Below are positions 1 to 32,000 of a DNA stretch of 32,000 bases, piece by piece. This DNA comes from Erysipelothrix inopinata (GTDB taxonomy: Bacteria > Bacillota_I > Bacilli_A > Erysipelotrichales > Erysipelotrichaceae). The stretch is from the NCBI RefSeq assembly GCF_014396165.1, contig NZ_CP060715.1, positions 1,950,001 to 1,982,000 on the forward strand, in the 5' to 3' direction. Made by a program: the position numbers and the translations under genes. Positions within the stretch are counted from its first letter, which is position 1. Every line of letters starts with the position of its first letter. The notes under the pieces are model-generated. The model did no database searches and was not told where the DNA came from. It saw only the letters and a list, made by a program, of their open reading frames with translations.

Positions 1-360
1 AACATCGGCACGATCAATTCCCACTATTTCAGATATTGCATCGGCGGTCGCTTCTTTATCAACTACGTGTGCTGGTGTTTTATCTCCATTAAAACGCGTT
101 GTATCTAATTTTGCATCAAGTGTATAGGTTGTGACATCTTGAGCAATAATATTTCCATTTCTATCTTTAATTTTTCCACGTTCCGCATGAATCGGACGTA
201 ATACAATACTAACCCCTTCAGTAACCTTTTTAATGTTTTGTCCAGAGTTAAAATGATGACCAAATATCGTCATTACAAAAACATTGACACCTACTGTTAG
301 AAACAGAAGTGCCATAATGATTGAAAGCATTAATACTTTAAAATTTGCACTGCGTCTCAA
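1..360 (-). CDS. Penicillin-binding protein 2B / FtsI-type transpeptidase, N-terminal part (runs off the window edge)
   Basis: My translation of the reverse strand from TTG at 360: RRSANFKVLMLSIIMALLFLTVGVNVF (TM anchor), then ERGKIKDRNGNIIAQD, the usual RGxIxDRNG motif of class B PBPs. It follows ftsL as in dcw clusters. RBS AAGGGTGAG lies upstream. Confidence 0.8.
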   Translation of the reverse strand, partial: MRRSANFKVLMLSIIMALLFLTVGVNVFVMTIFGHHFNSGQNIKKVTEGVSIVLRPIHAERGKIKDRNGNIIAQDVTTYTLDAKLDTTRFNGDKTPAHVVDKEATADAISEIVGIDRADV

Positions 361-362
361 AA

Positions 363-689
363 CTACTCACCCTTTTCTGGCGTTGTAGTTGCCTCTCCTT
401 GAACTTTAAACGTATTTTGTTGTTCTTTAAGTCCAGCGTCTTGTGCTGTTTGGGAAATTCGTGCGAAATCTGTTAATTTTTGAATTTCAGTTGTTAATTT
501 CTCATTATCTTCATTGACCGATGCCATCTCTTGTTTAGCCTTTTGTACTTCAATAGTTATTTTGGCATTTTGAGTTTTAACCACGGTTTGCGTAATGAAA
601 GAAGCAAGAATGGCAATCGTAAAAACGAATCCAATCATACCACTCCAACGTATTGTTCTTTTCTTTTTCTTTACGACATGCTTTGCCAT
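363..689 (-). CDS. ftsL: Cell division protein FtsL-like (single TM plus coiled coil)
   Basis: 108 aa with a basic N-terminus, one TM helix (MIGFVFTIAILASFI) and a coiled-coil region. It sits between rsmH and the PBP2B gene. Confidence 0.7.
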   Translation of the reverse strand: MAKHVVKKKKRTIRWSGMIGFVFTIAILASFITQTVVKTQNAKITIEVQKAKQEMASVNEDNEKLTTEIQKLTDFARISQTAQDAGLKEQQNTFKVQGEATTTPEKGE

Positions 690-690
690 A

Positions 691-1602
691 TTACTTCACC
701 CTTTCTATACACCTTAGTATTGCGCTGTGTGCTCGATTGTTATCTTCGAGTTCCTCAATACTTGGTTTTATCCCCTTTTTAATTAATTGATAATTGACAC
801 TATCTTCAACAATGACTGGAATTCTCGGATTTACTTTCGGAGGTTTTCCATAAGTGTTAAAGATATTTTTAACCATGCGATCTTCGAGTGAGTGGAATGT
901 AATTACCACTACACGACCCTTTGGCTTAATACTGTGTATTGCTTGATTAATTGCATCTCTTGCTTCTCCAAACTCATCATTAACTTCAATGCGGAGTGCT
1001 TGGAATACCTTTTTAGCAGGATGCCCTTTTTTAAGTTCCTTTGAAGGATACGATTTTTTAATAATATCTACGAGATCAAATGTTGTCTCAACAGGTCTTG
1101 CCTTTATAATTTCTGAAGCAATACGCTTAGCGTAACGCTCCTCTGCGTTGTCTTTAAAGATTCTGACTAACTCATCCTCTTCATATTCATTCACAATCAC
1201 ATAAGCACTTAAAGCTTGACTCTGATCCATTCTCATATCTAATTTGCTATCAAAACGATAACTGAAGCCGCGAGCAGCATCATCAAACTGTGGTGATGAG
1301 ACACCTAAATCAAAGAGTACTCCATCGACTTCATCGATTCCCATCTGATCTAATGTTTGTCTAAGATCTGTATAGCTACTATGAACCAAAGTTACTTTAT
1401 CTTGATATGCTTCAAGTCTTTGAGTTCCTCTCACAATGGCATCCGCGTCTTTGTCAAAACAAATAAGCTTCCCTGTTGTAAGTCGTTTGCAGATTTCCAA
1501 GCTATGACCACCTGCTCCCAAAGTAGCGTCAATATAGACACCCTCAGGATTAATATTTAGTAAGTCCAACGACTCATTTAACATGACTGATATATGTTTC
1601 AT
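691..1602 (-). CDS. rsmH: 16S rRNA (cytosine1402-N4)-methyltransferase RsmH (MraW)
   Basis: HISVMLNESLDLL...YIDATLGAGGHS SAM-binding motif. The ATGA overlap with the mraZ stop fits the usual dcw position. Confidence 0.95.
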   Translation of the reverse strand: MKHISVMLNESLDLLNINPEGVYIDATLGAGGHSLEICKRLTTGKLICFDKDADAIVRGTQRLEAYQDKVTLVHSSYTDLRQTLDQMGIDEVDGVLFDLGVSSPQFDDAARGFSYRFDSKLDMRMDQSQALSAYVIVNEYEEDELVRIFKDNAEERYAKRIASEIIKARPVETTFDLVDIIKKSYPSKELKKGHPAKKVFQALRIEVNDEFGEARDAINQAIHSIKPKGRVVVITFHSLEDRMVKNIFNTYGKPPKVNPRIPVIVEDSVNYQLIKKGIKPSIEELEDNNRAHSAILRCIERVK

Positions 1603-2030
1603 TCAAAAAACTCCGTTAGCGATTCCGCGATTTCTTCAAAATTTTCGCTTGCTGTTTCATAATAAGCATCCCAACGTTCTTTATCCCAAATTTCAACATG
1701 ATCACTAACTCCAACGAGAACACAATTTTTAGTTAAGTGAGCTTCTTGTGTTAGATGAGAAGGAATACGAATTCTTCCTTGGCTATCCATTTCACACTCT
1801 GCTGCTTTTGACATAATCATATGGGTATACATTCTTGCTTCACGTTTGGTTGAAGGCAGTTTCTTTAAGTTTTCGTAAACTTGTTGCCACTGTTCCATAG
1901 TGTAAATTGCAAGACAGCCATCAAGCCATCTGGTAACAATCATCACTTCTCCCAGTTCATCACGAAACTTAGCTGGTACAATGATGCGACCTTTTGTATC
2001 TATATTGTGTTGATATTCTCCAATAAACAC
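1599..2030 (-). CDS. mraZ: Transcriptional regulator MraZ (start moved to GTG at 2030)
   Basis: From GTG 2030 the protein starts MFIGEYQHNIDTKGRIIVPAKFR, the canonical MraZ N-terminus, with a second DxxGR-type repeat (MDSQGRIRIP). RBS GGAAAGTGGGG lies 8 nt upstream. The ORF-track ATG at 2060 lies inside the operator repeats and only about 8 nt from the predicted transcription start. Confidence 0.9.
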   Translation of the reverse strand: MFIGEYQHNIDTKGRIIVPAKFRDELGEVMIVTRWLDGCLAIYTMEQWQQVYENLKKLPSTKREARMYTHMIMSKAAECEMDSQGRIRIPSHLTQEAHLTKNCVLVGVSDHVEIWDKERWDAYYETASENFEEIAESLTEFFE

Positions 2031-2040
2031 CAAAATCGCC

Positions 2041-2074
2041 CCACTTTCCACCACTTTCATCCACTTCGTACCAC
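2041..2074 (-). promoter_or_regulatory. Putative MraZ operator: four GTGG direct repeats at exact 10-bp spacing
   Basis: CCAC occurs on the + strand at 2041, 2051, 2061 and 2071. The minus strand reads GTGGTACGAA GTGGATGAAA GTGGTGGAAA GTGGGG, immediately downstream of the -10 box. Confidence 0.6.
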
Positions 2075-2075
2075 T

Positions 2076-2084
2076 ATTCTATCA
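2076..2084 (-). promoter_or_regulatory. Extended -10 promoter of the mraZ/dcw operon (TGATAGAAT)
   Basis: The minus strand reads TGaTAGAAT. The same TGnTAGAAT form recurs upstream of other genes in this window. Confidence 0.5.
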
Positions 2085-2134
2085 CAACTATATATTATTT
2101 GGAACTATCACCCGTTAAATTCATCTATTTTTCA

Positions 2135-2170
2135 CTTAAATAAAAACTAACTTTAGCGAACTAAAGTTAG
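2135..2170 (-). terminator. Intrinsic terminator-like hairpin with no upstream gene, between murJ and mraZ
   Basis: Perfect 10-bp stem CTAACTTTAG/CTAAAGTTAG (2147-2156 / 2161-2170). The loop is UUCG on the minus strand and is followed there by TTTTTATTT. Confidence 0.5.
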
Positions 2171-2340
2171 TTTAAGTAAGAAAATGGTGATTTTATGATG
2201 GTTTTCATAAAGAAATAAGCGTAAAAGCCCGTTTATAAGCCTGATTTTATCATTTTAGGTTAAACCCTTCTGAATTATGCCGATATTAAGATACTTAATC
2301 CCATATAATAAATGTATGGTTATGAAGTTCTACGGTGTAC

Positions 2341-2375
2341 AAAAAGAAAAACACATTCTCAATTAGAATGTGTTT
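2341..2375 (-). terminator. Rho-independent terminator after murJ
   Basis: Stem ACACATTCT/AGAATGTGT (2351-2359 / 2365-2373), followed on the minus strand by TTTTCTTTTT. Confidence 0.7.
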
Positions 2376-2382
2376 CTGTCAA

Positions 2383-3918
2383 TTATTGTTCAAGTCTTAA
2401 GATTGTTGCGAGAAGTGACATTGCAAATCGGGTTTTAAATACCACAAGGATTACAATATAGAAAATCAATGCAATCACAATAATTACAATGAGTGAAATC
2501 TTAGCTGGTAAGAATGCTCCCATGAGGGGTCTTAACAATAAGATAACCACTCCCATCAAAATAGAACTTAAGAGAATTTTTAAGAAGTCAGAACGAATGT
2601 ACTTCAAGTACAATTTACCGACATGTTTCTTCATTGTTTTATAAAGCGGTATACATGTTACGGTTGCTGCTACAACATAGGCTAGCGACAACCCTGATAG
2701 TCCGTGCCCAAATGGCATCAAGAGATTACCGAACAAGAACATTAAACCAATGAAAACGATTGAAAATAGAATGTGACTCTTAACCGGATTCTTCATATCT
2801 TGATAAGCAAAGTGTATACGGATCATAAGATCACGCATTGCTTGCGAAAATAGAACCAAAGAGTAACAGACAAATACCGGAACAATCGCTTTTATATCAG
2901 CAGGTGTCGTTGCATTTCTTAGGTAAACAAATGACACAATTTCATTTGCTAGTGTTATAAATCCAACAACAGCTGGGAAAACAAATAATGAAATCATTAA
3001 GATTGCTTCATTAATTGATTTATTTAACATCTTGTTATTGCCATCAACTACATTCTTTGCAATAGTTGGAAATGTAACTTGAAGAATTGAGACAAGGAAT
3101 ATTCCTTGAACAAAACCCACAAGCTTTGTAGCAGATGTCATATATACATAACCTTTATCACCATCGGGATAGAAGAAGGTCGATAAGTTTTTCATAATAA
3201 CATCATTCAATTGACCTAGGAATGATGATAAGAAGAGTGGTAAAGCAAGTGCCATCATGATTCGAAGATCTTGATCTTTAAAATCAATAACCGCTGTATA
3301 CTTGAAACCATTTTTCTTCATGGCATATAAGATTAACCCCGCTTGTAAAATGAACCCAAAGAGTTGAGCATAAGCAAGTACTTGTAAGTTGCCAGATTTA
3401 CTACTGAGGAAAATACCAATGATAACAACAATGTTGATCGGTATTCCTGCCGCAGCAGGTGCTGCAAAGCTGTTCTTAACGTTTAAGTAACCTGTACCAA
3501 GTTGGAGTAGGGCTACCGAGAATGTACCCAAGGCAAACGTTCTAACAAACGAAGCTGCATAGATGACACCTTGATCACTCAATCCACTTGCAACCATTTT
3601 TACGGCAAGTTCCGGTAAGATAAACATGAATGCTGATACCAAAGCAGCAAAGAGCATCATAATGTTCAAGACATTGGATGCAAAGCGTTCACCACGGTCT
3701 TTGTCTTCGTGCATAATGCGCGTTAACATTGGGATGATTCCCGAAATGAGGGCCGCCCCAACTACTGTCAAGATCACACTTGGGATGGAAACAGCAGCTT
3801 GATAAGCAGCAGTCTCAGCCCCAAATCCGAAGAGCGATGTTAATGTGATATCTCTAATAAATCCTAAGACCTTAGCGATAACAGCAATAAACATGACAAT
3901 AATGGTACTTTTCTTCAT
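2383..3918 (-). CDS. murJ: Lipid II flippase MurJ (MviN family)
   Basis: 511 aa polytopic membrane protein with a MurJ-like N-terminus (VIAKVLGFIRDITLTSLFG). It sits directly after murB. Confidence 0.9.
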   Translation of the reverse strand: MKKSTIIVMFIAVIAKVLGFIRDITLTSLFGFGAETAAYQAAVSIPSVILTVVGAALISGIIPMLTRIMHEDKDRGERFASNVLNIMMLFAALVSAFMFILPELAVKMVASGLSDQGVIYAASFVRTFALGTFSVALLQLGTGYLNVKNSFAAPAAAGIPINIVVIIGIFLSSKSGNLQVLAYAQLFGFILQAGLILYAMKKNGFKYTAVIDFKDQDLRIMMALALPLFLSSFLGQLNDVIMKNLSTFFYPDGDKGYVYMTSATKLVGFVQGIFLVSILQVTFPTIAKNVVDGNNKMLNKSINEAILMISLFVFPAVVGFITLANEIVSFVYLRNATTPADIKAIVPVFVCYSLVLFSQAMRDLMIRIHFAYQDMKNPVKSHILFSIVFIGLMFLFGNLLMPFGHGLSGLSLAYVVAATVTCIPLYKTMKKHVGKLYLKYIRSDFLKILLSSILMGVVILLLRPLMGAFLPAKISLIVIIVIALIFYIVILVVFKTRFAMSLLATILRLEQ

Positions 3919-3919
3919 A

Positions 3920-4801
3920 TTAGATTACTTTCCATTCTAATTCGAGTTCGACATCAAACTCTTCAGAAACTCTCTTTTTACATTCGTTAATAACCGCATG
4001 CATATCATGAACACTTGCATTACCTGTGTTCACAATAAAGCCAGGATGTTTTTCAGATACCATAGCATCCCCAACTTTATAACCACGGAGGTTTACAGTA
4101 TCGAATAACTTCCAAACATAAAGTGAGTTTCCTTCTTTATCCTTTGGACGTTTGAAGACACTTCCTGCATTTGCATAATTTCGGGGTTGTTTAACATAAC
4201 GTTCATGGCGATAATAAAGCATTTTTTCAAGTGCCTCGTTGTAATCACCTGGCAATGTTTTTAAACCAGCACCCAATACATAAACAGGCATTTCATTTAA
4301 GCGTGAATAACGATATCCGAAGAATCCTTCATCAGGAACAACACGTTCAATTTGCTCTGTCTCATAGTTATAGACATCAATCCATTTTACATATTGTCCA
4401 ATTGAATATTGCCATTGTCCGGCATTCATGATGAGTGCACCACCAATAGTTCCTGGAATATCTTCTAAGAATTCCATTTCTCCTAATGACTGTTCACACG
4501 CAAACCAAGATAAGCGATTTAAACGAGCACCACTTTCCACAACAATTTCATTATTTTTGATCTCAATATTGTTTAAAAGAACGGTTACGATGAAGACAGT
4601 GTCATCGCCATAACTATCTTGTGAGAACACAATATTAGATCCATTTCCAATAATAACTATTTTTCTATCTTTATATTCTTTTAATGCATCAGCAAATCCT
4701 TGTAATGTATGCGGTAAAACAATTGTTTCCGCCATTACGTCTAATCTTAATGTATTATAACGCTTCAATGAAGCATTATTCATCACGAAATATTCTTTCA
4801 T
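3920..4801 (-). CDS. murB: UDP-N-acetylenolpyruvoylglucosamine reductase MurB
   Basis: 293 aa. FAD-binding region IIGNGSNIVF and the C-terminal NAGSVFKRP and GFIVNTGNA motifs are typical of MurB. RBS AAAGGAG. Confidence 0.95.
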   Translation of the reverse strand: MKEYFVMNNASLKRYNTLRLDVMAETIVLPHTLQGFADALKEYKDRKIVIIGNGSNIVFSQDSYGDDTVFIVTVLLNNIEIKNNEIVVESGARLNRLSWFACEQSLGEMEFLEDIPGTIGGALIMNAGQWQYSIGQYVKWIDVYNYETEQIERVVPDEGFFGYRYSRLNEMPVYVLGAGLKTLPGDYNEALEKMLYYRHERYVKQPRNYANAGSVFKRPKDKEGNSLYVWKLFDTVNLRGYKVGDAMVSEKHPGFIVNTGNASVHDMHAVINECKKRVSEEFDVELELEWKVI

Positions 4802-4857
4802 AAGAACTCCTTTTATACTTGTGTTAACCCTTATTAAGTTTACACGTTTATGCGTGT

Positions 4858-5565
4858 TTATTCAAGTTCACGAATCAATTTTGGCATATCTACAGCCGTT
4901 AAAATATGAAGAGGTGGTTGCGATAGTTTTCCATCCTCTGTTATCAGAATAGCAATCAGTACTTTTCCTTTATCATGGAGTCGTTCATAACGATCCACAA
5001 CCTCTAAAATTGTCTCATGCGATGATACAAACATCACACGTTCATCATCCACATCACATTTCAAAACCTCAGAAATTGATAATGTATTGAGATCGATAAT
5101 CTCATTTGCATTCAAACCAAGATAACGTTGATAAAGACGAGAATGCAAAATTCCTACATAGCGCTCTCCCACATAAACCGGAACAACCGAATAGTTTTTT
5201 TCCTCTTGAGTTTTGATAATTTCTTTTAAATCATCATCAATATCAGCACAATACACTTTTCCTTGAATGACTTCACGAATCCTTTTTGGTTCTGTAAGTT
5301 GCTTCGCAATTGATTCAAGGTGTTCAACCACTTCAAGATGTGGTTCTGCGATAACTTCTTCATATCCGACACGACTATGCACAATGGCATTTCGTAACTG
5401 AGCATAGTCGATGAGATCCATTTGATTTTTCTTAATAATGACATTTTTCTTAGCAGCTACAGCTACTAATTTAGAAAATGAAGCATGATCAATTTTCAAT
5501 TCACGTTTCATAATTCGTTCAACTTCAACAAAAGCATTTAGAAATCTTGTGGAATTACGCTCCAT
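4858..5565 (-). CDS. Uncharacterized protein: N-terminal HEPN-like domain (Rx4H motif) fused to a CBS-domain pair
   Basis: Start taken at MERNSTRF (RBS AAGGTGG 6 nt upstream). The N-terminal helical region contains YAQLRNAIVHS (R-x4-H). The C-terminal half has two CBS-like repeats (VVPVYVGERYVGILH; VLIAILITEDGKL...ILTAVD). Confidence 0.55.
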   Translation of the reverse strand: MERNSTRFLNAFVEVERIMKRELKIDHASFSKLVAVAAKKNVIIKKNQMDLIDYAQLRNAIVHSRVGYEEVIAEPHLEVVEHLESIAKQLTEPKRIREVIQGKVYCADIDDDLKEIIKTQEEKNYSVVPVYVGERYVGILHSRLYQRYLGLNANEIIDLNTLSISEVLKCDVDDERVMFVSSHETILEVVDRYERLHDKGKVLIAILITEDGKLSQPPLHILTAVDMPKLIRELE

Positions 5566-6940
5566 CTTCAACCACCTTCTCATTCATCACTTCTGAAATT
5601 CTAATTTTAATTTCAGCAAGGCTATCTGTGTCTGGCCATGAGACGTAATATTTAAAGTTATCATCTTGACTGTACGTTGGTTGCATATCCCCTGTACCAC
5701 TCAAACTCACTTCTTCAAACTGCCATACACCATTATTATCAATTTGTTCTGCAATTAATCGCGATAAGTTATAATCCGATAAATTCGTATCGATCATATA
5801 ACGTATTTTTTGAAATAATTGCGGAGTTTTCATTAAAAACTGTGGAGAAACACTCTTCATAAAGATAGCCTTCACTAATTCTTGATGATGCATTCCTCGT
5901 GACACATCCCCATAATCGATGTGGTCACGTTCTCTGGCAAACGATAAGGCCTGCTCACCATTTACATGATTCATCCCTTCGGTAAAATGAAATCCTCCGT
6001 CGGTATCAAAGGTATAGTGAGATAACACATCAACACCATCAAGAGCATCCACGATTTCAACAAGTCCCGTGAAATTTAATCTCATGTAATAATTGATATC
6101 AACACCGTAAAACTTCTCAAGTGTTTTAACAGAGCATGCAACACCATAGATACCAGCATGAGTTAGTTTATCATAAGCTTTCGTTTCACAGCCTAGAGGC
6201 AAGTATGTATCTCGTGGCGTGGTAACCGAAAGAACTTTATGCGTTGCCGGATTTATAACTAGCAGCAAATTCATATCCGATCGTGAACGACTCACTACAT
6301 CACCAAATACATCAATTCCACTTAAGTAGATAATGAAGGATTCTTTGGTAACATCCACTTCTTTAGCAATTGAAACTCGGGGTTCTTTAAATGTAAATGA
6401 ATCAACAGATGTTGCTTCATTCGCAAACTTTGGTCGCAGCGTTGAAATATCTGCAAGAATTGTTTTATTAATTATCAGAGCGTCAATCTCATTTCCGTAA
6501 AGGGCATCAAGCATTGATGCCAGTGTGGGAAACGCACGATACTCTATTTCTTTATCAAGATATGCTTTTTGAATTTCAGATTCATGATTCTCTTTAACTC
6601 CAAAGACACCAATGACCTTAAGTGAATGATTCACATTTTCATTAAGTTGATAAACTGAGTACTCAACAACCTCAAAGTCTTTCGTATCAGAAATATCATT
6701 GACAACCCATTGAACTGAGACTAAGGCGATACTTACAATGATTATGAGTGCCGATAAAAGATATCGCCACACCGATTTTTTTGTCACAATCATGATTACC
6801 ATCGTAATTGCAATGATAGAGAATAAGATTAACAATCGAATTCTCAACGGAATAAACCTCATAGTGAATAATGCAACAAGTAATATTACCATTGATACCA
6901 ATACGCATATTGGGGCAATGACTCTATGATTTTTATTCAT
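5555..6940 (-). CDS. LytR-CpsA-Psr (LCP) family cell-wall polymer phosphotransferase with multi-TM N-terminus
   Basis: LLLVINPATHKVLSVTTPRDTY, DKLTHAGIYG and NGEQALSFARER are LCP domain signatures. Several N-terminal TM helices. Confidence 0.9.
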   Translation of the reverse strand: MNKNHRVIAPICVLVSMVILLVALFTMRFIPLRIRLLILFSIIAITMVIMIVTKKSVWRYLLSALIIIVSIALVSVQWVVNDISDTKDFEVVEYSVYQLNENVNHSLKVIGVFGVKENHESEIQKAYLDKEIEYRAFPTLASMLDALYGNEIDALIINKTILADISTLRPKFANEATSVDSFTFKEPRVSIAKEVDVTKESFIIYLSGIDVFGDVVSRSRSDMNLLLVINPATHKVLSVTTPRDTYLPLGCETKAYDKLTHAGIYGVACSVKTLEKFYGVDINYYMRLNFTGLVEIVDALDGVDVLSHYTFDTDGGFHFTEGMNHVNGEQALSFARERDHIDYGDVSRGMHHQELVKAIFMKSVSPQFLMKTPQLFQKIRYMIDTNLSDYNLSRLIAEQIDNNGVWQFEEVSLSGTGDMQPTYSQDDNFKYYVSWPDTDSLAEIKIRISEVMNEKVVEDGA

Positions 6941-6980
6941 TTAATCACCTTTCTTTCATAATACTCCCACAAAATCACAT

Positions 6981-7003
6981 AAAAAAATCTTGGCAAGCCA
7001 AGA
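6981..7003 (-). terminator. Rho-independent terminator after rpmF
   Basis: Stem TCTTGG/CCAAGA (6988-6993 / 6998-7003) with a 4-nt loop, followed on the minus strand by T7 (A7 at 6981-6987 on +). Confidence 0.7.
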
Positions 7004-7011
7004 CAATTTTA

Positions 7012-7158
7012 TTATTTAACATCTGCGCGGTTTACGCGGTGTGGTACTGACCATTCTCCTGTTTGAGGATCTTTTACCAATGTAACATTAGGTAATTTAT
7101 AGTGTGTACGACGTTTTGCTTTTCGAGCTTTTGATGTTCGTCTTTTTGGAACTGCCAT
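7012..7158 (-). CDS. rpmF: 50S ribosomal protein L32 (absent from the ORF track, below its size cutoff)
   Basis: My translation: [48 protein letters not shown] (48 aa). RBS GGAGGTG. Sits downstream of yceD as usual. Confidence 0.95.
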
Positions 7159-7176
7159 GATTTCACCTCCGTTTGG

Positions 7177-7695
7177 TTAATCTAATTTGAAATCTTTCAA
7201 TTTAGCAAGTCTTGGATCTATTTGTTGACTTTTTTCTTTAATATAATCTTCTTCAGTCATTACGATCCAGCCATCACCTTTTGGATATTCATCCAAGTTA
7301 GGATCTATAGCTTTTAGTGGAACTTCAGCAAGTATTGCCCCTACTATATAAGGAGTCATATCAAGCTCTTCTCCATCAACTTCAATTATACCTTCGTCTT
7401 CCGCTTCCGCATCTACTGAATCGAAGCTAAAAACTTCAGATACTCTTGTAGAAAAGTCAATGTCAAAGGGATTCAATGTTATAGCACAAGGCACTGTCAT
7501 AATCCCTTCAATTGATATATCTGCAATCAATGTTGAAGAATGACTATCATAGTACATATGACCTACTGCGAAGATATCACGCAAAGCAGTGCATCGAGGA
7601 TGATTCTCAATAATTTCTGAATCAATCTCAATCGCTTCGCGGACTTCGAAATTCGGAGTCTTTAAGTGATCCAAATCCATTCTATTAAATATCAT
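7177..7695 (-). CDS. yceD: YceD/DUF177 family protein (large-subunit rRNA accumulation protein)
   Basis: 172 aa acidic protein immediately upstream of rpmF, which is the conserved pairing. Confidence 0.8.
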   Translation of the reverse strand: MIFNRMDLDHLKTPNFEVREAIEIDSEIIENHPRCTALRDIFAVGHMYYDSHSSTLIADISIEGIMTVPCAITLNPFDIDFSTRVSEVFSFDSVDAEAEDEGIIEVDGEELDMTPYIVGAILAEVPLKAIDPNLDEYPKGDGWIVMTEEDYIKEKSQQIDPRLAKLKDFKLD

Positions 7696-7723
7696 ACTCT
7701 CACCTACTTTTTAACGCTACTTA

Positions 7724-7752
7724 ATTATAGAGAAAATGATTTCGATTGTCAA
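7724..7752 (-). promoter_or_regulatory. Consensus sigma-A promoter of yceD-rpmF
   Basis: The minus strand reads TTGACA-17 nt-TATAAT (TGTCAA at 7747-7752 and ATTATA at 7724-7729 on +). Confidence 0.7.
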
Positions 7753-7824
7753 ACGAAATAGCCAATTTAAAGTGGGATTTTCTTAGGAATTGAATTGCAT
7801 GCAAACAAAAAGAAAAAAGGCGAT

Positions 7825-7865
7825 TGAACTGCTCCCTGTCAAGTAGACAGGTGAAATAAATAAAA
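7825..7865. repeat. IS terminal inverted repeat (orfB-proximal end)
   Basis: TGAACTGCTCCCTGTCAAGTAGACAGGTGAAATAAATAAAA matches the reverse complement of 9602-9642. Confidence 0.8.
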
Positions 7866-7906
7866 TACCCAAGATGATTTATCGCTTTACGATGAATCAT
7901 CTTTTC

Positions 7907-8854
7907 TTATGCTACAGTCGCCTGCATTTGCTTTTCTCTAATGTTTGACCAATAAGCTTCAATTTTCTTGTTGGTTGGAATTGAATAACTTATAGGTGTC
8001 TCTGATCCTAATGCTTCAGTTCGAACCATCATTGGTGTTTTGTTTTTAAATCGTTTTTGAAGTCTCTTGTTGTTATAAAAATCAATATACGCATCAATTG
8101 CTTTCTTTAACTCGCTTTTAGTATTGAATTCATTAGGATAGTACATTTCTGATTTGATAGTTCCCCAGAATCCTTCCATAGGACCATTATCAATACAGTG
8201 TCCCACTCTAGACATACTTTGTATCATTCCTTGATCTTCTAGCTGTTTTCTAAATACCCTACTTGTATATTGGAATCCTCGGTCACTGTGAAATAAAGGC
8301 TTTGCCTCTGGATATCTCGTGATAGCTTTATGATAAGTATCAAACACAAGTTGATTATTGTTACGATCACTTATGTGGTACGCCACAATACTCAAATCAT
8401 AAAGATCAATAATCGCACTGAGATACAGCTTCTTACCTGAACCTTTAATCTTAAATTCTGTGACATCTGTCAACCATTTTTCATTTGGTCTAGAAGCAAA
8501 GAAATTACGATTTAAAATATTTTCAGCTGTGATTTCAGGAGTGCTTCGTGAATACTTTTTAGACTTTTGACGAATCACTGATTTCACACCCAGCATCTTC
8601 ATGAGTCTATGAATCCTCTTTGGGTTATAATGAACTCTATTAAGTTCATTAATCCAATCTGTCATTCGTCGATAACCTAAGATATGTCCAAACATTTCAT
8701 CATAATCAAGAATGAGATTACAAAGCTCATGATTCTCAATTTCATTGCTTGTTTCAACACGGTGCGTCCATTTATAATAACTGCTTCTTGCGATTTTAAG
8801 TACCTTACACATCCATTGAATGCTCCAACCATGTTTATAATGAAGTTCTTGCAC
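7907..8854 (-). CDS. IS3-family transposase OrfB (DDE/rve integrase core)
   Basis: WLTDVTEF, HSDRGFQYTS and NGPMEGFWGTIKSE contain the D, D and E residues. The reading frame stays open upstream of the listed GTG start as far as the slippery site. Confidence 0.9.
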   Translation of the reverse strand: MQELHYKHGWSIQWMCKVLKIARSSYYKWTHRVETSNEIENHELCNLILDYDEMFGHILGYRRMTDWINELNRVHYNPKRIHRLMKMLGVKSVIRQKSKKYSRSTPEITAENILNRNFFASRPNEKWLTDVTEFKIKGSGKKLYLSAIIDLYDLSIVAYHISDRNNNQLVFDTYHKAITRYPEAKPLFHSDRGFQYTSRVFRKQLEDQGMIQSMSRVGHCIDNGPMEGFWGTIKSEMYYPNEFNTKSELKKAIDAYIDFYNNKRLQKRFKNKTPMMVRTEALGSETPISYSIPTNKKIEAYWSNIREKQMQATVA

Positions 8855-8865
8855 GGCAAGATACT

Positions 8866-9570
8866 TTACTTCTTGTTTTGCTTTGGAGAATATCGCCGCC
8901 CTTCTATTTCCTTCACTTTTTTTAATAGAATATTCTCACGTTCTTTCAGTTCAAGTTCTCTTTCGAGTTGTTTGATTTTACGTTCTAAACGTTCTTCATT
9001 ACTGAGTTGATCTTCTTGTTTTCGTTTGCCACGTTTATCAAGAAGCCCTTCATATCCTATCTCGTTATATTTTTGAACCCACTGGTAAACTTGAGCATAG
9101 GAAAGACCATAGAGCTCGGCGGTTCCCTTATAATCGTAGTCATGTTCAATACAATGTGCGACAATTTCTTGACGTTCTTCAATCGTTGTTTTTCTACCTT
9201 TTGTCATATAGACTTCTCCTTTAGGATCGTAATCCTTTATGGTTTCAAGTCTATTATACTTGTTTATCCATCCACGCAAAACCTCATCGGAACTTATATC
9301 GTATTTGATAATAATATCTGCGAGAGAACCTAGTCCTTCAAGGTAATCTTGAATAGCAGATTCCTTAAGTTCTTTCGAATAACTTTTATTTCGAGGTTTA
9401 TATGAGAATGCTTCAACACCGACGATTTGGTATTTTTTCACCCATCTACGCAATGTCCCAGGATTAATCGATAATTCTTGGGATATTTCCATTGCACCTT
9501 TTATGCCGTTCAAATATTCTTTAACTACTTGTTCTTTTATTTCCGCTGGATATTTATTCTTTCTACCCAT
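8866..9570 (-). CDS. IS3-family transposase OrfA (HTH domains plus leucine-zipper-like C-terminus)
   Basis: 234 aa with repeated HTH segments and a charged coiled coil (ERLERKIKQLERELELKEREN). RBS AAAGGAGGAG. Confidence 0.9.
   Translation of the reverse strand: MGRKNKYPAEIKEQVVKEYLNGIKGAMEISQELSINPGTLRRWVKKYQIVGVEAFSYKPRNKSYSKELKESAIQDYLEGLGSLADIIIKYDISSDEVLRGWINKYNRLETIKDYDPKGEVYMTKGRKTTIEERQEIVAHCIEHDYDYKGTAELYGLSYAQVYQWVQKYNEIGYEGLLDKRGKRKQEDQLSNEERLERKIKQLERELELKERENILLKKVKEIEGRRYSPKQNKK
8916..8923 (-). other. Programmed -1 ribosomal frameshift site A-AAA-AAG joining OrfA to OrfB
   Basis: The minus strand reads TTAAAAAAAGTG. Shifting -1 here gives ...KKSEGNRRAAIFSKAKQEVKYLAVQELHYKHGW, which runs into the OrfB frame. 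Confidence 0.75.
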
Positions 9571-9601
9571 AGAAAAAGCTCCTCCTTTTTGTAGTACCCG
9601 T

Positions 9602-9642
9602 TTTTATTTATTTCGGGTGTCTACTTTAAGGGGAGCTTATCA
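9602..9642. repeat. IS terminal inverted repeat (orfA-proximal end)
   Basis: The reverse complement reads TGATAAGCTCCCCTTAAAGTAGACACCCGAAATAAATAAAA. Confidence 0.8.
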
Positions 9643-9847
9643 GATTATAAGTTGCCTTTTTTCTTTTAAGGGAAAGATTAATTTATATATGATAAGGATT
9701 AATATGGGGTATGAATTCTTTAAGGAGAAGAGTTTATCATATGCGCAAGAGATGGGGTCCTCTTACAATGAATACTATACAACTTAATTATGGTAGAACA
9801 TTGCTCTCTTCGTGGTAGATTATGGGAACTCATCTCCCGAACTCCAG
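9643..9847. repeat. Structured tandem repeat unit U1 (its terminator hairpin is split by the IS; the first 14 nt are at 7811-7824)
   Basis: Joining 7811-7824 to 9646 onward restores AAAAAAGGCgattataagttGCCTTTTTT, which corresponds to the GGCC hairpins of the other units. The rest aligns with U2, U4 and U5. Confidence 0.85.
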
Positions 9848-10060
9848 AAAAAAAAGGCCATTATAGCGGCCTCAATTTTTTAGGGAAAGTTTATATGATA
9901 AGTTTCATATGGGGTATGAATCTTTTAGGAGAAGAGTTTATCATATGCGCAAGAGATGGGGTCCTCTTACAATGAATACTATACAACTTAATTATGGTAG
10001 AATATTGCTCTCTTAATGGTATATTGTGGGAATGATATAAATATTACAGTTTCACAATCT
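9848..10060. repeat. Structured tandem repeat unit U2
   Basis: A8-GGCC(9856-9859)-attatagc-GGCC(9868-9871)-TCAATTTTTT, then the conserved core. The last ~45 nt differ from U1/U4/U5. Confidence 0.9.
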
Positions 10061-10253
10061 AAAAAAGGCCCATTATTATAGAGGCCTTTATTTAGGGGAA
10101 AAATTATTTATATGATAAATATTCATAAGGGGCTATGAATATCTTTTTAGGAGAAGAGTTTATCATATGTGCAAGAGTCATATCCCTCTTACACTTAATA
10201 ATATACGCTTCTTGTGTGTAATTAATGCGATAAGAAAATGTTAGATTATGGGA
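10061..10253. repeat. Structured tandem repeat unit U3 (diverged copy that abuts the nucleotidyltransferase stop codon)
   Basis: AGGCC(10066-10070)...GGCCT(10083-10087) hairpin. Same stem architecture as the other units with compensatory changes. It ends TGTTAGATTATGGGA and overlaps the last 8 nt of CDS 10246-10791. Confidence 0.8.
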
Positions 10254-10791
10254 GTATCACTAATTCTTTCCATTTTTCTTCCCACTTCTTTGTTTTTACT
10301 CGTTTTAGGAATACTTCGTGCTTACCCGATCCAACTTTATACTCTGGTGTTGGCGAAATAACTAAATTTAATAAGTCTTCCACACCATGAGGTGCAATAA
10401 CTTCCACTTTCCCTTCACGGATTCGTGCTGCAATTGCAGTACATGTTTCTGGAAATGCACCAATTGCATCCTCCACTGATATGAACGGATCTCTGTATCC
10501 ATTATAGAGATGCATGTGACACTCATTTTTGACTTCCCAGTCGTATTGTGGATATTCGCTAAGAAATCTCTCTTGGATCTCTAATGTTTCTTCATAGCTA
10601 ACAGATGGATCAAAGAAAACGACATCGACATCAGAAATGATTTCAAATTGATGATGACACAGGGTATCCCAAATATAATTTCGTATTGTACCTGCACAGA
10701 GACACCCTTGCTTCAAATCAAATTTTTCAACGATACGAAGTATCGCCATAATCTCATCGTTATTTTCAATCAAACCAACAATTCTATCCAT
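10246..10791 (-). CDS. Nucleotidyltransferase family protein (Pol-beta fold, DUF925/NTP_transf_6-like), function unknown
   Basis: CAGTIRNYIWD...SDVDVVFFD fits the G[SG]-x(n)-DxD NTase motif. WEVKNECHMHLYN resembles the VKNQARMH signature I recall for the DUF925 family. RBS AGGAGG. Confidence 0.65.
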   Translation of the reverse strand: MDRIVGLIENNDEIMAILRIVEKFDLKQGCLCAGTIRNYIWDTLCHHQFEIISDVDVVFFDPSVSYEETLEIQERFLSEYPQYDWEVKNECHMHLYNGYRDPFISVEDAIGAFPETCTAIAARIREGKVEVIAPHGVEDLLNLVISPTPEYKVGSGKHEVFLKRVKTKKWEEKWKELVILP

Positions 10792-10811
10792 CGCAAATTC
10801 CTCCTGTCACA

Positions 10812-10840
10812 ATCTTAACTTTGCGAACAACTTAATGCAA
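10812..10840 (-). promoter_or_regulatory. Sigma-A-type promoter of the nucleotidyltransferase gene
   Basis: The minus strand reads TTGCAT-17 nt-TAAGAT, about 20 nt upstream of the AGGAGG RBS and directly downstream of the U4 terminator hairpin. Confidence 0.55.
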
Positions 10841-10843
10841 GCG

Positions 10844-11047
10844 AAAAAAAAGGCCATTATAGTGGCCTCAATTTTTAGGGAAAGTTTATATGATAAGAAT
10901 TCATATGGGGTATGAATCTTTTAGGAGAAGAGTTTATCATATGCGCAAGAGATGGGGTCCTCTTACAATGAATACTATACAACTTAATTATGGTAGAACA
11001 TTGCCCTCTTCGTGGTAGATTATGGGAACTCATCTCATGAACTCCAG
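10844..11047. repeat. Structured tandem repeat unit U4
   Basis: 204 bp. Differs from U5 at about 5 positions by eye. Confidence 0.9.
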
Positions 11048-11251
11048 AAAAAAAAGGCCATTATAGCGGCCTTAACTTTTAGGGAAAGTTTATATGATAA
11101 GAATTCATATGGGGTATGAATCTTTTAGGAGAAGAGTTTATCATATGCGCAAGAGATGGGGTCCTCTTACAATGAATACTATACAACTTAATTATGGTAG
11201 AACATTGCTCTCTTCGTGGTAGATTATGGGAACTCATCTCATGAACTCCAG
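11048..11251. repeat. Structured tandem repeat unit U5 (used here as the reference copy)
   Basis: Hairpin GGCC 11056-11059 / 11068-11071. Long stem ATATGATAA 11092-11100 / TTATCATAT 11138-11146. Inner hairpin TTCATA-tgggg-TATGAA 11104-11120. Hairpin AAGAG-atggggtc-CTCTT 11151-11168. TGGTAGA boxes at 11195 and 11217. Confidence 0.9.
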
Positions 11252-11434
11252 AAAAAAAAGGCCATTATAGCGGCCTCAATTTTTTAGGGAAAGTTTATAT
11301 GATAAGTTTCATATGGGGTATGAATCTTTTAGGAGAAGAGTTTATCATATTTATAAGAGGATCTGCCTCTTACATGTATAACTATACATAATTAATATGT
11401 TAGAACATCTTCGAATTAATGTTAGATTATGGGA
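11252..11434. repeat. Structured tandem repeat unit U6 (abuts the xerC stop codon; its first half matches U2, its second half is diverged)
   Basis: 11252-11350 reads identically to 9848-9946 by eye, then diverges. It ends TGTTAGATTATGGGA immediately before the xerC stop at 11435. Confidence 0.85.
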
Positions 11435-12316
11435 TTAATCAAGAGGTAGATTTTTCATGGCCTCATCATAAGCATCTTTAATTCTTTTCATACTTACATG
11501 CGTATAGATCTGAGTGGTGCTTAACGATTCATGTCCAAGTAGTTCTTGAACAATTCTCAAGCTTGCCCCATTATCTAGAAGATGTGTTGCAAAGCTATGC
11601 CTTAGCATATGAGGATGTACATTTATTTTTAATCCAGCTTTCTCTGATTGTTTTTCTAGAATATATTGAACTCCGCGCGTTGTCAAAGGTTTTCCTTGTC
11701 CATTCACAAAAACAAAATCTTCGCCTGTTTTAGAAAGTTTGGGACGAACAACATTCAGATAATTCATGAGTTTCGGATTCAAGGCGTCATAGTAGAACAA
11801 TATCCGCTCTTTATTCCCCTTACCGATAACTCTTACGACTCTCTCGCTAGTATCAATGTCTTTACACTTAAGATTGCATACTTCGCTTACACGAAGCCCA
11901 CAGGCGTACATAAGCTCAATTAAAATCTGATTACGAATTCCTAAATTAGAGTCATCACAACTTAATAGTAGTTTCTCGATTTCATCAAACATTAAAAACT
12001 GTGGCAACTTGCGACTTTGCTTCCGAATTTTAATATGAATAAATGGGTTTGCTAAAGCGCCATAATTTTGTTGCAAAAATTTATAAAAAGATCGCAGCGA
12101 GGAAATTTTACGGGCAACACTGGCTGATGACAATCCTGATTCATACAGTTCATTTAAATACGAGTATGCTAGTTTGTCATCGACTTCTAGAACATTATGC
12201 GAACCAATAAATTCTAAAAACTGAGACACATCTCGATAATAAGCATCGGCAGTATGTTCTGATGATGTATTGGTAATCGCAATATGTCTCATGAATTCTT
12301 TAAGATATTGTGTCAA
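11435..12316 (-). CDS. xerC: Tyrosine recombinase XerC (CodV-type); start probably TTG at 12316
   Basis: Catalytic region LRHSFATHLLDNGASLRIVQELLGHESLSTTQIYTHV (R..HxxR..Y). Sits after topA-trmFO as in Bacillus. The ORF-track ATG at 12400 would overlap trmFO by 100 nt, whereas the TTG (MTQYLKEF...) has AAGGAA upstream. Confidence 0.85.
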   Translation of the reverse strand: MTQYLKEFMRHIAITNTSSEHTADAYYRDVSQFLEFIGSHNVLEVDDKLAYSYLNELYESGLSSASVARKISSLRSFYKFLQQNYGALANPFIHIKIRKQSRKLPQFLMFDEIEKLLLSCDDSNLGIRNQILIELMYACGLRVSEVCNLKCKDIDTSERVVRVIGKGNKERILFYYDALNPKLMNYLNVVRPKLSKTGEDFVFVNGQGKPLTTRGVQYILEKQSEKAGLKINVHPHMLRHSFATHLLDNGASLRIVQELLGHESLSTTQIYTHVSMKRIKDAYDEAMKNLPLD

Positions 12317-13589
12317 TGAGTTCCTTAATATGAGTGATGCTTCTCTCAGCCATTTCTTCACGATCTTTGAGACGGTTCGCAATAAGCCCAAAGTTCGCAT
12401 TCATAGGTTGAAATTGGTGAGGATTCGCATTTGCAACATAATTCGCCATCGATCCCATCATTGTTTCTGATGATAACTCTATCAGTGGTTTCTCTTCAAG
12501 ATGTTGTATCATATTCAATGCTGCAAATAATCCACTTGCTGCCGATTCAACATATCCTTCAACACCACTAATTTGACCCGCAAAGAATAGATTGGAGTTT
12601 TTTAAAGTTTGGTAGTGACGATTTAATATTAACGGTGACTTGATAAATGTATTTCGATGCATAACACCATAACGTACGATTTCAACATTTTCAAGTCCTG
12701 GTATTAATTGAATAACTTTCTTTTGATCTCCCCATTTAAGTCGCGTTTGAAAACCGACGAGATTATAAAGTGATCCCGCTGCATTATCTTGTCTTAATTG
12801 TACAACGGCATATGGTTTTGAACCATTTGGTTTTTCTAAACCTACGGGTTTCAAAGGCCCAAATAACATTGTTTTCATACCGCGCTTGGCCATCACTTCC
12901 ACAGGCATACACCCTTCAAAAACATTAACATCCTCAAATTCACGCATAGGTGCTTCTTCTGATCGAAGGATTGCATCATAGAATGCGAAAAATTCATCTT
13001 TAGTCATAGGACAGTTAATGTAGTCTTGACCGTCACCTTTATCATAACGGGATTTACGGTAAGCAATATCAAAATTAATATTATCGACGGACACGATTGG
13101 CGCAATTGCATCATAAAAGTGAAGCTCAGATTGTCCAAGATAATTCATAAGATACTTTGAAAATGTATCAGAAGTTAAGGGTCCTGTTGCAACTATTGTA
13201 GGCATATTATCAAATTCAACGAATTCTTGGTTAACAAAAGTTATATTATCCATAGACTTCAATTGATTTGTGACACTCTCACTAAATCCGTCACGGTCTA
13301 CTGCAAGAGCACTACCTGCAGGCAACTGATGCAGATCTCCTTGTTTCATAATAATACTATCAAGAAGTCTCATTTCTTCTTTCAATAGTCCCACGGCATT
13401 CGTGATGTCATTGGATCGAAATGAATTTGAACATACAAGCTCAGCAAAATTTTCAGTAACATGCGCTGGTGTCATTTTGACAGAGCGCATTTCTACTAAT
13501 TCGACTTGATATCCTTTTTTAGCAAGTTGGTAGGCAGCCTCACTTCCAGCTAAACCAGCACCAATAACTCTAACTTGCTGTTTCTTCAT
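12300..13589 (-). CDS. trmFO: Methylenetetrahydrofolate--tRNA-(uracil54-C5)-methyltransferase TrmFO (Gid)
   Basis: VRVIGAGLAGSEAAYQLAKKG FAD-binding motif and full-length TrmFO-like sequence. Start taken at MKKQQVRV (13589) rather than 13619, which lies inside topA. Confidence 0.9.
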   Translation of the reverse strand: MKKQQVRVIGAGLAGSEAAYQLAKKGYQVELVEMRSVKMTPAHVTENFAELVCSNSFRSNDITNAVGLLKEEMRLLDSIIMKQGDLHQLPAGSALAVDRDGFSESVTNQLKSMDNITFVNQEFVEFDNMPTIVATGPLTSDTFSKYLMNYLGQSELHFYDAIAPIVSVDNINFDIAYRKSRYDKGDGQDYINCPMTKDEFFAFYDAILRSEEAPMREFEDVNVFEGCMPVEVMAKRGMKTMLFGPLKPVGLEKPNGSKPYAVVQLRQDNAAGSLYNLVGFQTRLKWGDQKKVIQLIPGLENVEIVRYGVMHRNTFIKSPLILNRHYQTLKNSNLFFAGQISGVEGYVESAASGLFAALNMIQHLEEKPLIELSSETMMGSMANYVANANPHQFQPMNANFGLIANRLKDREEMAERSITHIKELIDTIS

Positions 13590-15588
13590 TCTCAGTTTCT
13601 TCCTTTTTCTTCTTTTCATTAGGTTGAATATAACGACATTTTGGGAATCCTGAGCAACCTACAAACCATGTACCATAACGACTCTTGCGTTTCACTAATG
13701 GTTTGCCACATTCTGGACATTCCTCGCCAGTAGGTTCTGGTGCTTCTTTCTTCGTTCCGTCTAACGCACGATTATAACGGCATTCCGGGAAGTTAGAACA
13801 AGCGACAAATTTTCCAAAACGTCCAAATCGATAAACAAGTTCACCGCCACATTCTGGACATTCTTCGCCAACTTTTTCCGCTTCAATTTTTTCCATCTTT
13901 TCATCAGCTTCTTCAAGCAATGGGTAGAATTTATCAACAAAACGTTGTAGCGCTTCGACGTTGTTTTTTTTACCTTCAGCAATTAAGTCTAATTCTTCTT
14001 CCATATTGGCAGTATAGTGAACATTAATAATTGATTCAAAGTGATCTTGTAACTTATCGTTCGTTAGCACGCCTTGCTCTGTAGGCTTAAATACTTTCGT
14101 TTTTGAAGTTTCAGATACAGCACCAAATGTTGCATACGCACGATACACAATTGTTTCCAAGATCATAGAATAGGTACTTGGACGTCCAATTCCTAATTCT
14201 TCAAGCTCTTTAATAAGTCGCGCTTCAGTAAAGCGTGATGGTGGTTGCGTAAAGTGTTGTTCTGGATCAATCTTTTGTGATTTGTATGCTTTAGATTCAT
14301 CAAGTTCACCAAGCAATTTATCTGTAGATTTTTCATAATCGTATACTTTTAGATAACCATCAAATTTAAGAGTTGACCCGCTACCATTAAAGTCATAATC
14401 ATTTTGTGTAAATTCAACACTTACTGCATCAAAAACAGCTGGAGCCATTAATGAAGCCAGAGAACGATAGTAAATAAAACGGTACAATTTATACTCATCA
14501 TTAGTAAGATACGATTTCACGGAATCGGGAGTACGATTTACGTTTGTAGGACGAATAGCCTCGTGAGCGTCTTGTGTGTTTTCAGTTTTCTTACCTTGGC
14601 GGTATTTACCAACATATTCTTTACCATAGCTCTCAAGAATTAATGCTTTTGCATCATCAACAAAAGTTTGACTTAAACGTGTTGAGTCGGTACGCATATA
14701 GGTAATTAACCCTTCAGCATCACCACCCATTTCAATTCCCTCATAGAGTTTTTGAGCAACTCTCATTGTTTTCTTAGCTGGGAAACCAAGACGTGTTGAT
14801 GCTTCTTGTTGAAGTGTTGATGTAATAAATGGAAGTTTAGAATCTTTTTTACGATTCTTCTTCTCCAACTTGGAAATAACAAAATCACCTTGAACTGCAT
14901 CCACAACCGTTTGAGCCTCTTCAGCGTTTGTCATTTTTAATTTCTTACCTTTATAACGTTCAGCACTTGTTTCAATAAGGTTTCCATCATTTTCAAAGAA
15001 TGCAAGGACTGTCCAGTATTCTTCCGGAATAAAAGCATCAATTTCTTTTTCACGATCTACAATTAATTTTAAAGCAACAGATTGAACACGACCTGCAGAT
15101 TTACTTTTAATTTTTGATTGGAGCAATTTAGAAAGTTTAAATCCAATAATACGATCTAAAATACGACGTGTTTCTTGTGACTTTACAAGATCCATATCAA
15201 TTTTACGAGGATTTTCGAATGCTTTCAAAACAGCATCTTTCGTAATTTCATTAAAGACTACTCTATTTTCTTGATCAATATCAACACCCAGTTCATTTGC
15301 AAGGTGCCAAGAAATAGCTTCCCCTTCACGGTCCGGGTCAGTTGCGAGGTAAACAGCATCTGCTTTTTTAGCTTTCGCTTTTAGCTCTTTAACGACATCT
15401 TTTTTATCTTTACTTATTTTATATGTTGCCTCGAAATCATTATCAAAATCTACACCGAGACCATCCTTACCTCTTGTAGCCAAATCTCTAATATGACCTT
15501 TTGAAGAAACAACTTCAAAATCAGGTCCTAGATATTTTTCGATTGTTTTTGATTTAGATGGGGACTCCACAATAACCAAATTTTTCAT
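13570..15588 (-). CDS. topA: DNA topoisomerase I
   Basis: The TOPRIM start MKNLVIVESPSKSKTIEKYLG, the active-site region ITYMRTDS and two C-terminal CxxC...CxxC zinc ribbons are present. Confidence 0.95.
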   Translation of the reverse strand: MKNLVIVESPSKSKTIEKYLGPDFEVVSSKGHIRDLATRGKDGLGVDFDNDFEATYKISKDKKDVVKELKAKAKKADAVYLATDPDREGEAISWHLANELGVDIDQENRVVFNEITKDAVLKAFENPRKIDMDLVKSQETRRILDRIIGFKLSKLLQSKIKSKSAGRVQSVALKLIVDREKEIDAFIPEEYWTVLAFFENDGNLIETSAERYKGKKLKMTNAEEAQTVVDAVQGDFVISKLEKKNRKKDSKLPFITSTLQQEASTRLGFPAKKTMRVAQKLYEGIEMGGDAEGLITYMRTDSTRLSQTFVDDAKALILESYGKEYVGKYRQGKKTENTQDAHEAIRPTNVNRTPDSVKSYLTNDEYKLYRFIYYRSLASLMAPAVFDAVSVEFTQNDYDFNGSGSTLKFDGYLKVYDYEKSTDKLLGELDESKAYKSQKIDPEQHFTQPPSRFTEARLIKELEELGIGRPSTYSMILETIVYRAYATFGAVSETSKTKVFKPTEQGVLTNDKLQDHFESIINVHYTANMEEELDLIAEGKKNNVEALQRFVDKFYPLLEEADEKMEKIEAEKVGEECPECGGELVYRFGRFGKFVACSNFPECRYNRALDGTKKEAPEPTGEECPECGKPLVKRKSRYGTWFVGCSGFPKCRYIQPNEKKKKEETENEETAS

Positions 15589-15608
15589 TTACAACACTCC
15601 CTTATTAT

Positions 15609-16331
15609 TTATATATTGGATAAATCCTTTAAATTTGTCAACATACTCGCACCTTGTTCTATAAGATAATTACACCCTTTTCCAGTAGGGTCATTAATCT
15701 GATGAGGCAAGCATATTATTTCTCGGTTCAGCTTTAACGCTTCATCAACTGTTCCAAGTGTTCCGCTTTTTATTGTAGCGCTCATTACATAAATTTGTTT
15801 ACTTAGTGCCGCAATAATTCGATTTCGAAATGGAAAATGATGACGCTGCGGATGGACACCTTTTGGGTACTCACTAAGTACGAGATGATTTGCTTTTAAT
15901 TCTTCGAAGACATTTTGATGTCCTTTTGGATAACATACATCTACTCCACACCCTAACACAGCAACACTACTAAAATCAAGAGCATTTTTATGTGCTTCAA
16001 TATCGATGCCATATGCAAGACCTGAAATTATCACGCAATTCGAACGCAACGATTTCACAAGACTCGCAGTTGCATTCAAGCTATATTCGCTCGGTTTTCG
16101 ATTTCCAATGACAGCCACCGCAGGATTGTTTAATAAATCTAAGTTTCCTTCATAAAAAAGAACGTACGGAGGATACTCACATTGATAAAGTGCTGCCGGA
16201 TATCTTTCATCACCATATTCTACATACTTACCATCATAACTAAACTCTGGAACTTGTTTACCAAGTTCTACATGTTTTCTTATTTTAAAATAGTCTCCAT
16301 TATAAAGGATAGCTAAACTAAGATACTTCAT
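15609..16331 (-). CDS. dprA: DNA processing protein DprA (Smf), short form
   Basis: Rossmann-fold core AVIGNRKPSEY...IISGLAYGIDIEAHKNAL...FPFRNRIIAAL. Position upstream of topA is conserved. ATG 16331 is preferred over GTG 16340. Confidence 0.85.
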   Translation of the reverse strand: MKYLSLAILYNGDYFKIRKHVELGKQVPEFSYDGKYVEYGDERYPAALYQCEYPPYVLFYEGNLDLLNNPAVAVIGNRKPSEYSLNATASLVKSLRSNCVIISGLAYGIDIEAHKNALDFSSVAVLGCGVDVCYPKGHQNVFEELKANHLVLSEYPKGVHPQRHHFPFRNRIIAALSKQIYVMSATIKSGTLGTVDEALKLNREIICLPHQINDPTGKGCNYLIEQGASMLTNLKDLSNI

Positions 16332-16372
16332 TTTTATCACCCCTAATAATTGAGGATTAAAAAAGATAAGTC

Positions 16373-16987
16373 CTAAATATCAAACGATATTTGAAACTCA
16401 TCTTTAAAAGTAAATGTTTTACGATGAATGGGACAGCGACCATAAGTTAGGATTGCTTCTTTATGTTTTGCTGTACCATATCCTTTATGCTGGGCAAAGC
16501 CATATTCTGGATAGATCTTATCGTATTCAACCATAAGTTCATCTCGATAGGTTTTCGCTAGAATACTCGCTGCAGCAATCGATATTGAACGCTGATCACC
16601 TTTAATAATAGATTCAAACGGAATTTTAACTTCAGTAAGTGGCATCGCATCCGTGAGGCTGACAGCTGCAGGACTGGTGTTGGTAATTAATTCCATACCC
16701 ATTTGTGTTGCACGGTATATGTTGTGAGAATCAATCGCCTCAACATCCACCACCTCAATTGCATACCACAGGGCATTATCCTTAATGAGTTCACACAGTT
16801 CATCACGTTTCTTAGAAGAAAGCTTTTTTGAATCATTAATGAGGTCATGATCAAATCCAATAGGAAATACGACTCCAGCAACAACACAAGGTCCTGCCAT
16901 GGGTCCACGACCTGCCTCATCAATTCCTACAACCAATTCATTCTTACACCAATACTTAGATTCAAACTCTTTTACAAGCGATCCCAT
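16373..16987 (-). CDS. rnhB: Ribonuclease HII
   Basis: VGIDEAGRGPMAGPCVVAGV and the D-rich active-site motifs. Follows rbgA as in Bacillus. Confidence 0.95.
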   Translation of the reverse strand: MGSLVKEFESKYWCKNELVVGIDEAGRGPMAGPCVVAGVVFPIGFDHDLINDSKKLSSKKRDELCELIKDNALWYAIEVVDVEAIDSHNIYRATQMGMELITNTSPAAVSLTDAMPLTEVKIPFESIIKGDQRSISIAAASILAKTYRDELMVEYDKIYPEYGFAQHKGYGTAKHKEAILTYGRCPIHRKTFTFKDEFQISFDI

Positions 16988-17805
16988 GTAATCCGTGCTA
17001 CTTTCCCGTTTTGTACATCACTTAAGAAATGAAGCTTTGCTTTCTCAATATCTTCAAGATTGTTGGCTTCCAACATACCTCTAAAACGAGCGATTTGTTC
17101 ATAGAAATTATCAAATCCATCCAACTGATATCTTGAAATAAGTGCTTGTGGCATTGCTTCGATAAAATAATCCTTAGCAAAATCAGTCACTAAGTCAAGC
17201 GGGTATCCTGTTTCCTTAATGGACCCAATTAATGCAATATGAATTCCCATTTCTTCCGTTTCAAATTTAGGCCACAAGACTCCAGGGGTATCAACAATCT
17301 CTAGCTTATCTGATACTTTAACCAGTTTTAAGGCTTGTGTCACACCGGGACGATTTTCAACACTTGCTGCTTTTTTTGAAACAATCTTATTAATAATGCT
17401 GGATTTCCCAACATTAGGAACACCAACAATAAGAGCACGAGCAGGACGCGGTCTAATACCACGACGTTTATCTCGTTCCCATTTTTCTTTCATCACTATT
17501 TCTGTTTTTTCTAAAATTAACTTTTTAACAGGGTCCTTCAGAACATCAAGAAGTAACACAACATGTCCTTCAGATTCTAAATGTTTAACCCACTTTTCAT
17601 TTTGGCCTGGCTCTGCTAAATCACTTTTTGTTAATATAACAAGGCGTCTTTTCTGATTCAATACTCGATTCAATGCAGGATTACTGGTTGAAATCGGAGC
17701 ACGTGCATCACGACACTCAATAACAAAGTCGACAATTTTAACTTGTTCTTCAATGAGCCGCATCGCCTTGGCCATATGACCAGGGTACCAATGTACTTGA
17801 CTCAT
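16972..17805 (-). CDS. rbgA: Ribosome biogenesis GTPase A (YlqF/RbgA), circularly permuted GTPase
   Basis: QVHWYPGHMAKA start, LTKSDL (G4) placed before GVPNVGKSS (G1), and DTPGVLWP. Confidence 0.95.
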   Translation of the reverse strand: MSQVHWYPGHMAKAMRLIEEQVKIVDFVIECRDARAPISTSNPALNRVLNQKRRLVILTKSDLAEPGQNEKWVKHLESEGHVVLLLDVLKDPVKKLILEKTEIVMKEKWERDKRRGIRPRPARALIVGVPNVGKSSIINKIVSKKAASVENRPGVTQALKLVKVSDKLEIVDTPGVLWPKFETEEMGIHIALIGSIKETGYPLDLVTDFAKDYFIEAMPQALISRYQLDGFDNFYEQIARFRGMLEANNLEDIEKAKLHFLSDVQNGKVARITWDRL

Positions 17806-17808
17806 AAT

Positions 17809-18378
17809 TTAATGACCTACTTTTCTAATTTTATTCAATGGAAATAATACAAATACATCCTTACTTACAATATTTTTATAGTGGAATGATCCAATTCCGT
17901 TATTACGGGAATCACTGGATCGCGGGCGGTTATCCCCCACTAAGAAAAACTCTTCTTCTGGAATCTTATACGGTCCGAAATCAGGCGTAAATGCTTGATC
18001 ATTTTCTACCATTTTTTGGAAGTATGGCGTATCTAGGAATGGTTCCGCTACAGGTTTATTATCGATATATAGTTGTTCGTCACGATATTCAATTGTTTCT
18101 CCTGGCAAACCAATGATTCTTTTAACAATATATTTATCTTGTGATTCTAAATAAACAACCACAATATCAAAACGTTTGTATGTTTTATGAGAAGCTCCAA
18201 AGATATTCGAAAAGCCGACTTCATGATTCTGAAGATTCGGGTACATAGAATCGCCCTCAACTCTAACAGGACGCGCAATAAATTGAGTAATAACGATTAC
18301 TATAAGTAAACTAATCGCTACTGTCTTTATTGTCTCTTTAATTGTTTTTAAAAAACGATCATCTTTCTTTTCTATCAT
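17809..18378 (-). CDS. lepB: Signal peptidase I
   Basis: One N-terminal TM helix, the SM motif (VEGDSMYPNL), KRIIGLPGE and GDNRPRSSDSR boxes. Confidence 0.9.
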   Translation of the reverse strand: MIEKKDDRFLKTIKETIKTVAISLLIVIVITQFIARPVRVEGDSMYPNLQNHEVGFSNIFGASHKTYKRFDIVVVYLESQDKYIVKRIIGLPGETIEYRDEQLYIDNKPVAEPFLDTPYFQKMVENDQAFTPDFGPYKIPEEEFFLVGDNRPRSSDSRNNGIGSFHYKNIVSKDVFVLFPLNKIRKVGH

Positions 18379-18391
18379 AATTGGCCTTCTT

Positions 18392-18421
18392 TCATAAAGA
18401 AAAAGCCGTATAAATACGGCT
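18392..18421 (-). terminator. Terminator-like hairpin after rplS
   Basis: Stem AGCCGTA/TACGGCT (18404-18410 / 18415-18421), followed on the minus strand by TTTTTCTTT. Confidence 0.6.
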
Positions 18422-18422
18422 A

Positions 18423-18770
18423 TTAACGAATTTCTTTAATACGCGCAGATTTACCTGAACGTTCACGTAGGTAGTATAATTTGCTACGACGAACTTTACC
18501 ACGACGTACTACTGTTACGCTATCGATAATTGGTGAATGAACAGGGAATGTTCTTTCAACTCCAATTCCGGATGAAATTTTACGAACTGTGAATGTTTCA
18601 GCAATCCCTGAACCTTCACGTTTAATAACAACACCTTCAAATGCTTGAATACGTGTTTTTCCACCTTCTTGGATACGAACGTCTACACGAACTGTTGTAC
18701 CCGCACGGAAACTAGGAATATCGTTACGTAATTGAGATTTCGTAATATCATTAACTAAATTTAATCCCAT
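18423..18770 (-). CDS. rplS: 50S ribosomal protein L19
   Basis: 115 aa. [29 protein letters not shown] is characteristic of L19. Confidence 0.97.
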
Positions 18771-18875
18771 ACAATAACTCCTTCTTCTATCTTAAACCGA
18801 CTCATGAACATACTATCAGCGGAACCGGAGTGCTTTTAGCCTATTAAATTTAACATAATTTCTAATATTAATCAA
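18771..18875 (-). promoter_or_regulatory. rplS promoter (TTGATT-17-TAAATT) and ~70-nt 5' leader; possible L19 autoregulatory leader
   Basis: -35 at 18870-18875 and -10 at 18847-18852, read on the minus strand. An L19 leader family is known upstream of rplS in Firmicutes, but I could not verify its structure here. Confidence 0.4.
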
Positions 18876-18893
18876 GGAATATCATGAAATTAA

Positions 18894-20186
18894 CTAAAAC
18901 ATTCTTGAGAACATTCTCATTTGTTTTTTCATCTTGTCATATTGATTGAGAAGACGGTTAACATCTGTTGTGGAAACACCTGCTCCATTTGCAATACGAC
19001 GCTTACGTGTTGAACGAATGATTGATGGATCTTGACGTTCTGCAGGTGTCATACTTAAAATCATTGCTTCAGTTTTCTTTAAGCTTTCATTTGCATCATT
19101 GTCATCGATTTGGTTTGCAAACTTGTTAGCCCCTGGAATCATCTTCATTAATCCAGACATTGAGCCCATTTTAGATACTTGTTGGAGTTGAACGAGCATG
19201 TCATCTAATGTGAATTGCCCTTTCATCATACGTTCAGCTGATCTTTCTGCAGCTTCAACATCCATCTTTTCTTGAGCTTTTTCAACAAGACTTACAATAT
19301 CACCCATTCCAAGAATACGAGATGCTGTACGGTCAGGGTGGAATGATTCAAGTTCATCAATACCTTCACCAACCCCAACATATTTAACTGGAACTTGGGT
19401 TAAGTAACGAACAGACAGGATGGATCCACCTCTTGAGTCACCATCAAATTTAGTAGCCACTAAACCTGTTAGCTTTAATTTTGATTTAAACCCGTTGGCA
19501 ACGTTGATAACATCTTGCCCACTCATTGCATCAACAGACAGTAAGATTTCATCTGGTTTCGATAATGCTTGAATATCAACAAGTTGTTGCATCAATTCGT
19601 CATCAATTTGTAAACGACCCGCGGTATCAATCAAGATAACATCAAAATCTTTACCATATGCTAATGCTTCCGATACAACTTCTACCGGTGTAGAATCCAT
19701 CTTCGCAAAGACCTCAACACCAATTTGTTGTCCTAAGATTTTCAATTGTTCAATCGCTGCAGGACGTGCAAGGTCAGCCGCTACAAGTAAAACCTTTTTA
19801 TTTTCATCTTTAGTTAGTTTGTTTGCTATTTTAGCAATTGAAGTTGTTTTCCCTGAACCTTGCAAACCAACCATCATCATAACGCCTGGTTTTGACTTAA
19901 ATTCAAGTTCTGCTGTTTCAGTTCCTAAAATTTCAATTAATTTATCATTAACTACTTTAACAAACATTTGTGATGGTTCGACATCACGCGTAACCTTCAT
20001 ACCCACTACTTCTTTACGGGTATGATCAAGAAGTTCATTAATTACTTCTAAGCTAACATCAGCTTCTAATAGGGAAATACGAATCTCACTGAGAGCATCG
20101 TTAATATTTTTTTCTGACAGTTTCCCCTTTCCTGTCATATTACGAAACGTATCTTGTAATCGATTTGTTAGTGTATCAAAAGCCAT
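18894..20186 (-). CDS. ffh: Signal recognition particle protein Ffh
   Basis: GLQGSGKTTS P-loop, DTAGR, and a methionine-rich M domain (MGSMSGLMKMIPG). Confidence 0.95.
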   Translation of the reverse strand: MAFDTLTNRLQDTFRNMTGKGKLSEKNINDALSEIRISLLEADVSLEVINELLDHTRKEVVGMKVTRDVEPSQMFVKVVNDKLIEILGTETAELEFKSKPGVMMMVGLQGSGKTTSIAKIANKLTKDENKKVLLVAADLARPAAIEQLKILGQQIGVEVFAKMDSTPVEVVSEALAYGKDFDVILIDTAGRLQIDDELMQQLVDIQALSKPDEILLSVDAMSGQDVINVANGFKSKLKLTGLVATKFDGDSRGGSILSVRYLTQVPVKYVGVGEGIDELESFHPDRTASRILGMGDIVSLVEKAQEKMDVEAAERSAERMMKGQFTLDDMLVQLQQVSKMGSMSGLMKMIPGANKFANQIDDNDANESLKKTEAMILSMTPAERQDPSIIRSTRKRRIANGAGVSTTDVNRLLNQYDKMKKQMRMFSRMF

Positions 20187-20195
20187 AATTTCCTC

Positions 20196-21395
20196 CTATA
20201 AGAACATTTCTGTGTTTTCTACTTCGCCACGTTTGAGAGTGAGCGTTTCAATACGATCTACTGCATCTTTTACAAGAGCATCAATATCAAAAGCAGATTC
20301 ATAACGTTCAATTTTATCACCATGTGGCTTTGTTGTTGGTTTCTTTGGTGTGAAAATTGTACAACAGTCTTCAAATGGTAAAATTGATGTTTCATATGTA
20401 TCAATTTCTTTTGCCAGATCAATTATTTCAATCTTATCATATGTGATAAGGGGACGCAAAATAGGAAGTGATGGGATATTTGTAATCTCCTTCATACTAT
20501 GAAGCGTTTGTGAGGCAACTTGACCCAAGCTCTCACCGTTAGCAATTGCAAGGCAATTACGACGGTTTGCAAGTTCATTACCAATGCGTAACATGAAGCG
20601 ACGCATAATTGTAATTGCATAGCTTTCAGGAACTTTTTTATAGATTTCAAGTTGTACATCAGTAAATGGTACAATATGAACTTTAATTTCATTTTGATAT
20701 TCCGTAAGTTGTTGTGCTAAATCCGTTACTTTCTTTTGCGCTTCTGCTGAAGTGTATGGTGGTGATGCAAAATGAATTGCTTCAAGTTTAACGCCACGTT
20801 TCATCATAAGGTAGCCCGCAACAGGTGAATCAATTCCACCAGATAACATAAGCATTGCTTTTCCTTGAATTCCTACAGGATAACCTTTAGCACCTTCAAT
20901 TTTTTTAAGCATAACATAAGCACTATCACTACGAATCTCAACAATAACTTTTACGTCTGGTTGTCTAACGTCTACTTTCCATTCTGTATTTTGAAGAATT
21001 GATGTAGCTACATGACGGTTAATTGTATCTGAGATATGCTCGAATGTCTTATCATGACGTCGTGCCATAATCTTGAAAGTTTTACCCTCTTCTTCTTGAA
21101 TAAGATCAGTCGCAAGTTTCGCAATGACATCAAGATCACGCTCACATTTCATAGCAAGTGAGAAAGAACTTAAGCCAAATACTTTACGAAGTGATTCACT
21201 GACTTCAAGCCCATTTTCACCATTTAATGTAATATAAAGACGATCATAAGTTTCTTGATAGGTTAGTGCTGGAAAGTCTTTCAATTGCGCACGAACATTA
21301 CGTGTCAAGCAAGCAATAAAGTTCTTTCTATTTTTACCTTTAGTGGATAGTTCACCATAACGGCAAACGATATAATCATAATTCGTGTTGTACAT
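20196..21395 (-). CDS. thiI: tRNA 4-thiouridine(8) synthase ThiI
   Basis: N-terminal YGELSTKGKNR and the PP-loop motif LSGGIDSPVA. Paired with the upstream cysteine desulfurase gene. Confidence 0.95.
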   Translation of the reverse strand: MYNTNYDYIVCRYGELSTKGKNRKNFIACLTRNVRAQLKDFPALTYQETYDRLYITLNGENGLEVSESLRKVFGLSSFSLAMKCERDLDVIAKLATDLIQEEEGKTFKIMARRHDKTFEHISDTINRHVATSILQNTEWKVDVRQPDVKVIVEIRSDSAYVMLKKIEGAKGYPVGIQGKAMLMLSGGIDSPVAGYLMMKRGVKLEAIHFASPPYTSAEAQKKVTDLAQQLTEYQNEIKVHIVPFTDVQLEIYKKVPESYAITIMRRFMLRIGNELANRRNCLAIANGESLGQVASQTLHSMKEITNIPSLPILRPLITYDKIEIIDLAKEIDTYETSILPFEDCCTIFTPKKPTTKPHGDKIERYESAFDIDALVKDAVDRIETLTLKRGEVENTEMFL

Positions 21396-22530
21396 ATTTT
21401 TTAATCTCCATGATTGTTTCTATTGTTTTTTCAATTTCAGCACGAGTCGTAAGATGTGATAAACTAATTCTTACTGAAGAGAGTGCACGTTTCTCATTAG
21501 CGCCCATTGCCATCAACACATGTGATGGCTTTAACGATTGAGAGTTACAGGTACTCTGTGCTGATACAGCAATTCCCTTTGCATTCAGTCCATTCATCAT
21601 AATTTCAGAACCAACATTTAAAACTGACATATTAAAAATGTAGGGTGATCCAAGACGTGAAGAATTCAATACAATTCCTGGTTCGTTTTCAAATGTTTCA
21701 TATAAAAGGTTAGAGAGCTCTTGAACATGATTATAATACGTTTTTGAGTCTTCAAGTGCAAGTCTTAAGGTCTTAGCCCAAAGGATAGCAGCCACGTTAT
21801 CCGTAGTACCGCCGCGCTTGCCATATTGTTGCTGTCCACCATTAATAAGTGGGAGACATGGTGTGTGGGCTTTTAAGATCCACAATCCACTTCCTTTAAC
21901 ACCATATATTTTATGTGCTGAAAACGACACAGAATCAATTTGCTTTAATTCAAAATCATGACGTGCTAACGCTTGAACTCCATCAATATGAAGATAGGTA
22001 TTGGGATTCTTTTTCACAATACTTGTAATTTCTTGAATATCGTTGATGCTTCCCACCTCATTGTTGACTGCGAGAAGTGCAACTAAGATGGTATCTTTAC
22101 GAATTAATTGTTTAAGTTGATGAAGATCAACACTACCCGTTTCATCAACACCCACATAATCAACTTCAAATCCAAAAACATCTTCAAGTTGTTTGCACGC
22201 TCCCATGACTGAGCTATGTTCTACTTTTGATGTAATGATGTGGTTTCCTAAATGTTTATTTGCAAACGCAATCCCTTTTATTGCAGCACTATTCGATTCA
22301 CTAGCTCCCGAAGTAAAGATCACTTCTTGTGGTAATACATTAAATTGTTTTGCTAAATACTGACGTGATTTCGTCACAAGGTCAGAAACACGCTGACCCC
22401 CATAGTGAAGTGAGTCAGCGTTTTCGAAAAACTCTTGTTGTATTTTATGAGCATCAGCAATAATTTCAGGTCTTATAGGAGTTGTACTCGCATAATCTAA
22501 ATATATTGGTTTATCGTGCACTTTTTGCAT
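21376..22530 (-). CDS. Cysteine desulfurase (NifS/NifZ/IscS family, class V aminotransferase)
   Basis: IYLDYASTTP start, SAHKIYGVKGSG (PLP lysine region) and the ezrA-nifZ-thiI gene order known from Bacillus subtilis. Confidence 0.9.
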   Translation of the reverse strand: MQKVHDKPIYLDYASTTPIRPEIIADAHKIQQEFFENADSLHYGGQRVSDLVTKSRQYLAKQFNVLPQEVIFTSGASESNSAAIKGIAFANKHLGNHIITSKVEHSSVMGACKQLEDVFGFEVDYVGVDETGSVDLHQLKQLIRKDTILVALLAVNNEVGSINDIQEITSIVKKNPNTYLHIDGVQALARHDFELKQIDSVSFSAHKIYGVKGSGLWILKAHTPCLPLINGGQQQYGKRGGTTDNVAAILWAKTLRLALEDSKTYYNHVQELSNLLYETFENEPGIVLNSSRLGSPYIFNMSVLNVGSEIMMNGLNAKGIAVSAQSTCNSQSLKPSHVLMAMGANEKRALSSVRISLSHLTTRAEIEKTIETIMEIKKYVQHEL

Positions 22531-24250
22531 TGTCTCGAATCATCTCCTCATAAGCAGTGTTTGGTTTGTAACGATCAATTGAATTAATAATAGTTGAAAG
22601 AGCTTGTGTGTATTCACCATTATTAAATGCTAACTCTGCTCGAGTTAATTCGGAATCAATATCAGGTACATAGGCTCTAAATTTGTTGGCATAAACAATC
22701 GCATTTTCACACATATCTACAACACCCACAAGATTATTAACATTGTTATGGAGTTTATAGATATAATCGATTGCTTCATCAACTGAATGATTAAGTTCTT
22801 TAACATTAACCATTTCAGCTTTTAATAAGCTGCTTACATTTCGTGTATAAGTTAGTGCAGTTTTTACATCCTCTTCAAATTTCTCAGAGATATAAGGTAA
22901 TGAACGTTTCTTAATACGCACTTGGACATCATTGATGATGAGATACAATTTTAATAACTGTTTCTCGGCACGAACTTCATCACTGTTTGCTTGATCAATT
23001 GTTTGTTTCATTGTTTCAAATTGATTTTTAAGAATGGTGACATCTTGCCCCAACTCATTAACCGAAATCAGAATGGTTGATGCGGGAATTTGTTCTTCTT
23101 CAATCATGCGTTCTATTTTAAGTCGGAGCTCTTGGTATCCATCAATTTGTTGGCGATATTCTGCCATTGATGCTTCTAGTCCTTCAAAATTAAAGCGTTT
23201 CTCATAGACTGAACTCTTTTCATGAAGTTTGATGATTTCATTCATCAAGTAATCAATCGCATCAAATACTAGAACACTTTGATCGTTAACTTCATTGAAA
23301 GCTTTATCTTCTTTTTGAATTTGACCGGCAATTTGTTCAAGACGTTTTTGACTGTTCAACAGACTTTCTTTGGTCTTAATAATTTCACCTTGACCAATAC
23401 CAATTAAATCATCACGTAAAATTTCAGATAAGACACCAATATTCTTAGGTACCTCTAAGTGGTCAACATAGACCCCTTTACTTCGAACACCTTGGAATAG
23501 TTTCGATACTTCTTCTAAGAGTTGCGGAATCAAACCTTTCGCAAATTCATAGAGTTTAGGAATCCCATTAACACGATCTTCAAAGAGTTGAATTTGTTCA
23601 GAAATATCTTCACTCACTTCATGTGCCTTTGTAAAATCAGATGCATACATCCATTCTTCAAACGCAGAGAAGAGATGTTCGATTTCCTTAACTTGTTCAT
23701 CAAGAGCATCCATACTGCTTCCTAGGACGGAGGAACGCTCCTGTGCTGTAAGTTTTAGTTTTCTAAAACGTTCTTTTTGTTGTGTAATCTCATAACGTTG
23801 TTGCGTTTCTTGTTCTAAAAGTGTTTCAAGTTTTGAATCTAAGATTGTTGTTTGTTCTAATGTGTAGGCCACTAACTCATCGAGCTCTTCGATAAGATTT
23901 TTAGATTCTTTTAATTTCCCATAAGCAAGCGCATCTTCAGTATCTGCAAGTAAGCTTACAATTCGCTCTTGAGACTTAGAAAGATCATCAAAAGAAACTT
24001 TACATTCCTTAACTTTTTCATCAACTTTAGGGTTCAATTTAGCAAGCCCTAACGCTTTGTTGATTTTGAATAAAATAGGAATACTCATGAGTTCATTATA
24101 TTGAATCTCAACGCCTTCAAATTGCTTTCTCAAACTTCTTTTGCGAGAGGATCGCGTTGCAAAAATAATTACCAAAAACAAGATTGCAAAACCAATGATA
24201 AAGTAATATTTATATTGATTTAAGATACTAAAAATAACTTCAAAGTTCAT
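22511..24250 (-). CDS. ezrA: Septation ring formation regulator EzrA
   Basis: 579 aa with one N-terminal TM helix followed by long coiled coils. The size, architecture and position next to nifZ-thiI match EzrA. Confidence 0.85.
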   Translation of the reverse strand: MNFEVIFSILNQYKYYFIIGFAILFLVIIFATRSSRKRSLRKQFEGVEIQYNELMSIPILFKINKALGLAKLNPKVDEKVKECKVSFDDLSKSQERIVSLLADTEDALAYGKLKESKNLIEELDELVAYTLEQTTILDSKLETLLEQETQQRYEITQQKERFRKLKLTAQERSSVLGSSMDALDEQVKEIEHLFSAFEEWMYASDFTKAHEVSEDISEQIQLFEDRVNGIPKLYEFAKGLIPQLLEEVSKLFQGVRSKGVYVDHLEVPKNIGVLSEILRDDLIGIGQGEIIKTKESLLNSQKRLEQIAGQIQKEDKAFNEVNDQSVLVFDAIDYLMNEIIKLHEKSSVYEKRFNFEGLEASMAEYRQQIDGYQELRLKIERMIEEEQIPASTILISVNELGQDVTILKNQFETMKQTIDQANSDEVRAEKQLLKLYLIINDVQVRIKKRSLPYISEKFEEDVKTALTYTRNVSSLLKAEMVNVKELNHSVDEAIDYIYKLHNNVNNLVGVVDMCENAIVYANKFRAYVPDIDSELTRAELAFNNGEYTQALSTIINSIDRYKPNTAYEEMIRDNAKSAR

Positions 24251-24270
24251 AACGTCACCTCATTGATGTA

Positions 24271-24279
24271 ATTGTACCA
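24271..24279 (-). promoter_or_regulatory. Extended -10 promoter of ezrA (TGGTACAAT)
   Basis: The minus strand reads TGgTACAAT, about 25 nt upstream of the GAGGTG RBS. Confidence 0.5.
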
Positions 24280-24308
24280 TATTCAGTAAAATTGTGTAAT
24301 AACTTTAA

Positions 24309-24493
24309 TTGACTTTCAAAGGCAATTTCGGTATATTATAGAAGCGTCATTATGCTCAGCATACAAAGTTGTTAGCCAAGTGTTTGCCACGCGGCAGTGA
24401 CCAAAGTACTCTCGCTGAATGAGGAAACGGTTTTAGGTAAACTCAACTAAGAATAATTTGTAACCTGACTATGACATATAGGAGGTCATTCAT
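24309..24493 (+). promoter_or_regulatory. rpsD promoter (TTGACT-17-TATATT) plus ~150-nt structured 5' UTR (likely S4 autoregulatory leader)
   Basis: -35 at 24309-24314 and -10 at 24332-24337. The leader has hairpins ATGCTcAGCAT and TGCCacgcGGCA, plus ATGACatataggagGTCAT, which holds the SD sequence in its loop just before the ATG. Confidence 0.55.
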
Positions 24494-25096
24494 ATGGCAA
24501 GAATTAAAGGTCCAGTTTGGAAGAAATCCCGTCGTTTAAGTTACTCAATCCTTGAAACAGGTGAAGAACTACAACGTCGTGACTATGCTCCAGGACAACA
24601 CGGTAAAGCACGCCGTCCAAAATTATCAAACTACGGTTTACAATTACGTGAGAAACAACGTATTCGTTATACTTATGGAATTACAGAAAAACAATTCTTT
24701 AATACATACAAAAAAGCTGTGAAACTCGAAGGTGTTACAGGTCATAACTTCTTATTCATGTTAGAATCACGTTTAGACAACGTTGTCTACAGAATGAATT
24801 TATCACGTACACGTCGTGGTGCACGTCAATTAGTTAACCACGGTCATATCTTAGTTGATGGAAAGAAAGTTGATATTCCATCATTCCAAGTAAAACCAGG
24901 TCAAACAATTGAAGTTAAAGAATCATCACGTTCAATGGCTTCCATCAAAGATGCTTTAGAAGCATCAGTAGGAACTGTTGAATATGTAACATTTGATGCA
25001 GATAAGATGAAAGGTGAATTCAAACGTTTACCAGAACGTAGCGAATTAAACCAAGAACTTAACGAAGCATTAGTTGTTGAATTCTACAACCGTTAA
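24494..25096 (+). CDS. rpsD: 30S ribosomal protein S4
   Basis: [15 protein letters not shown]...[11 protein letters not shown]...[20 protein letters not shown] is canonical S4. Confidence 0.97.
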
Positions 25097-25106
25097 TCTT
25101 GATATT

Positions 25107-25154
25107 AAGACTGAAGTCCCCTTCCTTAAAGGATTGGGTTTCAGTCTATTTTTA
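25107..25154 (+). terminator. Rho-independent terminator after rpsD
   Basis: AAGACTGAA (25107-25115) pairs with TTTCAGTCT (25139-25147), followed by ATTTTTA. Confidence 0.7.
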
Positions 25155-25235
25155 TGCCTCTCCGTAACATCGAATCATTCTCTCATTTCATACACAAAAC
25201 ATCAAAGTAGAAATATCACATAATTGTTTCAATTG

Positions 25236-25244
25236 TGGTAGAAT
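25236..25244 (+). promoter_or_regulatory. Extended -10 promoter (TGGTAGAAT) of the HAD hydrolase gene
   Basis: TGgTAGAAT lies 20 nt upstream of the ATG at 25264, with GGAGGG as RBS. Confidence 0.5.
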
Positions 25245-25263
25245 ATCAGTAACGGAGGGAATT

Positions 25264-26136
25264 ATGAAAAGGAAAATAGAAGATCAACCTGTTATAGCAA
25301 TTTGCTACGACTTTGATAAGACACTCACCCCAGATGATATGCAGGCTCAAGGCTTTATCCAATCAGTCGGATATGATGTTCAAGAATTTTGGAAAGAAAC
25401 CAATGGCCTTGCACAAGATCATGATATGGATACCAACCTCGCTTACATGTTTCAGATGGTGAAACACTCAAGCCCATCTACCCCACTCACGAAAGAACTA
25501 TTAATGGACTATGGTTCAAAGATAGAACTTTTCCCAGGTGTGGAAACATGGTTTGAACGAATTAACCAATATGGAAAAGAACATAACATTGTTATTGAAC
25601 ACTATATTATTTCTTCAGGGGTTAAAGAAATGATTGAGGGGACCGTTTTAGGTAAAAATAATGTCTTTAGAAAGATATATGCAAGTTCATTTTATTATGA
25701 AAATGGTCTTGCAGTATGGCCAGCACAAGCCATCAACTATACAAACAAAACACAATTCTTGTTTAGAATTGAGAAAGGTGTTTTAGATATTAATTCACCC
25801 AGTGTTAACGAAAAATACAAAGATGGTGAACATCGCGTTCCATTTAGGAATATTGTCTATATTGGTGATAGTGACACAGATATCCCTTGTATGAAACTTG
25901 TTAATGATAATGGAGGGCAATCCATTGCGGTTTATGATCCCATTAAACAGGATAAAACCAAATCCTACAATATGATGAGAGATAAGCGTATTCGTTACTT
26001 TAAGGCAGCCGACTATCGTGAAGATAGCGACCTAGATCAACTCATTAAGGCAATTATATTAAAAACAAGCTATCACGAACAATTGGAATATGAATTCCAA
26101 AAGAATCGTCTCGAAGCTTTAAACTCAAATAAATAA
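25264..26136 (+). CDS. HAD-superfamily hydrolase-like protein
   Basis: Motif I ICYDFDKTLT (DxDxT), SSG, and motif IV YIGDSDTDIPCM. Confidence 0.7.
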   Translation: MKRKIEDQPVIAICYDFDKTLTPDDMQAQGFIQSVGYDVQEFWKETNGLAQDHDMDTNLAYMFQMVKHSSPSTPLTKELLMDYGSKIELFPGVETWFERINQYGKEHNIVIEHYIISSGVKEMIEGTVLGKNNVFRKIYASSFYYENGLAVWPAQAINYTNKTQFLFRIEKGVLDINSPSVNEKYKDGEHRVPFRNIVYIGDSDTDIPCMKLVNDNGGQSIAVYDPIKQDKTKSYNMMRDKRIRYFKAADYREDSDLDQLIKAIILKTSYHEQLEYEFQKNRLEALNSNK

Positions 26137-26160
26137 AGGACAACCCAATGGGTTGTCCTT
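26137..26160. terminator. Bidirectional terminator between convergent genes
   Basis: AAGGACAACCC-aa-tGGGTTGTCCTT is a perfect 11-bp stem flanked by A-rich and T-rich tracts. Confidence 0.75.
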
Positions 26161-26166
26161 TAACTT

Positions 26167-26760
26167 TTACTCTTCAACTGTTTCTTCCACAGTTTCTTCT
26201 GCAGGAGTTTCTTCCGTTGTTGTTTCAGGTTCTTCTGGAACAACTTCTGGTTTGGGTTCCTCATACTTAAGTGGAATCATTACAAATTCTTTATATGTTT
26301 CGATACGGTTAAAACTCTTCCATGTCACAAGTATCTTAAGATTAACTTCTGGATTGGTCGTTTGATCACGAACAAGTGAAATGCCATTTCCATACTTTGC
26401 ATCTTCTCGAGCTTGATTCGGAATCATACTTACCTTATCTTCAAAAACTCCAGATGTCACCATCATTTCTTTATTAAGAGCTATATCTTTAGTATCTTCT
26501 ACTACAATGATTGAAATATCATACATCGCTACCCTTGGGTTATCAATGATTACTTGATACTTATACGTACCGTCGCTTTCTTTTTCAATCTTAGCTCTTA
26601 GATCAAAGTGTTTTGATTTAGAAGCAAAATCATCATTATCTAATACTGATTGGTATAATGACTCATATTTATTCAATTTTTCTTGATGTAATTTGTCTTT
26701 TCCTGATGTACATCCTGTTAAAAGGATAGCAACCAAAATAAATAATCCGATTTTCTTCAT
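26167..26760 (-). CDS. Lipoprotein of unknown function with an acidic E/P/T-rich C-terminal tail
   Basis: Start taken at MKKIGLFILVAILLTGC (lipobox LTGC; RBS GAGG 6 nt upstream). The tail is EEPKPEVVPEEPETTTEETPAEETVEETVEE. Confidence 0.75.
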   Translation of the reverse strand: MKKIGLFILVAILLTGCTSGKDKLHQEKLNKYESLYQSVLDNDDFASKSKHFDLRAKIEKESDGTYKYQVIIDNPRVAMYDISIIVVEDTKDIALNKEMMVTSGVFEDKVSMIPNQAREDAKYGNGISLVRDQTTNPEVNLKILVTWKSFNRIETYKEFVMIPLKYEEPKPEVVPEEPETTTEETPAEETVEETVEE

Positions 26761-26781
26761 AGGACACCTCTTCAAAAATTA

Positions 26782-28032
26782 TTATAGCACATGATTAATA
26801 AGATGATATGTTTTCTTACCACGACGGATAACAGTAATTTCTTTACCGATTGCATTATCCTTGGTAATCATAAACTCTAAGTCTTTTACAACTTCTCCAT
26901 TAACACGGATGGCGCCGCCTTGAATTAATTCGCGAGCTTCACGTTTACTGGATATAATTTTAGTATCAACGAGCATTTCGACAATGTTTTTATCTTCATT
27001 AACTTCAATGACGACATTGCCTGCAAATGCTTGTTTTAATTCAGATACTGATAGATTTTGAACATCTCCTGAAAAGAGTGCTTCAGTCATTCTCATTGCT
27101 GAGTCGAGACCTTCTTTACCGTGCACAAGCTCTGTAAGTTCTTTAGCAAGTTCTTTTTGAGCGAGACGAAGATGCGGTTCGTTTTTGAATGATGCTTCAA
27201 TTTCCATGATTTCTTCGTATGATTTAAAGGACAAGCGTCTCATGAAATCCATGACATCTTCATCTGATGTATTAATGAAGAATTGGTAGAAAGTATAAGC
27301 ATCTGTTCTTTCTGGATCAAGCCAGATATTTTGACCTTCACTCTTACCAAATTTTGTTCCGTCAGCCTTCATAATGAGGTGTGATGTAATACCATAAACT
27401 TCAACTTCGGATCCTTCAATCTTACGAATAAGGTCTGTTCCACTTACAAGGTTTCCCCACTGATCTGAACCACCAATTTGGAGTTCAACATTGTGTTCCT
27501 TGTAAAGATGAAGGAAGTCAATCGATTGTAGAATTGTATATGTAAATTCAGTAAATGAAATTCCCGTACTTAAGCGTTTCGCAATGGTATCTTTTGCAAG
27601 CATGTTGCTGACGCTAAAGTATTTACCGTAGTCTCTTAAAAAGTCTAATGTCGTCATTTCTCCGAGCCAATCACGGTTATTTAGAATTTTAACAGGGTTA
27701 TTGTCTGATGATAAAACTGATTCGATTTGGTTTCCAATTCCTTTAACATTCTTTTGCAAATCTTCTTCTGTAAGCATTGAACGTTCTGTAGTCGGACGTG
27801 GATCCCCTATCATCCCTGTAGCACCCCCTACGAGCGCAATTGGATGATGTCCTTGCATTTGGTATCTCTTTAATAAAACGAGCTGTTGAAGATGCCCTAC
27901 ATGAAGTGAATCTGCCGTCGGATCAAACCCACAATACAATACTACTGGTGTTTCCAATCGTTTCTTCAAATTCTCAAAGTTAGTCACATCCTTGACTAAT
28001 CCTCGCCATTTAAGCTCATCTAAAAAATCCAT
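26782..28032 (-). CDS. tyrS: Tyrosine--tRNA ligase
   Basis: HIGH-type motif SLHVGHL, KMSKS-type motif KFGKSEG, and a C-terminal S4-like domain. Confidence 0.97.
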   Translation of the reverse strand: MDFLDELKWRGLVKDVTNFENLKKRLETPVVLYCGFDPTADSLHVGHLQQLVLLKRYQMQGHHPIALVGGATGMIGDPRPTTERSMLTEEDLQKNVKGIGNQIESVLSSDNNPVKILNNRDWLGEMTTLDFLRDYGKYFSVSNMLAKDTIAKRLSTGISFTEFTYTILQSIDFLHLYKEHNVELQIGGSDQWGNLVSGTDLIRKIEGSEVEVYGITSHLIMKADGTKFGKSEGQNIWLDPERTDAYTFYQFFINTSDEDVMDFMRRLSFKSYEEIMEIEASFKNEPHLRLAQKELAKELTELVHGKEGLDSAMRMTEALFSGDVQNLSVSELKQAFAGNVVIEVNEDKNIVEMLVDTKIISSKREARELIQGGAIRVNGEVVKDLEFMITKDNAIGKEITVIRRGKKTYHLINHVL

Positions 28033-28043
28033 AAATCCTCCCT

Positions 28044-29291
28044 TTAATAATTTTGTGTATCAAATAACATTTTAATTTTTAAATAGTAACGTTGCATAAT
28101 ATCCAACATACATGTTACCGCAAGAAGCGTTGTCGCATCATGAGGATAAATATATCCTGAAGTACAGAATTTATCCAACTCCGGCCATTTATCTTCTTTA
28201 AAGATTAAATTCTTAGATAAGAACTGAACTTTAAGAAGTGCTTGTTCGCCATTATGTAATAAGATTGCCTGATCGTCATGACGACTCATAATATAAAGTT
28301 GTGTCGACATAATTGACTTGTTCTTTTGTAAGAATGGTACATATTGGTTAAAGACTTCACGCATTCCATTTTGCATGATTCCATAACGTTTTGGATCCTC
28401 TTTCAAGAGATCATGATGTTCGAATCCTTCAGCAAACTTCTTAATTTGTTTTGTAATATCTGCATAACCACGAGAATTAATAAATCCAAACATCACAATA
28501 CTTGTCATGAATACAGTATACTGATACGACTGTTGATTTAAAACAGCACGTTGAATTTTACTTTGTACTTCTTCTTGGAAATGATAAATATCCAGAACAC
28601 TGTTTGAATTTACTGAGAAGATGCGATGAACCTCATCTTTATAAGCACGAACCAAATGAATGAATTTTTCAAAGTTCATTTGATCATTGCTACCCTTATA
28701 GTTAGGACCATACATACCAAATCCTAATTGTTTGGTAAATGCAGAAACATAACCATAAACTAAGATATTAGAAAGTATCGTTTGTTTATCACCTTTAACA
28801 ATATAACCTTCAACACGTTTTGTATAATTATCGATATACTTAGGATCTTCTACAATGTCATCCATTAATTCTTTTAACGGTGTCTTATAATACTCATCCA
28901 AACGTTCTGCATATCCAAGTGATGAGCGAGTCCATGCTTGATTTTTACAATAAACCTCTGCATCAATTGCGAATCCTAATGGATGATGATCTTCATAATG
29001 AATCATCGTATCCTTAATGCCTTTAGCATCTTCTTCTAATTTAATATAGAAGATTAAACCTTCAGCATCGAATGTATAGGACCACGATTCCATATTAAAA
29101 CGCTCCCACAACTCAAAAAAGATTGTGAAGACCGCATATGAAACGACATTGCGTTGTCTATCATCACCCGCGAAAGAACCACCCAGTACAAGCAATGATC
29201 CATCTTGATCATCAATCATACTTTTCATGATACTTACTCGCTTTTGACGTAGTTCGCGAATAGATTCCGATGTTAATTGAACAATATTCAT
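28044..29291 (-). CDS. CitX-like (holo-ACP synthase) / CitG-like (triphosphoribosyl-dephospho-CoA synthase) fusion protein with degenerate motifs
   Basis: N-terminal half: RELRQKRVSIM...LLVLGGSFAG and HHPLGFAIDAEV resemble the CitX REER... and HPLGRLWDIDV motifs. C-terminal half: GSNDQMNFEKF, HNGEQALL and YPHDATTLLAVTCML line up with CitG GAHKDMxxxxF, RGGxxGL and SPGGSADLL, but with substitutions at conserved positions. This is recall-based motif matching only. Confidence 0.45.
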   Translation of the reverse strand: MNIVQLTSESIRELRQKRVSIMKSMIDDQDGSLLVLGGSFAGDDRQRNVVSYAVFTIFFELWERFNMESWSYTFDAEGLIFYIKLEEDAKGIKDTMIHYEDHHPLGFAIDAEVYCKNQAWTRSSLGYAERLDEYYKTPLKELMDDIVEDPKYIDNYTKRVEGYIVKGDKQTILSNILVYGYVSAFTKQLGFGMYGPNYKGSNDQMNFEKFIHLVRAYKDEVHRIFSVNSNSVLDIYHFQEEVQSKIQRAVLNQQSYQYTVFMTSIVMFGFINSRGYADITKQIKKFAEGFEHHDLLKEDPKRYGIMQNGMREVFNQYVPFLQKNKSIMSTQLYIMSRHDDQAILLHNGEQALLKVQFLSKNLIFKEDKWPELDKFCTSGYIYPHDATTLLAVTCMLDIMQRYYLKIKMLFDTQNY

Positions 29292-29315
29292 AGAATTACC
29301 TCTTTCAATATACTT

Positions 29316-29324
29316 ATTCTAACA
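29316..29324 (-). promoter_or_regulatory. Extended -10 promoter (TGTTAGAAT) of the citXG-like/tyrS/lipoprotein operon
   Basis: The minus strand reads TGtTAGAAT, about 25 nt upstream of the ATG at 29291. Confidence 0.5.
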
Positions 29325-29382
29325 GAAAATATGCAAATACGATATGAATTATCACAAAGTATCTGAAAATACTGCTGAGTTT

Positions 29383-30525
29383 TTAATTTTGTGCCTGATA
29401 TCGTTTCATTAGGATTATTGGAATGATCATGGTTGCTCCCATAACCATAATCGTGGATTTGACGCTCATGATTTCCATTAAGTAGCCTGAAAGGATTGGC
29501 GTCACGATTGCGGACAACCCAATCGTCATTGAAACAGCCACCATTTGACCCGATGAGCGCAAACGTGGTGGTACCTCACGATACACTAAATCTTTTTGAG
29601 TAATAAGAATTAATGGGAACGTAATGCATTGTAGTAAGGTAATCAGATAAACATGATATACCTCCGTAACCAATCCATAAAGCATGAAACGAATTAACAT
29701 GACAATGGAAGCAAATAACATTAAATTACGGCCTTTATATTTAAGGAGTAACCTTCCACCCAAAAATAGAATTGGAAGTTCAATTAAAGCCTGAATAAAC
29801 CATTTCACGCCAATAGATTGGGCATCGCCACCCAATTCAAGAATCAATTCTGTAACAGTGATGGAATCCGCATTATAAACAAAATAAGTAATGAAGTATA
29901 CGACAATTAAGATGACATAATTTCGATTGGAAAAGAGTTCACCAATATCTGACAACTTAAGATTTGTCGTTTCAACTTTTGTCGCATCTTCAAGAAATAA
30001 CGATAAGAATACAAGAATGATACTAAAGATTGCGGCAACAATCCCAACAATATCATAGCTATAGTTCACGATAAGATAACCGGTTAGAAGAGAACCCAAT
30101 GCCCATCCTAAAGAACCTAGAGCACGAATCAAACCAAATTTATCAAATAAACCATCAACTTCTAAGACCCACGTTTCAAAAAAACTTCCTAAAACACGGA
30201 TGAGGCCTCCTGAAAATCCAAGTAGAACCAAGTGAACCCAAAAGTTCTTAGCTTCAAAGTGGTAAAACAAATAGCCACTGGCTGCAAGCATGAGTGTAAA
30301 GAAAATAAAAAACTTCTTTATGGTTCCATAACGATCTGACAGATAGCCTGTAAGAATTTGTCCGAGCATTCCAACTATCGCAAAATATGCCAATAAGAAG
30401 CCTCGCTCTGAAGATGAGTACCCAACATGTGTTAGATAGGGTACAAACTGTGTATAGAGAAATGAGTGTGACCAAAAGACCACAAACATCACGACACTAA
30501 ATTTAAATGTTTTACTTTTTAACAT
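29383..30525 (-). CDS. MFS transporter
   Basis: 380 aa with about 12 TM helices and the MFS loop motif GYLSDRYG. Confidence 0.85.
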   Translation of the reverse strand: MLKSKTFKFSVVMFVVFWSHSFLYTQFVPYLTHVGYSSSERGFLLAYFAIVGMLGQILTGYLSDRYGTIKKFFIFFTLMLAASGYLFYHFEAKNFWVHLVLLGFSGGLIRVLGSFFETWVLEVDGLFDKFGLIRALGSLGWALGSLLTGYLIVNYSYDIVGIVAAIFSIILVFLSLFLEDATKVETTNLKLSDIGELFSNRNYVILIVVYFITYFVYNADSITVTELILELGGDAQSIGVKWFIQALIELPILFLGGRLLLKYKGRNLMLFASIVMLIRFMLYGLVTEVYHVYLITLLQCITFPLILITQKDLVYREVPPRLRSSGQMVAVSMTIGLSAIVTPILSGYLMEIMSVKSTIMVMGATMIIPIILMKRYQAQN

Positions 30526-31060
30526 GAATTATCCCTTCATTTGTTACGATTGCATCCAAGGCTATATCGTGTCCTTCTTGAAACTCTATGGCAACCTCTT
30601 GGAAGTCATAGGCAATACCAATTTTATAAGGATTAATATCCTTGAGGTATGTATCGTAATAACCTTTACCATAACCCACACGATATCCGCTTCGATTAAA
30701 TGCAAGAAGTGGCACAATCATAAAATCAATACAATCAGGGTTTGTTAATGCCCTAGTAATCGGTTCATGGACTCCAAAGTGTCCCGGTTCCAATTGTGTT
30801 AGGCTTTCAATTTCGTAAAAATTCATCACGCTTCCCTCAATTTTCGGAACCGAAACTCTAATTTTTGAATCAAGGAGTGTTTGAATTAAGTGATGGGTGT
30901 CGACTTCATCATTAAACGATACATAGATTCCGACATGACGTGCAGTTTTTAACACACCCAAACATGTCTCATAAATCACGCTTTGATAGCGTAGCGCTTC
31001 TTCACTCGACAGATTCGATCTTTTTCGTAACATTTCCTTTGCGATATCCTTTTTATGCAT
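30512..31060 (-). CDS. 5-formyltetrahydrofolate cyclo-ligase
   Basis: VPLLAFNRSGYRVGYGKGYYDTYL is the family signature. Start taken at MHKKDI (RBS AGGAG 8 nt upstream). Confidence 0.9.
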   Translation of the reverse strand: MHKKDIAKEMLRKRSNLSSEEALRYQSVIYETCLGVLKTARHVGIYVSFNDEVDTHHLIQTLLDSKIRVSVPKIEGSVMNFYEIESLTQLEPGHFGVHEPITRALTNPDCIDFMIVPLLAFNRSGYRVGYGKGYYDTYLKDINPYKIGIAYDFQEVAIEFQEGHDIALDAIVTNEGIIHVKK

Positions 31061-31089
31061 GTCTTTCACTCCTAACACTAATTGCTTCT

Positions 31090-31098
31090 ATTCTACCA
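31090..31098 (-). promoter_or_regulatory. Extended -10 promoter (TGGTAGAAT) upstream of the 5-FCL/MFS genes
   Basis: The minus strand reads TGgTAGAAT, about 30 nt upstream of the ATG at 31060. Confidence 0.5.
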
Positions 31099-31146
31099 AA
31101 TAATGAACGCAATAGGTATTAATTTTGGAGCTTTTTATATGACACT

Positions 31147-31178
31147 TAAAACAAAAGGATGATTCTTAAATTCATCCC
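31147..31178 (-). terminator. Rho-independent terminator after the SGNH hydrolase gene
   Basis: Stem GGATGA/TCATCC (31157-31162 / 31172-31177), followed on the minus strand by TTTTGTTTT. Confidence 0.65.
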
Positions 31179-31211
31179 TTTAATCAACACTGCTTTTATG
31201 CAGATTTTGGT

Positions 31212-31922
31212 TTATTGTTTCGTATATTTTATTATCTGATTCGCTATTAATCGATGGCCCTTTTTATTTGGGTGAACCCCATCTATCTTCAGACATGGTT
31301 TAAAGTTTAACGTTTGATCCATCATTGGCACAAACTGAAGCTCATGGTTTTGAGCGTAAGTCTGAAGTAAGTTTTCGATAGTGATAAGATGTTCGCGATT
31401 CATATCATAGTTATAGACATCTTGGTTGTGGACTTTATAAATAGGTGGTGGCCCTATCAGTACAATTTTGCATTGTGGGCTGGTGCGACGAACTTGATTT
31501 AGGAGTTCTTCCAAATCGCTAATAAACTGATCCTCCCCATGCCATACATCATTCTTAGAGTCATTTGTTCCCAGTTGAATGAATACCATTTGATACTTGT
31601 GTTTGACAGCTTTTTCCCAGTTAACATAATCCATAATACTGCGCGGATTGTTTCGACTCAAAGTCGCACCATTAACGGTCAGACCATAAAGTATAAAACT
31701 GTCTTTATAAGCTTCTTTAAGAATGTTTCGATACAAGTGCTTCTTGCGACACATTGCAAGCATACCAAAGCCAATGCTATCACTAATCAACAACGCATTG
31801 CTTTGAGTATCATCAACAGATGGGAAGGGATGCACATAATCCATGTAGTAATAAATAATAACTTTGTATGATATCCAACCAAGGACCACTGCTATCACAA
31901 CGCCTATTAGTATTGGTATCAT
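31212..31922 (-). CDS. SGNH/GDSL-family hydrolase with an N-terminal TM anchor
   Basis: Block I LISDSIGFG, block III GTNDS and block V DGVHPNKKGH, plus an N-terminal hydrophobic helix. Confidence 0.8.
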   Translation of the reverse strand: MIPILIGVVIAVVLGWISYKVIIYYYMDYVHPFPSVDDTQSNALLISDSIGFGMLAMCRKKHLYRNILKEAYKDSFILYGLTVNGATLSRNNPRSIMDYVNWEKAVKHKYQMVFIQLGTNDSKNDVWHGEDQFISDLEELLNQVRRTSPQCKIVLIGPPPIYKVHNQDVYNYDMNREHLITIENLLQTYAQNHELQFVPMMDQTLNFKPCLKIDGVHPNKKGHRLIANQIIKYTKQ

Positions 31923-32000
31923 TAGCGGTGCAACCTCTTACTTACTTCAAGTCTAAAGTTAGAATAAGATATGGATATCATGATAATCACAATAAGGATT
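31922..32000 (-). CDS. 3' end of an upstream ORF (hydrophobic C-terminus), translationally coupled to the SGNH gene
   Basis: The reverse frame reads ...ILIVIIMISISYSNFRLEVSKRLHR-stop, with a TAATG stop/start overlap at 31920-31924. Only 26 codons are visible. Confidence 0.35.
   Translation of the reverse strand, partial: ILIVIIMISISYSNFRLEVSKRLHR

Follow-up and report, generated by a model that had tools for sequence, protein, structure and literature searches.

Six tandem units between xerC and yceD-rpmF of Erysipelothrix inopinata as likely genes of a C-rich small RNA family

What purpose might be served by a DNA unit that is repeated six times, head to tail, between the end of the topA-trmFO-xerC operon and yceD-rpmF in Erysipelothrix inopinata? 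An earlier note on this DNA had described the repeat and left it without a family. We have analysed the whole stretch of 32 kb in which it lies, hereafter called the window, together with related loci from other lineages. The reading that we consider likely is that the array consists of six paralogous small non-coding RNA (sRNA) genes on the minus strand, belonging to a family which is spread across the genus, is absent from Rfam and acts in trans through its C-rich motifs.

Layout of the array and of the genes around it

The gap between xerC and yceD-rpmF harbours six co-oriented units of 185-218 bp each, a repetition well above what chance would give. All six were matched by an nhmmer profile (E = 1e-43 to 4e-67), which had no further hit in the 32-kb window. 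With Tandem Repeats Finder, 10843-11350 showed a period of 204 bp (score 965, with 2.5 copies and 97% matches), and a repeat search of the window returned families of three to five copies at the coordinates of the units. The array had been said to fill the whole gap, but a nucleotidyltransferase (NTase) gene and an insertion sequence (IS) are also found there. The features, with the bit scores of our covariance model (CM) R1 where they apply, are as follows.

7012..7752, minus strand: downstream neighbour operon, with yceD (7177-7695) and rpmF (7012-7158)
7811..7824, minus strand: U1, distal part, which the IS has displaced and which comprises the terminator hairpin's 3' half with the U-run
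7825..9642, minus strand: IS3-family insertion sequence of 1,818 bp (Pfam HTH_Tnp_1, HTH_28, rve), with orfA (8866-9570) and orfB (7907-8854)
9643..9847, minus strand: U1, proximal part; upstream motif 9813-9827, -10 box TATAGT 9774-9779, predicted sRNA body starting at about 9766 and reaching through the 5' half of its terminator hairpin to the IS cut; CM 96.9 bits
9848..10060, minus strand: U2; upstream motif TCCCACAATATACCA 10017-10031, -10 box TATAGT 9978-9983, predicted sRNA about 9970 to 9848; CM 106.5 bits
10061..10253, minus strand: U3; upstream motif 10239-10253, -10 box TATATT 10200-10205, second promoter repeat degenerate, predicted sRNA about 10192 to 10061; CM 96.4 bits, fold z = -4.94
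10246..10791, minus strand: NTase gene inside the array (PF06042 NTP_transf_6, Pfam E 2e-46)
10844..11047, minus strand: U4; upstream motif 11013-11027, -10 box TATAGT 10974-10979, predicted sRNA about 10966 to 10844, with the NTase gene next after its terminator; CM 112.3 bits
11048..11251, minus strand: U5; upstream motif 11217-11231, -10 box TATAGT 11178-11183, predicted sRNA about 11170 to 11048; CM 112.3 bits, fold -28.5 kcal/mol, z = -4.66, none of 200 shuffles as stable
11252..11434, minus strand: U6; upstream motif TCCCATAATCTAACA 11420-11434, immediately following the stop codon of xerC, -10 box TATAGT 11381-11386, predicted sRNA about 11373 to 11252 with the 3' end GGCCgcuauaauGGCC plus U8; CM 94.6 bits, E 8e-19, fold z = -4.52
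11435..12292, minus strand: xerC/codV-like tyrosine recombinase gene, upstream neighbour of the array and last gene of the topA-trmFO-xerC operon

U4 and U5, previously thought to differ at about five positions, differ at exactly 5 (98% identity), and U5 shares 89% identity with U1, so that these near-identical neighbours point to recent duplication or gene conversion. The most diverged copies are indeed U3 (64-69% identity to the other units) and, in second place, U6 (69-77%), and both touch a stop codon, as the earlier note had remarked: the NTase stop TAA (10246-10248) falls within the start motif TCCCATAA of U3, and U6 follows xerC immediately. That the array is no CRISPR locus was borne out, since the units abut without spacers and are far longer than CRISPR repeats (about 24-48 bp).

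With regard to the neighbours, all genes flanking the array lie on the minus strand, the same as the informative strand of the units. The best structural match of the NTase is PDB 2LA3, an "uncharacterized protein" (E 1e-44), and the order sRNA unit followed by NTase also exists in Erysipelothrix sp. HDW6C. The likely start of xerC yields a protein of 285 residues, the length of its orthologue in a related metagenome-assembled genome (MAG), whereas the 321-residue ORF reaching to 12400 would overlap trmFO. The IS3-family element, which bears imperfect terminal inverted repeats that can be read from the sequence (TGAACTGCTCCC...AGTAGACA), is not a member of the repeat family but disrupts U1: it sits in the loop of the U1 terminator hairpin, between two copies of a 3-bp target duplication, GAT (7822-7824 and 9643-9645). 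The displacement of the first 14 nt of U1, proposed from the window, is thus confirmed by this duplication and by the related MAG that is free of the IS, in which the hairpin is intact (GGTaacttataatcACC plus T6).

Strand, transcription signals and RNA fold

The earlier note had read the units on the plus strand, each starting with a GGCC hairpin. The minus strand gives the better reading, in which this hairpin and its T-run form the 3' end of each unit. In that direction, each one presents an upstream motif, a TAnnnT -10 box, a predicted transcript of about 122-132 nt with two hairpins, and an intrinsic terminator. Terminators with U8 tails (T8 in the DNA) close U6, U5, U4 and U2, and terminator-like sites are in excess overall (11 found for 2.1 expected). 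A hand-made structural alignment read on the minus strand contains 39 G.U cells and no A.C cell, and the CM scores of the units range from 95 to 112 bits on the minus strand compared with 17 to 22 bits on the plus strand. The better terminators, the ratio of G.U to A.C cells and the CM scores all led us to reject the plus-strand reading.

A TAnnnT hexamer stands 6-8 nt ahead of a conserved GUAAG in 22 of 22 homologs. Further upstream, an element TCMCAYAAT-YTAACA occupies about -61 to -46, at a spacing to the promoter which is fixed among homologs, and a second YTAACAT box follows it by 22 nt. The motif has six exact matches in the 32-kb window, all of them at the units, where 1.1 would be expected even with up to two mismatches. 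No recognisable -35 box was found in the unit promoters, and for this reason the upstream element and the YTAACAT box are probably the binding site of an activator; the gene annotation of the window includes no regulator gene. The TATAAT of the terminator loop was also considered as the -10 box of the next unit and was discarded, as a plausible -35 box is missing and no terminator precedes the first unit after xerC. This conserved (U)AUAAU loop is given no role by the sRNA-gene model. In one copy, the unit-start motif resembles the reverse complement of a XerD arm.

The predicted RNA starts near GUAAGA and folds into a hairpin H1 (GUAAGA/UCUUAC), followed by a long hairpin H2 carrying CUCUUCUCCU in its 5' internal loop and CCCC in its apical loop, and by a single-stranded UUUCCC(U) linker that leads to the terminator. 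Three C-rich motifs (CUUCUCC, the CCCC loop and UUUCCC) are therefore unpaired in this predicted fold, within an RNA composed of 11% G and 20% C. Folded one by one, 11 diverse homologs all adopted the same architecture (z from -3.9 to -8.5, with none of 200 shuffles as stable). The most conserved positions of the RNA are precisely the unpaired ones, TTCTCC, CCCC and TTTCC(C), which are invariant or nearly so, while the stems vary.

In a CM alignment of 23 distinct sequences, 95.6% of the cells pair, and 17 of the 24 pairs show double-sided changes, compared with 5.4 +/- 1.5 in shuffles (0/500) and at most 7 in slid controls; these covariation counts rest on alignments fitted to the structure, by the CM or by hand, and plain MAFFT followed by RNAalifold recovered only the two helices that are conserved in sequence. 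The G.U and A.C cells were counted on the hand alignment and covariation on the CM alignment, and a version that had been padded with N and passed through MAFFT, partly re-shifted, was excluded. A coding function was rejected as well: there are ORFs of 42-52 residues in U4 and U5 and one of 21 residues within the RNA, but neither length nor frame is conserved. Across 27 homologs the longest ORFs span 1 to 30 residues and are spread over all three frames relative to the conserved motif, in agreement with the lack of a common reading frame noticed earlier among the copies.

Distribution in Erysipelothrix and interleaved accessory genes

Diverged homologs were detected by nhmmer and CM R1 at the xerC-yceD position in at least 10 other Erysipelothrix-like lineages, including E. 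piscisicarius, Erysipelothrix spp. HDW6B and HDW6C, several MAGs and metagenome contigs, whereas negative-control loci gave none. A locus carries from one to six or more copies (1, 3, 4 or more, 6). Most homologs lie between xerC and yceD, and the first unit adjoins or overlaps the xerC stop codon in all examined loci. A scan of genome contigs with a strict 22-base pattern, too narrow for diverged homologs, found only the E. inopinata-like MAG species and two chance matches. With a looser pattern made of H1 and CTTCTCCT, a scan of metagenome contigs yielded at least five true homologs, as judged by nhmmer, among the matches listed, which were mostly due to chance. Orthologous copies occupy the same position in lineages whose YceD proteins are only 53-68% identical, with compensatory changes in the stems, which implies long-term purifying selection on the RNA fold. 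Short-read draft assemblies collapse or break at the array, hence copy numbers are underestimated in draft genomes.

It could be argued from this synteny that the units are cis elements, either duplicates of the 3'-UTR and terminator of topA-trmFO-xerC, or leaders and attenuators of the NTase gene and of yceD-rpmF. The constant contact with the xerC stop codon would fit, and so would the single-copy species, where the unit precedes yceD, as well as HDW6C, in which the NTase start codon is placed about 15 nt past a unit terminator and could thus depend on read-through. Nevertheless, what comes after most units is simply another unit, every unit carries a conserved -10 box and upstream motif of its own, and units also occur away from xerC and yceD in two loci (copy a of L015, upstream of a two-component operon, and L084). 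Moreover, past the last terminator, both here (7752-7724) and in relatives, yceD-rpmF is served by a separate, perfect sigma-A promoter (TTGACA-17-TATAAT), which shows that the array does not act as leader to the operon. A plain terminator would also leave the conserved unpaired C-rich motifs without a role, and we regard a cis function as distinctly unlikely.

The near identity of some neighbours and the behaviour of draft assemblies might alternatively suggest a MITE-, RUP- or BOX-like repeat that is selfish or mobile, or else functionless intergenic DNA that was recently duplicated in place. The units, which had already been set apart from REP/BOX-type elements, have neither terminal inverted repeats nor target duplications at their ends, and no copies were found elsewhere in the window or, outside the syntenic island, in the other fetched loci of about 20 kb. 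A strictly local duplication would be expected in one strain only and with no covariation, as the earlier note had put it, whereas the element exists across Erysipelothrix with strong covariation and at an orthologous position in distant lineages. This explanation appears to us extremely improbable.

The accessory genes raise another question. They separate units in three lineages: E. inopinata (NTase), HDW6C (NTase with an adhesin, and RpiR-GH1-PTS) and HDW6B (a two-component system with a Bce-like ABC transporter), and the sRNA-gene model gives no account of this interleaving. The units might then be boundaries of a gene-cassette platform, that is, integron-like recombination or integration sites beside xerC, or targets for IS. 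Genes upstream of units end in, or just ahead of, the unit-start motif, IS3-type elements occupy the terminator loop of the last unit in two species, and NCBI names some orthologues of the recombinase "tyrosine recombinase/integron integrase". This name stems from a generic model, though, and the E. inopinata protein, encoded by the conserved last gene of a housekeeping operon, scores best with the XerC model (NCBIfam TIGR02224, 313 bits) and falls short of the cut-offs of the integron integrase models (143 bits for 265 with TIGR02249, 90 for 435 with NF011946). The supposed cassettes are multi-gene operons with their own regulators and not promoterless ORFs. The features under selection belong to RNA (G.U pairs, covarying stems, C-rich loops, U-tailed terminators) and differ from attC- or dif-like boxes. 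An integron was thus rejected, given the integrase scores and the promoter and terminator signals and RNA-level covariation of the repeats. A dif/Xer site was rejected too: the unit-start motif looks like a single XerC arm (CACATAA) and lacks a conserved partner arm. Overall, we judge a cassette platform highly improbable.

A combined view, which we hold to be very unlikely, is that the sRNA array doubles as a genus-wide capture site for accessory genes, the units being both regulators and island boundaries. The start motif or the AU-rich terminator loops would then mark the points where cassettes (NTase, adhesin, sugar PTS operon, two-component system with ABC transporter, IS3 elements) are inserted, lost or shuffled, perhaps with the help of the neighbouring XerC-like recombinase or of recombination among the units.

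Relation to known C-rich sRNAs and presumed mode of action

Returning to the sRNA genes, the Rfam search suggested in the earlier note gave no match with Rfam 15 at gathering scores over the whole window, and lowering the threshold to E <= 10 produced only noise, the best sub-threshold family being csRNA. The unit thus has no named family, as had been stated, yet it falls within a well-known kind of element, the sRNA gene. Our literature search found no paper on Erysipelothrix sRNAs. Assignment to the C-rich trans-acting sRNAs, a class defined by function and not by homology, is consistent with the predicted promoter and Rho-independent terminator, the non-coding character of the unit, and a conserved fold that exposes C-rich motifs. 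The units most likely represent a previously undescribed family of this familiar kind, namely multicopy sibling C-rich sRNAs.

The closest parallel in layout is LhrC1-5 of Listeria monocytogenes (RF00616), which are induced by cell-envelope stress in a LisRK-dependent manner. The CM of this family has no match at its gathering score in the window, nor at E <= 10 in 9600-11500. LhrC is a five-copy sRNA with three UCCC/CU-rich sites that bind the Shine-Dalgarno (SD) region of lapB, and its promoter depends on an element upstream of about -53, the LisR site (PMC4132741). As in LhrC, sibling copies (six here) stand head to tail in one intergenic region with their own promoters and terminators, the RNAs are G-poor and of about 110-130 nt, three redundant CU-rich or UCCC motifs lie in loops and single-stranded stretches, those of LhrC binding SD sequences, and an upstream promoter element exists (about -53 in LhrC, -61 to -46 here). 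Genus, order and genomic site are different, however. The C-rich sites of LhrC are found in loop A, an unpaired stretch and the loop of the terminator, whereas here they occupy the internal loop of a long two-level hairpin, an apical loop and a linker; the terminator loop here is AU-rich (UAUAAU) and not UCCC, and a further hairpin (GUAAGA/UCUUAC) is present at the 5' end.

The Cia-dependent csRNAs of streptococci (RF02379) likewise exist in several paralogous copies per genome, some of them adjacent, with two stem-loops, an unpaired CU-rich stretch resembling an anti-SD sequence, and a promoter that lacks a -35 box and whose activation relies on direct repeats lying upstream of the -10 box. 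Their CM gave at best 23.1 bits, for U3 only, where 57 is the gathering score (E = 3.9). The direct repeat is here YTAACAT with a 22-nt period, and the RNA is longer with another helix layout. The CiaR repeat TTTAAG-N5-TTTAAG has 10 matches in the window at up to two mismatches, where 9.3 would occur by chance, and none within 9643-11434.

RsaE/RoxS of Bacillales (RF01820), usually single-copy and controlled by SrrAB/ResDE and Rex, shares the C-rich composition, CCCC in an apical hairpin loop, single-stranded motifs of UCCC type and an intrinsic terminator, but has other helices and another genomic context; its CM had no match in the window at gathering scores, nor at E <= 10 in 9600-11500. 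Work cited within PMC4132741 is described there as placing the action of RsaE/RoxS on SD sequences. By analogy with LhrC, csRNA and RsaE, the C-rich RNAs of Erysipelothrix probably pair with SD regions.

The sibling sets of Gram-negative hosts, namely Qrr1-5, PrrF1/2, NgncR_162/163 and AbcR1/2, are Hfq-dependent and comprise at most 2-5 copies. Their sequences are unrelated to ours, and here six copies form one array with accessory genes interleaved. Such siblings are duplicated, co-regulated and often in tandem, with duplication serving dosage or leading to partly divergent targets (PMC9973317, PMC5362039).

We propose that each unit is a self-contained gene, composed of an upstream element, a -10 box, the RNA and a Rho-independent terminator, whose transcription would be governed by a regulator binding at the upstream element. 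The three exposed, G-poor and C-rich motifs would mimic the anti-SD sequence and pair in trans with the G-rich ribosome-binding sites of presumptive target mRNAs, thereby blocking translation or altering mRNA stability. Near-identical copies under one promoter type may provide a higher dose and a sharper response, while the diverged U3 and U6 may have shifted in regulation or targets.

The units might also act with no mRNA pairing, as structured RNAs that titrate a protein, be it as a sponge or decoy for a protein binding CU-rich sequences or as a ribosome or S1-type decoy. All the structural and conservation evidence fits this equally well, and three redundant C-rich motifs in each of up to six RNAs form a layout typical of titrating RNAs. 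In addition, no target emerged when duplexes of the three motifs were sought with the 30 translation-initiation regions of the 32-kb window, a weak test given so little sequence, the motifs scoring no better than composition-matched shuffles. On the other hand, the units contain no GGA motifs of CsrA type, a candidate protein gene linked to the array in every species was not found, and for low-GC Gram-positive bacteria the pairing of exposed UCCC and CCCC motifs with SD sequences has been demonstrated repeatedly (PMC4132741). We consider titration unlikely and favour pairing in trans.

Swine erysipelas, fish disease and human erysipeloid are caused by members of the genus Erysipelothrix. If our reading is correct, a conserved C-rich sRNA equipped with a promoter, with copy numbers from one to six or more, is probably a major post-transcriptional regulator in these bacteria and, by analogy with LhrC, csRNA and RsaE, might control envelope, stress or metabolic genes. 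The element now has a covariance model, precise gene coordinates and a conserved promoter motif with which to look for its regulator, and the natural series of copy numbers offers a test of why bacteria keep sibling sRNAs. Should the array also prove to be a capture site, the repeats would not only regulate but also form the structural limits of a small, "sRNA-bounded" genomic island.

Organisation of the array between xerC and yceD

The window is from Erysipelothrix inopinata or a very near relative, its YceD matching that of E. inopinata at 100% identity. The genes of the region all lie on the minus strand, in the order topA, trmFO, xerC, repeats, a PF06042 nucleotidyltransferase (NTase) gene, repeats, an IS3-family element, yceD-rpmF, a LytR-CpsA-Psr gene, murB and murJ.

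Features of the array, all on the minus strand
11435-12292, minus: xerC, upstream neighbour of the repeats
11252-11434, minus: unit U6
11048-11251, minus: unit U5
10844-11047, minus: unit U4
10246-10791, minus: NTase gene, between the repeat blocks
10061-10253, minus: unit U3
9848-10060, minus: unit U2
9643-9847 and 7811-7824, minus: unit U1, split by the IS
7825-9642, minus: IS3-family element (orfA/orfB), inserted in the U1 terminal hairpin loop

The six-copy array proposed in the earlier note is real and correctly delimited: Tandem Repeats Finder reported a 204-bp period at 10843-11350 (97% matches, score 965), a repeat search returned families of three to five copies at the coordinates of the units, and a unit profile matched all six (E = 1e-43 to 4e-67) with no further copy in the 32-kb window. 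U4 and U5, said there to differ at about 5 positions, differ at exactly 5, and U3 and U6 are indeed the most diverged copies (64-69% and 69-77% identity to the others, respectively). The plus-strand phasing of the units was in error, as it is the minus strand that presents promoter-like motifs, RNA and terminator in order; the minus strand is the informative one, and along it each unit has the make-up of a compact gene. The longest xerC ORF (321 aa, 11435-12400) overlaps trmFO by ~100 nt, but the likely start is at 12292 because the MAG orthologue is called at 285 aa; no exact record of the 321-aa product was found.

Predicted promoters and terminators of the units

The 5' part of each unit carries the 15-nt motif TCCCAYAATMTAMCA, a second box (TTCTAMCAT) 22 nt downstream and a -10 hexamer (TATAGT or TATATT), with GUAAGAGG located 7 nt past the latter; a GC-rich hairpin followed by U6-8 ends the unit 122-132 nt after GUAAGAGG. 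Every unit has one copy of the upstream motif and the window contains no others (six occurrences, against 1.1 expected by chance even at ≤2 mismatches). A terminator scan found four minus-strand hairpins with a T8 tail, and 11 terminator-like sites in the region vs 2.1 expected. In all 22 aligned promoters, a TAnnnT hexamer precedes GUAAG by 6-8 nt and a TCACAYAAT-YTAACAT element spans -61 to -46. The direct repeat, together with the absence of a recognisable -35 hexamer upstream of the units, suggests an activator-dependent promoter; no regulator gene lies near the array in the window.

The gene upstream of a unit has its stop codon within the unit-start motif TCACATAAT or directly ahead of it, so that the first promoter element extends into the 3' end of a coding sequence. 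This concerns xerC in four lineages, NTase in the window and an ABC ATPase in HDW6B (window, minus strand: 11435-11437 for xerC and 10246-10248 for NTase; fetched loci: L018 4231-4233, L021 9721-9723, L024 9170-9172, L015 4636-4638). That the units are a leader or 3'-UTR element of the flanking operons is unlikely, since what follows most of them is another unit alone, and a perfect TTGACA-17-TATAAT promoter belonging to yceD lies past the last terminator.

A (T)ATAAT core, (U)AUAAU in RNA, is conserved in the loops of the terminators across species despite differing stems (e.g., 11260-11267, 11056-11063, 10852-10859 and 9856-9863 in the window, with homologs in L015, L018, L019, L021 and L112). 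Its use as a -10 box looks unlikely, as a -35 box is missing and no terminator precedes the first unit. A 3-bp target duplication (GAT) flanks the IS, which interrupts the terminal hairpin of U1 in its loop; in an IS-free relative this hairpin is intact. U1 is now without terminator and directed into the transposase genes. A degenerate IS likewise occupies the terminator hairpin of the single unit of E. piscisicarius (L018 ~4395-5760), with ends related to those of the window IS (...GTCAA..AAGTAGACA). With the terminator loop of the last unit hit in two species, IS3-type elements may prefer AU-rich terminator loops as target.

Fold and covariation of the predicted RNA

For U5, the RNA (11170 to 11048) has a folding energy of -28.5 kcal/mol (z = -4.66). 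Its predicted fold comprises a first hairpin, H1 (GUAAGAG/CUCUUGC), a long hairpin, H2, with outer stem AUAUGAUAA/UUAUCAUAU, ACUCUUCUCCUAAAAG exposed in the 5' internal loop, inner stem AUUCAUA/UAUGAAU and CCCC in the apical loop, and an unpaired linker AAACUUUCCCUAAAA before the terminator. Eleven diverse homologs, folded singly, all give H1, a two-level H2, the unpaired linker and the terminator (z = -3.9 to -8.5; 0/200 shuffles as stable). The family is G-poor (11% G, 20% C).

R1, a covariance model of 92 positions and 24 pairs based on seven sequences, gives 94.6-112.3 bits for the window units and 28-69 bits for distant homologs, with just 17-22 bits on the opposite strand and no match in control loci. 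Across 23 distinct sequences aligned with R1, 95.6% of cells pair and 17 of the 24 pairs changed on both sides (column shuffles 5.4 ± 1.5, 0/500 reaching the observed value; slid partners ≤7), while a hand-made structural alignment holds compensatory changes in 10 of the 11 outer-stem pairs of H2, both alignments leaning towards structure because they were fitted to it. A plain MAFFT alignment recovered two sequence-conserved helices and no more. In the hand-made alignment, 39 G.U cells against no A.C cell fix the RNA strand. Blocks constant across homologs are the unpaired TTCTCC, CCCC and TTTCC(C); across the family it is structure, and not sequence, that is conserved.

ORFs of 42-52 aa in U4 and U5 (10875-11033 and 11079-11237, minus; 10890-11018 and 11094-11222, plus) are a product of the repeat sequence. 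Other units and other species lack them or have them frame-shifted, and the earlier remark that copies share no reading frame is borne out across homologs.

Distribution, family assignment and possible function

Two MAGs of an E. inopinata-like species carry an IS-free version of the array, each with 100 N inside it (L001 9715-9813, L006 7077-7176). Several short-read contigs with identical yceD/YceD break off inside U1 (L009-L014, position 1); the repeats thus break assemblies. Diverged copies occur in every distant syntenic region fetched via YceD and XerC homologs (53-68% identity), and none in two other Erysipelotrichaceae loci without xerC-yceD synteny.

Unit copies in relatives (numbers from draft genomes are unreliable because repeats collapse or break assemblies)
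E. piscisicarius: one, directly after xerC
HDW6C: three
HDW6B-like genomes: at least four
Uncultured lineage (L024): three
Two further lineages: one each
Metagenome contigs: five extra matches

A mobile repeat is unlikely, given the confinement of all copies in the window and fetched loci to one syntenic island, the absence of terminal repeats or target duplications at the units, and the long-term covariation.

NTase lies directly downstream of a unit both in E. inopinata and in Erysipelothrix sp. HDW6C (L149 11289-11819), an order thus conserved in two distant species; it is homologous to PDB 2LA3, an 'uncharacterized protein'. Since its start codon in HDW6C is ~15 nt past the unit's terminator, expression there may depend on read-through. 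Other species have accessory operons intervening between units in the xerC-yceD island, which has the look of a gene-gain hotspot.

Accessory genes
HDW6B-like, L015 1-5843: OmpR-type two-component system, FtsX/ABC (Bce-like) transporter, Trans_reg_C-only protein
HDW6C, L149 10886-20835 (same region as L019): 1,606-aa collagen-binding adhesin, RpiR-GH1-PTS operon

Such interleaving, and the recombinase gene adjoining the array, would suit an integron-like platform; however, this recombinase scores as XerC and fails integron-integrase models, the 'cassettes' are regulator-containing operons, and selection acts on RNA-level features, making this reading highly improbable.

The units are best explained, from their sequence features, as genes for a small RNA; a protein-titrating RNA seems improbable. 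With a promoter and terminator of their own, a covarying fold and three C-rich, G-poor motifs left exposed, the units bear the signature of the trans-acting C-rich sRNAs of low-GC Gram-positives that occlude Shine-Dalgarno (SD) sequences. The units had been left unassigned to any known family, and this holds: no Rfam 15 family matched the window at gathering scores. The best match at E ≤ 10 was csRNA, in U3 only (23.1 bits vs a cut-off of 57), LhrC and RsaE gave no match at all in the array at that threshold, and the CiaR box is absent from the units; membership in csRNA, LhrC or RsaE was rejected on these grounds. As membership in named families fails, the element would be a new family of a known kind. 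Full-text searches found no literature on Erysipelothrix sRNAs, and the array probably represents six genes of a previously undescribed sRNA family of this genus.

A duplex scan of the C-rich motifs against 30 start regions, within the 32-kb window alone, did no better than composition-matched shuffles. In design, the nearest counterpart is LhrC of Listeria, which has five copies and three redundant UCCC/CU-rich binding sites, and whose promoter element upstream of -53 is required for LisR-dependent induction (PMC4132741). By this analogy, the Erysipelothrix sRNA would pair in trans with SD sequences via its C-rich motifs, and the copy number of units would set its dose.

Follow-up and report, generated by a model that had tools for sequence, protein, structure and literature searches.

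What kind of element is a 204-base unit that is present six times (U1-U6; repeat search and TRF) next to a tyrosine recombinase gene in Erysipelothrix inopinata? We addressed this question in a window of 32 kb, the whole stretch of DNA analyzed, whose source lineage is Erysipelothrix. The gene order around the array is dprA-topA-trmFO-xerC, followed by the six units with an NTP_transf_6 gene among them, an IS3-family insertion, and yceD (Table 1). A covariance model of the unit (R1) found exactly six matches in the 32 kb, on the minus strand every time. Four of the six copies are 94-98% identical and represent recent duplicates, and the other two are diverged. In U1, the insertion sequence splits the loop of the terminator, and the 3' half is displaced to 7813-7821, as seen from the IS ends and the 3-bp duplication; a MAG has the intact version. 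The longest ORF of xerC (321 aa) had no exact-product match; the 285-aa start was matched.

The array lies on the minus strand, as do xerC and nearly all genes in the window. All short-read contigs carrying the exact xerC product end about 114 nt into the array, and the array is broken in every short-read assembly of the species.

Table 1. Location of the array, its predicted RNAs and neighboring genes, and the predicted elements of the reference copy U5 (window coordinates)
Feature	Position	Strand	Evidence
xerC-type tyrosine recombinase gene, conserved upstream neighbor of the RNA gene in Erysipelothrix	11435..12292	-	Pfam Phage_integrase; exact 285-aa product on record; synteny
Whole array, six putative sRNA-gene units U1-U6, split by one protein-coding gene	9643..11434	-	repeat and TRF results, R1
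U6 putative promoter region, begins right behind the xerC stop codon	11374-11434	-	feature coordinates
U6 predicted RNA, 122 nt	11252..11373	-	cmsearch 55.5 bits
U5 upstream box 1 TTCCCATAATCTACC, family consensus TCACATAATCTAACAT	11218..11233	-	fixed distance from -10 box in all lineages, including the locus unlinked to xerC
U5 upstream box 2 TTCTACCATA, consensus YTAACAYA	11193..11202	-	upstream alignment
U5 -10 box TATAGT, 7 nt ahead of H1 start GUAAG	11178..11183	-	upstream alignment
U5 predicted RNA, 123 nt, reference copy	11048..11170	-	cmsearch 55.9 bits
H1, 5' hairpin GUAAGAGG-ACCCCA-UCUCUUGC	11149..11170	-	91.9% of cells paired; recovered by RNAalifold
P2 5' arm AUAUGAUAA, long-range stem	11138..11146	-	94.8% of cells paired; 9/9 pairs changed on both sides across species
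CU motif 1 CUUCUCCU, unpaired within P2 loop, complementary to AGGAGAAG	11127..11134	-	core UCUCC invariant in 22/22 aligned homologues
H3, inner hairpin AG-AUUCAUA-CCCCA-UAUGAAU-UC, C-rich loop	11101..11123	-	90.4% of cells paired; six pairs changed on both sides
P2 3' arm UUAUCAUAU	11092..11100	-	hand and covariance-model alignments, RNAalifold
CU motif 2 CUUUCCCU, unpaired, between P2 and terminator	11081..11088	-	UUUCCC invariant in all homologues
Intrinsic terminator AAGGCCG-CUAUAA-UGGCCUU plus U run	11048..11073	-	terminator scan
U4 predicted RNA, 123 nt	10844..10966	-	cmsearch 58.3 bits
NTP_transf_6 nucleotidyltransferase gene between U4 and U3	10246..10791	-	Pfam PF06042, E=2e-46
U3 predicted RNA, 132 nt, most divergent copy, H3 lengthened to 9 bp	10061..10192	-	cmsearch 72.7 bits
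U2 predicted RNA, 123 nt	9848..9970	-	cmsearch 58.7 bits
U1 predicted RNA, cut by IS	9643..9766	-	cmsearch 73.6 bits
IS3-family insertion sequence truncating U1, outside the RNA genes	7825..9642	-	Pfam HTH_Tnp_1 and rve; 35-nt inverted repeats; ATC target duplication

An earlier note on this DNA had read U5 as a set of hairpins, all of which were recovered where it had placed them: a long-range stem of ATATGATAA (11092-11100) and TTATCATAT (11138-11146), an inner hairpin TTCATA-tgggg-TATGAA (11104-11120), a single-stranded TTTTAGGAGAAGAG (11123-11136), a second hairpin AAGAG-atggggtc-CTCTT (11151-11168), and a GGCC hairpin with A8/T8 (11048-11073), whose T8-tailed version was assigned to the minus strand by the terminator scan. 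Read as minus-strand RNA, the unit would fold into a 5' hairpin (H1) and a long-range stem (P2) that encloses the unpaired CUUCUCCU and, in most lineages, a further hairpin with a CCCC loop (H3). P2 would be followed by an unpaired (U)CUUUCCC(C) stretch, which leads into a Rho-independent terminator.

The variants on which the note had based three lines of covariation are real: an extended inner hairpin in U3, a second hairpin with exchanged loops in U3 and in U6, and a 1-nt indel separating U2 and U6 from U4 and U5. As covariation they are weak when taken alone, because the stems are invariant, the differences are restricted to loops and stem ends, and four of the copies are recent duplicates. 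Meaningful covariation statistics were obtained only once homologues from other species had been added.

Such homologues were found as a single copy after xerC in E. tonsillarum, E. amsterdamensis, E. larvae, E. urinaevulpis, and two uncultured lineages, and as two diverged copies after xerC in strain HDW6C. In HGW-Firmicutes-20-like MAGs, one copy is located between a SAM hydrolase gene and DUF1836-DegV, away from xerC. The occurrence in two gene contexts indicates an autonomous gene and not an appendage of xerC. Three of six matches from a metagenome pattern scan (L022-L024) were attributed to chance. Common to all homologues are the -10 box, H1, P2, unpaired UCUCC and UUUCCC, and an intrinsic terminator of varying sequence. 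Each homologue has its own hairpin and U run (-5.7 to -18.5 kcal/mol), with sequences unrelated to one another. H3 is less constant, being shortened to 4 bp in HDW6C copy 1 and missing in L010 and the L019 type. Two of the four C/U-rich motifs listed in the earlier note are universal (UCUCC and UUUCCC), and the two hairpin loops are not: the CCCC loop of H3 is missing in three lineages, and the ACCCCA loop of H1 occurs only in U1, U2, U4, and U5 of E. inopinata.

The comparison that the note had called for, an alignment of homologues checked for covariation, gave a positive result. In a hand alignment of 17 distinct units, entered with N padding (A3), standard pairs occupied 87.8% of pair cells (75.3% after shuffling), and changes on both sides were seen at 19 pairs (7.7 after shuffling); 0 of 500 shuffles reached the observed value of either statistic. 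Sliding the partner columns lowered pairing in A3 to 29-45%. A covariance-model alignment of 22 sequences (A5) had 92.9% of cells paired and 19 covarying pairs, and RNAalifold run on it recovers H1 and P2. Both alignments lean toward the proposed structure, since they were fitted to it by hand or by the covariance model, and the independent lineages available number only about 8-10. An unguided MAFFT alignment passed to RNAalifold yielded zero pairs and no consensus structure because H1 and P2 were misaligned. The compensatory changes themselves are diverse. At least six sequence versions of P2 were found, all with pairing kept (AUAUGAUAA/UUAUCAUAU, GUAUGAU/AUCAUAC, CAUAAUAAUCG/CGAUUAUUAUG, GCAGUCUAUU/AAUAGA..CUGC, CUGUAUGG/CCAUACAG, and CUGGAUAAUAAC/GUUAUUAUGCAG), and the variants of H1 include GUAAGUUA/UAACUUAC and GCAAGA/UCUUGC.

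Which strand is used is not evident from folding: when a single unit is folded alone, its gain in stability over shuffled sequence is only marginal for either strand (z = -1.97 and -1.86), so folding does not discriminate between them. Other observations largely support a minus-strand RNA, namely the orientation of the U-tailed terminators, the T8 run, the excess of interior G.U over interior A.C pairs on the minus-strand RNA (12 versus 3), and a -10 box at a fixed distance. Terminator-like sites are enriched (8 found versus 1.3 expected), with the T8-tailed version on the minus strand. The earlier view of a multicopy minus-strand RNA, with its promoter box, its terminator orientation, and a predicted size of ~123 nt, therefore holds up.

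We also considered that the units encode small peptides. The candidates are a 42-aa plus-strand ORF with AGGGAAAG as ribosome-binding site, a 25-aa product (MRKRW...), and a 21-aa minus-strand product (MINSSP...), and plus-strand ORFs preceded by SD-like sequences are indeed present in U4 and U5. Yet the SD and ATG of the plus strand simply mirror the CU motif and CAU of the RNA strand, and the 1-nt indel within the array breaks the frames. Across the homologues, neither strand has a conserved reading frame; the products are unrelated between species, whereas nucleotide motifs and pairings are conserved. We regard a coding role as hardly credible.

The units have the properties of a generic trans-acting sRNA gene, i.e., a conserved -10 box, terminators, an intergenic position, no conserved ORF, and covariation; transcription itself is predicted. 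We conclude that the unit is very probably the gene for a structured sRNA of ~123 nt with pyrimidine-rich motifs complementary to ribosome-binding sites, and that it belongs to an undescribed RNA family of Erysipelothrix and its relatives. Searches against Rfam returned only terminator-like noise, both at the gathering score (window) and at E<=10 with permissive filters (9000-11600 and the E. tonsillarum and HDW6C elements).

Each unit would be a gene of its own on the minus strand, giving a non-coding RNA of ~123 nt (132 nt in U3). All six copies have TATAGT or TATATT at a distance of 7 nt upstream from their first hairpin on the minus strand, and the upstream alignment places a TAnnnT -10 box 6-7 nt before GUAAG in every homologue; transcription would start about 7 nt past this box. 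A sigma-70 consensus scan flagged a promoter for none of the units because a -35 element is absent; no canonical -35 was found. Instead, the upstream alignment revealed two conserved boxes, TCACATAATCTAACAT and YTAACAYA, about 22 nt apart. Box 2 ends 11 nt ahead of the -10 box, which is too close for a -35 element. The combination of a -10 box lacking a -35 partner and two conserved upstream boxes suggests that the promoter depends on an activator, possibly a response regulator. By eye, Rex, cre, and Pho/CiaR-type operator motifs gave no convincing match to these boxes.

The same region bears on a cis-acting role, in which the unit would serve as a structured 3' UTR-terminator module of xerC (and of NTP_transf_6) governing stability or read-through, or as a leader or attenuator of the downstream gene. 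Box 1 overlaps the stop codons of xerC and NTP_transf_6 (the latter falls within box 1 of U3), single-copy species lack a terminator between the xerC stop and the element, and a unit terminator stands directly ahead of the NTP_transf_6 gene in the window and in HDW6C, where the two units are likewise followed by this gene. A module of this kind would not explain the -10 box at a fixed distance in every lineage, nor why units behind the strong terminator of another unit retain the full anatomy. Further, one homologue follows an unrelated gene, and the downstream genes differ between species (yceD-rpmF, NTP_transf_6, ISL3 transposase, MarR, or DUF1836, depending on the lineage). Past the terminator, yceD has its own TTGACA-17-TATAAT promoter, and a conserved alternative antiterminator pairing is absent. 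We consider a cis-acting element improbable.

The position beside a recombinase gene raises a different possibility, namely that the palindromes act in DNA, as dif-like Xer sites, integron-attC-like boundaries, or a selfish dispersed repeat, with no role as RNA. The array adjoins the tyrosine recombinase gene, the units flank the NTP_transf_6 gene in the manner of a cassette, and AGTTCCCATAA resembles by eye an XerD-arm half-site (9/11 with Bacillus subtilis dif). Against this, the recombinase is not IntI but the housekeeping xerC, co-oriented with the array and in conserved synteny (trmFO-xerC is kept in other Erysipelothrix species). The unit shows no dif architecture of the 11-6-11 type, homologues occur in loci without a recombinase (fetched locus, ~3 kb on each side), and in most species a single unit is present, with no cassette. 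As for a dispersed repeat, R1 detected no further copy in the rest of the window or in the flanks fetched around the other loci. A single species representative was matched, an Erysipelothrix MAG, and its exact matches to the 20-nt core (4/4) all lie in this locus. The unit had no match in plasmid and phage collections. Additionally, helices kept through G.U pairs on one strand and conserved, oriented terminators point to RNA. The unit thus lacks the defining features of a Xer site, of an integron attC cassette, and of a dispersed MITE/REP/BOX-type repeat, and a purely DNA-level role appears very unlikely.

What would the RNA do? Its exposed pyrimidine-rich motifs are complementary to Shine-Dalgarno-type sequences (AGGAGAAG and GGGGAAAG), and this combination of exposure and complementarity makes pairing with ribosome-binding sites the most likely mode of action. 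We favor, as the probable reading, independent minus-strand sRNA genes whose RNAs would base-pair with the ribosome-binding sites of target mRNAs and thereby block translation initiation; transcription, RNA ends, regulator, and pairing are all predictions in this model. None of the 31 translation-initiation regions in the window stood out as a target for the seed motifs. Seed duplex energies were only ~2 kcal/mol better than those of random windows, with the best (-14.2) inside the random range, and seed-only duplexes had a slight general preference for translation-initiation regions, with no outlier. A further seed-complementary site was not found in the window. A target search with full-length RNAduplex was dropped because giant loops made its output meaningless.

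A real structured RNA could also bind or titrate a protein or the ribosome, for instance as a decoy for a pyrimidine-binding protein or S1, or as a sponge for another RNA. Conservation of the second motif in distant lineages extends over ~21 nt (AUAUUCUUUCCCCUUAUAAAU), beyond the needs of an SD seed, and redundant motifs within each RNA, multiplied by six gene copies, would be appropriate for titration. The pyrimidine-rich motifs could equally be protein-binding sites, and the target search in the window identified no specific target. We know of no protein of such specificity in this group of bacteria. No partner gene is conserved beside the RNA, its downstream neighbors being variable, and the motifs fit the anti-SD logic proven for LhrC and RsaE (PMC4132741, PMC4409812). 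For these reasons, we hold titration of a protein or the ribosome to be rather unlikely. In a more specific form, the RNA would be a dosage-tunable decoy and not an ordinary mRNA-silencing sRNA: the invariant CUUCUCCU and UCUUUCCCC would imitate the 3' tail of 16S rRNA, which is rich in pyrimidines, or the RNA site of a protein, titrating SD-rich leaders or a global RNA-binding factor, and the array, present with copy numbers of 1, 2, and 6 between lineages, would grow and shrink through unequal recombination and so work as a copy-number "rheostat". We give this idea a small chance.

Pairing with ribosome-binding sites, our preferred reading, has precedents in other low-GC Gram-positive bacteria. 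The earlier note had called the RNA LhrC/RoxS-like, which applies to its design and not to homology. LhrC of Listeria monocytogenes is a multicopy sRNA whose UCCC motifs in loops and linkers bind SD regions (PMC4132741). LhrC1-5 and the Erysipelothrix RNA share several near-identical genes of ~110-130 nt, mostly adjacent and each with its own promoter and terminator; redundant C/U-rich motifs of the UCCC type, complementary to SD sequences and placed in hairpin loops and single strands; and conserved upstream elements in place of a standard -35, which serve LisR in the case of LhrC and would serve a putative regulator here (PMC4132741). Multiple, adjacent homologous genes are present as six copies in 1.8 kb and as two in HDW6C, and redundant CU motifs as CUUCUCCU in the P2 loop, CCCC in H3, and UUUCCC in the 3' single strand. 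The folds differ, as LhrC consists of two simple stem-loops and the Erysipelothrix RNA has a long-range stem around the motif plus an inner hairpin. There is no homology in sequence or structure, the Rfam LhrC model being unmatched even at E<=10, and the host belongs to a different class (Erysipelotrichia).

RsaE/RoxS of Bacillales likewise has several conserved unpaired C-rich regions and pairs with ribosome-binding sites, as the Erysipelothrix RNA is predicted to do (PMC4409812, PMC6158497). Conserved promoter-proximal regulator boxes (ResD/SrrA for RoxS) and genus- or family-wide conservation are further common traits (PMC4409812, PMC6158497). In contrast, RsaE/RoxS is single-copy, its motifs are CCC-rich (CRR1-4) whereas those in Erysipelothrix are CU-mixed (CUUCUCCU and UCUUUCCCC), and the RsaE covariance model does not match at E<=10.

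The anti-SD csRNAs of streptococci also have 2-6 related genes per genome and upstream boxes that end ~10 nt (here 11) before the -10 box, without a -35 (PMC3091779, PMC8186281). Their unpaired region is complementary to the SD and, for some members, also to the start codon, and one csRNA gene is likewise reported to be truncated by an IS (PMC3091779, PMC8186281). In the Erysipelothrix RNA, the anti-SD motif is present in all lineages, and inspection of 10 lineages by eye showed CAU 6-7 nt 5' of CCCC in 6 of them and GAU in the others. The CiaR repeat of csRNA genes (NTTAAG-N5-TTTAAG, 10 nt upstream of the -10 box; PMC3091779) has no counterpart here, as the TTTAAG repeat is absent and the boxes are of the YTAACA type; the fold is different and homology is not detectable. 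Judged from sequence and predicted fold, the likeness to LhrC, RsaE/RoxS, and csRNAs is one of design, not of family membership.

For the history of the array, we take a single copy downstream of xerC as the ancestral state in the genus. Tandem duplication in this lineage has led to six copies, four of them near-identical and two diverged, and one of the six is now cut by the IS. The amplification presumably raises dosage. It may also diversify the seed loops, as the ACCCCA loop of H1 is confined to the amplified type.

Erysipelothrix is a genus of animal and zoonotic pathogens. A full-text literature search found no description of trans-acting sRNAs in Erysipelothrix or Erysipelotrichia, and Rfam 15 has no matching family. 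The locus provides a ready candidate, with a clear anatomy, a fold supported by covariation, seed motifs, and a conserved, probably activator-dependent promoter, and single-copy species such as E. tonsillarum are genetically simple test systems. Short-read assemblies and MAGs systematically collapse or break such arrays, so that the number of multicopy sRNAs is likely underestimated. The RNA would represent an independent example of the rule in low-GC Gram-positive bacteria that C/U-rich loops target SD sequences, and a further example of the amplification of sRNA genes into tandem families.

The repeat units beside xerC very probably represent a family of structured non-coding RNA genes on the minus strand of the window. 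TRF reports a tandem repeat at the U5 region (2.5 copies, 97% identity, unit of about 204 bp), and a repeat finder together with a MAFFT alignment delimited six copies in total, U1 to U6. All motifs that the earlier note had listed for U5 were found at their positions, and the variants it described in U2, U3 and U6 do exist. The surrounding genes (rnhB, dprA, topA, trmFO and the xerC-type tyrosine recombinase) are all carried by the minus strand, and the array abuts the stop codon of xerC on its downstream side. An IS3-family element has inserted into the U1 terminator loop. It carries two ORFs, its inverted repeats are imperfect and 35 nt long, and its 3-bp target duplication (ATC) lies at 7822-7824 and 9643-9645; rejoining the flanks without the IS restores AAAAAAGGCAACUUAUAAUCGCCUUUUUU. 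In a metagenome-assembled genome (MAG) where this terminator is uninterrupted, GGU/ACC replaces GGC/GCC, a compensatory change.

Coordinates of the array, its neighbours and the compared loci (L numbers denote loci fetched from other genomes)
Feature	Position	Strand	Remark
U1	about 9643-9846		
U2	9847-10058		
U3	10059-10245		
U4	10843-11046		
U5	11047-11250		
U6	11251-11434		
xerC-type tyrosine recombinase gene	11435-12292	minus	
NTP_transf_6 (PF06042) nucleotidyltransferase gene	10246-10791	minus	between U4 and U3
NTP_transf_6 gene, strain HDW6C	L014 6289-6819		after both units
IS3-family element	7825-9642		between U1 and yceD; ORFs HTH_Tnp_1 and rve
yceD-rpmF promoter/leader region	7700-7800	minus	
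yceD-rpmF promoter/leader region, other loci	L002 590-650; L011 6240-6290		
Homologue between SAM hydrolase and DUF1836-DegV genes	L019 1520-1609; L020 1249-1338; L025-L029 3905-3994; L030 1134-1224		
xerC-yceD spacer, Erysipelothrix sp. MAG	L018 3897-4020		no element copy
100-N scaffold gap, Erysipelothrix sp. MAG	L003 7076-7175		within the array

Read on the xerC strand, the elements follow a fixed order common to all homologues. Box 1 (TCACATAATCTAACAT) comes first, and box 2 (YTAACAYA) lies about 22 nt beyond it, with 11 nt between its end and the -10 box. The TATAGT/TATATT box that had been described upstream of the first hairpin corresponds to a -10 box, TAnnnT, conserved in all homologues (TATAGT, TATATT, TATACT, TATGAT, TATTCT or TATTAT) and mostly preceded by TG. 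No -35 hexamer is present in the promoter region of any unit (11374-11434 and its equivalents, upstream alignment). The boxes look like a putative activator binding site, and the -35-less arrangement, with boxes that stop 11 nt short of the -10 box, resembles that of activator-dependent sRNA promoters; by eye, they matched none of the CiaR, Rex and cre motifs. GUAAG (GCAAG in one lineage) follows the -10 box by 6-7 nt and opens the 5' hairpin H1, after which come the 5' arm of the long-range stem P2, the unpaired CUUCUCCU with its invariant core UCUCC, an inner hairpin (H3, present in most lineages) whose loop reads CCCC, and the P2 3' arm. Beyond it lies the unpaired (U)CUUUCCC(C), in which UUUCCC is invariant, and then a 3' hairpin with a U run that varies in sequence by lineage (predicted stability -5.7 to -18.5 kcal/mol). 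Taken between GUAAG and the U run as predicted ends, the window copies are 122-132 nt long, in agreement with the roughly 125 nt estimated before.

The xerC strand is favored because the terminator U runs lie on it, the conserved -10 box stands at a fixed distance upstream of H1, the flanking genes run in the same direction, and interior G.U pairs outnumber interior A.C cells 12 to 3 (a G.U pair being an A.C mismatch on the opposite strand). The earlier note had placed the RNA on this strand. A small-peptide reading was excluded because no frame is conserved: on both strands the peptides encoded by the longest ORFs are unrelated between lineages, and the 1-nt indel pointed out previously does alter the frame even inside the array. 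The apparent "SD + ATG" ORFs of the plus strand reflect, in mirror image, the CU motifs plus CAU on the RNA strand. One of them, a 42-aa ORF in U4 and U5 (plus strand, 11093-11221) with an apparently good ribosome-binding site, mirrors CU motif 2 (the UUUCCC stretch) plus CAU and is conserved neither in U2 and U6 nor in other species.

Covariation had been claimed from the window copies themselves. There the support for it is thin: four of the six copies are recent duplicates, the stems are invariant, and the fold of a single unit is only about 2 sd better than that of shuffles, whichever strand is taken. Across species, however, covariation was found. When 17 distinct units were aligned by hand with regard to structure (N padding, untouched by an aligner), standard pairs fill 87.8% of pair cells versus 75.3% in column shuffles, both-side changes occur in 19 of 28 pairs versus 7.7, and none of 500 shuffles reached any of five measures. 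Sliding partner columns by 1-3 positions lowers pairing to 29-45%. P2 is the strongest helix (9/9 pairs covary, 94.8% of cells paired), and at least six sequence versions of it occur: AUAUGAUAA/UUAUCAUAU in the window's lineage, GUAUGAU/AUCAUAC, CAUAAUAAUCG/CGAUUAUUAUG, CUGGAUAAUAAC/GUUAUUAUGCAG, GCAGUCUAUU/AAUAGA-AU-CUGC and CUGUAUGG/CCAUACAG. H1 pairs as GUAAGAGG/CCUCUUAU, GUAAGUUA/UAACUUAC or GCAAGA/UCUUGC. A covariance model built from the hand alignment picked out exactly six sites in the 32 kb, each of them on the minus strand, and recovered every homologue in the other loci. The alignment made with this model comprises 22 sequences; in it, pairing reaches 92.9% of cells and again 19 pairs covary. 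Both alignments were fitted to the proposed structure, and only about 8-10 independent lineages stand behind the covariation. RNAalifold recovered H1 and P2 by itself from the 22-sequence alignment, and MAFFT run without guidance yielded an alignment with no consensus structure whatever.

Scanning one genome per species with the invariant 20-mer AGGAGAAGAGTTTATCATAT matched one organism, an Erysipelothrix sp. MAG, plus two chance matches. Every match in the MAG lies within a single locus, which speaks against a dispersed repeat, and its order equals that of the window (xerC, U6, U5, a 100-N gap, U4, NTP_transf_6, U3, U2, U1, yceD-rpmF), without the IS. The 285-aa XerC of the window has exact matches in several short-read assemblies, all of which break about 114 nt into the array, inside U6. 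Judged by this protein, the window is a separate Erysipelothrix lineage, because XerC orthologues of named species are only 57-69% identical. One clear homologue directly follows xerC in E. tonsillarum, E. amsterdamensis, E. larvae, E. urinaevulpis and the uncultured L010 and L017; strain HDW6C has two diverged copies and then an NTP_transf_6 gene. Two lineages therefore have an NTP_transf_6 gene associated with the RNA genes. Box 1 of U3 in the window contains the stop codon of this gene, and in other species box 1 likewise contains that of xerC. For yceD-rpmF, a near-consensus TTGACA-17-TATAAT promoter and the leader TAAGTAGCGTTAAA[A/G]AGTAGG[G]TGAGAGTATG lie right behind the terminator of the RNA gene, and both are highly conserved between species. 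One Erysipelothrix sp. MAG (XerC 57% identical) has no copy at its xerC locus, where xerC and yceD are only 122 nt apart; therefore, the RNA gene is not universal in the genus.

A metagenome pattern scan revealed homologues between a SAM hydrolase (PF01887) gene and DUF1836-DegV, a synteny conserved in HGW-Firmicutes-20-like groundwater MAGs. They retain both CU motifs and an extended TGnTATATT -10 box, and lack the inner hairpin. The family therefore reaches beyond the named Erysipelothrix species, and because of this second context the element is an autonomous unit, not tied to xerC. A purely cis-acting role as 3' UTR or leader is unlikely, since the homologues keep the -10 box, are followed by varying genes and in one case sit behind an unrelated gene. 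A Xer/dif-like site was rejected for lack of dif architecture, and this reading and that of an integron-like cassette both founder on xerC being a housekeeping gene. Plasmid and phage collections contained no matches to the element.

The two invariant unpaired motifs are complementary to the Shine-Dalgarno-like AGGAGAAG and GGGGAAAG, and lineage-specific C-rich loops occur in H3 (CCCC) and in H1 of U1, U2, U4 and U5 (ACCCCA). CU-rich anti-SD motifs are well established in several sRNAs of low-GC Gram-positive bacteria, which act by blocking translation initiation. By analogy, we consider it rather likely that the predicted RNA acts as an anti-SD base-pairing sRNA: it would pair through its CU motifs with ribosome-binding sites and block translation initiation, and the C-rich loops would add further SD-complementary sites. 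Against the 31 translation-initiation regions of the window the seeds scored only about 2 kcal/mol better than against random windows, and no target candidate stands out among them. The RNA may instead titrate a protein or ribosome, as the surroundings of motif 2 are conserved over 21 nt, more than a seed needs.

If the RNA is an anti-SD sRNA, its motifs liken it in mode of action to LhrC, RsaE/RoxS and the csRNAs. RsaE/RoxS, which is dependent on ResDE/SrrAB, contains four C-rich regions (PMC4409812); the csRNAs, present in 2-6 copies, bear both anti-SD and anti-AUG sequences, and in their promoters CiaR repeats lie 10 nt ahead of the -10 box (PMC3091779). The element belongs to none of these families, because it fails the LhrC and RsaE/RoxS covariance models and is without the CiaR repeat. 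Of the LhrC/RoxS-like identity proposed in the earlier note, the motif design and multicopy organization (six copies) thus stand, whereas family membership does not: searches of Rfam 15 gave no matching family at the gathering score, nor when the limit was relaxed to E<=10. With these refinements, its overall interpretation is supported. A full-text literature search found no description of Erysipelothrix sRNAs. The element is in effect a new family of the putatively SD-targeting type, and the six-copy array, set against a single ancestral copy, clearly illustrates how an sRNA gene family expands. The break of every short-read assembly with the exact XerC within the array suggests that such arrays are under-reported, and tandem sRNA arrays of this type are probably under-counted in draft genomes.
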